From: an uncultured Actinomycetota bacterium
GTDB taxonomy: Bacteria > Actinomycetota > Actinomycetes > JAHEKZ01
NCBI GenBank assembly: GCA_963829525.1
Contig: CAWHIJ010000003.1
Coordinates: forward strand, 2,272,001-2,336,000
Length of the DNA: 64,000 nt
Direction: 5' to 3'
Every line of letters begins with the position of its first letter. The stretch's first letter is position 1. The notes under the pieces were generated by a model that was given only the letters and a program-made list of their open reading frames with translations, was not told the DNA's origin and did not search any database. Of this stretch, positions 1-64,000 are shown piece by piece. The translations under genes and the position numbers were made by a program.

Positions 1-939
1 AACCGTCTTGCCTGAGCCGACCTCGCCCTGCAGCAACCGGTGCATCGGATGCGTCTGGGCAAGATCGCCGGCGATCTCTTCGTTGACCTCGCATTGACCT
101 GCGGTAAGAGCGAATGGAAGGCGGGCGTCGAACGCGGTGAGCAGCCCGCCGTCGAGAGGTACCCGCGGCGTGGCCGCAGTCTCGGCGAGCACCGCTCGTC
201 TTCTGGCGAGGACAGTCTGAAGCACGAGCGCCTCGTCGTACGCCAGCCGCCGACGCGCGGCGTTCACCTCGTCCATCGAACGCGGGCGGTGCAGCGTTCG
301 ATAAGCCTCAGTGCGAGACATCAGTCCCTCGCGCGCCGTGACCGCTGGCGGCGTCAGCTCGGGCAGTTCGGGCATGGTGTCGAGCAGGACGGAGACGGCC
401 TTCTGGATGCGCCAGGTGGGCAGCTGTGCCGTCGCCGGGTAGATCGGGATCAGGAAGCCGGTGAACGCGGCAAGGGTGCGCAAGTCACGCTCGATGTCAC
501 CGTCTGCGCCGAAGTCGTCGGTCGCACCGAAGATGACGTAGTCAGGGTGGGTAAGTTGTCGGCGTCCCGCGCGAACGTCAACCGTGCCCGCGAAGAGACC
601 TCGCATGCCCACCTGCAGCTGACGCTCGCGCCATGGCTGGTTGAAGAAGGTCAGCGACAACTTCTGTTTTCCGTCCGTGACGATGACTTCGCAGATTGTT
701 CCTTTGCGCTGCCGCATGCGGCGCGATGACACCGCTGCAACCTGAGCCAAGACCGTCGCCTGCTCCCCCACCTGCAGGCGTCCGATGTCGGAGAGCTGCC
801 CGTGTTCGCCATAACGTCGAGGCAGATGGTCGAGGAGGTCACCCACTGTCTGCAGATCCATGGCACCGAAAGCCTTGGCGGTGGCGCCGCCGACCACGCC
901 CCGCAGTGGCTGGCGCAGCCAATCGGCGGAGTCGGTCAT
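1..939 (-). CDS. recG: ATP-dependent DNA helicase RecG (N-terminal part, runs off window start)
   Basis: Hand translation from ATG 939: MTDSADWLRQPLRGVVGGATAKAFGAMDLQTVGDLLDHLPRRY..., a RecG N-terminus; conserved rpmB-DAK2-recG synteny. Confidence 0.9.
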   Translation of the reverse strand, partial: MTDSADWLRQPLRGVVGGATAKAFGAMDLQTVGDLLDHLPRRYGEHGQLSDIGRLQVGEQATVLAQVAAVSSRRMRQRKGTICEVIVTDGKQKLSLTFFNQPWRERQLQVGMRGLFAGTVDVRAGRRQLTHPDYVIFGATDDFGADGDIERDLRTLAAFTGFLIPIYPATAQLPTWRIQKAVSVLLDTMPELPELTPPAVTAREGLMSRTEAYRTLHRPRSMDEVNAARRRLAYDEALVLQTVLARRRAVLAETAATPRVPLDGGLLTAFDARLPFALTAGQCEVNEEIAGDLAQTHPMHRLLQGEVGSGKTV

Positions 940-962
940 GACGGCGTCACCGAACCTTCATG

Positions 963-2672
963 TCACTCGACGCCGATCAGCAACGGATAGTGCGACTGGC
1001 CTCCGTCGTAGACCACGACCTCTACGTCGAGCCGCGTCTGGTGGAGGTGTCGTCGCACCGCCTCGGCCAAGGGCCGACCGGGCAGCGGATCCTCACCACA
1101 AACGAGGGTGACCAGCTCACCTCCCGCGGCCAGCATCCGGTCCGTGACAGCGCAGGCGACCACCTCTGCGGCGTCACCGAGTACGACGATGTCGTTCTCC
1201 ACCAAACCGAGGATCTGTCCGGGGTGGCAGATCCCAGCCGACGTCATGGCTTCCCGCTCGGCTCTGGCTAGCCCTCCGAACCGGGTGGCTGCGGCCGCAG
1301 CGGACATGGCGACGACGTCCTCGGTGAACGTTCGCTCGACATCTCGCACGGCCATCGCGGCTAACCCCTGGACGTCGGCGTGCGTGGGCAGAACGGCGAC
1401 CTGTGTGCCCTTCTCGCGCAGCTCGACGGCCGCCGCCTCGGCCGCCGCTCGATGATCGTCGTCGTTGGGCAGCAGCAGAACTTCCTCCGCAGACCCGGCT
1501 GAGGCAACGAGCGCAGCCGGGGTGGGACGGTGGCCCGACCCACCGATGACGACCGCTGCCCCAGCCGCTTCGAAAAGTGCCGCAAGAGCCGGACCCGATG
1601 CCACGGCAACAACCTGCCGAGGGCCGCCACGCCCCAGCACGTGATCGCCATGGCCAGTTGGCAGTGTCGGCGTCATGGTCGATTGCGGGCGGAGCGGGGT
1701 GATGCGGATCCGATAGACCCGACCGGCGGCCACGCCGATCTCGACAGCTGGGCCGGCGTCGTCGGTGTGCACGTGGACGTTCCACAAGCCGTCTCCGCCC
1801 ACCACGACCACCGATGCCCCGATTTCATCGAGCCGCTGACGAACCTGCGAGGCGGCATCGTCACCAGCATCGAGCAGGTACATGACCTCGAAGGCGCCGT
1901 CACCGTCGCCGAGGAGCTGAGCGGCGTGGACTGCGGCCGACAGGTGCCCGGGCTCGGGCGCCGGAGCGTGGCCGAGCCCAAAGCTGCTGAGCACCGCGGC
2001 CGCAGATGAGGCGCTCGGGTCGACGGTGGCCCGCAGGGCTTCCAGGATCAGGACCAGCCCCTGACCGCCGGCATCAACCACCCCCGCTGCCGCGAGCACG
2101 GGCAATAGCTCTGGCGTCACCGCCAATGCATCGGCGGCGCCATCGGCAGCTGCCGCGGTCACAGCGGCTAGGCCGGCGCTCACCTGATCTGTTGCGGCTA
2201 CGGACGCAGCAGCGGAGACGGTCAAGATTGTCCCTTCAACCGGTCGCGCCACTCCTGTGTAGGCGAGCTCTGCGGCCCTGACCAATGCGGCCGCCAGCAC
2301 CGACGCCGCATCGGCCGCTTGGAGTCGTTGGTCCTGCGGCCCGGTGGACTCCGCGAACGTCTCCGCAATCCCGCGCAGGAGCTGGGCCACGATGACACCT
2401 GAGTTGCCCCGGGCACCGAGCAGGGCGCCACGCGACCAGGCGGCTGCGGCGGCGGCGAGGGGCGGCACGCCGTCGGGTCGGCCGGCAATGGCCTCAGCCA
2501 GCGCCGTGGATGCTGCCTGCCAGGTCAACAGGAGATTTGTGCCCGTGTCGCCGTCGGGCACCGGGAAGACGTTGAGTGCATCGATGTCATAGCGAGCCGC
2601 CTGCAGGAGGACCTCACCGCGGCTGGCCCAGTCTGTCAGCTGGTCGCATCCGAACTCTGTCGTCACGCTCAC
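963..2672 (-). CDS. DAK2 domain protein (fatty acid kinase A-like)
   Basis: LNVFPVPDGDTGTN, GARGNSG, VEGTILTV, VHVHT, C-terminal GGQSHYPLLIGVE. Confidence 0.92.
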   Translation of the reverse strand: MSVTTEFGCDQLTDWASRGEVLLQAARYDIDALNVFPVPDGDTGTNLLLTWQAASTALAEAIAGRPDGVPPLAAAAAAWSRGALLGARGNSGVIVAQLLRGIAETFAESTGPQDQRLQAADAASVLAAALVRAAELAYTGVARPVEGTILTVSAAASVAATDQVSAGLAAVTAAAADGAADALAVTPELLPVLAAAGVVDAGGQGLVLILEALRATVDPSASSAAAVLSSFGLGHAPAPEPGHLSAAVHAAQLLGDGDGAFEVMYLLDAGDDAASQVRQRLDEIGASVVVVGGDGLWNVHVHTDDAGPAVEIGVAAGRVYRIRITPLRPQSTMTPTLPTGHGDHVLGRGGPRQVVAVASGPALAALFEAAGAAVVIGGSGHRPTPAALVASAGSAEEVLLLPNDDDHRAAAEAAAVELREKGTQVAVLPTHADVQGLAAMAVRDVERTFTEDVVAMSAAAAATRFGGLARAEREAMTSAGICHPGQILGLVENDIVVLGDAAEVVACAVTDRMLAAGGELVTLVCGEDPLPGRPLAEAVRRHLHQTRLDVEVVVYDGGQSHYPLLIGVE

Positions 2673-2781
2673 CTCCTCTCGGCACTCTGCTAGGCGTCCA
2701 GCGGATGCCGGCCCGGCACCAGACGGGTGAGCCTAACGGGACCAACCGACGTCCGGTTTGGGTCCGCCAGAGCCGATCGGG

Positions 2782-2925
2782 TAGTCTGACGTGGCTGTCG
2801 CAGGCAGGTCTCGGCCCCCGAGAACCCCCGCTCAGCATCCCGAGATACCGGTAACTACCCGCGCATGCGCTCCGGCGATGCGCCCCTGCGGCAGAAGACG
2901 CCGCCTGAGTCCTGGAGGAGCCACC
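2782..2925 (+). promoter_or_regulatory. rpmB promoter (-10 TAGTCT) and structured 5' leader
   Basis: TAGTCT 2782-2787; ctgtcgcagg 2795-2804 pairs with cctgcggcag 2885-2894; GGAGG SD before GTG 2926. Confidence 0.45.
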
Positions 2926-3111
2926 GTGGCTGCCAAGTGTGACGTCTGTGGCAAGGGCCCGGGCTTCGGTAACAGCATCTCCCACTCGCACCGCCGCACG
3001 CCACGCCGCTGGAACCCGAACGTCCAGACGGTTCGTACGACGATCGGTGGCACGCCCACCAAGCTGACTGTCTGCACGTCGTGTATCAAGGCCGGCAAGG
3101 TCACCCGCTAA
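2926..3111 (+). CDS. rpmB: 50S ribosomal protein L28 (Zn-binding form)
   Basis: [32 protein letters not shown]...[11 protein letters not shown]; SD upstream. Confidence 0.97.
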
Positions 3112-3120
3112 CCACCGTTG

Positions 3121-4125
3121 TTACCCGTCGAAGTGCCGGTGGCCCGACGGTCCGCTCCACTGCTCCCCGTCGACGGTGACTAGATGCTCCCCTTGAGGGT
3201 CAGCCGATGATCGTGCGCGCTCCTTCACGCTCCCGATTCGGGTGAACCCCTCTGGTAGCAGAGCGTCGGCAGCAAACGCTCCCACCAGGGCGTGGTCGTG
3301 GCCTCCGGTCAGGACCCATGGCAGGGGATCACTTCCGTAGGCAGCCGCCACCGTCGCCACCGGATCACCGATGGCGACGAGGTTGCTCTCGATGTCGATA
3401 CGCACGTCACTGCTGACGGCGATGTGCCCAAGGTCAGCAACGAGGCCATCACTGACGTCGCACATCGCGTGCACCCCTGAAGCCGCAGCACCCAAGGCCG
3501 CCTCGTACGGGACCTCAGGGCGACGGTAGGCCTCGACAAGTGCCCGCGGCGACCGAAAGCCGCGAGTCAGCACGGCCAGTCCGGCTTCGGCCCATCCCAG
3601 ACGACCGGCGACGGCGACCTGGTCCCCAGCAACGGCTCCGCTGCGCAACACAGGAGCTCGTCCCCCGAGCCCCCCGATCCCTGTCACCGTCACCGAGATG
3701 GTCTCTCCTCCGGACAGGTCGCCCCCGACGACCGACGCCCCCGTGAGCGCTGCCTCGTCGCGCAGTCCGTCGGCGATCCGAAGCACCCAAGCGGCATCAG
3801 TCGAACGAGGAGCGGTCAGGGCCACCACAAGCGCCACCGGGCTCGCACCCATCGATACGAGGTCTGCCAGGCTCGCAGCAGCGGCTCGCCTGCCGATGTC
3901 GTCGGCGCCCGACCAGTCTGTCCGGAAGTGCACTCCGGCCACCAGGACGTCGGTCGTGAGCACGATGGGCGTGTGGTCGACCAGCACAACGGCGGCGTCG
4001 TCGCCTGGCGGCACCGAGACCTCCGCACCCTGGGGCAGACGGCGGGTAATGGCCTCGATCAAGGCGAACTCGCCCCTGCCCCCGATCGAGTCGGCAGGGT
4101 TCTGGGCTGCTGAGGGGTCGCTCAT
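3121..4125 (-). CDS. thiL: thiamine-phosphate kinase
   Basis: GEFALI, GDDAAV, GVHFR, GGDL, DVSDGL motifs. Confidence 0.95.
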   Translation of the reverse strand: MSDPSAAQNPADSIGGRGEFALIEAITRRLPQGAEVSVPPGDDAAVVLVDHTPIVLTTDVLVAGVHFRTDWSGADDIGRRAAAASLADLVSMGASPVALVVALTAPRSTDAAWVLRIADGLRDEAALTGASVVGGDLSGGETISVTVTGIGGLGGRAPVLRSGAVAGDQVAVAGRLGWAEAGLAVLTRGFRSPRALVEAYRRPEVPYEAALGAAASGVHAMCDVSDGLVADLGHIAVSSDVRIDIESNLVAIGDPVATVAAAYGSDPLPWVLTGGHDHALVGAFAADALLPEGFTRIGSVKERARSSADPQGEHLVTVDGEQWSGPSGHRHFDG

Positions 4126-4173
4126 CGCACACCCGACCGGGTACGGTCATGGCCTGCAGACGGGAGACTTGTG

Positions 4174-4407
4174 ATGGTCACGGCATACATCTTGATCCAG
4201 ACCGAGGTGGGGCGCGCAGCCGAGGTGGCTGACCAGATCGCAAAGGTCGCCGGTGTCACGCTGTCGGAGAATCTCATCGGGGCCTACGACGTCATTGTGC
4301 GCGCCGAGGCCAACAGCGACGACGAGCTCGGCCGGTTCGTGGTCGCCCAGGTCCAGGCGGTCCCCGGAATCACCCGAACCTTGACCTGTCCAGTCATCAA
4401 CCTCTGA
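4174..4407 (+). CDS. Lrp/AsnC ligand-binding domain protein
   Basis: MVTAYILIQTEVG...GAYDVIVRAE...GITRTLTCPV; conserved neighbour of thiL. Confidence 0.9.
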   Translation: MVTAYILIQTEVGRAAEVADQIAKVAGVTLSENLIGAYDVIVRAEANSDDELGRFVVAQVQAVPGITRTLTCPVINL

Positions 4408-4410
4408 GGC

Positions 4411-4893
4411 GTGCGAGTCGCCCCGCTGCTCACCCTCCTTGCGGTCGTGTCCGGCTGCTCTGGCGCCGTGGAAGTAACCGCTCCGAGCAATGTCGACCCG
4501 GAAACCGCGCAGATCTGTGCTGACCTCGTCGGCGCGCTCCCCGAGAGGGTGTCCGGTCAAGATGCCCAGGACACTGACCCGGAGTCGACGCTCACTGCCG
4601 CCTGGGGTGACCCGGCCATCGTCTTGCGATGCGGCGTACCGCGACCCGCCGCCCTGCAAGCCACGTCATCGCTGACCAACGTCAATGGAGTCGACTGGTT
4701 CGCCGAAGAACTGACTGGCGGCTACCTCTTCACCACCTACGGACGCCAGCCGTACGTTGAGGTGACTGTTCCTGACACGTATTCGCCGGAGATCGGACCG
4801 GTCGCAGAACTCTCCGCGACCGTCGCCGACACCGTGCCGGAGGGATCGGAGGCGGAACCGACGCCCTCCCCCAGCCTCACGACGTCACCGTAG
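4411..4893 (+). CDS. DUF3515 family lipoprotein
   Basis: Lipobox VSGC; AAWGDPAIVLRCGV, VNGVDWF. Confidence 0.85.
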   Translation: MRVAPLLTLLAVVSGCSGAVEVTAPSNVDPETAQICADLVGALPERVSGQDAQDTDPESTLTAAWGDPAIVLRCGVPRPAALQATSSLTNVNGVDWFAEELTGGYLFTTYGRQPYVEVTVPDTYSPEIGPVAELSATVADTVPEGSEAEPTPSPSLTTSP

Positions 4894-5997
4894 GCCGCGG
4901 CGCTTTCCCAGGGCCGTGCGTACCAGGCGGGCGACGAGATCGGGATACTCGACGCCGGAGGCCTGCCACATCCGTGGAAAGAGTGAGATGTGCGTGAAGC
5001 CGGGGATGGTGTTGATCTCGTTCAGCACCACCTCACCGTCGTCGGTGACGAAGAAGTCCACCCGGGCATAGTCCTCGCAACCCACAGCGTCGAAGACGGC
5101 ACAGGCGGCTCGCCGTACGCGCTCGGAGACCTCCTCGGGAAGATCAGCCGGAACGGCCAGCTCGGTGACATCGTCAAGGTACTTGGCCTCGAAGTCATAG
5201 AACGTATGGTCCCCAAGCACGCGAACCTCGGCACACACACTCGCTTCCGGTCCACGACCGTCGGTGCGAGCCAACACCCCACACTCGATCTCGCGGCCGA
5301 CGATGCCCTGCTCGACCACCACCTTGGGGTCGTGCTCACGCGCCGCCTCGATCGCCGGCTCGAGGTCGGCCCAGTCGGTCACGCGGGTGATGCCGACACT
5401 GGAACCGGCCCTGGCGGGTTTGACGAAGACCGGCAGCGACAGAACACGCACCGACCGCAGCGCGCGCTCCCGGTCGAACGACCAGTCGCGGTCAGCGATG
5501 ACGACGAACGGGGCCTGCGCGATTCCCGCCGCCGCCACCAAGATCTTCGTGACCGCCTTGTCCATCGCAGCCGCACTGGCCAGGACCCCTGATCCCACGT
5601 AAGGGACCCCGGCAAGCTCGAGCAGGCCCTGGATCGTCCCGTCTTCCCCATAGGGACCGTGCAGGAGCGGGAAGACCACGTCGACATCGGCCAGCACCTC
5701 GGGAACGTGGCCTGGCTCGTGCACACTCAACGCCCGGGAAGGGTCAGCGGTCCACGCCACCGGGGGGCCGGTGTCGTCGCCGACCGAGGGAAGCCGACCG
5801 TCGTCGATCGCGAGCCGTTCAGGATCGGAGTCGACCAGCACCCAGCGACCCTCTGGGGTGATCCCTACCGGCACGACATCAAACTGCTCGGGGTCGAGCG
5901 CTCGTAGGACGCCACCGGCGGAGATGCACGAGATCTGGTGCTCGGTGCTGCGTCCCCCGAAGACAACGGCAACGCGAATACGGGGTGAGGAGATCAC
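4885..5997 (-). CDS. ddl: D-alanine--D-alanine ligase
   Basis: FGGRSTEH, LHGPYGEDG, GSSVG, EINTIPGFT; -10 TAGGCT 6 nt before GTG. Confidence 0.97.
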   Translation of the reverse strand: MISSPRIRVAVVFGGRSTEHQISCISAGGVLRALDPEQFDVVPVGITPEGRWVLVDSDPERLAIDDGRLPSVGDDTGPPVAWTADPSRALSVHEPGHVPEVLADVDVVFPLLHGPYGEDGTIQGLLELAGVPYVGSGVLASAAAMDKAVTKILVAAAGIAQAPFVVIADRDWSFDRERALRSVRVLSLPVFVKPARAGSSVGITRVTDWADLEPAIEAAREHDPKVVVEQGIVGREIECGVLARTDGRGPEASVCAEVRVLGDHTFYDFEAKYLDDVTELAVPADLPEEVSERVRRAACAVFDAVGCEDYARVDFFVTDDGEVVLNEINTIPGFTHISLFPRMWQASGVEYPDLVARLVRTALGKRRGLR

Positions 5998-6001
5998 CGG
6001 C

Positions 6002-7027
6002 TCAGCCTATGTCGGGCGCCACGGCGCGGTGCCACTCCGGCTTGGCAACCCGACTCATCAACGACACAACCATGTCACGCGGCGACCAGCCCTGCTCGAT
6101 CACTCCGGAGACGTGCTCGGTGATAGGCATGTCCACCTGGTGCTCCTGGGCCAGCTCCAGTACCGCTGCGCAAGACGTGACGCCCTCGGCTGTCTGGGCG
6201 GTGATCGCGGCAACCTCATCCATCGTCATCCCACGGCCGAGGTTCTCGCCGAACGTGCGGTTCCGTGAGAGCGGGGACGAGCAGGTCGCGATCAGGTCTC
6301 CCACTCCAGCCAGCCCCATGAAGGTCAGCGGGTCTGCCTCCATGGCAACCCCCAGTCGGGTCATCTCGGCCAGTCCCCGCGTCATGATCGCCGCTTTGCT
6401 GTTGTCGCCGAAGCCCATCCCTTCGGCCATGCCGGTGGCCAAAGCGATGACGTTCTTCACCACTCCGCCGAGCTCAACCCCGACGACATCGGCGTTGGTG
6501 TAAGGGCGAAAATAGGGGGTTCTGGTCCACTCCTGGACCTGGGTGGCGACGTCCCCATCGGCACACGCGATCACGCTGGCGGTCGGTTGACGCTGTACCA
6601 CCTCGCGGGCGAGGTTCGGGCCGGAGAGCACCGCGATGCGTTCGGCCGGACAGTTCCCCTCCGACGCCACCACCTCGCTCATCCGGGCGTGCGAGCCCTG
6701 CTCGAGGCCCTTCAGGAGGCTGAGCACGACGGCCTTGGGCGGGATCTGTTCCGCCCACATCGAGAGGTTGGCCCGCAGTGACTGAGCCGGGACAGCCAAC
6801 ACCACCAGATCGGCACTGGACAGTGCCTCGCGCGTGTCAGCGAAGGCTGTCACCCTCGCTGGCAGCTCGAGGTCTGGATGGAACTGGGCATTGCGGCGTG
6901 ATGAGTTCACGGCGGCAACTGTTGTCGGGTTGCGCCCCCAAAGGCGTACCTCGTGGCCGGCGTCGGCAAGGACGAGACCGAAGGCGGTGCCCCACGAGCC
7001 GAGCCCCATGACGGCTGCCTGCATCAC
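6002..7027 (-). CDS. gpsA: NAD(P)H-dependent glycerol-3-phosphate dehydrogenase
   Basis: GLGSWGTA, SGPNLA, KNVIA, GLAGVGDLIATC, SRNR. Confidence 0.96.
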   Translation of the reverse strand: MMQAAVMGLGSWGTAFGLVLADAGHEVRLWGRNPTTVAAVNSSRRNAQFHPDLELPARVTAFADTREALSSADLVVLAVPAQSLRANLSMWAEQIPPKAVVLSLLKGLEQGSHARMSEVVASEGNCPAERIAVLSGPNLAREVVQRQPTASVIACADGDVATQVQEWTRTPYFRPYTNADVVGVELGGVVKNVIALATGMAEGMGFGDNSKAAIMTRGLAEMTRLGVAMEADPLTFMGLAGVGDLIATCSSPLSRNRTFGENLGRGMTMDEVAAITAQTAEGVTSCAAVLELAQEHQVDMPITEHVSGVIEQGWSPRDMVVSLMSRVAKPEWHRAVAPDIG

Positions 7028-7082
7028 GGCCTCCTTCTAGTTCTGACGTCGCTCAGGTGATCACAGTCGCGCTCACGACGCG

Positions 7083-7835
7083 TCACACCGGGTCGCGACC
7101 GGCGCGGCTCTGATTCTTGCGTGGGTTACCGGTCCGTGGCAGGTCGGACGCGCGCGGGTCGAACAGTGAAGTTGGCGCGAGGTCGTGCCGGAGATCGGCG
7201 AGCAGTCCGCTCACCGACGTCATGATCGCGCCGGTGAGTGCGCGAAAGTCCGGAGGATCGGTCGTCGAGAGCTCAAGAGGGGGCCCGGCCAGCACCCGAA
7301 TCAGCGGTCTGCGCCACACCCGGGGTACCCGACCGTACGGCGCAAGGAGTTCTTCTGGCCCCCACTGTGCGACCGGAATGACGGGGCACCTGGTCTGCCA
7401 CCACACGCGGGCGGCCCCTGTCTTGCCCAGCATCGGCCAGAGGTCGGGATCCCGTGTCAGCGTTCCCTCGGGGTAGATCACGACGCACTCACCCCTTCGC
7501 ACCGCGTCCACGGCAGCCGCCAGGGCCGAGCCCGCGTGCTCGCTCTCTCGCTGGACGGGGATCTGACCGGCCGCGTGGAGCAGGTCACCGAGGACCGGAA
7601 CGTCGAAGAGTTCAGCCTTCCCCAAGAATCGCGGACGCCGGCCCGCGGCGTCGACGAAGTCAGCAATGGTCAGAGGGTCCGCGTGCGAGACGTGGTTGGA
7701 CACGACAACACAGCCGCCTTCGGCCGGAAGGTGCTCCTGGCCGCTCCATTCCCGGCGACTGGCGATTCGCAGGGCGGGGCGGAGGATCGCGCGGGCCACC
7801 GAGTACGTGGCACCAGGGCCGCTGGCAGCGCCCAC
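7083..7835 (-). CDS. plsC: 1-acyl-sn-glycerol-3-phosphate acyltransferase family
   Basis: NHVSHAD, FLGKAELF, IYPEGT; start chosen at GTG after GAGAGG. Confidence 0.85.
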   Translation of the reverse strand: MGAASGPGATYSVARAILRPALRIASRREWSGQEHLPAEGGCVVVSNHVSHADPLTIADFVDAAGRRPRFLGKAELFDVPVLGDLLHAAGQIPVQRESEHAGSALAAAVDAVRRGECVVIYPEGTLTRDPDLWPMLGKTGAARVWWQTRCPVIPVAQWGPEELLAPYGRVPRVWRRPLIRVLAGPPLELSTTDPPDFRALTGAIMTSVSGLLADLRHDLAPTSLFDPRASDLPRTGNPRKNQSRAGRDPV

Positions 7836-7958
7836 ATGCACCTCTCTCCACACCTCTCCCCGCCGGGCTGCCCTTGAGTCTCGTCCCAGCACCCCGCGGT
7901 GTCGAGGACCGCCACCTGCCAGCCGCCCGGCACGAACCATCCCCGTACGCTGCCCCAA

Positions 7959-8588
7959 ATGTGGCACGTGGTCGTTCCCCTCAAAGGCTGGGGCGCTGCC
8001 AAGTCGCGTCTTGCGCTGCCGAAGGCTGCCAGGCGCCAGATGGTGCAGGCGATGGCATCAGACACACTCGCGACACTCACGGCCTGCCCAGAGGTTCAGA
8101 CCGTCTCGGTGCTCGTGCGCGATCGCGATCTCATCCGTTCGCCGGTGCTGCGGGATATCGCCACCGTTGTTGCCCAACCGGATGACGCCCCCTCGCTCAA
8201 TGCGGCGCTCACTTGGTTCGCGACGACCGTCCTCACCGAGCCGGGGCCGCTCGCGGTCGTGGTTGCCGATCTCCCCGCCCTGACGGTCACCTCGCTGTCA
8301 AAGGTTCTCCGTCAGGCGCAGCAACACTCCTCCGCCATGGTTGCCGACCGCTCAAACTCAGGGACGACTGTCCTGACCGCACTCGTGGCCGCCCACGTGG
8401 ACCCGCACTTTGGGCCGCGCTCTGCGGCAGCCCATCGAACGGCCGGCGCGACTTTGGTGACCAGTCCTGCCGACGTGGCCTGCGACGTCGACACGCTCGC
8501 TGATCTCGCCCATGCGCGACTGCTCGGGGTGGGTCCGCAAACCGCCACTTTGCTGACCGACTCGGCTATCAGCACCTGGCTAGGCTGA
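7959..8588 (+). CDS. cofC: 2-phospho-L-lactate/phosphoenolpyruvate guanylyltransferase (F420 biosynthesis)
   Basis: VVPLKGWGAAKSRL, ADLPAL, FGPRSAAAH, DVDT; -10 TACGCT 7 nt upstream. Confidence 0.9.
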   Translation: MWHVVVPLKGWGAAKSRLALPKAARRQMVQAMASDTLATLTACPEVQTVSVLVRDRDLIRSPVLRDIATVVAQPDDAPSLNAALTWFATTVLTEPGPLAVVVADLPALTVTSLSKVLRQAQQHSSAMVADRSNSGTTVLTALVAAHVDPHFGPRSAAAHRTAGATLVTSPADVACDVDTLADLAHARLLGVGPQTATLLTDSAISTWLG

Positions 8589-8593
8589 CCGTC

Positions 8594-8824
8594 ATGAGCG
8601 GCCACCCCATGCAGGCAACGGTGCATGAGTTCGACGCCAGGACCGGAGTCGGGTCGGTGATCACCGACCAGGGTCTGGTGATTCCGTTCGGACCTGACTC
8701 GTGGGAGTCAGGTCCCCTGCTGACAATGCGTCAGGGCCAGCGAGTTCGCGTGGCGATCGCTGGAACAGGTGTCGACGCCGCGGTAACCGCGCTGACGCTG
8801 GTGACGTTCCCACCACTTTCGTAG
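8594..8824 (+). CDS. small cold-shock/OB-fold-like protein
   Basis: MQATVHEFD...GSVITDQG...RQGQRV; typical actinobacterial cofC neighbour; -10 TAGGCT 7 nt upstream. Confidence 0.7.
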   Translation: MSGHPMQATVHEFDARTGVGSVITDQGLVIPFGPDSWESGPLLTMRQGQRVRVAIAGTGVDAAVTALTLVTFPPLS

Positions 8825-8834
8825 AAGCATGCGA

Positions 8835-8866
8835 GAAGGCCCGGACCGCATGCGGTCCGGGCCTTC
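8835..8866. terminator. bidirectional terminator hairpin between convergent genes
   Basis: Perfect 32-bp palindrome gaaggcccggaccgca|tgcggtccgggccttc. Confidence 0.8.
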
Positions 8867-8880
8867 GTCGCCTGCCTGGT

Positions 8881-9333
8881 CTAGCGCTTACGCGCCGTCT
8901 TCTTGGCTGCTGTCTTGCGAGCCGGGGCCTTCTTGGCAGCGGTCTTGCGGACCGGGGCCTTCTTGGCAGCGGTCTTGCGAGCGGGCGCCTTCTTGGCGGT
9001 GGCCTTCTTTGTCGTCTTCTTGGCAGCGGCCTTCTTGGCCGGAGCGGCAAGCTTCTTCTCGCCGTTCACGACAGCCTTGAACTCCGCACCCGCTGTGAAC
9101 TTGGGAACGGACTTCTTCTTGGTCTTGACGGTAGCGCCGGTCTGCGGGTTACGGGCAGTGCCAGCGGGACGGATGCGACGCTCGAACTTGCCGAAACCGG
9201 TGATCGCGACGGCCTCACCCTTGGCCACCTGGCGAGTGATCGTGCCGATCACCGCCTCGAGCGCGTTGTGGGCAGCGCGGCGGTTCCCGTCGAACTGGCC
9301 GGCGAGTTCATCAATCAACTGAGCCTTGTTCAC
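8881..9333 (-). CDS. hupB: HU family DNA-binding protein with Lys/Ala-rich histone-like tail
   Basis: MNKAQLID...ITGFGKF...ARNPQTG...PKFTAG plus AAKKAPARKT repeats. Confidence 0.95.
   Translation of the reverse strand: MNKAQLIDELAGQFDGNRRAAHNALEAVIGTITRQVAKGEAVAITGFGKFERRIRPAGTARNPQTGATVKTKKKSVPKFTAGAEFKAVVNGEKKLAAPAKKAAAKKTTKKATAKKAPARKTAAKKAPVRKTAAKKAPARKTAAKKTARKR
8898..9040. repeat. approximately 30-bp coding tandem repeat (AAKKAPARKT)
   Basis: Repeated ccttcttggcagcggtcttgcg units. Confidence 0.8.
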
Positions 9334-9500
9334 TACTTCCCCTTCGAAAGCCTGTGCGGTCGGGCGTTTTCCCGACCGATGGGAACGTTAGGCAATCTGG
9401 GGCCAGGACACAATGCATACACGCCGGAAAACGCCTTGTGTTGCAAGGAGATTCGTCACACCTGGACTCATCATGCTTGGCGATCGCTCTGGGCGAACCC

Positions 9501-10094
9501 TTACCCGGTAACGGTTGTGGGCATCCAGACTGGTCGAGCCGCCTCGAACTCGGTGATGAGATCGGTGTGGCGCAAGGTCAAACCCACGTCATCGAGACCC
9601 TCGAGCAGACGCCACTGCGCATAGTCATCGAGCTCGAACGGCACTGTTTCACCAGCAAATCGCACACCGCGAGCCTGCAGATCCACGCTGACCTCGATCG
9701 CGGGGTCGGCCTCGGCCGCTTCCCACAAGCGCTCAACGACATCTTCGGGGAGCTCAATGGTCAGCAGCCCTCCCTTGAGGCTGTTGCCTCTGAAGATGTC
9801 AGCAAAGCGTGGCGAGATGACGACGCGGAACCCGTAGTTCTGCAGTGCCCACACAGCGTGTTCGCGAGAGGATCCGGTGCCGAACTCAGGTCCGGCGACG
9901 AGGACGGTGGCTCCCGCGTACTGCGGCTGGTTGAGGACGAAGTCGGGGTCCTTGCGCCATGCCGCGAACAAACCGTCCTCAAACCCGTCGCGGGTGATTC
10001 GCTTCAGGTAGACGGCAGGGATGATCTGGTCGGTGTCGACATTGCTACGACGAAGCGGCAACATGCGACCCACGTGCGTGGTGAACTTCTCCAT
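9501..10094 (-). CDS. leuD: 3-isopropylmalate dehydratase small subunit
   Basis: [19 protein letters not shown]. Confidence 0.98.
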
Positions 10095-10109
10095 CGTTGG
10101 CTCCGATTC

Positions 10110-11555
<1,446 letters not shown>

Positions 11556-11644
11556 GGTTCCTCCTTGCTCAAGGGTTCTCTGCAACGACTCTTCGTCTCA
11601 CGGGTGTCGTGTTTGCTCACTTGCTTTTCTTCACCACTGCTTGC

Positions 11645-11661
11645 GTCTCAGATGTCGAAAC
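11645..11661. promoter_or_regulatory. candidate NdgR/IclR operator
   Basis: GTCTCA-GATGT-CGAAAC imperfect palindrome between divergent leuC and regulator; near-identical copy before leuB. Confidence 0.65.
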
Positions 11662-11675
11662 GGCAGTATCGGGTT

Positions 11676-12392
11676 ATGGACAACTCTAGCGGAGTCGGTG
11701 TTCTGGACAAGGCCAATCTCGTGCTGGGCGCCCTCGAGGCCGGGCCACAGAACCTCGCAGGGCTGGTCACCGCAACCGGACTCGCAAGGCCAACGGCCTA
11801 CCGGCTCGCCGTCGCCCTCGAGCACCACCGCTTGGTCGGCCGTGACCTTCAGGGTCGCTTCGTGCTGGGGCCACGCCTTGGCGAGCTCGCCGCCGCGGCC
11901 GGCGAGGACCGCCTGCTCGCCGCGGCTGGTGGCATTCTCAACGCGCTTCGGGACACCACCGCAGAGAGCACTCAGCTCTACCGCCGACAGGGTGAGCAAC
12001 GTATGTGCGTTGCCGCGGCTGAACGGCTCTCCGGTCTTCGAGACACCGTCCCGGTTGGCACGGTCCTGTCGATGGCCGCCGGCTCAGCAGCCCAGGTGCT
12101 GCTCGCCTGGGAAGAGCCAGACCGTCTGCACCGTGGTCTGAAGGGGGCTCGATTCACCGCGTCCATGCTCGCCGCAGTGCGACGTCGGGGTTGGGCGCAG
12201 AGCATCGGAGAGCGTGAGGCCGGAGTGGCCAGCGTCTCGGCACCGGTCCGCGGGCCCGGCGGCAAGGTGATCGCTGCCGTCTCGGTTTCGGGGCCGTTGG
12301 AGCGCCTCACCCGACAGCCTGGACGCATGCACGCCCCGGCCGTCGTCCACGCGGCCAACTCCCTCACCGAGCTGCTGCGCGCCCACGGCTGA
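11676..12392 (+). CDS. ndgR: IclR family regulator of branched-chain amino acid genes (NdgR-like)
   Basis: MDNSSGVGVLDKA...ARPTAYRLA...GLRDTVPVG; divergent from leuC. Confidence 0.9.
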   Translation: MDNSSGVGVLDKANLVLGALEAGPQNLAGLVTATGLARPTAYRLAVALEHHRLVGRDLQGRFVLGPRLGELAAAAGEDRLLAAAGGILNALRDTTAESTQLYRRQGEQRMCVAAAERLSGLRDTVPVGTVLSMAAGSAAQVLLAWEEPDRLHRGLKGARFTASMLAAVRRRGWAQSIGEREAGVASVSAPVRGPGGKVIAAVSVSGPLERLTRQPGRMHAPAVVHAANSLTELLRAHG

Positions 12393-12442
12393 GACATGGT
12401 CTCCTGACGCACCGCTCTCCGGTGGATCGGGGCTAATCGCGG

Positions 12443-14134
12443 CTAAACGGTGCCAGGACCCTCAGAATCCCCCGGATCGGCATCGATCCACCGCTGGGCC
12501 TCGGCGACCGCACGGGCGAGCGCTGCGCCTATACGTTCGTCGCCAATGACCACGCCGTCCGGCCCGACGATGTCGGTCACACCGCCCGACAGCAGTTGCC
12601 GCATCACTCGCTCGTCGACTGAGACGACGACGAGCCGGGACCCTGCATCATCGAGCTGCGCGGCATACCGGGCCAGAACGTCGATGAAGGTGGTGCCGAG
12701 GTCCATGTGTCCACGAAGACGCACGATGACCACAGACCTCCGGCTGCCGGCTTCGACGCGGGGCAGGGCTGCCTCGAACACAGGAGCCGACGCGAAGAAG
12801 AGGCTTCCGTATGGCTGCAGCACCACTACCTGGCCGGCAGGGACGACCGCGACCGGCTCGACCTCGACGACGTCACCCGAGGGTGAAGCGATGCGCTGCC
12901 TTACCAGCACCTGGTTGGACTGCTGAACGACGTGCAGAACGACCGACACACCGACACCGACGAGGACCGCATACTGCAGCGGCACGAGCATCGTGAGCAC
13001 GAACGTGACGACCAACACCGCCCGCTGTACGAGGCCCGCCTTCCACACGGACATGATGTCGTCCGGCTTGATCGTCCGTACACCGACAAGGATCAGGAGG
13101 CCGGCGAGGGCGGGCATGGCCAGGTAGCCGACGGCCGACCCGAAGAAGCAGCACCACGACCGCCATGACCAGCGCAGCGATCATCGGCGCGAGGCGCGTC
13201 CGTGCACCTGCAGCCGCGTTGATCGCAGAGGCCGACGCGGAACCACCGACAGGCATGCCGCCGGTCATGGCGCACGCGACGTTGGCGAAACCCTGGCCGA
13301 CGAAGTCCCGCGAAGCGTCCGCCCGCTGGCCATCCGCCTTGCCGTAGGTGGCCGAGATCCCGGCCCCCTGGACCAGGCCAACAAAGGCGAGCGACGCGGC
13401 CGGCAGGAGGAGGTCTGGAGCGAGTGCGGCCGACGGCAGCGTCAGCGGAGGGAGTCCTTCGAGGGCCACACCCAGGTCGCTGAGCGTTGCGACACTTGAC
13501 CACCCCAGCAGCGCCGCGAGCGCCGACGTGGCGATCACAGCGACGACGAGCCCGATCGACCCCGACTCGCGTTCGCTCGAGGACGACGATGAGCGCGATG
13601 GTCGCGAGGCCGATCGTCACGCTGGGCCAGTCCACGCTCGCCGGCGAGAGGACGGTGTTGACGTGCGCACGATTCGGTTGTCCCCCGGGGCGGCGTAACC
13701 GGTGAGGTTGGCGACCTGGCCGAGCACGATGTTGACGCCGACGGCGTTCATGAAGCCCACGAGCACCGCGTTCGACACGAACCGCAGGAGCGAGCCGAGC
13801 TTCAGCAGCCCGGCCAGCAGCATCACGGCGCCGGTGAGGACCGCAAGGGTGGCCACCGCCTGCGCCTGGTCTGCGCCGCCATGAAGCCCCGGCACGTCGG
13901 CGATGACCATCGCCATCGCGCCGGTGCCCTGCACGACCATGAAGGCCGAGGACGTCACCGCGGCGCCGGCGAGCGTGCCGACCATGTAGCCGTAGAGGCC
14001 GTTCAACGGGCTCAGCCCAGCGAGCAGCCCCGTGGCCAGGCCGTCCGGGACGCTCTGCACGCCGAGGACGACGCCGGCCTGCGCGTCGTGCCGCAGCGTC
14101 CGCGACCACGCGATGGCAGCCTGATGCGCGTCAC
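12443..14134 (-). CDS. SulP family anion transporter with STAS domain (about 4 frameshifts)
   Basis: Fragments VPDGLATGLLAGLSPLNGLYG, LLRFVSNAVLVGF, SRDFVGQG..GGMPVGGS, YGSLFFA; breaks near 14100, 13670, 13560, 13145. Confidence 0.8.
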
Positions 14135-15184
14135 GCGCGGTCCTCCACAGGCAGGTCGGCCGAGGGCAGCCTCCCCGTGCCGGTCCGCCAGCGCCACCAG
14201 CCGAACGTGAGCGCACCGAGCAGCAGGGTCCCGATGAGGGTGACGACGCGCCACACGACCAGCGCTGCCACGATCTCCGGCTCTGCCGCATCCCTGCCGT
14301 CTCGGTGTAGGTGACGACGAGCGCGGCATCGAGCACGCCGAGGCCGGCCAGGGGCAGTGCGGTGAGCGGGTAGTAGATGAAGAAGCTGCCCAGGACGATC
14401 GCCACGGGTAGCAGCGTCGCGTCCACGCCCACGAGCCGGAGACAGAGCAGGACGATGACCCCGTCGGTCACGACCATCGCAGCCAGCGCGGCGAGCGACG
14501 GCGGGAGCCCCGGACCAGGCGGGTGGACATACGCGCCCGGAAGCCGGCCGCCGTCTCCGCCCAGTCGTCAGCATCGACACCCTCGCGGAAGCGGGCGGCG
14601 ACGAGGGCCGCCCGGCGTCCGACCAGTCGCGGCGAAGCGCTCGCCGCGGGCGACCAGGATCAGAGCCACGACGATCGCGGCAGCGACCACCAGCGAGAGC
14701 ACGGCCGACCAGACCTGCGCTCCCGACAGGTCCTCACCGACGAGCAGCCAGGACGCCGAGGATGGGGATGCTGAAGCGGATGACGTAGAACGCGAGGCTG
14801 TTCAGCGTCACCCCTGGCATGCCGTCGGCCGGCGTGATGCCCCAGGAACCGGAACATCGAGACTCGGACGACGATGTCGCCCGGAGGCGGCGCCACGGTG
14901 CCGACCAGGTTCGCCGTGAGGTCATTCTGGAACCCCCGCCAGAACCCGAGCCCAGGCACGAACACTGCCAGGGGCACCGAGTTGAACGCCTGCCGAGCGA
15001 GCAGCAGTGCGAGGAGCGCGGGGGCCTGCGCCCAGTCCAGCTGCCCGAGCGCGGTCGCGACCTGCTGCCAGTCGACCGAACCCACCAGTGAGACGAGCAG
15101 CCTCGCGACGAGGAAAGAGACCACCAGGAAGAGGAGCGGCCGCAGGACAGCACCCACCAGCGGCTCTCGGCGAAGCCTGCGCAC
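14131..15184 (-). CDS. lysylphosphatidylglycerol synthase TM domain/flippase-like membrane protein (frameshifted)
   Basis: Hydrophobic fragments VDWQQV, PLAGLGVLDAALV, VAALVVWRVVT; start uncertain. Confidence 0.6.
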
Positions 15185-15241
15185 CCGTCCATCGCGCTCA
15201 CCGGTGCATCAAGGCTGGCCCTGTGTCGGTCGGCGCCCAGA

Positions 15242-17595
15242 TCACTGCCGAGCCAGCGCCGCGGACAGCCGCAGCTGCGGGTCGACGAGGTGGTTGAAGT
15301 CGGCGGCGCCGTCGGCCAGCTCGATGAGCACAGAGTGCACGGTGCCGGTGAACTCGCAGTCCTGGGCGCGGTAGTCGTCGCTGACCGGCAGGCCCCCGTC
15401 GCGTCCCACGTCGCACGTCTCGTCGAGCGAGAAGACGAGCGGCACGGTGCGCTCGAGCCTGCCCTCGGCCACCGTCTCCCCGTCGACCGTCAGCGACGAT
15501 GTCGCCGCCACGCCCCGGCCCCCCGCCGTCGTACGCGAAGGACATGACGACCCGGTGGCTGCCCGCGGGGAGCGCCTTCGTGCCGGCGACCTTCGTGACC
15601 TGCAGGCCCATGAGGTTGTAGCAGTAGACGGGGACGCCGTCGTGGCGCAGGTAGAGGCTCCAACCGCCGAACGCGCCGCCCTGCGCGATGATGACGCCCG
15701 ACGCGCCCCCCTCCGGGACCTCGATGTCGGCGGCCACGGCGTGCGAGACGTTCTTGATGTTGATGACGGTCGCCTCGGTGAGACGGCTCATGCCGCCGTA
15801 GAGGATCTGCTTGCGGCCGGTGATCAGCTGTGGCCGCCCGGCGATGGTGGCGTCGAACCGCTCGACCCGCCTGTCGTCCAGCGGCAGGACGTTGTACTTC
15901 CTCGCCTCCACCAGGAAGAGCTCCTGCAGCTCTCGGAGCTTCTCCGGCATCCGCTCGGCGAGGTCGTCCGCCTGCGTCCAGTCGTCCGGCGCGTACAGCT
16001 CCCAGACGTCGTCGACGAATGCCGGCAGCTCGGCCATCGCGATCCACGGGGTGGCGTGCTTGGTGACCGCGGTCCAGCCCTCGTGGTAGATGCCCCGGTT
16101 GCCGCCGATCTCGAAGTACTGCGTCGTGTGGCGGTCGGGCGCCTCGGCGTCGTCGAACGCGTACCTCATGCTCACGCCGTGCAGCGGGGTCTGCTCTGCC
16201 CCGTTGACGCTGCTCGGGGTGCGGGATGCCCGCGACCTCGAGGATGGTCGGGGCGATGTCGATCACGTGGTGGAACTGGTGGCGGACGCCGGTCGATGCG
16301 ATGCCCGACGGCCAGTGGACCACGGTCCCGTTCCTCGTACCGCCCCAGTGGGACGCCACCTGCTTCGTCCACTGGTACGGCGTGTCCATCGCGTGCGCCC
16401 ACCCGACCGAGAAGTGGTTGTACGCCTCAGGCGTGCCGAACTGGTCGATGCGCGCGGCCATGAACTCCGGCGTCTCGAGCGCGGCGGCGCCATTGAAGAA
16501 GAGGTACTCGTTGAAGCTGCCGTTGATGTGCCCCTCGGCCGAGGCCCCGTTGTCGCCGATGACGTAGAAGACCAGGGTGTTGTCGAGAGCCTCCAACTCG
16601 TCGAGAGCGTCGACCAGACGACCGATGTGGTGGTCGGTGTGCTCCAGGAAGCCCGCGTACACCTCCATCTGGCGCGCCAGGACAGGCTTCAACTCGGGCG
16701 GCATGTCGTCCCACGCCGGGATCTCGTCGTGGCGAGCCGTGAGCTCAGCCTCTTCGGGGACGACTCCCCGGCGCTTCTGCTCGGCGAAGATGCGCTCCCG
16801 CAGGGCGTCCCATCCGTCGTCGAACTCGCCCCGGTACTTGTCCGCCCACTCCAGCGGCACGTGGTGAGGCGCATGCGTCGCCCCGGGTGCGTAGTACATG
16901 AAGAAGGGGCGATCAGGGGTCAGCGCCGACTGCTGACGGACCCAGGCGATCGCGCGATCGGTCATGTCCTCGGTGAAGTGGTAGCCGTCGTCCGCCGTCG
17001 CTTCTTGCTCGATCGGGGTCGTGCCGCTGTAGAGGGCGGGCGCGTACTGGTTGGTCTCGCCGCCGAGGAAGCCGAAGAAGTGCTCGAAGCCACCACCACC
17101 CGTTGGCCACGCGTCGAAGGGCCCGACTGGGCTGGTCTGCCACACGGGGACCTCGTGGCACTTGCCGAACTGCGCGGTCGCGAAGCCGTTCAGCCGGAGC
17201 ACCTCCGCCAACGGTGCGGTGGACTGCGGCCGGACCGACGTGTACCCGGGAGCCGAAGTCGCGATCTCGGTGATCGCGCCCATCCCTACGGCGTGATGGT
17301 TGCGGCCCGTCAGCAACGCCTGCCGGGTGGGCGCGCACAGCGCCGTCGTGTGGAACCGGGAGAAGGACAGGCCGTTGCCCGCCAGTCTCTCGGCGGTGGG
17401 CGTACGGCAAGGCCCGCCAAAGGTGCTCGCCGCCCCGAAGCCGACGTCGTCCAGCAGGATCACGAGCACGTTGGGTGCACCCTCCGGCGGCCGTACAGGG
17501 GCTATCGGCTCGAACACCGCCCGAGGATCCTTGGCGTCCTCGTAGACAGGACCTGCGTACTGCTTGTCCGGCATCGGAAGGATCGAACGGTCCAT
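15242..17595 (-). CDS. arylsulfatase (formylglycine-dependent, AtsA/AtsD-like; frameshifted)
   Basis: PNVLVILLDDVG, CAPTR (CxPxR), LLTGR, GKCH, DNGASAEG; breaks near 16210 and 15490. Confidence 0.9.
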
Positions 17596-17733
17596 CCAGC
17601 ACTCCCTGGTGTCAATCGCTGGTCGTCAACAAGAGCGGGCCAACCGTACTCCGCGGATCCCACGAGGGCTTGTTGCCGGGACAGCGGTGCCCTCGGGCAA
17701 AGCCCCGCCCGCTCAGCCGGACATGAGGCACAG

Positions 17734-17767
17734 CGAAGGCCCAGGTCTGTAAAGACCTGGGCCTTCG
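17734..17767 (-). terminator. hairpin downstream of tRNA-Glu
   Basis: 15-bp perfect stem cgaaggcccaggtct-gtaa-agacctgggccttcg. Confidence 0.8.
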
Positions 17768-17772
17768 GCACG

Positions 17773-17845
17773 TAGCCCCGACGGGATTCGAACCCGCGCT
17801 ACCGCCTTGAGAGGGCGGCGTGCTAGGCCGCTACACAACGGGGCC
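17773..17845 (-). tRNA. tRNA-Glu (CTC)
   Basis: GGCCCCGTTGTGTAGCGGCCTAGCACGCCGCCCTCTCAAGGCGGTAGCGCGGGTTCGAATCCCGTCGGGGCTA cloverleaf. Confidence 0.97.
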
Positions 17846-17944
17846 GTGCGTACTCAACTCGCCACTCGGACTGACCCAAAGGGACGGGCCGGGCGGGACC
17901 GGACGTCAGGTGACAGTACCCAGGCGGGGAACCGCACCAACGCG

Positions 17945-18016
17945 CTGGGGTACCAGGACTCGAACCTAGACTAACGGAACCAGAAACCGTCGGGCTGCCA
18001 ATTACCCCATACCCCA
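17945..18016 (-). tRNA. tRNA-Gln (CTG)
   Basis: TGGGGTATGGGGTAATTGGCAGCCCGACGGTTTCTGGTTCCGTTAGTCTAGGTTCGAGTCCTGGTACCCCAG. Confidence 0.96.
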
Positions 18017-18087
18017 TGGGTGCCGAGAAGTTCCGGCAGACCCCCGAGGATACCCAACCCGGTCACGCCTACCCAAACCGCCTCACG

Positions 18088-19581
18088 TCAGGCTTCCGCA
18101 GACATCTGCAGGGCGAGTGTGAGGCGCCCGAGACTGCGTTCCTTGCCCAAGATTTCGAGAGACTCGAACAGCGGCGGTGACACTCGACGGCCACTCACGG
18201 CAACGCGAACAGGCCCGAACGCGACGCGCGGCTTGAGGCCGAGACCCTCGATCAACGCAGTCCGAAGCTCGGCCTCGATCCTCTCCGTCGACCAGACATC
18301 AAGACCGTGGAGCGCCAGGTATGCAGCGTCAAGAACGGGCTGGCTCTCGGCCGTGAGCTGCTTGGCCGCGTCCTCCGGATCGACGGTGAACGTCGCCTCG
18401 TCGACCAAGAGGAAGTGCAGCATGTCGGCTGCCTGTCCGAGGGTCTCGACCCGTTCCTGCACCAGGACTGCGGCAGCGCGTACCGTCGCCTCGGACGCTG
18501 CATCCAACGTGACACCGCGCTGGTCGCGAAGGAATGAGACCAACCTGACCACGAATTCCTCCCCATCGAGGATTCGGATCCAGTCGGCGTTGAGCGCGGT
18601 GCACTTCTTCAGGTCGAATCGCGCCGGGCTCGCATTGACTCGTGAGAGGTCGAACGCTTCGGCCATCTCCCGAAGTGAAAAGCGGTCCCGGTCCTCGCTC
18701 AACGACCACCCCAGCAGCGCCAGATAGTTCGTCAACCCTTCTGGCAGGAACCCCTGCTCGACGTAGAAGAGCAGCGACGACTCCGGGTCACGTTTGGAGA
18801 GCTTCTTGTTCCCCTCCCCCATCACATAGGGCAAGTGTCCGAACTCGGGGATCGGTCCCCCTGCAACACCGATCTCACGCAGCGCGGCCCACAGCGCCAA
18901 CTGGCGCGGGGTCGACGAGAGGAGATCCTCGCCGCGTAGCACGTGGGTGATCTGCATCAGGGCGTCATCGACGGGGTTCACCAGCGTGTAGAGCGGCTCA
19001 CCATTGGCGCGCACCAAGACGTAGTCGCGTACCTCTCCAGCCGGGAAGGTCACCTCGCCGCGGACGAGGTCATCCCAGCTGAAGGCGCCGTCTGGCATCC
19101 GGAACCGAACCACCGAGGTTCGTCCCTCCGCTTCGTAAGCGGTCTTCTGGTCATCGGTGAGCTCGCGACAGTGACCGTCATAGCCAGGAGGCCTCTTGGC
19201 GAGACGGTCGGCCTCGCGGCGCTGCTCAAGCTCTTCTGAGGTGCAGTAGCACCGGTAAGCGTGCCGGCCGGAAAGTAGCTTCTCGGCGACTTTGCGGTAG
19301 CGCTCCAGGCGCTGCGACTGTCGGTACGGTGCGAACGGTCCGCCCACCTCCGGTCCTTCGTCCCAGTCAAGACCGAGCCACCGCAGTGAGGCGACCAGCT
19401 GCTCATAGGACTCCTCGGAGTCGCGCTGGGAGTCGGTGTCCTCGATCCGGAAGACGAACGTGCCGCCGTGGTGCCGGGCGAAGGCCCAGTTGAACAGTGC
19501 CGTCCTGGCCATGCCCACGTGTGGGTTCCCCGTAGGTGACGGGCAGAAACGGACGCGGACGGGAGCAGCTGGGGAGGTCAT
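18088..19581 (-). CDS. gltX: glutamate--tRNA ligase
   Basis: [26 protein letters not shown]. Confidence 0.98.
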
Positions 19582-19658
19582 GACATCTCTCGGACGAGGG
19601 GACACACCTGACGGGTGAAGGGTACCTACCGGCCCGGGTGACGGTGGCGGACGACTGC

Positions 19659-20441
19659 TCAGCCGGCTGCGCGGACCGTATTGTCGAGTCGGCCGACCCC
19701 ACCGACGGTGACGGAGACGCGGTCACCATCAGCCAGTGGACCGACTCCAGCCGGAGTGCCTGTCAAGATGACGTCCCCTGGGATGAGGGTCATCACCGAT
19801 GACACGAAGACCACGAGATCGTTGATGGAGTGCACCATCGTCGACGCCGCGGCCGACTGCCGGACTTCGCCATTGACCTCGGTCTGCACGTTGAGCGCCT
19901 CGGCGTCGACCTCGGTCGAGATCCACGGGCCAAGAGGACAGAACGAATCGAAGCCCTTGGCCCGCGTCCACTGGCCGTCGCTGCGCTGGAGGTCGCGCGC
20001 GGTGACATCGTTGGCGCAGGTGTAGCCGAGCACGACTTCCTCGACGCGTGCAGGCGGGACGTCTCGGGCGAGGCGGCCGATCACGACAGCGATCTCGCCC
20101 TCGAACTCCACCTGCTGCGACTGCGGCGGCAGGACAACCGATTCTCCTGGCCCGATCACGCTGGTCGACGGTTTGAGGAACATCACCGGGGTCGTGGGAG
20201 CCTCACCACCCATCTCTCGCGCATGCTCGGCGTAGTTCTTACCTATTCCGATCACCTTGTTCGGCAGAACCGGAGGCAGCAGCCGCACGTCACTTAACGC
20301 CAACCGCGCCGACGTCCGCTCATACGGGGCAAAGGGATGACCGTCGATGGCATTGACCGTCAGGGATGCAACGTCGTCGAGGTCGCCGTCAACGACCCCG
20401 TAGGCAATCTGGTCTGCGACGGTGAAACGGGCGATACGCAC
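19659..20441 (-). CDS. fumarylacetoacetate hydrolase family protein
   Basis: [37 protein letters not shown]. Confidence 0.95.
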
Positions 20442-20472
20442 CCGCCGGACGTTACCGGGTTCGGTGCCTTGG

Positions 20473-22374
20473 TCACTTCTCGGGCTCCTGAAGGGCCTCG
20501 AGAATCAAGCGGGCATAGGCCTCCTGACCACGTGGGGTCAGGTGGGTGCCATCTGCTTCGAAGTACTCAGGATGTCCCACCGACGCTCGCGCCCAGTCGG
20601 CAACCATCACATTCTGCCGGCCCTCCGCGGCCCGCCTGATGGTGTCGTTGCTCTGTTCCATCCACGGCACCTGGGAGCGCACAGTCGTCACCACCACGCG
20701 GTCCAGAGCAGCCAGACTCTTCAAGAAGTCCGGAAACCCCTGCGGGTCAGGCGGGCCATTCGTTCCGGTCTGCAGAATCAGGATGTCCGCCAGCCGGTCA
20801 ACCGCGATCCGCTCACGAACCCGTTGGGCGATCTCGACGGGCTGGCGTCCAATCGCGGCGTCGACGGTGACCCGCGGCAACTCCGCTCTGAGCGCGACTC
20901 GGGCACCGAGCAACACAGAGTCGCCAACAGCGGTAATCGGACGCTGTTCCGGTGGCAGAGCGTCCAGGCGGTTTGCCCGGCGCTTCTCACGTCGCTCTTT
21001 TGCAGACTTCTGAGCATCGGAACTGGGCTGAACGGAGTCTGCCTTCGGTGTCAGCTCGCCAGCTCCGGATTCGGTGACACCCCCGAGGTAGGTAGTGCTG
21101 TCGATGGCCGGCATCGCAGCGAGCGCCACCCCACCGGCGAACACGGTCACAGCTGCCAGGCCTGCGACAGCAAGAGCCTCGGCCTTGGTTCGCGTCGATC
21201 CATGGCTGAGCCGGGAGCGCCAGCGGCCAAGAGCTCCGTTGCGGATCGGCATCTCCAACCAGCGGTAACTGACCTCTGCCGCCCCGAAAGTCAGGCCAAG
21301 CGAAACGGCCGCCCCCCACCAGCCGCGAAGGCCGATATCAAGGTCAGGCCGCGTCACCATGAAGATCGGCCAGTGCCACAGGTAGATGCCATATGAGCGG
21401 GTACCGAGCCAGCTCATCACGGGGTTTCCGAGCAACAGGCCAAACCTGGCAGCCGGATGCGAGGCAGCCATCACCAGCAGAGCGGTCATGAGCGCAACGA
21501 CGAGGAAGCCCCCACGGAAGAGCCACTCCGACGCCTCCGAGCTCCACGAGAAGATCGCGATCAAGGCAAGGATCGCACCCACTCCGGTCACGGCCACAGC
21601 GCTTTGGGCAGAGTGCGGGATCTGCCGGGGGAGGGCGCCGGGGCGCCAGAAGACGGCCAACGCCGCGCCAACGAGCACGGTCATGGCATGGGTATCTGAG
21701 CCGAAGTAAAGCCGTGCGGTGTCTGCCGACGCAGGGATGTCGCCCTGCACGGCAAGGAATGCCATCAGCGCAGTCGACACGAGAGCGCCCGCGATCGCTG
21801 CAACGCCAACACCTCGGCGTCCCCATCGCTTCCACGCGAAGTAGGCCACCGCTGGCCACACCAGGTAGAACTGTTCCTCGATGCCCAGGGACCACAGGTG
21901 CTGCAACAGCGGTGGGCGGCCAAGCACGTCGAAGTAGCTCCGCTCGTCGAAGATGTACCACCAGTTCGTCGTGTAGGTGAGGGCTGAGAGGACATCCTGG
22001 CGGAAGGTGGCGGCGGCGTCCCTGGCCACGGTCAGCACGAGGACACTGCTGACGGCCAGAACAGCAAGAAGCGCCGGCAGAAGGCGGCGAGCGCGCCGAG
22101 CGTAGAAAGACCCGAACCGCAGGCGCTCGGTCGTCTCCATCTCGCCGAGCAACAGCGACGTGATGAGAAAGCCCGAGAGCACGAAGAAGACGTCAACCCC
22201 GAGAAATCCTCCAGGTAGCACCCTTTGCGGAAGGTGGAAGAGGAGCACCGCGACCACCGCAATCGCCCGAACACCATCGAGGCCGGGCAGGAACGGCAGC
22301 TTCGGGATTCCCGAGGGGCGAGACGCGGGCTCGGTGGTCGACCTGGCGATGACCTGCGTGGTGGTATCTGTCAT
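20473..22374 (-). CDS. acyltransferase-3 / SGNH fusion (OatA-like O-acetyltransferase)
   Basis: GLDGVRAIAV, GFLGVDVFFVLSGFLIT, HLWSLGIEEQFY, SYGIYLWHWP; C-terminal GDS...GTN...DGTH; start overlaps cimA stop (TGATG). Confidence 0.9.
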   Translation of the reverse strand: MTDTTTQVIARSTTEPASRPSGIPKLPFLPGLDGVRAIAVVAVLLFHLPQRVLPGGFLGVDVFFVLSGFLITSLLLGEMETTERLRFGSFYARRARRLLPALLAVLAVSSVLVLTVARDAAATFRQDVLSALTYTTNWWYIFDERSYFDVLGRPPLLQHLWSLGIEEQFYLVWPAVAYFAWKRWGRRGVGVAAIAGALVSTALMAFLAVQGDIPASADTARLYFGSDTHAMTVLVGAALAVFWRPGALPRQIPHSAQSAVAVTGVGAILALIAIFSWSSEASEWLFRGGFLVVALMTALLVMAASHPAARFGLLLGNPVMSWLGTRSYGIYLWHWPIFMVTRPDLDIGLRGWWGAAVSLGLTFGAAEVSYRWLEMPIRNGALGRWRSRLSHGSTRTKAEALAVAGLAAVTVFAGGVALAAMPAIDSTTYLGGVTESGAGELTPKADSVQPSSDAQKSAKERREKRRANRLDALPPEQRPITAVGDSVLLGARVALRAELPRVTVDAAIGRQPVEIAQRVRERIAVDRLADILILQTGTNGPPDPQGFPDFLKSLAALDRVVVTTVRSQVPWMEQSNDTIRRAAEGRQNVMVADWARASVGHPEYFEADGTHLTPRGQEAYARLILEALQEPEK

Positions 22375-24053
22375 CACAAACCGGCGACCGCGCCAGGACT
22401 CGTGTCGTCGACGCCCTCGGCGATCCTTCCGGCGCGGAGCAAGCCGTAGGTGATGGCGTCGTCCAACGCCATCCAGGACGCCGCGATCACGTTCTCGTGG
22501 ACTCCGATCGTGTCCCACTCCCCCTGGCCGTCCGACGACTCAACCAGGACGCGGGTCACGGCGCCGGTACCCTCGTTTCCCTCGAGGATGCGCACCTTGT
22601 AGTCAACGAGCTCCAGTGCGGCAAGCTCGGGGAAGATCTGCTCCAAGGCAAGACGCAGGGCCTTGTCGAGAGCATTGACCGGTCCGTTCCCCTCACCGGT
22701 GGCCACAATCCGCTGGCCCTTGGCGAAGACCTTGACGGTGGCCTCGCTGGCCACCAGACCACCTGGACGCTGTTCGACGATCGTTCGCCACGACTCGACG
22801 GTGAAGTAGCGGCGACGCTCGCCCTCGGTGACCTCGCGCAGCAACAGCTCGAAGGATGCATCAGCTGCTTCGAACGAGTAACCCTGCGACTCCAGGCTCT
22901 TCACCCGGTCGACAACGGCGCCGAGCGCGTGCCGATCATCGGTGAGGTCGTAACCGAGCTCTTTGCCCTTGAGCTCGATCGAGGCGCGTCCGGCCATCTC
23001 GGTGATCAAGACGCGCATGTCATTGCCGACGATCGTCGGGTCGAGGTGGTTGTAGAGGTCGGGCGAGACCTTGATCGCACTGGCGTGCAGACCCGCCTTG
23101 TGGGCGAACGCAGAAACTCCGACATAGGCCTGGTGTGTGTTCGGCGCGATGTTGGCCAGCTCGGCCAGCGCGTGCGAGACCCGCACCAGCTCAGGAAGCC
23201 GGCCAGCCGGGAGCACCCGACGATCGAGTTTGGTCTCGAGGTTTCCAATCACGGCGAACAAGTCAGCGTTACCGGTTCGCTCACCGTAACCGTTGGCTGT
23301 GCACTGGACGTGCGTGACGCCGGCTTCGACTGCGGCAAGGGTATTCGCGACGGCACACGCGGTGTCGTCCTGACAGTGGATGCCCAGTCGAAGAGCGCCG
23401 CCACGCGCGACGATGTCGCTCACGATGCTGTGGATCCGTAGAGGTAGAAGTCCCCCGTTGGTGTCGCAGAGTACTCCGACGTCAGCCCCAGCATCTGCGG
23501 CTGACTCCAGCACACGCAGTCCGTAATCGCGGTCGTGACGGTAGCCGTCGAAGAAGTGCTCGAGGTCGACGAAGACCCGACGGCCTTCGCCCACGAGGTA
23601 CTCGACCGTGTCGTGCACCATGGCGAGGTTCTCGTCCAAAGTGGTCCGGAGCGCCTCGGTGACGTGCCGGACGTCTGACTTGGCGACGAGCGTGATGACC
23701 GGTGTCTGCGCGTCCAACAGTCCCTGCACCTGGGCGTCCTCGCCGACGGCGAGCCCAGGTCGCCGGGTGGAGCCGAACGCCACCAGCTGAGCACTTGTGA
23801 GAGTCAGCTCGGCGCGCGCCCTCGCAAAGAACTCGGTGTCCTTCGGCATCGCACCCGGCCATCCACCTTCGATGAACCCGACTCCAAGTTCGTCGAGCAG
23901 CCGGGCGACTGCCAGCTTGTCGGCCACCGAGTACGAGATGCCCTCGCGTTGGGCGCCGTCGCGCAGCGTCGTGTCGTAGACATGGAACGCGTCGTCGACG
24001 CGGACGGCGTCATCGACACGCTTCGCACTCGGGTCTTTCACCGGGTCTTTCAC
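22374..24053 (-). CDS. cimA: citramalate synthase
   Basis: YDTTLRDGAQREG, IEGGWPG, EHFFDG, AHKAGLH, GNGPVNALD. Confidence 0.95.
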   Translation of the reverse strand: MKDPVKDPSAKRVDDAVRVDDAFHVYDTTLRDGAQREGISYSVADKLAVARLLDELGVGFIEGGWPGAMPKDTEFFARARAELTLTSAQLVAFGSTRRPGLAVGEDAQVQGLLDAQTPVITLVAKSDVRHVTEALRTTLDENLAMVHDTVEYLVGEGRRVFVDLEHFFDGYRHDRDYGLRVLESAADAGADVGVLCDTNGGLLPLRIHSIVSDIVARGGALRLGIHCQDDTACAVANTLAAVEAGVTHVQCTANGYGERTGNADLFAVIGNLETKLDRRVLPAGRLPELVRVSHALAELANIAPNTHQAYVGVSAFAHKAGLHASAIKVSPDLYNHLDPTIVGNDMRVLITEMAGRASIELKGKELGYDLTDDRHALGAVVDRVKSLESQGYSFEAADASFELLLREVTEGERRRYFTVESWRTIVEQRPGGLVASEATVKVFAKGQRIVATGEGNGPVNALDKALRLALEQIFPELAALELVDYKVRILEGNEGTGAVTRVLVESSDGQGEWDTIGVHENVIAASWMALDDAITYGLLRAGRIAEGVDDTSPGAVAGL

Positions 24054-24064
24054 CTGAATTCGAT

Positions 24065-24118
24065 AAAAAAGTAACCCCCCGCAGATGCGAGAGGTCGGCG
24101 CACCGGCGATCCGGCGCG
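24065..24118 (-). terminator. cimA attenuator: alternative hairpins and U-tailed terminator
   Basis: ACCTCTCGCA-TC-TGCGGGGGGT followed by TACTTTTTT; upstream hairpin GCGCGCCGG-ATCG-CCGGTGCGC. Confidence 0.8.
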
Positions 24119-24145
24119 CTAGGCGATGATGAGGGGGACTGACAC
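24119..24145 (-). CDS. cimA leader peptide MSVPLIIA
   Basis: GTG TCA GTC CCC CTC ATC ATC GCC TAG; CACACT -10 6 nt upstream. Confidence 0.75.
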   Translation of the reverse strand: MSVPLIIA

Positions 24146-24233
24146 GGCACTAGTGTGACACACCGAACCGGGCCCGGCGTCACCGCGGACCAGGGCCCTT
24201 CTCCCGCCAGTCCTCCGGCGAAACTGGAGCAAA

Positions 24234-24986
24234 GTGGACCACGCCAAGCACCGAGCCGGGCGTCGCTCTGCGGTCGGCTGGGGCGCCGCCGGGCTGGTGG
24301 GGGGCCTCCTTGTGGGGGCAGCGATGGTCCTCGGGACGTGGGCAGCCATCGATGGCCCTCCTTGGGTGTCCGACGAGGTTGCCGCCGCTTCGACGTGGCC
24401 GACGGCTAGCCCCCGAATCGGGGCTTGGCCGTCACGCTCCGATCGCGCCCAAACGGTTACACCACCACAGGTCAACGCCGCCCCTACGAGCAGCGCACCC
24501 ACCACGCCGGTCCACCTCCTGGGCGACTCGTTGGCCGTGGGAATCGCCCCCTACCTGGACGCCGGAGTCGGCGAGCGCCCCCTCACAACCGATGCGGCCG
24601 AAGGTCGAGGAACAGCAACGATGGTTTCGCTCCTCGCCCCCTACGCCACCTCATCGGCGCCGATCTGGGTCGTCAGTCTTGGCACGAACGACAACCCGGC
24701 GGAGTTCTCCGACCGAGCCGCGTCTGTCATGGATCTCGCGGGTCCGAACCGCTGCGTCGTCTGGTTCGACGTGTGGCGGGCCGACACGGACGAGGCGATT
24801 AACGCGACCCTGGACCAGCTAGCCGCCGAAAACCCGAACCTGCACCTCGTCCCCTGGCATGACACCTCAGCGGCGCATCCGGAGTGGTTCAGCGGCACCG
24901 ACGTACACCCGTCGGCCACCGGCTACGCCGTGCGGGGGCAGTTGGCCGTCGACGCCGTCAAGAGCGAGTGCGGCGAAAGCCCCTAG
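24234..24986 (+). CDS. membrane-anchored SGNH/GDSL hydrolase
   Basis: N-terminal TM; LLGDSL, SLGTND, DVHP. Confidence 0.8.
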   Translation: MDHAKHRAGRRSAVGWGAAGLVGGLLVGAAMVLGTWAAIDGPPWVSDEVAAASTWPTASPRIGAWPSRSDRAQTVTPPQVNAAPTSSAPTTPVHLLGDSLAVGIAPYLDAGVGERPLTTDAAEGRGTATMVSLLAPYATSSAPIWVVSLGTNDNPAEFSDRAASVMDLAGPNRCVVWFDVWRADTDEAINATLDQLAAENPNLHLVPWHDTSAAHPEWFSGTDVHPSATGYAVRGQLAVDAVKSECGESP

Positions 24987-25005
24987 CGGGACTCCGATTT
25001 AGGAT

Positions 25006-26103
25006 TTAGCTCGAAACCAGTTCGTGCATCCAGCTGTGGGTGTCTTCGGTTCGGCCGTGCTGCAGGTTCAGCAGATGCTCCCTAAGCCGCACGGTGATGG
25101 CCCCGGGGTTGCCGTCACCAACCGTCCACTCCCCCCGCGACCAACGCACCTTGCCGACGGGGGTCACCACCGCGGCCGTTCCGCAGGCGAAAACCTCGGT
25201 GATCGATCCGTCGGCGTTGCCCTCACGCCAGTCATCGATGCTGATCCGTTCCTCCTCGGCGTCGATTCCCAAATCGTCGGCCACCTGCAGGATCGAGCTT
25301 CTTGTGACGCCAGGCAGCAACGCCCCGGTGAGCTCAGGGGTAACCAGCCGGGCGGATTCGCCTGACCCGAACACGAAGTAGAGATTCATTCCCCCCATCT
25401 CCTCGACCCACCGATGCTCGGCAGCATCGAGCCAGACCACCTGGTCGCACCCTTCTGCGGACGCCTGTGCCTGGGCGATCAAACTCGCTGCGTAGTTGCC
25501 GGCACACTTGGCTTCACCGGTGCCGCCGGGAGCGGCCCGCACGTACTCGGTCGACAGCCACACCGAGACCGGCTTGATGCCTCCGTGGAAGTAAGCCCCC
25601 GCTGGCGAGGCAATGAGCATGAAGAGGTAGGAGCTGGCTGGCTTCACGCCAAGCCCGACCTCGGTCGAGAACATGAACGGGCGTAGGTACAGGCTCGTCT
25701 CGTCGTATCCGGGCACCCACGCCCGGTCTTGGTCGACCAACGCTTCAATCGCTCCGATGAACAGCTCTTCGGGCAGCTCTGGCATCGCCAGCCTGCGCGC
25801 CGAGCGCTGGAAGCGTCGGGCGTTCATCTCGGGACGAAAGGTCGCAATCGAACCGTCTTTGCGTCGGTAGGCCTTCAGCCCCTCGAAGATCTCCTGCCCG
25901 TAGTGCAAGGACATCGTCGCGGGGTCGAGCTCAAGGGGCCCGTACGGGACCAACTGGGCGTCATGCCACCCTCGACCCTCCGTCCATTCGATGGTGACCA
26001 TGTGGTCGGAGAAGAACCGCCCGAAGCCTGGGTTGGCCAAGATCGCCTCGCGTTGGGCGTCCGCCATCGGCTGCGACGTTGGCTTTCGCGCGATCGATGT
26101 CAT
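25006..26103 (-). CDS. ilvE: branched-chain amino acid aminotransferase
   Basis: [37 protein letters not shown]. Confidence 0.97.
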
Positions 26104-26157
26104 GGACGGGACGCTACCTTTCGGTTGGCCTCAATGTGGGATGACCAGCTGAACAAG

Positions 26158-27210
26158 TCAGGATCCGGCCACAGCTTCAGCGAGGGCGTCGCCGATCTGT
26201 GCGGTCGAGCGTACGCGGTCTCCCCTGGCCGCCAGATCATCTGACACCGCCTGTTCGACCGAAGCCGCCGCCTTGTCGAGACCGAGATGGTCGAGCAGCA
26301 GCGCCACTGAGAGCACCGTCGCTGTCGGGTCAGCCTTCTGCTCACCTGCGATGTCGGGAGCAGAACCGTGCACGGGCTCGAACATGCTGGGATTTGTGCC
26401 GCTCATGTCGAGGTTGCCAGACGCGGCTCGTCCGATGCCGCCCGCTATTGCAGCACCGATGTCGGTGATGATGTCGCCGAAGAGGTTGTCGGTGACCACG
26501 ACGTCGAACCGCTCGGGATTCGTAACGAAGAACATCGACGCCGCGTCAACGTGCAGGTACTCGGTCCGAACCTCCGGAAAATCGACGGCGGCGGCGTTGA
26601 ACGTGCGGGTCCAGAGGTCACCGGCATGTGTCAGGACGTTGTTCTTGTGCACCAACGTCAGGGTGCGGCGCGGCCGACGGTTGGCGCGGGCGAAGGCATC
26701 TCGGACCACCCGATCGACGCCATACGCGGTGTTGAGGCTCTCCTCAGTGGCTACCTCATGCAGAGTTCCCTTGCGCAGCGAGCCACCTGAGCCCGCATAA
26801 GGGCCTTCGGTTCCCTCACGCACTACGACCATGTCGATGTCGGCCGGGGTCTTGCCAGCTAGTGGAGTGGAAACCCCGGGATAGAGCTTGACCGGTCGGA
26901 GGTTGACGTGGTGGTCGAGCTCGAAGCGCAATCGCAGCAACAGCCCCCGTTCAAGAACGCCGCTCGGGACGCTCGGGTCACCAACGGCGCCGAGCAGGAT
27001 CGCGTCATGGCCGCGGATCTCCTCGAGCACGCTGTCCGGGAGCGTCTCACCGGTGCGGTGCCAACGCTTGGCTCCCAGGTCGTAGTCGGTGCGTGCGAAA
27101 GCAACGTCGTGGCGGCCGGCAACGGCGTCGAGGACCTTCATACCCTCGGTGACGACCTCAGGGCCGATCCCGTCCCCGGCGATGACAGCGAGTCTGTACG
27201 AGTTGGACAT
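26158..27210 (-). CDS. leuB: 3-isopropylmalate dehydrogenase
   Basis: [29 protein letters not shown]; -10 TACCCT 6 nt before ATG 27210. Confidence 0.97.
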
Positions 27211-27229
27211 GCCACCAGGGTACGAGTCA

Positions 27230-27267
27230 GTCTCAGAAGCTGGTGAGGCTGTCTCGGATTTCGAAAC
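27230..27267. promoter_or_regulatory. candidate tandem NdgR operators upstream of leuB
   Basis: GTCTCG-GATTT-CGAAAC at 27251-27267 and a weaker GTCTCA-GAAGC-TGGTGA 21 bp away. Confidence 0.6.
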
Positions 27268-27305
27268 CGTTGTGCGCCGACAAGGCGCCGCGGCATCCTT
27301 GACCG

Positions 27306-27641
27306 ATGGCCTACGACAACGATTTCGCCGCACGGGTCCGCACGCTTCTGGATGGCGTACCCGGCCTCAGGGAGCTGTCGATGTTCGGCGGTCTCGGCTG
27401 GACAGTAAATGGAAACCTCGCGGTCGGCACTCTGGGTGAGGTGCTCATCTGCCGGGTGGGCCCAGAAGCCGATGCACTACTAGGCGAGCCAGGTGCCGAT
27501 GTCTTCGACCTCACCGGACGAGTGATGAAGGGGTGGCTCACTGTTGCGATCGAGGTGCTTGACGACCACGAGTCACTTCAGGAGTGGCTCGACCGCGGCG
27601 TCCGGTTCGCCTCGAGTTTGCCTGCTAAGCCAGGGAAGTAG
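27306..27641 (+). CDS. TfoX/Sxy N-terminal domain protein
   Basis: [33 protein letters not shown]. Confidence 0.88.
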
Positions 27642-27655
27642 CGGTCGCGATCAGG

Positions 27656-29260
27656 TCAGAGCAGGTCGTCGAGGTCGAGCGAGCGTCCCTCGTGGGCGCC
27701 GATCGCTTCGACGATCTCGGCGAGCGCCTCGGGATCGATCGGTGAGTCGACGGTCATCGCGATGAGTGCATGCCCACCTTGCTCGTCACGACTCACCTGC
27801 ATGCCGGCGATATTCACTCCGTGCTCACCGAGGATGCGGCCCAACTCTCCGACAACACCAGGACGGTCGTGGTAGCGGAAGAACGCGAGGTGCTCCGCGG
27901 GCTGCAGGTCGATGTCGTAGTTGTCGATCTCGACGAGCTTCTCGATGTGCTTGGGACCGGTGAGGGTTCCACTCACCGACAGCTGGCGGCCATCGGCCAG
28001 TCCCCCTCGGACTGTGACAAGGTTGCGGTGGTCCGGACTCAGCGGGTCGACCGACAGCTTGACCGCGACACCGCGCTCGGAAGCCAGCACGGGGGCATTC
28101 ACATACGAGACCTGCTCCTCGACACCTCCAGCGAAGACCCCCTTGAGCGCAGCGAGTTCGAGCACCCGGACGTCAGACTCGGCGATCTCCCCACGCACCT
28201 CGATGGTCAGACCCTCCGGGGCTCCCCCGGCCAAGCCGGTGAAGATCCGTCCGAGTTTCTCAGCCAATGGGATGAACGCTCGAACATCTTCGTCGATGAC
28301 ACCACCTTCGACGTTGACGGCGTCTGGTACGAGCTCACCTGCTAGGGCGAGGCGCACCGACTTTGCGACGGCGATGCCGGCTTTCTCCTGCGCCTCGTCG
28401 GTGCTGGCACCAAGGTGCGGCGTCGCTACCACGCGCTCAAGATCGAAGAGAGGCGATTCGGTGCACGGCTCCTTGGCGTAGACGTCAACGCCGGCCGCGT
28501 GCACCCGACCTTCCGCGACCGCATCAGCCAGCGCCTGCTCGTCGACAATGCCTCCACGCGCCGCGTTGACGATGATCACAGAGGACTTGACCCTACGAAG
28601 CTCGGTGTCACCGATGAGTCCCACCGTCTCAGGCGTCTTTGGCAAGTGCACTGTGATGAAGTCGCTCTCGGCGAGCAGGGTGTCGAGGTCGACGAGTGAG
28701 ATCCCGAGCTGCGCTGCGCGCCCAGGCTGCACGTACGGGTCATACGCGATCACCTTGGTGCCAAACGCCATCAGCCGCTGGGCAGCCAAGACGCCGATTC
28801 GTCCCAGACCGACGACGCCGACGGTCTTCTCATAGACCTCGACGCCGGTGTACTTCGAGCGCTTCCACTCGCCGTTCTTGAGGGCGGCGTTGGCCGGTGC
28901 AATGTTGCGCGCTGCCGCAAGCAGCAGCGCGACGGCGAGTTCAGCGGCGCTCACGATGTTTGAGGTCGGTGCATTGACCACCATGACTCCGGCCTGAGTT
29001 GCTGCCGGGACATCGACGTTGTCGAGGCCGACGCCAGCGCGGGCGACAACCTTGAGCTTGCGGGCGGCCGCGAGGGCCTCGGCGTCGATCTGCGTCGCGC
29101 TGCGTACCAGGACGGCGTCGGCGTCCGCGATCGCCGGCAGGAGCTCGGTACGGTCGGCACCATTGCAGTGACGGATCTCGAAGTCGGGACCAAGAGCCTC
29201 GATCGTGGCCGGCGAGAGCTCTTCGGCGATGAGGACGACAGGCTTGGCAGGTTCAGTCAC
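27656..29260 (-). CDS. serA: D-3-phosphoglycerate dehydrogenase
   Basis: RAGVGLDNVD, GLGRIG, NAARGG, TPHLGAST, C-terminal ACT domain. Confidence 0.97.
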   Translation of the reverse strand: MTEPAKPVVLIAEELSPATIEALGPDFEIRHCNGADRTELLPAIADADAVLVRSATQIDAEALAAARKLKVVARAGVGLDNVDVPAATQAGVMVVNAPTSNIVSAAELAVALLLAAARNIAPANAALKNGEWKRSKYTGVEVYEKTVGVVGLGRIGVLAAQRLMAFGTKVIAYDPYVQPGRAAQLGISLVDLDTLLAESDFITVHLPKTPETVGLIGDTELRRVKSSVIIVNAARGGIVDEQALADAVAEGRVHAAGVDVYAKEPCTESPLFDLERVVATPHLGASTDEAQEKAGIAVAKSVRLALAGELVPDAVNVEGGVIDEDVRAFIPLAEKLGRIFTGLAGGAPEGLTIEVRGEIAESDVRVLELAALKGVFAGGVEEQVSYVNAPVLASERGVAVKLSVDPLSPDHRNLVTVRGGLADGRQLSVSGTLTGPKHIEKLVEIDNYDIDLQPAEHLAFFRYHDRPGVVGELGRILGEHGVNIAGMQVSRDEQGGHALIAMTVDSPIDPEALAEIVEAIGAHEGRSLDLDDLL

Positions 29261-29392
29261 GAGGAAACCTTCGAAGGTTCGACAGTTCACGGGAGTTGAC
29301 CTCCGATGTGGAGGCGGCCCCATTCTACCGAGCCACACCTACCCCGCCGAATGTCCCCCTGGGCGCCACTTCTGGGCGTCGAGTGTGGGATC

Positions 29393-29635
29393 GTGACCAC
29401 GACCGCGTACTTCCACCGCCCCGAGGAGATTCGACAGGAGTGCCTCGACGCCGGTCTTGACGTGTTGACGGTGCTAGGCGTCGAGGGACTGGCGGGTTGG
29501 CTCAGCCACCTGGCCGAACGGTGGGACGTCCCTGCCGATCGCGAAGTCATACTGCGTTCTGCGGCGATCACCGAAGACGAGGAAAGTCTGCTCGGGATGA
29601 GCGCTCACCTCATCGCTGTTGCCGCTGTTCAGTAG
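29393..29635 (+). pseudogene. C-terminal fragment of a class I SAM methyltransferase
   Basis: TTAYFHRPEE...VEG...LLGMSAHLIAVA resembles the C-terminus of an actinobacterial MTase family; no SAM-binding motif upstream. Confidence 0.55.
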
Positions 29636-29700
29636 TCGAACCAACCGTCGGCCAACCATCAGCCAAGCGCCTCGGCCTCGCACCGAAGGTCAGCGAAGAG

Positions 29701-29722
29701 TGTCGGAGGTAGGTGGCAGGGT
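29701..29722 (+). promoter_or_regulatory. PafBC-type (RecA-NDp) promoter, leaderless
   Basis: TGTCGG-N10-CAGGGT, 7 nt before ATG 29730. Confidence 0.65.
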
Positions 29723-29729
29723 TAGCTTC

Positions 29730-31028
29730 ATGCAGAGTTCACCGGACCCCATCGCGCAGCAGGTCGTCGACCTGGTGTGCTCCGGGGCGCCGCTGGGTGA
29801 TCGCGAGGACTCGCACCTTGTCGACCTGCTCGCCCAACTGGAGCGTCTCGCCAATGCAGCTGGCGCTGTCCAGGCAGAGGTGATAGTCGAGATGTCGCGG
29901 CGGGCCCAGCGCGCCGATGGCGAGGACGAGCGGCAGCGAGGTCGGACGCTGATACCGCACGAAGGGCGCGCTGAGTTCGTCCCAGACGAGGTGGCCGTCA
30001 CCCTCGCGTGCACCAAGGCAGTCGCGGCGCAACGGTACGGGCTCGCGCTGGCCGTCTCCGAGCACCCGGCGGTACTGGCCGCCTGGAGGCGCGGCACTAT
30101 CGACGCACGCAAGGTGCAGGTGATCTGCGACGGCCTGACCGACGTGTCCAGCCCGGCTGTAGAGGTCCTCGCCGAAGAGGCTGCCTGCTACGCGGCTTCC
30201 CGCACCGCACCCGAGGTTCGGCGCTGGTTGTCCCGTCGGGTGATCACTGCCGACCCCGGCATGGCCGAGATCCGGCGCATCCGGGCCAGCGCCGACCGGA
30301 AGGTCACGGTGACGCCACTATCCGACGGCGTCTCCGAGCTCTATGCGCTGCTGCCGAGCGTGCAGGCGCGACAGGTGTACGACTCGGTCAACGCCCTGGC
30401 CTACGCGTGCGCTGCCGACGATGCCCGGACCATGGACCAGAGGCGCGCCGACGCCCTGATGGACCTCATCTGCGGGCGGGCCGACCCTCCACAGGTGAAT
30501 GTGCAGGTCGTGGTGCCGGTCGACACCCTTCTCGGGGAGTCAGCAGAACCCGCCAATGTATTCGGTGTCGGACCTATCACGGCTACCGAAGCGCTCCAAC
30601 TGGCCGGACTTAGTGCGCCCGCACCGTGTGGTTGCCAGGACATGTCACCGGCACCTCACGACGTCGTCTTCCGCCGGTTGCTCACCGACCCCGACACCGG
30701 CTATCTCGTCGATGTCGCCGAGCGTCAGTACCGGCCGTCCCCTCAGCTCGACCGTACGGTCCGCAGCCGCGACGGCGTATGCCGCTTCCCCGGCTGCAAC
30801 CGCCCCGCCACGACCACCCGCTCCGGCACCGACCTCGACCACACCATCCCGTGGCCACGCGGCCAGACCACGGCAGCCAACCTCGCCGTCCTGTGCCGGC
30901 ACCACCACCGCCTCAAGCACTCACCGGGGTGGAGAGCCGAGCTCGGTTCCGATGGCGTCATGGAGTGGACGTCGCCAGCGGGCCAGATGTTCCGCACCGA
31001 ACCGTGGGTGTACGCCGACACCGGATAG
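29730..31028 (+). CDS. DUF222 domain / HNH endonuclease (13E12-repeat family)
   Basis: DARTMDQRRADAL, YRPS, RDGVCRFPGC...DLDHTIPW...NLAVLCRHHHRLKH. Confidence 0.92.
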   Translation: MQSSPDPIAQQVVDLVCSGAPLGDREDSHLVDLLAQLERLANAAGAVQAEVIVEMSRRAQRADGEDERQRGRTLIPHEGRAEFVPDEVAVTLACTKAVAAQRYGLALAVSEHPAVLAAWRRGTIDARKVQVICDGLTDVSSPAVEVLAEEAACYAASRTAPEVRRWLSRRVITADPGMAEIRRIRASADRKVTVTPLSDGVSELYALLPSVQARQVYDSVNALAYACAADDARTMDQRRADALMDLICGRADPPQVNVQVVVPVDTLLGESAEPANVFGVGPITATEALQLAGLSAPAPCGCQDMSPAPHDVVFRRLLTDPDTGYLVDVAERQYRPSPQLDRTVRSRDGVCRFPGCNRPATTTRSGTDLDHTIPWPRGQTTAANLAVLCRHHHRLKHSPGWRAELGSDGVMEWTSPAGQMFRTEPWVYADTG

Positions 31029-31064
31029 CGCCGGCTCCCAACTCCACCAGCTCCTCGGCGGCAC

Positions 31065-32162
<1,098 letters not shown>

Positions 32163-32687
32163 TCAGGCGGGTCGGTCGGCCACACGCATGGTGCGGTCGG
32201 TGATGGAGCGCGGGCCACGGCCGACCGCCACCATGCCGGACTGGACAAGCTCCTTGACGCCGAACGGCTCCAAAACCCTCAGCAATGCTTCGAGCTTGTC
32301 GGCGTTACCCGTGGCCTCGATCACCACCGCGTCGGGCGACACATCGACGACCTTGGCCCGGAAGAGCTGAACAGTCTCAAGCACCCGCGATCGAGTCTGG
32401 GAGTCGGCCTTGACCTTGACCAGGATCAGTTCACGCTGGATCGCGGTGGAAGCGTCGAGCTCGACGATCTTCAGGACGTTGACCAGCTTGTTCAACTGCT
32501 TGGTGACCTGCTCGAGGGGAAGGTCATCGACATTGACCGCGATGGTCATACGCGACATGCCTTGATGTTCGGTGGGGCCGACCGCAAGTGACTCGATGTT
32601 GAAGCCGCGGCGCGAGAAGAGCGACGCGATGCGCGCAAGCACACCTGGTTGGTCCTCCACCAAGACGGAGAGAGTGTGGCGCGTCAT
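32163..32687 (-). CDS. ilvN: acetolactate synthase small subunit
   Basis: HTLSVLVEDQPGVLARI..FSRRGFNI. Confidence 0.97.
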   Translation of the reverse strand: MTRHTLSVLVEDQPGVLARIASLFSRRGFNIESLAVGPTEHQGMSRMTIAVNVDDLPLEQVTKQLNKLVNVLKIVELDASTAIQRELILVKVKADSQTRSRVLETVQLFRAKVVDVSPDAVVIEATGNADKLEALLRVLEPFGVKELVQSGMVAVGRGPRSITDRTMRVADRPA

Positions 32688-34442
32688 CAGAGTTCGTCCT
32701 TGTCCCAGTCAGGCGCCATGTCGCGCGCATACTTGATGTCGTCGTTACTCGTGCCGGCAGCAACCATCGGCCAGACCATCGCGTCCTTGTGGACGACGAA
32801 ATCGATCACGACGGGACGGTCGTTGATCGCCATCGCCTTGTCGATCGTGGCGTCAACGTCCTCGGCGTTTTCGCACCGCAGCCCTTCGCATCCATATGCC
32901 TGAGCCAACGTGACGAAGTCGGGGATGCGAACCGAGTGGAGATCGGTGTTGGAGTAGCGCTCGTTGTAGAACAGCGTCTGCCACTGACGCACCATGCCAA
33001 GGCTGCTGTTGTTGATGATGGCCACTTTGATGGGGATGTCGTTGATCGCACACGTGGCCAACTCTTGGTTGGTCATCTGGAAGCATCCATCGCCGTCAAT
33101 TGCCCAGACCGTGGCCTCAGGACGCCCAACCTTGGCTCCCATGGCAGCCGGGACAGCGAAACCCATCGTGCCTAAGCCGCCAGAGTTCAACCAAGTTCCC
33201 GGGCGCTCATACTTGACGAACTGCGCAGCCCACATCTGGTGCTGACCAACGCCCGCCGTATAGAGAGCTTCTGGTCCGGCTATGGCGCCGAGTCGTTCGA
33301 TGACGTACTGCGGTGCGAGCATTCCGTCGGGGGCCGGGCTGAAGCCGAGTGGGTACGTGTCACGCATGCGCTCGAGGGTGTCGCGCCACGCATCGAAGTC
33401 TCCGACGCGACCGGCTTCATGCTCAGCCTCGACCGCCGCGATCAGCTCGACGATGACCTCTTTGGCATCACCGACGATGGGAACGTCGGCAACGCGGTTC
33501 TTCGAGATCTCAGCTGGGTCGATGTCAGCGTGGATGATGACAGCATCGGGGGCAAAGGTATCCAGACGTCCAGTGACCCTGTCGTCGAAGCGGGCGCCCA
33601 GAGCAACGATCAAGTCGGACTTCTGCAAGGCCCCGACAGAAGAAACGGTTCCGTGCATCCCGGGCATCCCCATATGCAGCGGGTGGCTGTCGGGGAAGGC
33701 GCCGCGGGCCATGAGTGTGGTCACCACCGGGATTCCGGTGAGCTCGGCGAGGCGCATGAGGTCGGCCCCAGCCCCGGCCGCGTGCACGCCCCCACCCACG
33801 TACAGAACGGGTCGCCTGGCCTCGACGATCAGCCGGGCAGCCTCACGCACCTGCTTGGTGTGCGGCTTCAGGACGGGTCGGTAGCCGGGAAGGTCGATCG
33901 ATGTTGGCCAGTCGTAGGTCGACATCGCCTGCAGCGCATCCTTGGAGATGTCGACGAGGACTGGGCCCTTGCGGCCGGTTCCGGCGATGTGGAACGCCTC
34001 GGCGATCGTCTTGGGGATCAGAGCAGCGTCGGTCACGAGGAAGTTGTGCTTGGTGATCGGCATCGTGATGCCGCGGATGTCGGCCTCTTGGAATGCGTCA
34101 GTCCCGATGGCAGCGCTCGGCACCTGTCCGGTGATGGCCACGATGGGGGTGGAGTCCATGTAGGCGTTGGCGATCGGTGTAACCAGGTTCGTAGCACCCG
34201 GGCCACTCGTTGCCATGCAGACCCCGACGCGTCCGGTTGCCATCGCGTAGCCCTCGGCTGCATGGCCGGCGCCCTGCTCGTGGCGCACAAGTATGTGGCG
34301 CACTGTTCGAGTCAAAGAGCGGGTCGTAGGCGGGAAGAATGGCACCACCGGGAATGCCAAAGACGGTGTCGGCGCCGACATCCTCAAGCGCCTTGACCAG
34401 GCTCTCCGCGCCCGACAGCTGGGGGCCGGCCGACTCGCTCAT
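32687..34442 (-). CDS. ilvB: acetolactate synthase large subunit (1-nt indel near 34306)
   Basis: [10 protein letters not shown] joins [12 protein letters not shown] in the next frame; [10 protein letters not shown] motif. Confidence 0.95.
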
Positions 34443-34491
34443 CGATCTCTCCTTCTTCGGGTCCTACCAAGTGCCAACACCGTGCTGATCC

Positions 34492-34552
34492 AACAAAAAA
34501 CCCCTCCGACCCGGGTGGGTGTGAGGGGTGCGCGCGGCTCGAGCGGTGCGGG
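34492..34552 (-). terminator. ilvB attenuator terminator
   Basis: ACCCCTC...GAGGGGT followed by TTTTTG; GCCGCGCGC pairs with GCGCGCGGC in the leader ORF. Confidence 0.85.
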
Positions 34553-34591
34553 TTAGGCCGCGCGCCACCGAACTACAACAATGAACTGCAT
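34553..34591 (-). CDS. ilvB leader peptide MQFIVVVRWRAA
   Basis: ATG CAG TTC ATT GTT GTA GTT CGG TGG CGC GCG GCC TAA; Ile/Val run in AT-ending codons. Confidence 0.85.
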   Translation of the reverse strand: MQFIVVVRWRAA

Positions 34592-34620
34592 GCCCCAAGG
34601 TTGGAGCCTGGCAGGCCATT

Positions 34621-34657
34621 GGTCAAGTGGTGACCCGGAGCATCTCAGCATACGGAC
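34621..34657. promoter_or_regulatory. candidate tandem NdgR operators upstream of the ilvB leader
   Basis: GGTCA-N5-TGACC (34621-34635) and TCTCA-N5-CGGAC (34643-34657). Confidence 0.45.
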
Positions 34658-34701
34658 ACGGCCTTGCCTCAACACCAGCCCAGCGGAACTAGCCTTGGCT
34701 G

Positions 34702-35298
34702 GTGCAGAGTTACGACGAACTACCCGAGGACTTGCCCGTCCCCCTGGACGACGGTGCCGCCGAACACCTCATGGGAGTCCGGCTTCCGGACAGATCTCTC
34801 CCCAGTACGACGAACCGGAGAGTGAACCCATCGGCACTCCCCGGCCGCATCGTGATCTACATCTATCCGATGACCGGACGCCCGGGCGTTGCCCTCCCCG
34901 AGGGCTGGGATGCCATCCCCGGCGCTCGGGGCTGCACACCTGAGTCGTGTGGGTTCCGCGATCACTTCGCTGAACTGCTCGACGCTGGGGCTGCGTCCGT
35001 CGTCGGACTATCCAGTCAGCCCACTGACTACCAACAGGAAGTCGTTGATCGTCTGCGGCTTCCGTATGAACTGCTGTCAGACGGGGACTTCGAGTGGGCA
35101 AAGGTTCTACGTCTCCCGACGTTCCGAGCAGCGGGTCAGCGGTTCCACTGTCGCCTCACGCTGATCGTGAAGGACGGCGTCATCGAGCACGTCTTCTACC
35201 CCGTGTTCCCACCCGACTCTCATGCCGTCGGCGTCCTCACCTGGCTGCGAGACAACGCCGACGGACGGTCAGCCGCAAACGGCACCTTGAGCGGCTGA
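34702..35298 (+). CDS. peroxiredoxin (BCP/redoxin family)
   Basis: [26 protein letters not shown]; -10 TAGCCT 6 nt upstream. Confidence 0.9.
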
Positions 35299-36951
35299 CC
35301 CCACCAACCGGGCGTACTTGCCGAGGACGCCCTTGGTGTAGCGGGGCTCCTTCGGAATCCAGCCGTTGCGTCGCGCGTCCAGCTCACCGGCGTCCACAAG
35401 CAGGTCGAGCGTTCGCTCCGACATGTCGAGCCTGATCCGGTCACCGTCTTGCACGAAGGCGATCGGCCCGCCATGTGGGGCTTCGGGGGCGACGTGACCG
35501 ATGCAGAACCCGGCCGTCGCTCCGGAGAACCGGCCGTCGGTGACGAGCATGACGTCCTTGCCGAGCCCAGCACCCTTGATGGCTGCGGTGACCGCGAGCA
35601 TCTCGCGCATGCCGGGGCCGCCCTTCGGCCCTTCGTACCGGATCACGACGACGTCACCGGCGACGACGTGGCCGTGGGTGACGGCGCTCATCGCGTCCTT
35701 CTCGTCGTCGAAGACCTTGGCGGTGCCCTCGAAGACTGGCTTGTCGATGCTGGCCGCCTTGATCACTGAGCCTTCTGGCGCCAGTGATCCTTTGAGGATC
35801 ATCAGCCCACCGGTCGGGTGGATCGGGGCGGATACCGGGTGCAGAATCTCTCCATCCGGCTCCGGCGGGGCGAGTTGGGCCAGGTTCTCGGCCACCGTCT
35901 GGCCGGTGACTGTTAGTGCGTCGCCATGCAACAACCCGGCCTCCAGCAGCTCGCGCATGACGACGGGGACTCCCCCGATGCGGTCAATGTCGTTCATCAC
36001 GTAGCGACCGAACGGCTTCACGTCGGCCAGGTGCGGTGTGCGGTCACCGACGCGGTTGAAGTCGTCGATGGAAAGCTCGACCTCGGCCTCATGGGCGATG
36101 GCGAGCAGATGCAGTACCGCGTTGGTCGAACCGCCGAGCGCCATCACCACGGCGATCGCGTTCTCGAATGCGTGCTTGGTCATGATGTCCCGCGCTGTGA
36201 TTCCCTGGCGGAGCAACTCGACAACGGCCTCGCCGGATCGGAACGAGTACTCGTCACGACGCCGGTCGACGGCAGCTGGTGCCGCACTGCCCGGCAGCGA
36301 CATCCCCAGGGCCTCGCCGACGCTGGCCATCGTGTTGGCGGTGAACATGCCTCCGCAAGCACCCTCACCCGGACAGGCCTGCCGCTCGATCTCGTCCAGC
36401 TCGGCGCGGGTGATACGGCCGAGTGCGCAGGCCCCGACCCCCTCGAACGCATCCTGGATGGTGACGTCGTGGTCACCGACGCGTCCGGGAAGGATCGACC
36501 CCGCATAGACGAAAACGTTGGCGAGGTCGAGCCGAGCCGCCGCCATCAACATGCCTGGAAGCGACTTGTCGCAACCGGCAAACGTGACCGAACCGTCAAG
36601 CCGCTCCGCGTGCATCACCGTCTCGACCGAGTCCGCGATCACCTCACGGCTGACCAACGACGCACGCATGCCCTCGTGACCCATCGAGATGCCGTCAGAG
36701 ACCGAGATCGTGCCGAACTCCATGGGAAACCCACCCGCGGCGAAGACGCCTTCCTTCGCCTTGAGGGCCAGGCGCTTCAGAGACATGTTGCAAGGGGTGA
36801 TCTCGTTCCAGCTCGAAGCGATCCCGATCTGTGGCTTCTCCCAGTCGTCATCGGTCATGCCCACGGCGCGCAGCATGGCCCGGTTGGGCGCACGCTCCAT
36901 GCCGTCGGTGACGTCGCGACTGCGCGGCTTGAGGTCGGGCTCTTCGCTCAT
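35269..36951 (-). CDS. ilvD: dihydroxy-acid dehydratase
   Basis: [42 protein letters not shown]. Confidence 0.98.
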
Positions 36952-37646
36952 GTCGGAAGCCTACGGGTGACCCAGACGTCCCGGACCGGGTGCCCTAGCC
37001 GTCTGGCCCGGCGCTCGTACTTGGTCACCGGGCGGTCCAGGACCCCAGGGATCGAGCGTGGTGCGAACCCGTCGAACGGGTTGTGCAGCCGAGGTTCGGC
37101 GCCGAGGACGGCCAACATTTGGTCCGCGTACTCCATGTCATCGGTCGCGCAATGGACGAAGGCATCAGGAGCGAGTTTGTCGACCATCATCGCCGCGAAG
37201 TCCGGCTGGACGAGCCGACGTTTTCGGTGCCGCGCCTTGGGCCATGGGTCGGGGAAGAAGATCCTGGCGCCAGCCAAGGCGCCATCGCTGATCCGCTGAT
37301 CCAGGAACTCCACCGCGTCCCCGAGCACGACGCGCACGTTCGTGAGGCCGTCGCGCTCGACCTGTCGGAGCAGGGTCGCGATCCCCCTGGTGTGCACGTC
37401 GATCGCGATGATGTCGGCGTCCGGGGCTCCGGCCGCCTGCGCTCGGGTGCTCTCTCCCATCCCGCAGCCGATATCGACCACAACCGGAGCCACCCTGCCA
37501 AATGTCTCGCTGAGGTCGAGCCGCTCCCCGGCAGGCTCCAGGCCCCACCGCCCGACAAGGGTGGCGAGTGCCTCACGGTGGGCGTCGCCGAGTCGCCCTC
37601 GCCTCGCGTGGAAGGTGCGGACGCGGTGCGACGGGGCGTCAGCCAC
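36948..37646 (-). CDS. trmB: tRNA (guanine-N7)-methyltransferase
   Basis: [32 protein letters not shown]. Confidence 0.93.
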
Positions 37647-37932
37647 CGGCGACGGAAGGAAGAACGAGCACCACGGCATCCTGTCCGAGGACGGTCGCCG
37701 TGCCATTCGCGCCCCGAACGTCGGCCCCATCGGCGTAGACGTTGACATGGCGGCGAAGCTGGCCAGACTCGGTGCGCAGCCGCCGCACCAGATGCGGATG
37801 CACACCAGCTACAAGGTCGAGCAGGTCGCCGACCGTTGGGTCGGGGCGGTCCATCTCTACCGCTAGCGTGCGCCGACCACCGGCCACGTCGGCGAGCACT
37901 GAGGGCAGTTCGAGCGTGACGCGAACGGTCAT
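37639..37932 (-). CDS. MoaD/ThiS family ubiquitin-like protein
   Basis: LRRHVNVY...LPSVAGG C-terminal GG. Confidence 0.92.
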   Translation of the reverse strand: MTVRVTLELPSVLADVAGGRRTLAVEMDRPDPTVGDLLDLVAGVHPHLVRRLRTESGQLRRHVNVYADGADVRGANGTATVLGQDAVVLVLPSVAGG

Positions 37933-39021
37933 GGCAGGAGGGCCGCGCGAACGCAAAGAACGTCAGGCAGATGGCTCACCAGCTGGTTCCAGCTCGTCCC
38001 GCCGTCGGAGCTGCCCCAGACCTCACCCGAGCGGGTCCCTAGGTAGATGCCAGCCGGATCGGCGGCGTCCGTGGTGAGTGCATCGCGCAGCACAATCGTG
38101 TGGAAACCAGACTCTGGAAGACCGGTCGAGGAGTCGATCCAGGCACGCCCGCCGTCAACGCTGCGGTACACGCCGGCTCGGCCGCCGACCGGGAACCGGT
38201 TCATGTCGGCCGAGAGCGGGAAGAGGAAGAAGGCGCCATCTGGACCAGGGGTTCGCGTCAGACCGAACCCGAAGATGGCCGGTAGTCCCTCCTGAGCCTC
38301 TTGCCAGAGACTTGCCTCCGTCTTCGCTGCGGAAGACACCGCCGTGGTTCTGCAGCATGAGCAGGTCTGGGTCCTCAGAGTCGCGCACCACTTTGTGCAC
38401 GCATTGGCCGTACTCCACTTCCTGCCTCGGGCAGGAAAGGGGCACCCACCCCGCGGTTCGAGGGGTTCCAGCTCGCCCCGGCGTCCTCGGTGACGTACAC
38501 CCCTCCGGTCGACATCGCCACCATTACGCGCGATGGATCGGACGGGTGCGGCAACACCGTGTGGAGGCACTGTCCGCCCGCGCCGGGCTGCCAGTCTGGG
38601 CGATGTGGGTGGTCCCACAGACTTCGCACCAAGGCGAAGGTGCGGCCGCCGTCGCTCGGATCGGAAGAGCGCAGAAGGCTCGACTCCTGCCCATACCTCG
38701 TGGGGGCGGCTCTCCGGTCCGGGCTGCAGCTGCCAGATCTGCTCGACGTCGGCGCCGGCGTCCGGCTGGAAACGAATCGACCCACCGGGCTCCTCGGCCC
38801 ATGTATCGACCACGATCGTCGGAGGTGAACACCGCTGGTCCCCAGTGCTCGTTGCGGCCTCCGGCCATCAGCCGGGCCGGACTGCGCCGCGTGTCGATCG
38901 CGACAGCGGCGACGGCAGCCATTGAGTGGTGCGGCCCCTCCCACTCCCAGGAGTCCCGGTCAGAAGACCATCCGAGGAAGAGCCCCTTCTTGGTCCCAAC
39001 CGCAAGCATCACCTGCGTCAC
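37929..39021 (-). CDS. BNR/Asp-box beta-propeller protein (sialidase-like; about 4 frameshifts)
   Basis: LAVGTKKGLF, WGPAVFTSDD, GQCVHK, QNHGGVFRSEDGG, repeated SxDGGxxW boxes. Confidence 0.85.
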
Positions 39022-39114
39022 ACGAACCTCCCGAAGAGGGTCGAGGCGGCCCCCGCCTCGGCCAGTCTGGCCGTTGGCGGTCACCGGCACACAAGCCCTT
39101 CCAAAGTGCAGATG

Positions 39115-40023
39115 TCAGTCGACACGCACGACGTTGGCAAGCGTCTGTCCTGCCGCGAACCGATCGAGCTGCTCCTGCAGCAACCGCCACGCACGCGGAA
39201 GAAACGCCGACGTGTCACCACCAACATGGGGGGTAATCAACACATTAGGTGCGAGCCACAGGGGATGGTCGGGCGGGAGCGGCTCGGGATCGGTGACGTC
39301 GAGGGCGGCACGCAGACGTCCAGCCGTGAGTTCAGCGACCAGAGCATCGGTGTCGACGACCGGTCCCCTTGCAACGTTGACGACCAAAGCTCCATCGGGC
39401 AGCGCAGCGAGGAATCCACGATCTGCCAGATGATGAGTTTCTGGGCCGTAAGGGATTGCGAGGATGACAACGTCGGCCGTCGGAAGCAGATCTCTTAGTT
39501 CATCGGCGCCACGGACTCCGTCGCGCGCCGTCCTCGCCACAACCTGCAGGTCTACCTCAAAGGGACCTAGCCGAGCCGCGATCGCCGAACCAACCGAGCC
39601 AGCACCGACGAGTACGACGCGACGGTCGGCGAGGGCATCGTGGCGTGCGTGCAACCAGGTGCCTTCATCCTGCGCGCGCAAGAAGTTGGGAAACCCTCGC
39701 AGACTCGCGATGGCAAGGCCGACGGCCAGCTCTGCGGTGCTCGCATCGTGGACTCCTGCGGCATTGCAGAGGATGACGCCCGACGGAAGGTGGGCCAGAA
39801 CGTCGTCCACGCCCGCCGTCAGGGTCTGCACAACCTTCAGCGACCCCATCGCATCCATGACCTCAAAGGCCTGGTCCGGTCCCATGTACTCGGGAACATA
39901 GAGGGCGACGTCGCCAACCGATCCTGGAACGGGCTGGCCACTTCGCCACACCTCGACGCTCAACTCCGGTGCCACGCTCAGGTGCTCCGACCAGTCATCG
40001 TCGGGGAGCCATACCAGCGTCAT
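39115..40023 (-). CDS. D-2-hydroxyacid dehydrogenase
   Basis: GAGSVG, NVARG, LDVTDPEPLP, TPHVGG. Confidence 0.92.
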   Translation of the reverse strand: MTLVWLPDDDWSEHLSVAPELSVEVWRSGQPVPGSVGDVALYVPEYMGPDQAFEVMDAMGSLKVVQTLTAGVDDVLAHLPSGVILCNAAGVHDASTAELAVGLAIASLRGFPNFLRAQDEGTWLHARHDALADRRVVLVGAGSVGSAIAARLGPFEVDLQVVARTARDGVRGADELRDLLPTADVVILAIPYGPETHHLADRGFLAALPDGALVVNVARGPVVDTDALVAELTAGRLRAALDVTDPEPLPPDHPLWLAPNVLITPHVGGDTSAFLPRAWRLLQEQLDRFAAGQTLANVVRVD

Positions 40024-40078
40024 GGCTGTCCACGGTATCCGTCGCGCCTGCCGCAGCAAGAGGCCCCATCATGGAGTG

Positions 40079-41264
40079 GTGGGCATCAAACTCGAGTCGA
40101 GCGGCGGCGTTGGATCAAACGGCGGCGCCACGTCCCGATCGCGGACTGTTGTACTGGTGGTCGCGGTTGTGCTCGTGGTCGCGGCGGTCGCTGTCATCGG
40201 CACTCAGTGGAAGGTGCTGCCGTGGGTACCCGACGCGGCAACCTTCGGGACGGCAAGTCCGCCCGACGCCTCCTCGACCCCGCCCGATGTGGGCGAGCCC
40301 ATCGACCTGGCCACCGACCTTGCCGTGCCATGGGGGCTGACGTTCTTGCCCGACGGACGTGCGTTGGTCGGCGAGCGAACCACCGGTGAAGTCAGCGTGA
40401 TTGTCCCCGGAGAGGCTCGCCGCGCCGATCGGCACCGTTCCCGACGTTGCCGACAATGGTGAGGGTGGTCTGCTCGGCATCGTCGCCTCGCCCACGTTCG
40501 AGGACGACCAACTCATCTACGCCTACGTGACGACGAACATCGACAACCGCGTGATCACGATGGAGCTCGGCGACGACGTACTGCGTAATCCGATGCCGAT
40601 ACTGACCGGCATCCCCGACGAGTCCTACCACGACGGTGGTCGTCTGCTGTTTGGGCCAGATGGAATGCTCTACGTCACCACGGGGGATGCTGGTGTGCCC
40701 GAGAACGCCCAGGACCTTTCGTCGTTGTCAGGGAAGATCCTTCGCGTGAATGCGGACGGCTCAGTCCCCGACGACAACCCATTCGCTGGCTCACCTGTGT
40801 GGAGCTATGGACATCGCAACGTCCAAGGCCTGGCCTTCGACGACGACGGACGGCTCTGGGCGTCGGAGTTCGGCTCGTCCGCCTACGACGAGCTCAATCT
40901 GATCGAACCAGGAGCGAACTACGGGTGGCCGGAGGTCGAGGGCGTCGGCGGTGAGGTGTCCGAGACGAGCGGGTTCGTCGACCCGCAAGTCACCTGGCCG
41001 ACCAGTGAGGCCTCCCCCAGCGGACTGGCATGGCTCGGCGGCGTGCTCTACATGGGCGCGCTCCGTGGCGAGCGTCTCTGGGAGATACCCGTCAGCGGTG
41101 ATACGGCCCAGGAGCCGACTGCTGCCCTTGAAGGGGAGCTAGGGCGCATCCGCACCGTCGTGGTGGCACCCGACGGCGACCTGTGGCTGACCACGAGCAA
41201 TACCGACGGGCGCGGGGACCCGCGCGATGGTGACGACCGTGTGGTTCGCGTCAGCCTCAGCTGA
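40079..41264 (+). CDS. PQQ-dependent glucose/sorbosone dehydrogenase family (frameshift near 40405)
   Basis: VPWGL, GEGGLLG, HDGGRL, GHRNVQG, NYGWP; start uncertain. Confidence 0.88.
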
Positions 41265-41363
41265 CACACGGTTAGCCGAGGTGGTAGCCCTCCTGGGGCC
41301 GGAGCAGTAGGTGCGTGTGTCTGGTTGCTCGCAGAACGCGTCGGAATTTCAGCCTGGGTGTCT

Positions 41364-41385
41364 TGTCGGTGGGTTGGTTTAGCGT
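41364..41385 (+). promoter_or_regulatory. PafBC-type (RecA-NDp) promoter
   Basis: Exact TGTCGG-N10-TAGCGT. Confidence 0.8.
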
Positions 41386-41537
41386 GGGTGTTGTTGGTAG
41401 CGGTAGTGAGATGAAGGTGATGGAACCCCCGTCGTACTGGTGTGCTGGTGGTACTGGTGCTACCGGTAGCGCGGGGTTCGATGAGACCAGGTGATGGCCG
41501 CTGCTGGTCCTGGTTGTCGTCGGAAGGTCGCTGGTCG

Positions 41538-42821
41538 ATGTTTACCCCTGAGGTGTTGCCGGAGCCGTTGCTTGCGGTGCTTGGTCAGGTGCGGGCTTGG
41601 TCCGGTGCCGATGCCCGGCAGGCTTTGGTGGGCGCTGACGCTCAGACCCGTGCGGGCTGGGTGGTGGGGTTGCAGCAGCTTGCTGATGCGGTCGCGGTGG
41701 CGAACCTGGCGGCGGTGGCGGCGTTCGACGCTGCGGGTGACGGCCAGGTGCTGCATGGTGCGGCGTCGACGCAGGCGTGGATCCGGGGTGCGTGCCGGGT
41801 GAGCGGTGCGGAGGCCGCTGAGCGGGTCAGGATCGCCCGGGCCGCTCGCGGGTTCCTCGGCGGCGCGGTCAGCAAGGTGGGTGAAGGCTTGTTGACCTAT
41901 GACCACCTACGCGCGGTCGAACGCGGCGTGCGGCACATTCCGCAGTCCCGGCAACCGGCGGCGGTGACCGTGCTGACCGACCTGGCCGAGGTCGGGTCGG
42001 TCACCGATGTGCGGACCGCCGGCAAGCACCTGCAGTTCGTGGTCGACCCCGACGGGTCTCTGGCCGACAGCTGTCAGCAGTTCGACCGCCGGTATCTGAC
42101 CCTGGCTCCGTTGCTGGATGGGATGACCTCCCTGGGCGGCCTCCTCGACGCTGAATCAGCCGCCCTGTTGACCGCGGCCCTAGAGCCGTTCCTGGTCCCT
42201 GCCGACGCCGCTGACACCCGCACCGCCGCGCAACGCCGCGCCGACGGGCTGGTCCAGATCGTCGCCTCCGCCGCCGACCAGGCGCTGCTCCCGGTCATCG
42301 GGGGTGAACGCCCCCACCTGCACGTGATCATCGACCCGCGCAGGCCTGCTTCAGATGTCCCCGGCGACACCGATCCAGCGACGCTGCCGCCGGGGCGGCT
42401 CCCGCAAGCACCCGGCGGTTCGGCGTTCCTGCACCCGGTGGCGGTGGCCCGGATCGGCTGCGACGCGCAGCTGACCGCGCTGCTCCTCGACGACCACGGC
42501 GTCGTGGTCGACCTCGGCCGCACCCGGCGGCTGTTCTCCCCGCAGCAGCGACGATTGCTCGCCGCCCGCGACGGCGGCTGCCGCTTCCCCGGCTGCGACC
42601 GGCCACCGGCCCACACCGACGCCCACCACCTGGTCCCCTGGCACGAAGGAGGCACCACCGACCTCGCCAACGCCCTACTGCTGTGCCGCCACCACCACAG
42701 AGCCGTCCACGAAGGCAAATGGACCCTGAACACGGCAAACCCCGAACGGGGAACCCACGGACCCATCACAGTCACCAGCCCCACCGGCCAACAACTCACC
42801 ACCCACCCCCGCGCACCCTGA
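41538..42821 (+). CDS. DUF222 domain / HNH endonuclease (13E12-repeat family)
   Basis: DTRTAAQRRADGL, GERPHL, LGRTRRLF, RDGGCRFPGC...AHHLVPW.EGG.TDLAN..LLCRHHHRAVH. Confidence 0.93.
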   Translation: MFTPEVLPEPLLAVLGQVRAWSGADARQALVGADAQTRAGWVVGLQQLADAVAVANLAAVAAFDAAGDGQVLHGAASTQAWIRGACRVSGAEAAERVRIARAARGFLGGAVSKVGEGLLTYDHLRAVERGVRHIPQSRQPAAVTVLTDLAEVGSVTDVRTAGKHLQFVVDPDGSLADSCQQFDRRYLTLAPLLDGMTSLGGLLDAESAALLTAALEPFLVPADAADTRTAAQRRADGLVQIVASAADQALLPVIGGERPHLHVIIDPRRPASDVPGDTDPATLPPGRLPQAPGGSAFLHPVAVARIGCDAQLTALLLDDHGVVVDLGRTRRLFSPQQRRLLAARDGGCRFPGCDRPPAHTDAHHLVPWHEGGTTDLANALLLCRHHHRAVHEGKWTLNTANPERGTHGPITVTSPTGQQLTTHPRAP

Positions 42822-42849
42822 CCGAATCCGGTACTGACGCGACCTCCGC

Positions 42850-44379
42850 TCAGCTCGGTGGCACGCCGACCCTCTCGAGGATGAGCTCGCGGACGCGTCC
42901 TGCATCCGCCTTGCCGGCGGTCGCCTTCATCACCGCACCGACGATTGCTCCTGCGGCCTGCACTTTGCCGTCGCGAATCTTGGCGGCGATATCCGGTTGC
43001 GCTGCGAGTGCGGCGTCGACAGCCTCGAGCAGGGCACCGTCGTCGGAGACGATGGCGAGCCCGCGCGCAAGAACGACTTCATCTGGACTGCCCTCACCGG
43101 CGAGCACTCCCTCGATCACCTGGCGAGCGAGTTTGTCGTTGAGCGAGCCTTCTGATGTGAGCACAATGATTCGATGAACGTCTGAAGGGGTGATCGGCAG
43201 CTCCGCCACGTCGAGTCCCCGCTCGTTGGAAATGCGGGAGATCTCACCCGTCCACCACTTGCGGGCATCTGCGGAGTCGGCTCCGAGAGCCACCGTCTGC
43301 TCCACCAGTTCGAGGGCCCCGGCGTTGATCAGTGACTGCATGTCGTGCTCGGAGATCCCCCACTCCTCACGCAGTCGCGCCCTGCGCTGAAGCGGCGGTT
43401 CGGGCAAGGTAGAACGCAGCGCCTCGATCCACTCTGCATCCGGCGCTACTGGCGTGAGATCGGGCTCTGGGAAGTAGCGGTAGTCCTCAGCCTCCTCCTT
43501 GACCCGCCCAGACGTGGTCGACCCGTCGTTCTCGTGAAAGTGACGAGTCTCTTGAATGATCGTTCCACCGGACTGCAGCACCGCCGCCTGCCGCTGGATC
43601 TCGAAGCGAACAGCGCGTTCGACCGAACGGATTGAGTTGACGTTCTTCGTCTCGGTACGGGTTCCGAACTCAGTCCGGCCCCGCGGCTTCAACGACAGGT
43701 TGGCATCTACCCGCATCGAACCCTGGTGCATGTGCGCATCAGAGACCCCAAGTGCAACGATCAGCTCACGGAGCTCCGTGACGTACGCCCTGGCGACGGA
43801 CGGCGCCAAAGCGGGCTCGACCTCGATCGGCTTCGTGACGATCTCGATGAGTGGAACACCAGCTCGGTTGTAGTCGATCAGCGAGTAGTCGGCGCCGTGG
43901 ATACGACCGGTTGCGCCGCCGACGTGCAAGATCTTGCCAGTGTCCTCTTCCATGTGCGCCCGCTCGATTCCCACCGTCAGGGGGCGGGGGCCGTCATCGG
44001 TTTCGACCAAGATCTCGAGCGCTCCGTTGAACGCGATCGGTTCGTCGTACTGCGACGTCTGGAAGTCCTTGGGCATGTCCGGGTAGAAGTAGTTCTTGCG
44101 CGCAAACCGCGACCAGTCAGCGATCGAGCAGCCCAAAGCGAGCCCGATCCGGACGGCCGACTCAACCGCCTTCTCGTTGACGACAGGGAGCGCTCCGGGG
44201 AGTCCAAGGCACACGGGGCAGACCTGCGTGTTCGGTGGCGCACCGAACACGGTTGGGCACCCGCAGAACATCTTGGTCAGCGTATTGAGCTCGACATGCA
44301 CCTCAAGACCCATGACTGGGTCGAAGGTGGCGATGGCGTCCTCGAACGACATCAGCGGCTCTGTCGTGTCAGCGGTCAT
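42850..44379 (-). CDS. gatB: Asp/Glu-tRNA amidotransferase subunit B
   Basis: [37 protein letters not shown]. Confidence 0.98.
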
Positions 44380-45892
44380 GTCACACCGCCCATCGCGAGC
44401 TCGGGGATTCGATCAAGCAACGGCCCACCCCAGCGCTCCCGAAGAGCGGCTTCAAGGACAGCACCCACCCGATACACCTGCTCGTCGCGCTGAACGGCGG
44501 CCATCACCTGGACGCCGACGGGTAGATCGTCATCACCAAGGCCGGCCGGGAGGCTCATCGCCGGCCCGCCGTAGAGGCTGGACGGAAGGGTTGCCAGGTC
44601 TGCCTTGTACATGGCGATCGGGATCGTCGGCGCGCTCGCCGATCGGGAAGGCTACGGTGGGTGTTGTCGGCGAGATCAGAACGTCCACCTTTTTGTATGC
44701 CGCATCGAAGTCGCGTCGGATGAGCGTGCGAACCTTCTGCGCCTGTCCGTAGTAGGCGTCGTAGTAGCCAGCCGACAGCGCATATGTGCCAAGCATGATG
44801 CGGCGCTTGACCTCCGGACCGAAGCCCTGGGCCCGCGTCATGGACATAACCTGCTCGACGCCGTGTTCCCCATCATCGCCTGCACGGAGTCCGTATCGCA
44901 TTCCATCAAAGCGGGCGAGGTTGCTCGAGCACTCACTGGGCGCGATGAGGTAGTAGGCAGGCAACGCGTATTCAAAGGATGGGCAGGAGACCTCGATCAC
45001 CTCAGCTCCCAGTCCTGTCAGCAGCTCGACCGTCTCATCGAACCTTGCTTGCACTCCGGATTGATAGCCCTCTCCCTGCAGTTGGGAGACGACGCCCACC
45101 TTCATGCCGGACGACACCACCGAGTTCACCGCGCGCAGCCGCGACGATCGGCGGAACTGGCGCCTCGATTGACGTGGCATCCCTCCGGTCGTGACCGGCG
45201 ATGACCTCATGAAGCAGCGCTGCGTCCAGAACCGAGCGGGCGAATGGTCCGCCCTGGTCCAGCGATGACGAGAAGGCCACGAGTCCGTATCGAGAGACGC
45301 CGCCGTAGGTCGGCTTGACACCCACGATTCCGGTGACGGCGGCCGGCTGCCGGATCGAGCCACCGGTGTCGGTGCCGATGGCGAGCGGCGCCTGTCGGGC
45401 CGCCACTGCCGCACTAGACCCTCCTGAGGATCCGCCCGGGATCCGGTTGAGGTTCCACGGGTTGCGCGTGACGCCGTAGGCGGAGTTCTCGGTGGACGAT
45501 CCCATCGCAAACTCATCCATGTTCGTCTTGCCGAGCACGACTACTCCGCCGGCTTTGAGTCGCTCGACCACCGTGGCGTCATACGGCGGGTGCCACCCCT
45601 CAAGGATCTTGGACCCGCACGTGGTTGGAGCACCTCGCATCGTGAAGACGTCCTTCAGCGCAAGCGGCACTCCGGCAAGGGGACCCAGCGCTGCGCCTTC
45701 AGCGCGGGCGCGGTCCACCCCATCTGCCTGGGCGAGCGCGAGGCCACGGTCGACGTGCAGGAAGGCATGGATCGCTTCGTCGGTCTGTTCGATCCGGTCC
45801 AGGTGTCCGGCCGTGACCTCATGGGCTGAGACGTCACCTCGCGCAACGAGCGCAGCTGTCTCGGCGGCTCCGAGAAGCGTCAGGTCGCTCAC
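44376..45892 (-). CDS. gatA: Asp/Glu-tRNA amidotransferase subunit A (indels near 45120 and 44625)
   Basis: [38 protein letters not shown]. Confidence 0.95.
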
Positions 45893-46191
45893 TGCTCTTC
45901 CTCGTCCAGGATGCGCGGGACGCGGAAACGGTCGCCCTCTGCGGCGGGGGCAGCCGCCAGAACATCTTCGCGGGACAGACATGGGACGATGACGTCCGGA
46001 CGCACCACGTTGACCACGGGCACGGCGTGCGTTGTCGGAGGAACATTCTCTGCAGCCACCTCGGCAACCCGAGCGACCGCGCCCAAGATCACGTCGAGCT
46101 GCTCGCCGTAGTGATCGAGCTCGGAGTCGGTGAGTTGGAGGCGGGACAGGCGCGCCAGATGGGCGACGTCGTCACGGTCGAGCGCAGGCAT
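45889..46191 (-). CDS. gatC: Asp/Glu-tRNA amidotransferase subunit C
   Basis: [11 protein letters not shown]...FRVPRIL; SD AGGAG. Confidence 0.96.
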
Positions 46192-46255
46192 GGGACTCCT
46201 GGCGTCAGTGGCTATCGCGGATGCGTCGTGTGCACCGGTCATCTTACGGATGACG

Positions 46256-48358
46256 TCAGGCAGAACCGCCGACCCCTTCGGCTCCGCCACGCAGGACGCG
46301 CAGTTCGCGCTGCTGCGATGGGTGGCGCATGAGCCAGGCCGTTGCATTCTCGGCGTCGAGCGGACGACTTACGTACCAACCCTGGCAGGCATCGCAGCCC
46401 AAGCCCCGCAACAGATCCCACACCTCCTCTGACTCCACCCCTTCGGCGACCGCCGTCATCCCCAGACCATGGGCCAAATCGACGATCGAGGCCACGATGG
46501 TCACGTCCCCTGGGTCGGCGGTGAGCCGCGAGACGAATGACCGGTCGATCTTGATCTCAGCGATTGGCAACTTCTTGAGCAAGACCATTGATGAGTACCC
46601 GGTCCCGAAGTCGTCCAATGACGCCGCGACTCCAAGGCGACGAAGTGAGTTGAGGGTGGCATTTACCTCGCCGGAGTCGCGGGTCAAGACCCGCTCAGTG
46701 AGCTCGAGCACCAGCATTGACGCCGGAAGATCATGTCGTTCGAGGGCGCTCGCCACCACTGCAACAAGATCGCGCCCGTGCAGGTCACGCATCGATACGT
46801 TCACTGCAACTGGAACTTGCAGACCACCCATTCTCCACTTGGAGACCTGGGACAACGACTCATCGATGACATGTTCTGTGAGGGGAGCCATGAGTCCGGA
46901 GTGCTCGGCCATGGGGATGAACTCATCGGGCATGACCAGCCCACGCTGAGGGTGATGCCAGCGGACTAGCGCCTCGACCCCTACGACGTCACCGGAGCTC
47001 AGCGACACCTTCGGCTGGTAGTGCACACGCAGCTCACCGTTCTCCAGCGCATTGCGAAGGCCACCCAGCAGGGCTAGCCGGCTTGCCGAGTTCCGGTCCC
47101 GGTCGGCTACGTAGACTTCGACTCCGGTGCGCTCCTCCTTCGCCAGGTACATCGCGACGTCAGCGCGACGCACGATCGGGTCAACATCCTCGCCGTGCTC
47201 GGGAGAGACGGCCACCCCAATACTTGCCTCGAGCTCGAAGAGCATCCCCTCGACATGAAATGGGCGAGTGAGTGCCTGACGAACTCGCTGGGCGACCTCC
47301 ACTGCCGCCTCAGAGTTGCGCACGGGGTCGAGCAGAATCGCGTACTCGTCGCCACCGAGCCTGGCGACCATGTCACTGGGTCGCAGGGCACCTTGGATCC
47401 GCTGCGCAACCACCGCGAGCAGGCGATCACCCACCTGGTGCCCCAAGGTGTCGTTGACCTCCTTGAATCGATCGAGATCGAGCAGGCAGAAGGCGATGTT
47501 GACCTGCCGTCGCCTAGCCTCATCGAGCCGCGTGGCCAGCTCGGTGAGAATCATCTTGCGGTTGGGCAGACCCGTGAGCGAGTCGTGCAGTGCTTGGTGC
47601 TCTTTCTCCCGCGAGATGGATGCGGTCTTACGCACAGCAAAGAGAGGGAGTAGCAGGAGTGGGAGGAAGGCCGGTACGTCTGACACGAAGACCACGATCG
47701 GCGAGACGGCCAGCACCGCCATCGTGGTGAAGAAGTAGTAGCCAAAGTCTTCGAAGAAGTCGTCGGCAAATGTGCGACCCGGATCGGCGAGCAGCGAGAA
47801 GAGCGTGTTGTTGACGAAGAAGAAGGCGAGCCAACCCGCAACGATCCAGGTGAGGTCAATGGCCTCGAGCCCAGATAGTGGCTCCGAGAGTGTCGGAATG
47901 GGTTCGCCCCTCGCGCTCTGCCAGAGCTCCATGATGAGAGCGGCAGACCCAAGGCTCAGCGCAAACTGCCCAATGTTGTAAGGGACCTTCCACAGGGGCT
48001 TGTGCTTGACGATCTCAGAGACCAGCGAGGCGCACGAAATCAGCGCGATGGCCGGCCATGGGCCGTACAGGTAGAGGATGGCAAAGGTGAACGCGTCGCT
48101 GGTCGCCACGCCCTGGCTGTCATACCCGCTTCCCACGATGACTGGACTGAGCTCGAAGAGCAGCAGCAGGCTCGCGATGACCCAGAAGGTGGGTGTGGCT
48201 CCGCTGAGGGCCGGCACTGTCTGCAGGAGCGCGTAGCCAAGGAGCGTAAGGCCCCCGACGACCGATACCCACCACCCCAGAACGAACATCGATGGTCTGA
48301 GCAGGCTGGGATGGTCGGGCGGTCCGGGAGCATCGGCGAGCAGGTCAGCGTCACTCAT
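46256..48358 (-). CDS. membrane GGDEF-EAL c-di-GMP enzyme (RmdB-like)
   Basis: TM helices; [29 protein letters not shown]; position between ligA and gatC. Confidence 0.92.
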
Positions 48359-48478
48359 CGCCCACCTCCCGATCCTGACCCTGGTCCTGATCCCGGTCGC
48401 AGTCGCAGTCGCCATGCCTCTCGATGGTACCGACCCGGTGACAATCTGTAATCAGTCAACTACCTACTGTTCACCCAT

Positions 48479-51715
<3,237 letters not shown>

Positions 51716-51719
<4 letters not shown>

Positions 51720-52795
51720 AACGTGGCGGTGATGGTCGCCGAGCCGCGCACCCGTGTGCCTTCGTACAGCACCAGAGTCTGCCCGGGAGCCACTCCTGAC
51801 GCTGGCTCATCGAGCGTCGCACGAAGCAGTCCGGCGGACTCAACATGCACGGTTGCGGTCACCGTCTCGCCGTGGGCGCGGTACTGCACGGCGAACGCCT
51901 CACCGTCGGCCACCGGCTGTGCGCCACACCAGAGCGGTCGCTCGGCGACGATCTCGTTGAACCGCGAGGGCCTCTCGGGGCCGACGGTGACGGTGTTGGT
52001 GGTCGGCTCGATCGAGAGCACGTAGCGCGGCTGGCGATCAGCGGTGGCCACGGTCAGACCCAGACCCTTCCGCTGACCCACGGTGAAGGCGTAGGCACCG
52101 TCGTGGTCGCCGAGCACGACGCCATCGCTGTCGACCACGTGTCCCGGACGCTCGCCCAGATGCGACGTAAGGAACGCCTTGGTGTCACCGTCGGCGATGA
52201 AGCAGATGTCGTGGCTGTCGGGCTTGTCGGCGACGAGGATGCCGCGAGCTGCTGCCTCCCGGCGCACCTCCGCCTTCAGGGAGTCGCCGAGCGGGAACAT
52301 CGACCTGCCGATCTGGTCGCGGTCGAGGACAGCCAAGCACGTACGACTGGTCCTTGTCCGGATCGACTGCTCGATGCAGCTCTGGCCCATCGGGACCGTC
52401 GACGATCTGCGCGTAGTGGCCGGTGCACACCGCGTCGAAACCCAACCCGACGGCGCGGTCGAGAACCGCGGCAAACTTGATTCGCTCGTTGCAGCGCAGG
52501 CACGGGTTGGGCGTGCGTCCCGCTGCGTACTCGGACAGGAAGTCGTCGACCACCTCGGCTCGGAACTGCTCGGCGAGGTCCCACACGTAGTAGGGCAGCC
52601 CCAGGACGTCGGCAACCCGTCTGCGCATCCCTGGAGTCCTCCAGGCTGCAACATCCGCGTGACGCCAGAGCGAAAGGTCTGCGGATTGCTGCTCAGTGCC
52701 AGATGGACAGCCGTGACGTCGTGCCCAGCATCACGCACCCGAGCTGCAGCCACCGCGGAGTCGACTCCGCCGGAGAGTGCTGCCAGGACGCGCAT
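51716..52795 (-). CDS. mnmA: tRNA 2-thiouridylase (three indels that restore the frame)
   Basis: [36 protein letters not shown]. Confidence 0.93.
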
Positions 52796-52808
52796 CAGTA
52801 CCCGCCCG

Positions 52809-53996
52809 TCAGACCTGGGCGGCGGTCGACGCTCGGGATGCCCTAGCCCGCTCGACGACGGGCCCGATAACGGCCACCAGCTCATCGACATCAGTCCGGG
52901 TCGAGGTGTGCCCTAGCGAGAACCGTAGAGACGAGCGCGCCTCTGCTGGCGAAGATCCCATCGCCAGCAGCACATGGCTTGGCTCAGCAACGCCAGCAGA
53001 GCAGGCAGATCCTGTGGAGCAGTGCACGCCGCGAGCGTCCAGCAACATCAGCAAAGAGTCACCTTCACATCCGGGGAAAGACATGTGCGCATTGCCCGGC
53101 AGGCGGTGGGCCTCGTCGAGGCGTGGGTCCCCGTTCAATCGAGCATCGGGTACCTGTTCGACGACTCCGGCGATCAGCTCGTCCCGAAGTACTGCAACGG
53201 TCGCCTCACGCGGGGCGCGAGTGTCGATCGCCTCGGTCACGGCGGCGGCAAAGCCCACGATCGACGGAGTGTCCAGGGTGCCGGACCGGACGTCGCGCTC
53301 CTGACCACCGCCGTGAATCAACGGTGCGGGAGTTGCTGACCGCCCGAGGAGAAGGGCACCAACGCCGACGGGGCCGCCGAGCTTGTGCCCACTCAGGGTG
53401 ACGGCGTCCAAGCCGGACGCGGCGAAGTCGAGCGGGAGATGCCCGGCGACCTGAACAGCGTCGGAGTGAATGGGCACCCCGAAGGCAGCGGCCGCGGCCG
53501 CGCACTGGCGGACCGGCTGCACGGTTCCAACCTCATTGTTGGCCCACATCACAGTCACCAGCGCCACTGAATCGGGATCACGGGCGATCTCGTCATGGAT
53601 CTGCTGGGCGTCGACCCGACCTACCGAGTCGACCTCGAGCCAGACGACCTCGGCCCCTTGTTGTTCGACGAGCCAGCGCACTGGGTCGAGAACAGCGTGA
53701 TGCTCGATGCTGCTGGCGAGAACGCGCGGGCGTCGGCGCTCCTGTTGCCGGCTCCAGTACAGCCCCTTGACCGCGAGGTTGTCGGCCTCTGTGCCGCCCG
53801 CGGTGAAGACCACCTCACTGGGACGCGCACCAAAGGCAGCGGCTATAGCCTCACGACTCTCCTCGACCGCGCGGCGCGCCCGGCGCCCAGCGGCGTGTAG
53901 TGACGAGGGGTTGCCGACCTCGCCGAGCTCCTTGGTGAGAGCCGCCATCGCGGCCGGGAGCATCGGCGTCGTCGCAGCGTGATCCAGATAGGCCAT
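52809..53996 (-). CDS. iscS: cysteine desulfurase
   Basis: YLDHAATTP, SGHK, GGGQE, STGSAC. Confidence 0.93.
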   Translation of the reverse strand: MAYLDHAATTPMLPAAMAALTKELGEVGNPSSLHAAGRRARRAVEESREAIAAAFGARPSEVVFTAGGTEADNLAVKGLYWSRQQERRRPRVLASSIEHHAVLDPVRWLVEQQGAEVVWLEVDSVGRVDAQQIHDEIARDPDSVALVTVMWANNEVGTVQPVRQCAAAAAAFGVPIHSDAVQVAGHLPLDFAASGLDAVTLSGHKLGGPVGVGALLLGRSATPAPLIHGGGQERDVRSGTLDTPSIVGFAAAVTEAIDTRAPREATVAVLRDELIAGVVEQVPDARLNGDPRLDEAHRLPGNAHMSFPGCEGDSLLMLLDARGVHCSTGSACSAGVAEPSHVLLAMGSSPAEARSSLRFSLGHTSTRTDVDELVAVIGPVVERARASRASTAAQV

Positions 53997-54023
53997 CGCC
54001 GAACCAGTCTAGGCGAGCCGAAG

Positions 54024-54977
54024 TCAGGCCTTCCGCCGAGTGACTTCCTCGGTCAGCTGTGGAAGGACGGTGTGCAGGTCACCAACGACTCCGAAGTCAG
54101 CCAGGTCGAAGATCGGCGCCTCGGAGTCCTTGTTGACGGCGATGATCGTCTTGGAGGTCTGCATACCGGCGCGGTGCTGGATCGCCCCTGAGATGCCGTT
54201 GGCTATGTACAGCTGGGGTGAGACGGTCTTGCCCGTCTGACCGACCTGGAACTGGTGCGGGTACCACCCCGCGTCGGTCGCAGCCCGCGAGGCTCCAACG
54301 GCTGCACCCAGCGAGTCGGCCAGGGACTCGATGACGGCAAAGCCCTCAGGTGACCCGACCCCTCGCCCACCCGAGACAACGATCGCCGCCTCGGTGAGTT
54401 CAGGACGCCCAGCCCGCTCCTGGGCCACCCGATCGGTGACTCTTGCGGCCTGGTCGGTGTCGGCAACAGTGACATCGAGGTCGACACGGCGCCCCGTGCC
54501 TGGAGAGTGCTCAGCGGCAACGCTGTTGGGGCGCACCGCGATGATCGGGGTACCGGTCGTGACGACGGAGTGCACCAGCGTCGAGCCACCGAACACCGAC
54601 TGCTGGGCGACGAAGCCTGCGTCGACGCCCACGGCGTCGGTAATGATCCCGCAACCGGAACGGACGGCCAACCGCGCGGCGATTTCCTTGCCTTCGGCAT
54701 TGGCCGGCACCAGCACGCCCGCTGCGCTGGACGCTGCAAGCGCAGCCTGTAGCGCCGAAACCTTGGGCGCCACAACGTGGTCGGCGTACTCAGCACCGGT
54801 GGCGACATAAATGGTGTCGGCGCCACCTGCGGCCAGGCTTGCGACGACGTCTTCGGAGACCTCACCGATCACTACCGCCGCGGGCTCACCGAGAGTGCGG
54901 GCGAGAGTAATGAGCTCGAAGGTGACCTTCTTGACGTCACCGCCGGCGTGCTCGACAAGCACGAGTACTTCAGCCAT
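54024..54977 (-). CDS. etfA: electron transfer flavoprotein alpha subunit
   Basis: [21 protein letters not shown]. Confidence 0.97.
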
Positions 54978-55007
54978 GGGGTCCTCCCGGACGTGGATTC
55001 CTGCAGG

Positions 55008-55799
55008 TCAGATGAACTTCTGGGCGCTGAGGAAGTCAGCCACCTTGGTGCCGCCATCACCTTCGTCGATGACAACCGTGCCAGCAGCGCGCGGTGGACG
55101 GGCAGCGAAGTTCTGGACCGCGCTCCATGACCCAGCGAGGCCGACGGCTCCGCCTTCGACTCCGAGGTCGGCAAGGGAAAGTGTTTCCACCGGCTTCTTC
55201 TTGGCAGCCATGATCCCCTTGAACGACGGATAGCGGGGTTCGTTGATCTTCTCAACCACGCTCACGAGCGCGGGAAGCTGCGCCTCGACGACGTCGTATC
55301 CGTAGTCCGTCACGCGCTGGATCCGCACCGTCGCACCATCGAGCTCGACCTTGCCTGCGAAAGTCAGCTGTGGGCGTCCGGTTCGCTCGGCCAGCATCGC
55401 CGGGACGACGGACATACGAGCGTCGGTGCTCTCCGAACCCATCAAGACGAGGTCGGGCGCAAGTCGGTCGATGGCAGCAGCCAAAACCGCTGACGTAGCC
55501 AGGGCGTCACTGCCGTGGAGCGCATCGTCGACAACGTGAACTCCGTCATCGGCACCCATCTGCAGCCCCTTGCGAACGCTTTCGACAGCCTTCTCCGGCC
55601 CGACGGTCAGCACCGTCACGGTGCAGGCATCTGCACCGCCGAGTCGCTCCTGGATCTGGAGGGCCTCCTCGACGGCGTACTCGTCGAGCTCGTTGACGAC
55701 TGCGTCGGCGGCTTCACGATCGAGGGTGTTGTCGGCCGGGTTGAGCTTCTTCTCTGCCCAGGAATCGGGCACCTGCTTGACGCACACGACGATTTTCAC
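55008..55799 (-). CDS. etfB: electron transfer flavoprotein beta subunit
   Basis: KIVVCVKQVPD, NEPRYPS; SD AGGAGG. Confidence 0.97.
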   Translation of the reverse strand: MKIVVCVKQVPDSWAEKKLNPADNTLDREAADAVVNELDEYAVEEALQIQERLGGADACTVTVLTVGPEKAVESVRKGLQMGADDGVHVVDDALHGSDALATSAVLAAAIDRLAPDLVLMGSESTDARMSVVPAMLAERTGRPQLTFAGKVELDGATVRIQRVTDYGYDVVEAQLPALVSVVEKINEPRYPSFKGIMAAKKKPVETLSLADLGVEGGAVGLAGSWSAVQNFAARPPRAAGTVVIDEGDGGTKVADFLSAQKFI

Positions 55800-55864
55800 A
55801 GCGACGAACGCACCTCCTGCTGCCGACCTCCGTGCCCGCCTTGAGGTCGGGCCGGTAGTGGATT

Positions 55865-55984
55865 CTGCCGACCCGAGCGGGCCAGTCACTGACTCGCGAA
55901 CCAGTCTGCCAGACGCATTGGATCCAATCGTCTCCAGGGCGGCAGTGGAACAGCGAGTCCCATCAGGTTCGGGTATTTCGGCGG
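55865..55984. other. long imperfect hairpin in the etfB/DUF885 intergenic region
   Basis: Nested stems acccga/tcgggt, gactcgc/gcgagtc, ctgcc/ggcag, agacg/cgtct, attg/caat. Confidence 0.55.
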
Positions 55985-56025
55985 GCGCCAACGAACCGGA
56001 CAAGCCCTCGCCTACGCTCGCACCC

Positions 56026-57532
56026 ATGAATGCCCGACTGCGACGCAGTTATCGACCTCTCGGTGGCTGAGGCGCGCGAGGGAACCGGACGCCACGAGTT
56101 CGATGGCCAGATCCAGGACCTGTCACCAGCAGGTGTTGACAGCGCCCTTGCCCGACTCGGGGGACCGCCGCTACCGGACCCGCACGACGAGGCACACCTC
56201 CTGGCGTTCGAGAACTCAGCTCGCGTCAACTTTGGTGCCCTCCAGATGCACCGGCGCAATCCGCTCATCCATCTGGAGAACCTCGAGCTCGCCTGCTACG
56301 ACCGCGCCTACGCTCCTGACGCGGAGCGCGACGCCGCTCGCTCCCGCCACCTGGCCCAGTGGCCGGAGGCCGTCGACATGGCGATCGAGTCGCTCGACCG
56401 GGTGCCTGCTCCCGTCGCCCAAGCGTTGCTCCCCGCGGTGACCGGGCTCGCGGACGGTCTTCCGCCTGCCGACCCTGGCATCGATGCCGCCGTCGCGGCA
56501 CATCGACGCCTCGTCGAGCACCTTCTGGGTTTGGCAGCCAACGGCACACCCGAGACCGCACTGGGTAGAGCATCGCTCGAGGAGCTCATGGGGGCTGAGG
56601 AGGCCGTTGCCAGTGTCGAGTTGACCTCGCTGGCCGAAAGAGCCATGCGCGAACGCGACCGCCTGCGCGTGATGATAGCCGAAGGATGCCGGCAACTTGT
56701 GCCCCGAGAGCCCGTCGAGCAGACGGTAGCCGCGCTTCTGGCTGACCACCCCTCCGCCGCCGATGTCGTCGCAACCGCAGCTGGCGTCAGCGATGAGACG
56801 ATCGCCTTCTGTCGCGAGCGCGAGTTCCTCACCCACCTCGACGGCGAGTGCCGCGTTGGCGTGGCACCGCCATCGCGAAGGTGGGCAACGGCGATGCTCT
56901 CGTGGTCTGGGCCATACGAGACCGATGGCCCCTCGCACTACGACATCACACCGCCGGATCCGAGCTGGCCAGAGTCGGAGCAGGCTGAGTGGCTCACCAT
57001 GTTCAGCGAGACTGCCCTAGCCGCGGTCACCGCACACGAGGTGGCACCTGGCCACTTCGCGCACGGTCGAGCGATGCGACATGCGGCAGGCGATGTGCGG
57101 CGATCGCTCATCGGAGCCGGCTTTGCCGAAGGGTGGGCACACTACGGCGAAGAGCTCATGCTCGAAGAGGGCTTCCGCTCCGACGACCCGCGCTTCCAGG
57201 TCGGCGTCGCTCTGGAAGCTCTTGTTCGCTTGACGCGGTTGTCGTGCGCCATTGGACTGCACACCGGAGCGATGGACGTGGGGGACGCCACCGCGGCCTT
57301 CGTCAATGACGCCTTCATGCCAGAGGCGACGGCTCGAGCTGAGGCACGTAGGGGCACGTTCGATCCGACATACGGGGTCTACACGTGGGGGAAGTGGATG
57401 ATTCTCGATGCAAGGGACGACGCCCGGCGCCGATGGGGAAGCGACTTCACGCTGCGACGGTTCCATGACGCTCTCATGCAGCTCGGCTCACCACCGCTCG
57501 GGCTGATGGGTGAAGCCGTCAGATCCGGCTGA
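56026..57532 (+). CDS. DUF885 family protein (1-nt indel near 56044)
   Basis: HEVAPGH, EGWAHYGE, YTWGK, FHD; -10 TACGCT 7 nt before ATG 56026. Confidence 0.85.
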
Positions 57533-57534
57533 GC

Positions 57535-58329
57535 CTAGATCTGCGGCCACATGTTGGAGGCGCCGGGAATGCAGCCCAAAGACCTGCCCACCAGGTGGAG
57601 GCCGGTGCGGTCGCCGTCCTTGTACCTGCTGGATCCACGGTCGAGCATCGTCGGGTACATGATCTCGCTGGTGGTCCCGACGTGACTGAGCCCAACCGCG
57701 TGGCCGATCTCGTGCAGTAACAGGGCGCCACGCGTCACGCCTGGTCCGAACCCGGCTTTGTACAAGCTGTTGTGCCCCGAGTTGATCACGACGAACCCGC
57801 GACCAATCGCCCCCTGCGAGTGACCGGCGGCGTCGGTCCACGTCCTCAACATCCAGCCGCCGACTCCGGATGGGTAACTACCTCCGCTGCTCGTCATCAG
57901 GTTGGACTGGTACTTGGCGCGAGACTGGTCGACCCAGGCGACCACAATCTCAGCCGACTTCAGTCGGGTTGACCATGAGTCCACCTTGCCGTTCCGCGGG
58001 ATTTCGTCAGTGCGCCCTGCGAACTTAAAGGGGATGCCCGTGCGGTTGGACACGCGCTGGAAGGCAGTTCGAGCATCTGCAACGGCCGCGTCGCGAGCTG
58101 ACGCGGTTTGCCCGGCAAGCTGGGCGTTGACCGCGTAAGTCACCTCTGCCTGGCAGGGATTCCATCGGATCCGATGGTTTTTGCCATCGGATCCGGTCCA
58201 GTTGCCGACCTTGAAGTCATCACCAGAAGCATCAGCTGCATTGTTGGCGGTGATGGGCGCAGATAGACCGATGGTGATGGCAGTTGCCATCACCATCAAG
58301 GCAATCGGTCGCAACGCGCGCGAAACCAT
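57535..58329 (-). CDS. secreted matrixin (M10-like) zinc metalloprotease
   Basis: Signal peptide; RWNPC; HEIGHAVGLSH; Met-turn IMYP. Confidence 0.88.
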   Translation of the reverse strand: MVSRALRPIALMVMATAITIGLSAPITANNAADASGDDFKVGNWTGSDGKNHRIRWNPCQAEVTYAVNAQLAGQTASARDAAVADARTAFQRVSNRTGIPFKFAGRTDEIPRNGKVDSWSTRLKSAEIVVAWVDQSRAKYQSNLMTSSGGSYPSGVGGWMLRTWTDAAGHSQGAIGRGFVVINSGHNSLYKAGFGPGVTRGALLLHEIGHAVGLSHVGTTSEIMYPTMLDRGSSRYKDGDRTGLHLVGRSLGCIPGASNMWPQI

Positions 58330-58457
58330 CAGCGTCCTCCTCGACGAAACCTGTATTCCGGTCTTCGGCGGGGAGGGTGGGGTCGCTGACTACTCCGCAC
58401 GGGGGACGAAGAGGTCCAAATGGGTGAATCGTCGGTCGGGCAGCGATGTTCGGAGCG

Positions 58458-59420
58458 CTAGAACAGGGCGTTCGCCAGCGCTCGACGGGCGCTGAGTACG
58501 CGTGGGTCTTCGTTACCCACCAGGTCAAGCAGCTCGAGCAGGTGATCCTTGGCGGCATCGCGCTCGGCGCCACTGGTGCGTCGGACAAGTGCGATGAGCC
58601 GGTCGAAGCTCTCAGTCACCTGACCGGCCAGCAGCTCGAGGTCGGCAGCAACGGTGTTCACCGTGACGTCGTCACTTCCCTCAGCCGAGGTGCACGCCGT
58701 CTCGAGGTCCACACCCGCAGTACGCCGAAGGAGAGTCACGCTTGCAAGTCCCTGCCTGGCCTCCGGGTGGTCGGGCCGATTCACCAAGATCGAGCGATAC
58801 GCCGCCTCGGCCGCCTCGAGGTCATCACGTGCCAGAGCCTCATCGGCGGTAAGCAGTTCTGGATCGTCGGAGGCAGCATCGGCCTCCGGTCCACCAGTCG
58901 GAGCTGCCCCGGCAAGCGCCACAACCTGGTCAAGGAAGTCGCGCACCTGAGCCTCCGGAAGCGCTCCGGTGAAGCCCGGAATCACCTGGCCCTGCCACAC
59001 CACGAGCGTCGTCGGGATGCTTTGCACCTGCGCTGCGGCCGAGAGCTGGGGGTTGGCGTCGACGTCCACCTTGGCGAGTACCCACGCACCCGCATCGTCT
59101 GCGGCCAGTCGCTCAAGAATGGGGGACAACTGCTTACACGGGCCGCACCACTCAGCCCAGAAGTCGATGACGACCGGGACCGACATCGACCGCTCGAGCA
59201 CTTCAGTCTGAAATGTTGCGTCGGTGACATCGACAACCGACATGGAAGCCTCAGCCTTCGGGCCATCGGGTCCAGCCACCCGCTGCGCCCGGGCCGCCTC
59301 GGCTTTCTCGCGAGCCTGACGCTGCTGAGCGAGAGCGGCGAGATCGATGGCCCCATAGGGGTTGAAGCCAGCCGCGGCGCGAGGGGCGGGGGGTACAGAG
59401 GGCACAGGCGGCACAGTCAT
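58458..59420 (-). CDS. thioredoxin-TPR co-chaperone (YbbN/CnoX-like)
   Basis: DFWAEWCGPCK; C-terminal ARRALANALF. Confidence 0.92.
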   Translation of the reverse strand: MTVPPVPSVPPAPRAAAGFNPYGAIDLAALAQQRQAREKAEAARAQRVAGPDGPKAEASMSVVDVTDATFQTEVLERSMSVPVVIDFWAEWCGPCKQLSPILERLAADDAGAWVLAKVDVDANPQLSAAAQVQSIPTTLVVWQGQVIPGFTGALPEAQVRDFLDQVVALAGAAPTGGPEADAASDDPELLTADEALARDDLEAAEAAYRSILVNRPDHPEARQGLASVTLLRRTAGVDLETACTSAEGSDDVTVNTVAADLELLAGQVTESFDRLIALVRRTSGAERDAAKDHLLELLDLVGNEDPRVLSARRALANALF

Positions 59421-59441
59421 GGCCCCATTCTGTCGCACCGC

Positions 59442-61130
59442 TCAGAAGTCGGGAGGCTCGGTGTACCCACCGAAGACTTCGCGCAGACTCGCACAGAGCT
59501 CTCCCACCGTGGCCTCCACGCGAACAGCGTCCAACATGGGTTCGACCACGTTGGTGTTGCTTCTTGCGGCATCTGCGAGATTGCGCAGACGCTCTTGCAC
59601 GACGCGTTCGTCCCTCGCTGATCGTCTGCTTCGAAGGCGCTCGACCTGGTCGGTCTCCACCTCGCCAGGGATCTGCAGAACCTCCAGCGGCTCAGCCACC
59701 GAGTCGGTGTGGGCATTGACACCTACCACGCGACGCTCACCGCTCTCGATGCTGCGTTGGTACCCGTCCGCAGCGTCAGCGATCCCGCGGGTGAACCAAC
59801 CCGACTCGATGCCGGCAATGATCCCCCGGGTCATCGACCCGTTGTCCCCGAGCCCCTCAATTTGGGCAAGGAGTGACTCGACCTCAGCCTCGACCCGATC
59901 GGTGGACGCCTCCACGAACCATGAGCCGCCCAGCGGGTCGATCACGGAAGCGACGCCGGTCTCCTCCAGCAAGACGTGCTGCGTCCGCAAGGCCACCTCG
60001 GCCGTCGCCTCAGTCGGGAGACCCAAGACCTCGTCGTGGGCGTTGGTGTGCAGAGAGTTGGTTCCACCGAGAACTGCGGCGAGCGCTTCGACCGCCGTGC
60101 GCACGACGTTGTTCTCCGGTTGCTGCGCGGTGAGCGAGACCCCGGCAGTCTGAGCATGGAAGCGCAGCCACTGTGCACGCTCGGTGGTGGCACCGTAGCG
60201 GTCGCGCATCCACCTGGCCCAGATCCTGCGGCCCGCACGAAACTTGGCGATCTCCTCGAAGAAATCGATGTGCGCGTCGAAGAAGAAGCTGAGGCGAGCG
60301 GCACAGTCGTCCACCGACAGGCCGCGGGCCAGTCCAAGCTCGACGTAGCCGAACCCATCGGCAAGCGTGAAGGCGAGCTCTTGGGCGGCGGTCGCCCCCG
60401 CCTCCCGTATGTGGTACCCGCTGATGCTGATCGGGTGGTAGCGCGGCATGTGCTGCTGCGTCCACTCGAGCAGGTCGCCGATGAGGCGCAGGTGTGGTGC
60501 AGGCGGGAAGATCCACTCCTTCTGGGCGATGTACTCCTTGAAGATGTCGGTCTGCAGAGTTCCGCCGAGTGCAGATGGCGAGATCCCCGCGCGCTCTGCT
60601 GCGACGACGTAGATGCAGAAGAGCGGAAGGGCCGGTCCACTGATCGTCATCGACGTCGTCACCGACTCGAGCGGGATATCGCGCAGCAGTCGTTCCATGT
60701 CTTGTGCCGAGTCGATGGCCACACCACAGTGCCCGACCTCGCCAGCGGCCCTCGGGTCATCGGAGTCCAGGCCCATGAGCGTCGGCAGGTCGAAGGCGAC
60801 GCTGATGCCGTCACCTCCGCTGGCCAGTAGCCGGTGAAAGCGGGTATTAGTGTCCGCTGCCGTTCCAAATCCGGCGAACTGCCGCACCGTCCAGGGCTTA
60901 CCCAGGTAGCCAGTCGTGTAGATGCCGCGGGTGAACGGGTACTCCCCTGGCCAGCCGATGCGCTCGAAGCCAGGGGTGCCATCGGCGCCGAGGTCGTCTG
61001 GGCCATAGACCGGCTTGAGCGGGGAGCCGGAGAGCGTCGACCGGCCAGCTGCATCGGCCGAGGACCCAAGTTGCTTGGCCCAGCGATCCGCAAACCGCGC
61101 ACGACCACGAGTGAGGTCGTCAGACTCCAT
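59442..61130 (-). CDS. icmA: isobutyryl-CoA mutase large subunit (acyl-CoA mutase family)
   Basis: WTVRQFAGFG (Phe in place of the MCM Tyr) and QTDIFKEYIAQKEW; no B12-binding domain. Confidence 0.8.
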   Translation of the reverse strand: MESDDLTRGRARFADRWAKQLGSSADAAGRSTLSGSPLKPVYGPDDLGADGTPGFERIGWPGEYPFTRGIYTTGYLGKPWTVRQFAGFGTAADTNTRFHRLLASGGDGISVAFDLPTLMGLDSDDPRAAGEVGHCGVAIDSAQDMERLLRDIPLESVTTSMTISGPALPLFCIYVVAAERAGISPSALGGTLQTDIFKEYIAQKEWIFPPAPHLRLIGDLLEWTQQHMPRYHPISISGYHIREAGATAAQELAFTLADGFGYVELGLARGLSVDDCAARLSFFFDAHIDFFEEIAKFRAGRRIWARWMRDRYGATTERAQWLRFHAQTAGVSLTAQQPENNVVRTAVEALAAVLGGTNSLHTNAHDEVLGLPTEATAEVALRTQHVLLEETGVASVIDPLGGSWFVEASTDRVEAEVESLLAQIEGLGDNGSMTRGIIAGIESGWFTRGIADAADGYQRSIESGERRVVGVNAHTDSVAEPLEVLQIPGEVETDQVERLRSRRSARDERVVQERLRNLADAARSNTNVVEPMLDAVRVEATVGELCASLREVFGGYTEPPDF

Positions 61131-61235
61131 CGCGCTCCTCTCGTGTCGAGGCCGCTCGGTGGCCAAACGTGTGGCAATCCGGCGTCCCCAGGCTATCGGT
61201 CGTACGGCACGCCCAGCCCGACTGGACAATCCTTC

Positions 61236-61270
61236 CCTACATTGTCTATCGTATCGATCGGCAATGTAGG
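61236..61270. promoter_or_regulatory. inverted repeat, candidate operator of the ssu operon
   Basis: CCTACATTG-N17-CAATGTAGG, AT-rich, just upstream of the SD. Confidence 0.6.
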
Positions 61271-61291
61271 AAATATCGAGAGGAATCGTTG

Positions 61292-62404
61292 ATGCTTGGG
61301 ATCAGGACCCGAACTCGCACCGCCCGATTGGCCGTCGGTATCGGCGCCATCGTCGCTGCAGTGACCATGACTGCATGCTCGAGTGACAGCGGGGGCGATA
61401 CGAACGCATCTGACAGCGCATCTCCCGGTGCTGCCGAGCCCATCACCACGCTCCGTCTGGGGTACTTCCCCAACTTCACCCACGCGCCCGCTCTGATCGG
61501 TGTCCAAGAAGGCTTCTTCAAGGACTCCCTGGCCGAGCAGGACGTCACGGTGACTCCGACGATCTTCAACGCCGGCCCCGACGCCGTCACCGCGCTGCTG
61601 AGTAACTCGCTCGACATCGCCTACATCGGCCCCAACCCCACGGTGGCCGCTTACGTGCAGTCGCAAGGTGACGCGGTGCGCGTCATCGCTGGGGCTGCGT
61701 CGGGTGGAGCCGCCCTGGTCGTCAACAAAGACATCACGTCACCGGCCGACCTCAGCGGCAAGACCCTCGCCACCCCACAGCTCGGCAACACCCAGGACGT
61801 CGCTCTCCGCTACTGGCTGAAGCAGAATGACCTGGCCTCCAGCGAGGAAGGCGGCGACGTCACCATCGCGCCGCAGTCGAACTCCGAGGGCCTCACCGCC
61901 TTCGCCTCCGGGCAGATCGACGGCGCTTGGGTGCCAGAACCCTTCGTCTCGCAGTACGTCGCCGCAGGCGCAACGGTGCTGGTGAACGAGAAGGAGCTGT
62001 GGCCGAAGGGCCAGTTCGTCACGACCAACGTCATCGTGCGCACCCAGTTCCTCGAGCAGTACCCGGACGTGGTCGACGCCTTCCTGGCCGCCCATGTGCA
62101 GGCGCTCGAGCTGATCAAGAAGGATCCCGAGACTGCCAAGCAGGACGTCAACACCGCCCTCCAGGCGCTGACCGGGTCTCCCCTGGACACCAACATCCTC
62201 AACTCGGCGTGGAGCCAGGTCGAGTTCACCGCCGACCCGCTCAAGGCCACCCTGGTCGAGAGTGCGGCCCACGCGGTCGACGTCGGCCTCCTCGAGCAGA
62301 GCGCCATCGACGAGGCGGGCGGCAACTTCGACGGCCTCTACGACCTCGACCCGCTCAACGCCGCGCTCAAGAAGGCCGGACTGGACCAGGTGTCGACCTC
62401 ATGA
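61292..62404 (+). CDS. ssuA: aliphatic sulfonate/nitrate ABC transporter substrate-binding lipoprotein
   Basis: Lipobox MTAC; LRLGYFPNFTHAPA, ATPQLGNTQDVAL, WVPEP. Confidence 0.85.
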   Translation: MLGIRTRTRTARLAVGIGAIVAAVTMTACSSDSGGDTNASDSASPGAAEPITTLRLGYFPNFTHAPALIGVQEGFFKDSLAEQDVTVTPTIFNAGPDAVTALLSNSLDIAYIGPNPTVAAYVQSQGDAVRVIAGAASGGAALVVNKDITSPADLSGKTLATPQLGNTQDVALRYWLKQNDLASSEEGGDVTIAPQSNSEGLTAFASGQIDGAWVPEPFVSQYVAAGATVLVNEKELWPKGQFVTTNVIVRTQFLEQYPDVVDAFLAAHVQALELIKKDPETAKQDVNTALQALTGSPLDTNILNSAWSQVEFTADPLKATLVESAAHAVDVGLLEQSAIDEAGGNFDGLYDLDPLNAALKKAGLDQVSTS

Positions 62405-63192
62405 GTGAGTCCCTCACTGCTGCGAGAGGGTCCCAGGTCCCTGGGGCCCTCTCGCCGACCCTTCGGGTGAAGGGTGTGAACAAGGTCTTCGGCCAGAACA
62501 ACACCCGCACGGTCGCCCTGCAGGATGTCAACCTCGACGTCTACCCCGGTGAGTTCGTGACCGTCGTCGGCGCTTCCGGCTGCGGCAAGAGCACGCTGCT
62601 CAACCTCGTGGCGGGTCTCGAGAAGCCGACCTCCGGCGAGCTCGAGGTGGGCGGACGTGTCGCCTTCATGTTTCAGGAGGCCACGTTGCTGCCATGGCTG
62701 ACCGCGAAGAAGAACGTAGAACTCGCGCTGCGGCTGCACGGCGTCCCCAGGTCAGAGCGAGGCGATCGGGCACAAGAACTGCTCGAAACCGTTCGACTCG
62801 GTGACAAGGCCGATAAGCGTCCGCATGAGCTCTCCGGTGGGATGCGGCAGCGCGTCGCACTTGCCCGAGTTCTCGCGCAGGAGACCCGGATCGTGCTGAT
62901 GGACGAGCCGCTCGGGGCACTCGATGCCATGACTCGCGACCACATGCACGACGAGATCGAGCGGGTCTGGGAGAAGCACAAGTTCTGCGTGCTCTTCGTC
63001 ACCCACAACATGCGCGAGGCCGTTCGTTTGGCCGATCGGGTGGTGCTCATGAGCAGCTCACCCGGTCGCGTCAAGTTGGACGAACGCATCACCATCCCGC
63101 GCCCGCGCCGGATCGACTCCGCCGAGGTGGCCCAACTCGCTGGCGAGCTCACCGAGGCGCTCAGAGAGGAAGTGGCAGCGCATGTCGCTTGA
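62401..63192 (+). CDS. ssuB: ABC transporter ATP-binding protein
   Basis: GASGCGKST, LSGGMRQR, MDEP. Confidence 0.85.
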   Translation: MSESLTAARGSQVPGALSPTLRVKGVNKVFGQNNTRTVALQDVNLDVYPGEFVTVVGASGCGKSTLLNLVAGLEKPTSGELEVGGRVAFMFQEATLLPWLTAKKNVELALRLHGVPRSERGDRAQELLETVRLGDKADKRPHELSGGMRQRVALARVLAQETRIVLMDEPLGALDAMTRDHMHDEIERVWEKHKFCVLFVTHNMREAVRLADRVVLMSSSPGRVKLDERITIPRPRRIDSAEVAQLAGELTEALREEVAAHVA

Positions 63193-64000
63193 TGTCGCAG
63201 AACGTCCGGCCACGGGAGAGTCCGGACGTGAAAGCATGATCCCTCACCGACCTTCACCACTAGCCGCTGTCAGTCGCATCTGGTCGTGGACCTGGCCGAA
63301 GCTGATCGCGCTCGGCATCGTCCTTGGCGTCTGGGAGTTCCTGGTTCGGCTTGGCTGGAGAGCGGATTACATCTTCCCGCCGCCCACAACGGTGTTTCAG
63401 ACTCTCGGCGACCTCATGGGCACCGAGCGCTTCTGGGACAGCGTCTCCACCACGATCCAGCGGGCGGCCATCGGTTACCTCTCAGCCCTCGTGATTGGTT
63501 CACTGATCGGCATCGCCGTGTCGCGCATTCGAACTCTGCGATTGGGCGTTGGCTCACTGATTACTGGACTGCAGACGATGCCGTCGATCGCGTGGTTCCC
63601 GTTCGCCATCATCGTGTTTGGCGTCAACGAGACGGCAATCTTCTTCGTCGTCGTCCTTGGGGCTGCACCGAGCATCGCCAACGGCATCATCTCCGGCATC
63701 GACCACGTCCCGCCGACCTTCGTCAGGCTCGGAAAGGTCATGGGAGCGAACAGCTTCACGCTCTATCGCCACATCGTGCTTCCCGCTGCGCTGCCGTCCT
63801 ACGTTGCCGGGCTCAGCCAGGGATGGGCGTTCGCGTGGCGGTCGCTGATGGCCGGTGAGCTGCTCGTGTTCGCGGCGACGTCCGGGGCAATCGGCCAGAA
63901 CCTCCAAGCCGCACGCGAGCTGATCAAGATGGATGAGGTGATGGCCTGGATGATCGTCATCTTGGTGATCGGAATGGTCGCTGACACCATCTTCACCTCG
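63182..64000 (+). CDS. ssuC: ABC transporter permease (runs off window end)
   Basis: Open frame from ATG 63182: LQTMPSIAWFP...PAALP...WRSLMAGELL. Confidence 0.85.
   Translation, partial: MSLDVAERPATGESGRESMIPHRPSPLAAVSRIWSWTWPKLIALGIVLGVWEFLVRLGWRADYIFPPPTTVFQTLGDLMGTERFWDSVSTTIQRAAIGYLSALVIGSLIGIAVSRIRTLRLGVGSLITGLQTMPSIAWFPFAIIVFGVNETAIFFVVVLGAAPSIANGIISGIDHVPPTFVRLGKVMGANSFTLYRHIVLPAALPSYVAGLSQGWAFAWRSLMAGELLVFAATSGAIGQNLQAARELIKMDEVMAWMIVILVIGMVADTIFTS

Follow-up and report, generated by a model that had tools for sequence, protein, structure and literature searches.

A DUF222-HNH cassette with a DNA-damage-type promoter, a structured leader, and opposite base bias at its two ends, located between a dehydrogenase gene and gatB in an actinobacterium

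We analyzed a 64,000-nucleotide stretch of DNA from an uncultured Actinomycetota bacterium (the window). Within it, a glucose/sorbosone dehydrogenase (GSDH) gene and gatB converge on an insert that carries a gene for a protein with DUF222 and HNH domains, preceded by a predicted DNA-damage promoter and a conserved leader (Table 1). The match to the DUF222 family (PF02720) exceeds its cut-off of 24.4 bits by a wide margin (E 1e-27). The start codon and ribosome-binding site at 41535 are kept in related copies, in which the start is ATG or GTG, and a longer frame that opens at the GTG at 41442 is probably not used.

Table 1. Features of the DUF222-HNH cassette and its flanks (positions in the window)
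Feature	Position	Strand	Evidence or remark
GSDH (glucose/sorbosone dehydrogenase) gene, 3' part; left-flank host gene	40401..41264	+	Pfam PF07995, E 4.6e-72; adjoins gatB in empty-site genomes
Entire insert, GSDH stop to gatB stop, 1585 nt	41265..42849	+	Short or empty junction in other genomes
G+T-rich (keto) end: promoter, leader, about the first 90 codons	41300..41800	+	G+T 0.63-0.80 per 60 nt
PafBC / RecA-NDp-type DNA-damage promoter, TGTCGGTG-N8-TAGCGT	41364..41385	+	Strict motif match, predicted
5' leader with conserved secondary structure, about 150 nt	41386..41534	+	Alignment of 10 leaders
DUF222-HNH ORF, 428 aa plus stop, ATG at 41535	41535..42821	+	PF02720 97.7 bits, PF01844 27.4 bits
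A+C-rich (amino) end: last ~80 codons and 31-nt 3' tail	42580..42852	+	G+T 0.25-0.32 per 60 nt
HNH nuclease core with Cys/His and Asn residues	42594..42713	+	Pfam HNH, residues 385-424 of the 459-aa frame
gatB, right flank, converging on the insert	42850..44379	-	PF02934 E 4e-108, PF02637 E 3.9e-37

In an alignment of 79 homologues, the HNH core contains invariant C, H, N, and W columns, and residues C349, C354, H364, H365, N379, C384, H387, H388, and H392 occupy columns that are invariant or nearly so. Together with the Pfam match, these conserved Cys, His, and Asn columns bear out the proposal of an earlier note, made from the letters of the window, that the HNH site is intact. An AlphaFold2 model of the 428-residue protein (mean pLDDT 88) gave no Foldseek match in the PDB at E up to 0.001. 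Structure comparison of the HNH part gave matches to TagI (Z 8.2), McrA (Z 7.2), and the HNH domain of IscB (Z 6.2), and its sequence also matches IscB (E 8.8e-7). The core is thus like McrA/TagI-type and IscB-type HNH domains in both sequence and fold. The likeness is limited to about 80 residues, however, and the cassette protein differs from those proteins in having no RuvC domain, no guide RNA family match (an Rfam scan returned only one sub-threshold match, at E 0.98, outside the unit), and no modified-base reader. Assignment of the N-terminal part to the ParB/KorB DNA-binding domain was rejected and is kept as a lead only, as its scores (Z 5.3-7.0) are under the chance level for helical proteins. 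No nuclease activity or target is reported for any DUF222-HNH protein in the searchable literature.

The exact PafBC-type promoter that the earlier note described is present upstream of the gene, where it matches what we take to be the PafBC (RecA-NDp) consensus, TGTCRGTG-N8-TAnnnT; this consensus reportedly goes back to Gamulin in 2004, a study cited in PMC2897130 and PMC8223512. When a strict form of the pattern (TGTC[AG]GTG-N8-TAnnnT) was scanned over the 2.94-Mb contig, six matches were found, and they head this copy, its 98.5% identical twin, uvrB, uvrA, a DEDDh-exonuclease/GIY-YIG gene, and a 107-aa ORF. The cassette shares its motif with uvrA, uvrB, and the exonuclease gene of the same genome, and its membership in the PafBC regulon of actinobacteria is read here from that motif and the assumed consensus. 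Within the subfamily the motif is conserved (it lies upstream of 11 of 12 copies, from nine genomes), and the strict promoter is found at only 2 of the 19 DUF222 loci of the source genome. Two WYL-domain genes lie side by side at C3:1773231 and C3:1774217, the arrangement expected of pafBC, and are putative pafB and pafC. A sigma-70 promoter scan returned no matches. According to the accessible text of two studies, PafBC works via RecA-NDp promoters (PMC6789036, PMC8223512).

The transcript predicted from this promoter opens with a leader whose secondary structure is conserved. Helix P1 pairs 41396-41401 with 41500-41505 and helix P2 pairs 41423-41429 with 41473-41479; the P2 loop of this copy contains an additional 40-nt G+T-rich insert, and the ribosome-binding site GGAAGG lies near 41517. 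Across the ten aligned leaders 88.6% of cells are paired, compared with 82.0% in shuffles, and none of 500 shuffles reached the observed value. When the alignment was slid, only 30-58% of cells were paired. Covariation is also apparent, with both sides changed in 6 of 14 pairs. The locus offers a conserved damage promoter and a structured leader in a single DUF222-HNH cassette.

The GSDH-gatB junction is polymorphic for the insertion. It is empty in four congeners: in G003, G009, and G010 the stop codons of the two genes overlap (CTAG) or lie no more than about 15 nt apart, and G002 has a mostly empty junction with a spacer of less than about 200 nt. Three distant relatives (G026, G032, and G030) have a short, near-empty junction. 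The junction is occupied in G000, G013, and G001, and apparently also in G008, G006, and G007, in which the contigs break inside the element. Two further genomes, G012 and G004, carry another DUF222-HNH lineage at the gatB end of the same junction, and G027 carries a DUF222-HNH gene in the reverse orientation, against GSDH. DUF222 was not found in five other enlarged GSDH-gatB stretches. The comparison suggested in the earlier note therefore yielded empty alleles, and it provides a clean filled-versus-empty junction for a DUF222-HNH element. The compact junction in distant genera indicates that the empty state is ancestral. The description of the element as a self-contained unit also held: it brings a conserved damage-type promoter of its own, together with a leader and an HNH gene that is intact, and it is inserted in an old convergent junction that is empty elsewhere.

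The DUF222-HNH gene is the sole ORF inside the insert, its neighbors being GSDH and GatB, and no transposase was found there. A 7-nt repeat, CTCAGCT, is present on both sides of the insert in the source genome. The G013 junction has no common word of at least 6 nt, and the comparison at the G001 junction is unreliable. No target-site duplication was consistent across these three junctions, in agreement with the earlier note, which had seen neither a transposase nor an obvious duplication. Free-standing HNH homing endonuclease genes of phages and organelles, such as I-HmuI and mobE, are alike in being selfish nuclease genes that have no transposase and that are found at a conserved site in some cases and missing from it in others. 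Spread via host break repair would be expected for both. Presence and absence at one conserved site is observed here, as is independent occupation of that site (by the elements in G012, G004, and G027). The cassette differs from such genes in being intergenic, lying neither in an intron nor between essential phage genes, in having an unrelated N-terminal DUF222 part, and in having a damage-regulon promoter, which is a host-type control; homing is putative in its case.

The 2.96-Mb genome contains 20 PF02720 matches at about 19 loci, several of which are broken copies, and ten of its DUF222 copies share 24-49% amino-acid identity. The downstream neighbor is converging in 11 of 14 full-length copies. 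Copy B, which is broken and lies 2 Mb distant, is 98.5% identical to this copy (copy A) over 1389 nt. Because related copies in other species are only 77-83% identical, we attribute this homogenized twin to gene conversion between copies A and B. The 11 positions at which the two differ all fall within the first 54% of the repeat, and no difference occurs over the final 642 nt. The repeat ends at 42852, and its final triplet (42850-42852) is the gatB stop codon, TCA on the + strand.

The element is a free-standing DUF222-HNH cassette of the type known in Mycobacterium tuberculosis as the 13E12 repeat family (REP13E12), with which it shares its domain architecture (DUF222, mostly with HNH) and its multicopy, dispersed occurrence. 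A damage-inducible type of promoter is common to both, and the accessible text of one study states induction for M. tuberculosis (PMC13157036). In both, copies are homogenized by gene conversion and are possible rearrangement breakpoints, going by the available parts of two papers (PMC13061034, PMC13157036), which describe the M. tuberculosis 13E12/DUF222 genes as hotspots of gene conversion (PMC13061034) and of inversion, and as induced by damage (PMC13157036). Such genes are very widespread, with 12,029 DUF222-HNH cluster representatives at E up to 1e-10. Strong DUF222 matches are present in all 13 congeners (2-12 each). This cassette differs from REP13E12 in residing in a small environmental, non-mycobacterial actinobacterium and in having an exact insertion site that can be defined against empty junctions. 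Neither a skew flip at silent sites nor a structured leader is mentioned in the accessible portion of the 13E12/DUF222 literature.

We consider it probable that the locus is best explained as a 13E12-type DUF222-HNH nuclease cassette that has a damage-type promoter and is copied by recombination, with no fold-back step. DNA damage would activate PafBC, which would fire the TGTCGGTG-N8-TAGCGT promoter, and the transcript would open with the conserved folded leader, which probably tunes translation. The protein would consist of a helical N-terminal part that is probably DNA binding and a C-terminal McrA/IscB-like HNH domain, and it would nick or cut DNA, at sites set by a specificity of its own, while the host recombination machinery is induced. 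Recombination repair would then copy the cassette between loci or into intergenic sites of converging genes, and the nuclease itself may start the copying. This would account for the roughly 19 dispersed copies, for two old copies that gene conversion has made nearly identical, and for rearrangements between copies.

Some observations could also be read as evidence for a resident family of host repair nucleases that is neither selfish nor mobile, in which empty junctions arose by deletion and similar copies by ordinary duplication. In a gatB single-gene tree the four empty-site genomes form one clade (support 86/88), so that within the genus an old single gain followed by inheritance, or a loss, is possible instead of recent movement. 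The identity of the element to its counterparts in other species is about the same as that of its flanks, and thus gives no sign of recent transfer of this copy. The promoter would also place the gene in a repair regulon. We nevertheless consider a resident family distinctly unlikely, as it fits poorly with the compact empty junction in distant genera, the three different occupants or orientations at one junction, the divergence of the many copies and the breakage of several, and the preferential location of copies between converging genes.

The account of a recombination-copied 13E12-type cassette leaves one property of the locus unaccounted for, a flip in base composition between its two ends. 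The counts given in the earlier note were exact (48 of 60 G+T at 41341-41400 and 49 of 60 A+C at 42761-42820), and the trend that it saw in codon third positions is present, with G3/(G3+C3) values of 0.76, 0.63, 0.52, 0.31, 0.43, and 0.16 over six segments of the ORF. At fourfold sites, G/(G+C) falls from 0.79 over the opening fifth of the ORF to 0.18 in the tail. The values expected from codon and neighbor context are 0.40-0.50 (mean about 0.45, and 0.44 for the head), and we therefore rejected such context as the cause. The middle 60% of the ORF is near background at these sites, and there is no linear gradient. Base frequencies at fourfold sites are A.06, C.29, G.46, and T.19 in the head and, read on the other strand, A.06, C.15, G.68, and T.11 in the tail; T is enriched at the 5' end only. 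The flip of this ORF is the most extreme among 372 long ORFs. In a 14-copy profile the bias ends at the stop codon, and it does not extend beyond the cassette. We interpret it as strand-asymmetric mutation, or as selection at the level of base composition, within the cassette alone.

The earlier note had suggested following the skew over many DUF222 loci. Thirteen of 14 paralogs show a positive value, but in the wider family the skew is weak or absent (+0.04 over 64 ORFs by the fourfold-site metric, p 0.17, not significant). A test of all third positions (67 ORFs, +0.10 versus 0.002) was discarded in favor of the fourfold-site metric, because it is confounded by amino-acid composition. The skew is heterogeneous among lineages, and any mechanism must account for a silent-site strand bias that is lineage specific.

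Three explanations of the flip were weighed. In the first, damage-induced sense transcription would leave the non-template strand exposed near the 5' end, and the other strand would be exposed near the 3' end by antisense read-through out of the converging neighbor (here gatB), with R-loops of G-rich RNA possibly reinforcing the exposure. The predicted promoter at the left is of a strong, inducible type, most copies have a converging neighbor, no terminator-like site was found between the cassette and gatB, and inward transcription from either end would yield G-rich RNA. However, a converging neighbor was rejected as the cause of the tail bias by comparison with 284 ordinary genes that have one within 100 nt (0.451 in the tail versus 0.446 mid-gene). 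The G+T-rich stretch also starts about 60-85 nt upstream of the predicted transcription start, and we found no link between the skew and the promoter motif (0.17 versus 0.11, p 0.58). An origin in transcription is therefore unlikely.

In the second, selection would act at the RNA level: the leader, G/U-rich and structured, together with slow codons at the 5' end, would keep translation of a harmful nuclease low, and the 3' part, rich in C and poor in G, would shield gatB from antisense transcription, either as a loading site for Rho or through fast codons. The conservation and structure of the leader agree with this, as do the C content of the tail (68% at fourfold sites versus 41% genome-wide) and a hairpin terminator scan that returned no matches. 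But L143, L152, and L161, which are close relatives that bear the promoter, have no skew (0.01-0.06), indicating that skew is not needed for function, and the wider family shows no significant average. A Rho site within a translated frame would also be unusual. We judge selection of this kind to be quite improbable.

In the third, the flip would be the mutational scar of DNA synthesis or single-strandedness proceeding inward from both ends, as the cassette is recopied by two-ended break repair (homing or gene conversion), with exposure of the top strand on the left side and of the bottom strand on the right. The bias would then have the geometry of a replication terminus, and at both ends the inward 5'-to-3' strand is indeed G-rich, C-poor, and A-poor. 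Its confinement to the cassette, its end at the stop codon, its presence at silent sites beyond codon context, and its heterogeneity among lineages, as for a historical footprint, all point the same way. The family is also recombination prone, as seen in copies A and B and in the accessible text of PMC13061034. The near-background middle of the ORF does not fit, nor does the enrichment of T at one end only, and homing is itself only putative. Spontaneous deamination alone would occur far too seldom in each repair event, and a scar would therefore need an error-prone polymerase or enzyme-driven damage. We hold this origin, too, to have only a small chance of being correct. If it were correct, the flip would be the first sequence-level read-out of 13E12-type DUF222-HNH propagation, and the skew could separate active from dormant lineages.

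The earlier note had drawn a different conclusion from the opposite bias, namely that the cassette may move or amplify via a single strand whose G+T-rich 5' end is folded on its A+C-rich 3' end and which is processed by its own HNH nuclease. The complementary words that it listed over about 90 nt at the ends are present, but they pair only weakly. When the left end was locally aligned with the reverse complement of the right end, the score was 19, compared with 18.2 +/- 2.9 in arm-wise dinucleotide shuffles, and 381 of 1000 shuffles aligned as well. The end duplex of this copy is more stable than such controls, with a lower energy (matched by 2-14 of 300 shuffles with RNA parameters and 1 of 200 with DNA parameters), half-against-half pairing has a z of 4.27, and the opposite bias of the ends would make such a fold easier. 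In four other copies, however, the duplex energy is not unusual (15/200 for copy B, 49/200 for G008, 40/200 for G013, and 81/200 for G001). Covariation is absent: copy B has an identical right end but TTGGTAG in place of TTGTTGG at its left end, with no compensatory change, and the copies in G008, G013, and G001 either lack the terminal cgcgtc/gacgcg pair or have it in altered form. Whole-gene pairing has a mean z of 2.07 in the family and 1.74 in the background, where ordinary genes reach 4.04. Public assembled contigs break at the repeat ends, and none joins across the insert or changes strand; they are uninformative either way.

A single exposed strand would be expected to be keto-rich throughout, and the flip would thus argue against a one-strand intermediate. 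We conclude that the end complementarity is a by-product of the opposite base bias at the two ends and not a fold-back structure, in keeping with the caveat in the earlier note that opposite skews inflate complementarity; attractive as it is, the fold-back reading arises as a side effect of base bias, and movement through such an intermediate is very improbable. The nearest known system to that idea is provided by IS200/IS605-type "peel and paste" elements, which have single-strand intermediates and folded ends and require an HUH transposase and conserved subterminal hairpins. The cassette, in contrast, has no HUH gene, no conserved hairpins or pairing at its ends, and no strand-wide bias, and terminal inverted repeats conserved among copies were not found in the five copies compared. 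The conserved bases of its left end pair locally instead, within the 5' leader, which contains the only conserved hairpins of the cassette.

The DUF222-HNH gene lies between the stop codons of a glucose/sorbosone dehydrogenase (GSDH) gene and gatB, in a cassette (copy A) that spans window positions 41265–42849. Comparison with related copies points to ATG 41535 as the actual start; the GGAAGG ribosome-binding site before it is conserved in related copies with ATG or GTG starts. With this start, the protein has 428 amino acids and a leader of about 150 nt lies upstream. The HNH residues are all kept and there is no transposase at the locus, as the earlier note had stated. An AlphaFold2 model built from 79 homologues (mean pLDDT 88) gave no Foldseek match at E values up to 0.001. 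A wide structural search related the HNH part to TagI (Z 8.2), McrA (7.2), and IscB (6.2), and related the helical N-terminal part weakly to the DNA-binding domains of ParB, Spo0J, and KorB (Z 5.3–7.0, values that also arise by chance among helical proteins). Sequence matches to solved structures were limited to the HNH part (IscB, 8.8e-7).

Features of the cassette, its neighbors, and two further DUF222 copies (window positions unless marked C3, the contig)
Feature	Position	Strand	Remarks
GSDH gene, left neighbor	40401-41264	+	converges on cassette with gatB
DUF222-HNH ORF	41442-42821	+	Pfam DUF222 97.7 bits, HNH 27.4 bits
gatB, right neighbor	42850-44379	-	converges on cassette with GSDH
Promoter	41364-41385		TGTCGGTG-N8-TAGCGT
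Leader helix P1	41396-41401 with 41500-41505
Leader helix P2	41423-41429 with 41473-41479
P2 loop	41430-41472
GCTGGTGG	41444-41451		inside the P2 loop
CTCAGCT repeat	41256-41262 and 42849-42855		flanks the insert
Divergent paralog	29700-31028 (C3:2301700-2303028)	+	full-length
Copy B	C3:220193-221665	opposite to copy A	matches window 41472-42852

The PafBC-type promoter proposed in the earlier note is present upstream of the gene. The strict pattern occurs only six times in the 2.94-Mb contig: at copy A, at copy B (a second copy 2 Mb away), and directly 5′ of uvrB, uvrA, a DEDDh-exonuclease/GIY-YIG gene, and a 107-aa ORF without a Pfam match. This ORF (L116, C3:1513253-1513573) and the exonuclease/GIY-YIG gene are divergently oriented, each behind its own motif. 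The motif was found upstream of 11 of the 12 copies of the subfamily to which copy A belongs (A-type; nine genomes), and the genome has two adjoining WYL-domain genes, as expected of pafBC. In the available text of three reports, PafBC works through RecA-NDp (PMC6789036, PMC8223512, PMC2897130).

Ten leaders share a structure of two helices, P1 and P2. In their alignment 88.6% of cells are paired, compared with 82.0% in shuffles (none of 500 reached 88.6%); sliding the alignment reduced paired cells to 30–58%, and 6 of the 14 pairs are changed on both sides. In copy A the P2 loop is enlarged by some 40 nt of G+T-rich sequence that no related leader has and that includes internal repeats (TACTGGTG...). 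Within it lies GCTGGTGG, the E. coli Chi octamer.

The cassette begins G+T-rich and ends A+C-rich, and the counts first reported for this flip (48/60 G+T and 49/60 A+C) are exact. At fourfold-degenerate sites, G/(G+C) in successive fifths of the ORF is 0.79, 0.49, 0.39, 0.53, and 0.18, and a codon-plus-neighbor model derived from other genes of the genome predicts 0.40–0.50. With all third positions counted, the gene ranked first among 372 long ORFs for the flip; a family-wide test on the same positions was withdrawn because it was confounded by amino-acid composition. We then used a stricter metric, fourfold G/(G+C) in the first 300 nt minus that in the last 249 nt, by which copy A has the largest skew (0.56) of the 14 full-length paralogs in its genome. 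High values among congeners came mostly from the A-type subfamily (0.19–0.58).

Head-minus-tail skew at fourfold sites (the p-values overstate significance, as related copies are not independent; background gene calls are crude and GC3-based)
Set	n	Mean	Distribution	Comparison
Full-length paralogs, same genome	14	+0.26	13 positive, 10 above 0.2
Other genes, same genome	957	-0.003 (sd 0.13)	59 above 0.2	Mann-Whitney p 9e-8 vs paralogs
Congener DUF222 ORFs	33	+0.14	25 positive, 11 above 0.2, 0 below -0.2
Neighbor ORFs, same congener loci	28	+0.03		p 0.065 vs congener DUF222 ORFs
DUF222 ORFs, distant genomes	64	+0.04	13 above 0.2, 6 below -0.2
Flank ORFs, distant genomes	260	-0.007		p 0.17 vs distant DUF222 ORFs

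The flip is thus real: it affects silent sites, stays within the cassette, and is specific to certain lineages. In the 14-copy profile the last 250 nt are A+C-rich (G+T 0.36–0.40), and G+T is 0.49 right after the stop codon. Fourfold sites of eight A-type genes have the composition A.06, C.29, G.46, T.19 at the head and A.11, C.68, G.15, T.06 at the tail (genome: A.11, C.41, G.34, T.14). At either end, the inward-running strand (5′ to 3′) has much G and little C or A. The skew may be a scar left by DNA synthesis, or by single-strandedness, that progressed inward; we rank equally with this a candidate effect of transcription and R-loops, although no link was found between skew and the promoter motif. 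Selection on RNA, a third candidate, ranks behind both. A converging neighbor was rejected as the cause, as 284 genes with such a neighbor have a tail value of 0.451 compared with 0.446 in the middle.

The earlier note proposed that the two ends pair in a fold-back intermediate, and this proposal was not supported. When the left end was aligned locally with the reverse-complemented right end, the score was 19, compared with 18.2 ± 2.9 in shuffles, 381 of 1000 of which did as well. The duplex energy of the ends of copy A was low (reached by 6, 2, and 14 of 300 arm-wise shuffles for three window choices with RNA parameters, and by 1 of 200, z −3.07, with DNA parameters), but in the same test copy B (15/200) and the copies in congeners G008 (49/200), G013 (40/200), and G001 (81/200) did not stand out. 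One nominal hit among five copies is expected from selection, because copy A was chosen for looking paired. In the copies of all three congeners the outermost pair (cgcgtc/gacgcg) has been altered or lost, and copy B combines the right end of copy A with a different left end, without compensation. The conserved left-end bases pair closer by, within helices P1 and P2 of the leader. When the halves of the gene were aligned against each other with phase-keeping shuffles, copy A reached z 4.27; 25 ordinary genes gave a mean of 1.74 (maximum 4.04) and 13 DUF222 genes a mean of 2.07. The flip itself also speaks against one single-stranded intermediate, because such an intermediate would bias one strand over the entire length.

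The genome (2.96 Mb) contains 20 PF02720 matches at about 19 loci, 14 of them full-length ORFs. Copy B, flanked on its two sides by an EamA transporter gene and an aminotransferase gene and broken by frameshifts, is 98.5% identical to copy A over 1389 nt. In the promoter region identity falls to 86%, and the first part of the leader cannot be aligned; at the other end, identity stops exactly at 42852, the final base of the gatB stop codon. All 11 differences fall within the first 54% of the repeat and the final 642 nt are identical, a clustering with a probability of about 0.001 (by simple arithmetic) if differences were evenly spread. On contig C46 of G008 (L022), the left, EamA-side flank of copy B is joined to the cassette and gatB, through either an inversion between the inverted copies or an assembly chimera in this 570-contig draft. 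This contig suggests that both loci existed before the two species diverged; if they did, 98.5% identity within the genome compared with 83% between species indicates gene conversion.

The cassette belongs to the 13E12 repeat family of Mycobacterium tuberculosis, with which the accessible text of two reports equates DUF222 (PMC13157036; PMC10589994). M. tuberculosis 13E12 genes are described there as overlapping inversion breakpoints, which the inversion reading of C46 would resemble, and are said to be DNA damage-induced (PMC13157036); the available text of another report finds them enriched for gene conversion (87 events, 10 of 14 genes; PMC13061034). In the accessible text of the DUF222/13E12 literature we found no description of a strand bias within these genes or of a structured leader. 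We propose that the cassette is probably a damage-induced selfish nuclease unit that would persist and spread via recombination repair, neither by transposition nor by fold-back.

A second full-length DUF222-HNH paralog in the window is divergent, has a converging neighbor 36 nt past its stop, and likewise shows a positive head-to-tail skew. Several DUF222 genes (C3 2146939, 596402, 2652545, and copy B at 220193) have short tandem repeats that begin at the stop or just past it, with units of 8, 16, 17, and about 30 nt; some of these repeat the stop codon itself. TRF found 3′-flank repeats in 4 of 19 DUF222 copies and in 130 of 2332 other genes (Fisher p 0.02); the G008 copy has a similar 15-nt duplication.

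At the GSDH–gatB junction, three congeners (G003, G009, G010) have overlapping stop codons (CTAG) or stops separated by no more than about 15 nt, and the spacer is under 200 nt in G002. Junctions are also short in three distant genomes (G026, G032, G030), so the empty state is the older. G013 and G001 carry an A-type cassette at the junction; G008, G006, and G007 apparently do too, with contigs that break within the cassette. A different DUF222-HNH lineage lies at the gatB end in G012 and G004, and in G027, from another family, a DUF222-HNH gene in opposite orientation abuts the GSDH stop. DUF222 was not found in five other larger junction stretches (including L123 of G025, from which we draw no conclusion). 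In a 12-genome gatB tree, the four empty-junction genomes form one clade (86/88) and five A-type genomes a separate one (92/92), with G001 grouping with G012 and G004; because this is a midpoint-rooted tree of a single 1-kb gene, gain, replacement, and loss within the genus are indistinguishable. Several of the congener genomes are fragmented drafts.

The 7-nt repeat CTCAGCT flanks the insert and, joined once, would give the palindrome TCAGCTGA with overlapping GSDH and gatB stops. It is probably due to chance; G013 has no shared junction word of at least 6 nt (the check in G001 was unreliable), in keeping with the earlier view that there is no obvious target duplication. The GatB C terminus (window 42850–42870; loci L027–L032) varies with the state of the junction: it reads ...ERV(S/T)G(V/A/T) followed by TAG, overlapping or abutting the GSDH stop, in empty-junction genomes, and ...ERVG plus four residues followed by TGA, two codons longer, in those occupied by an A-type cassette.
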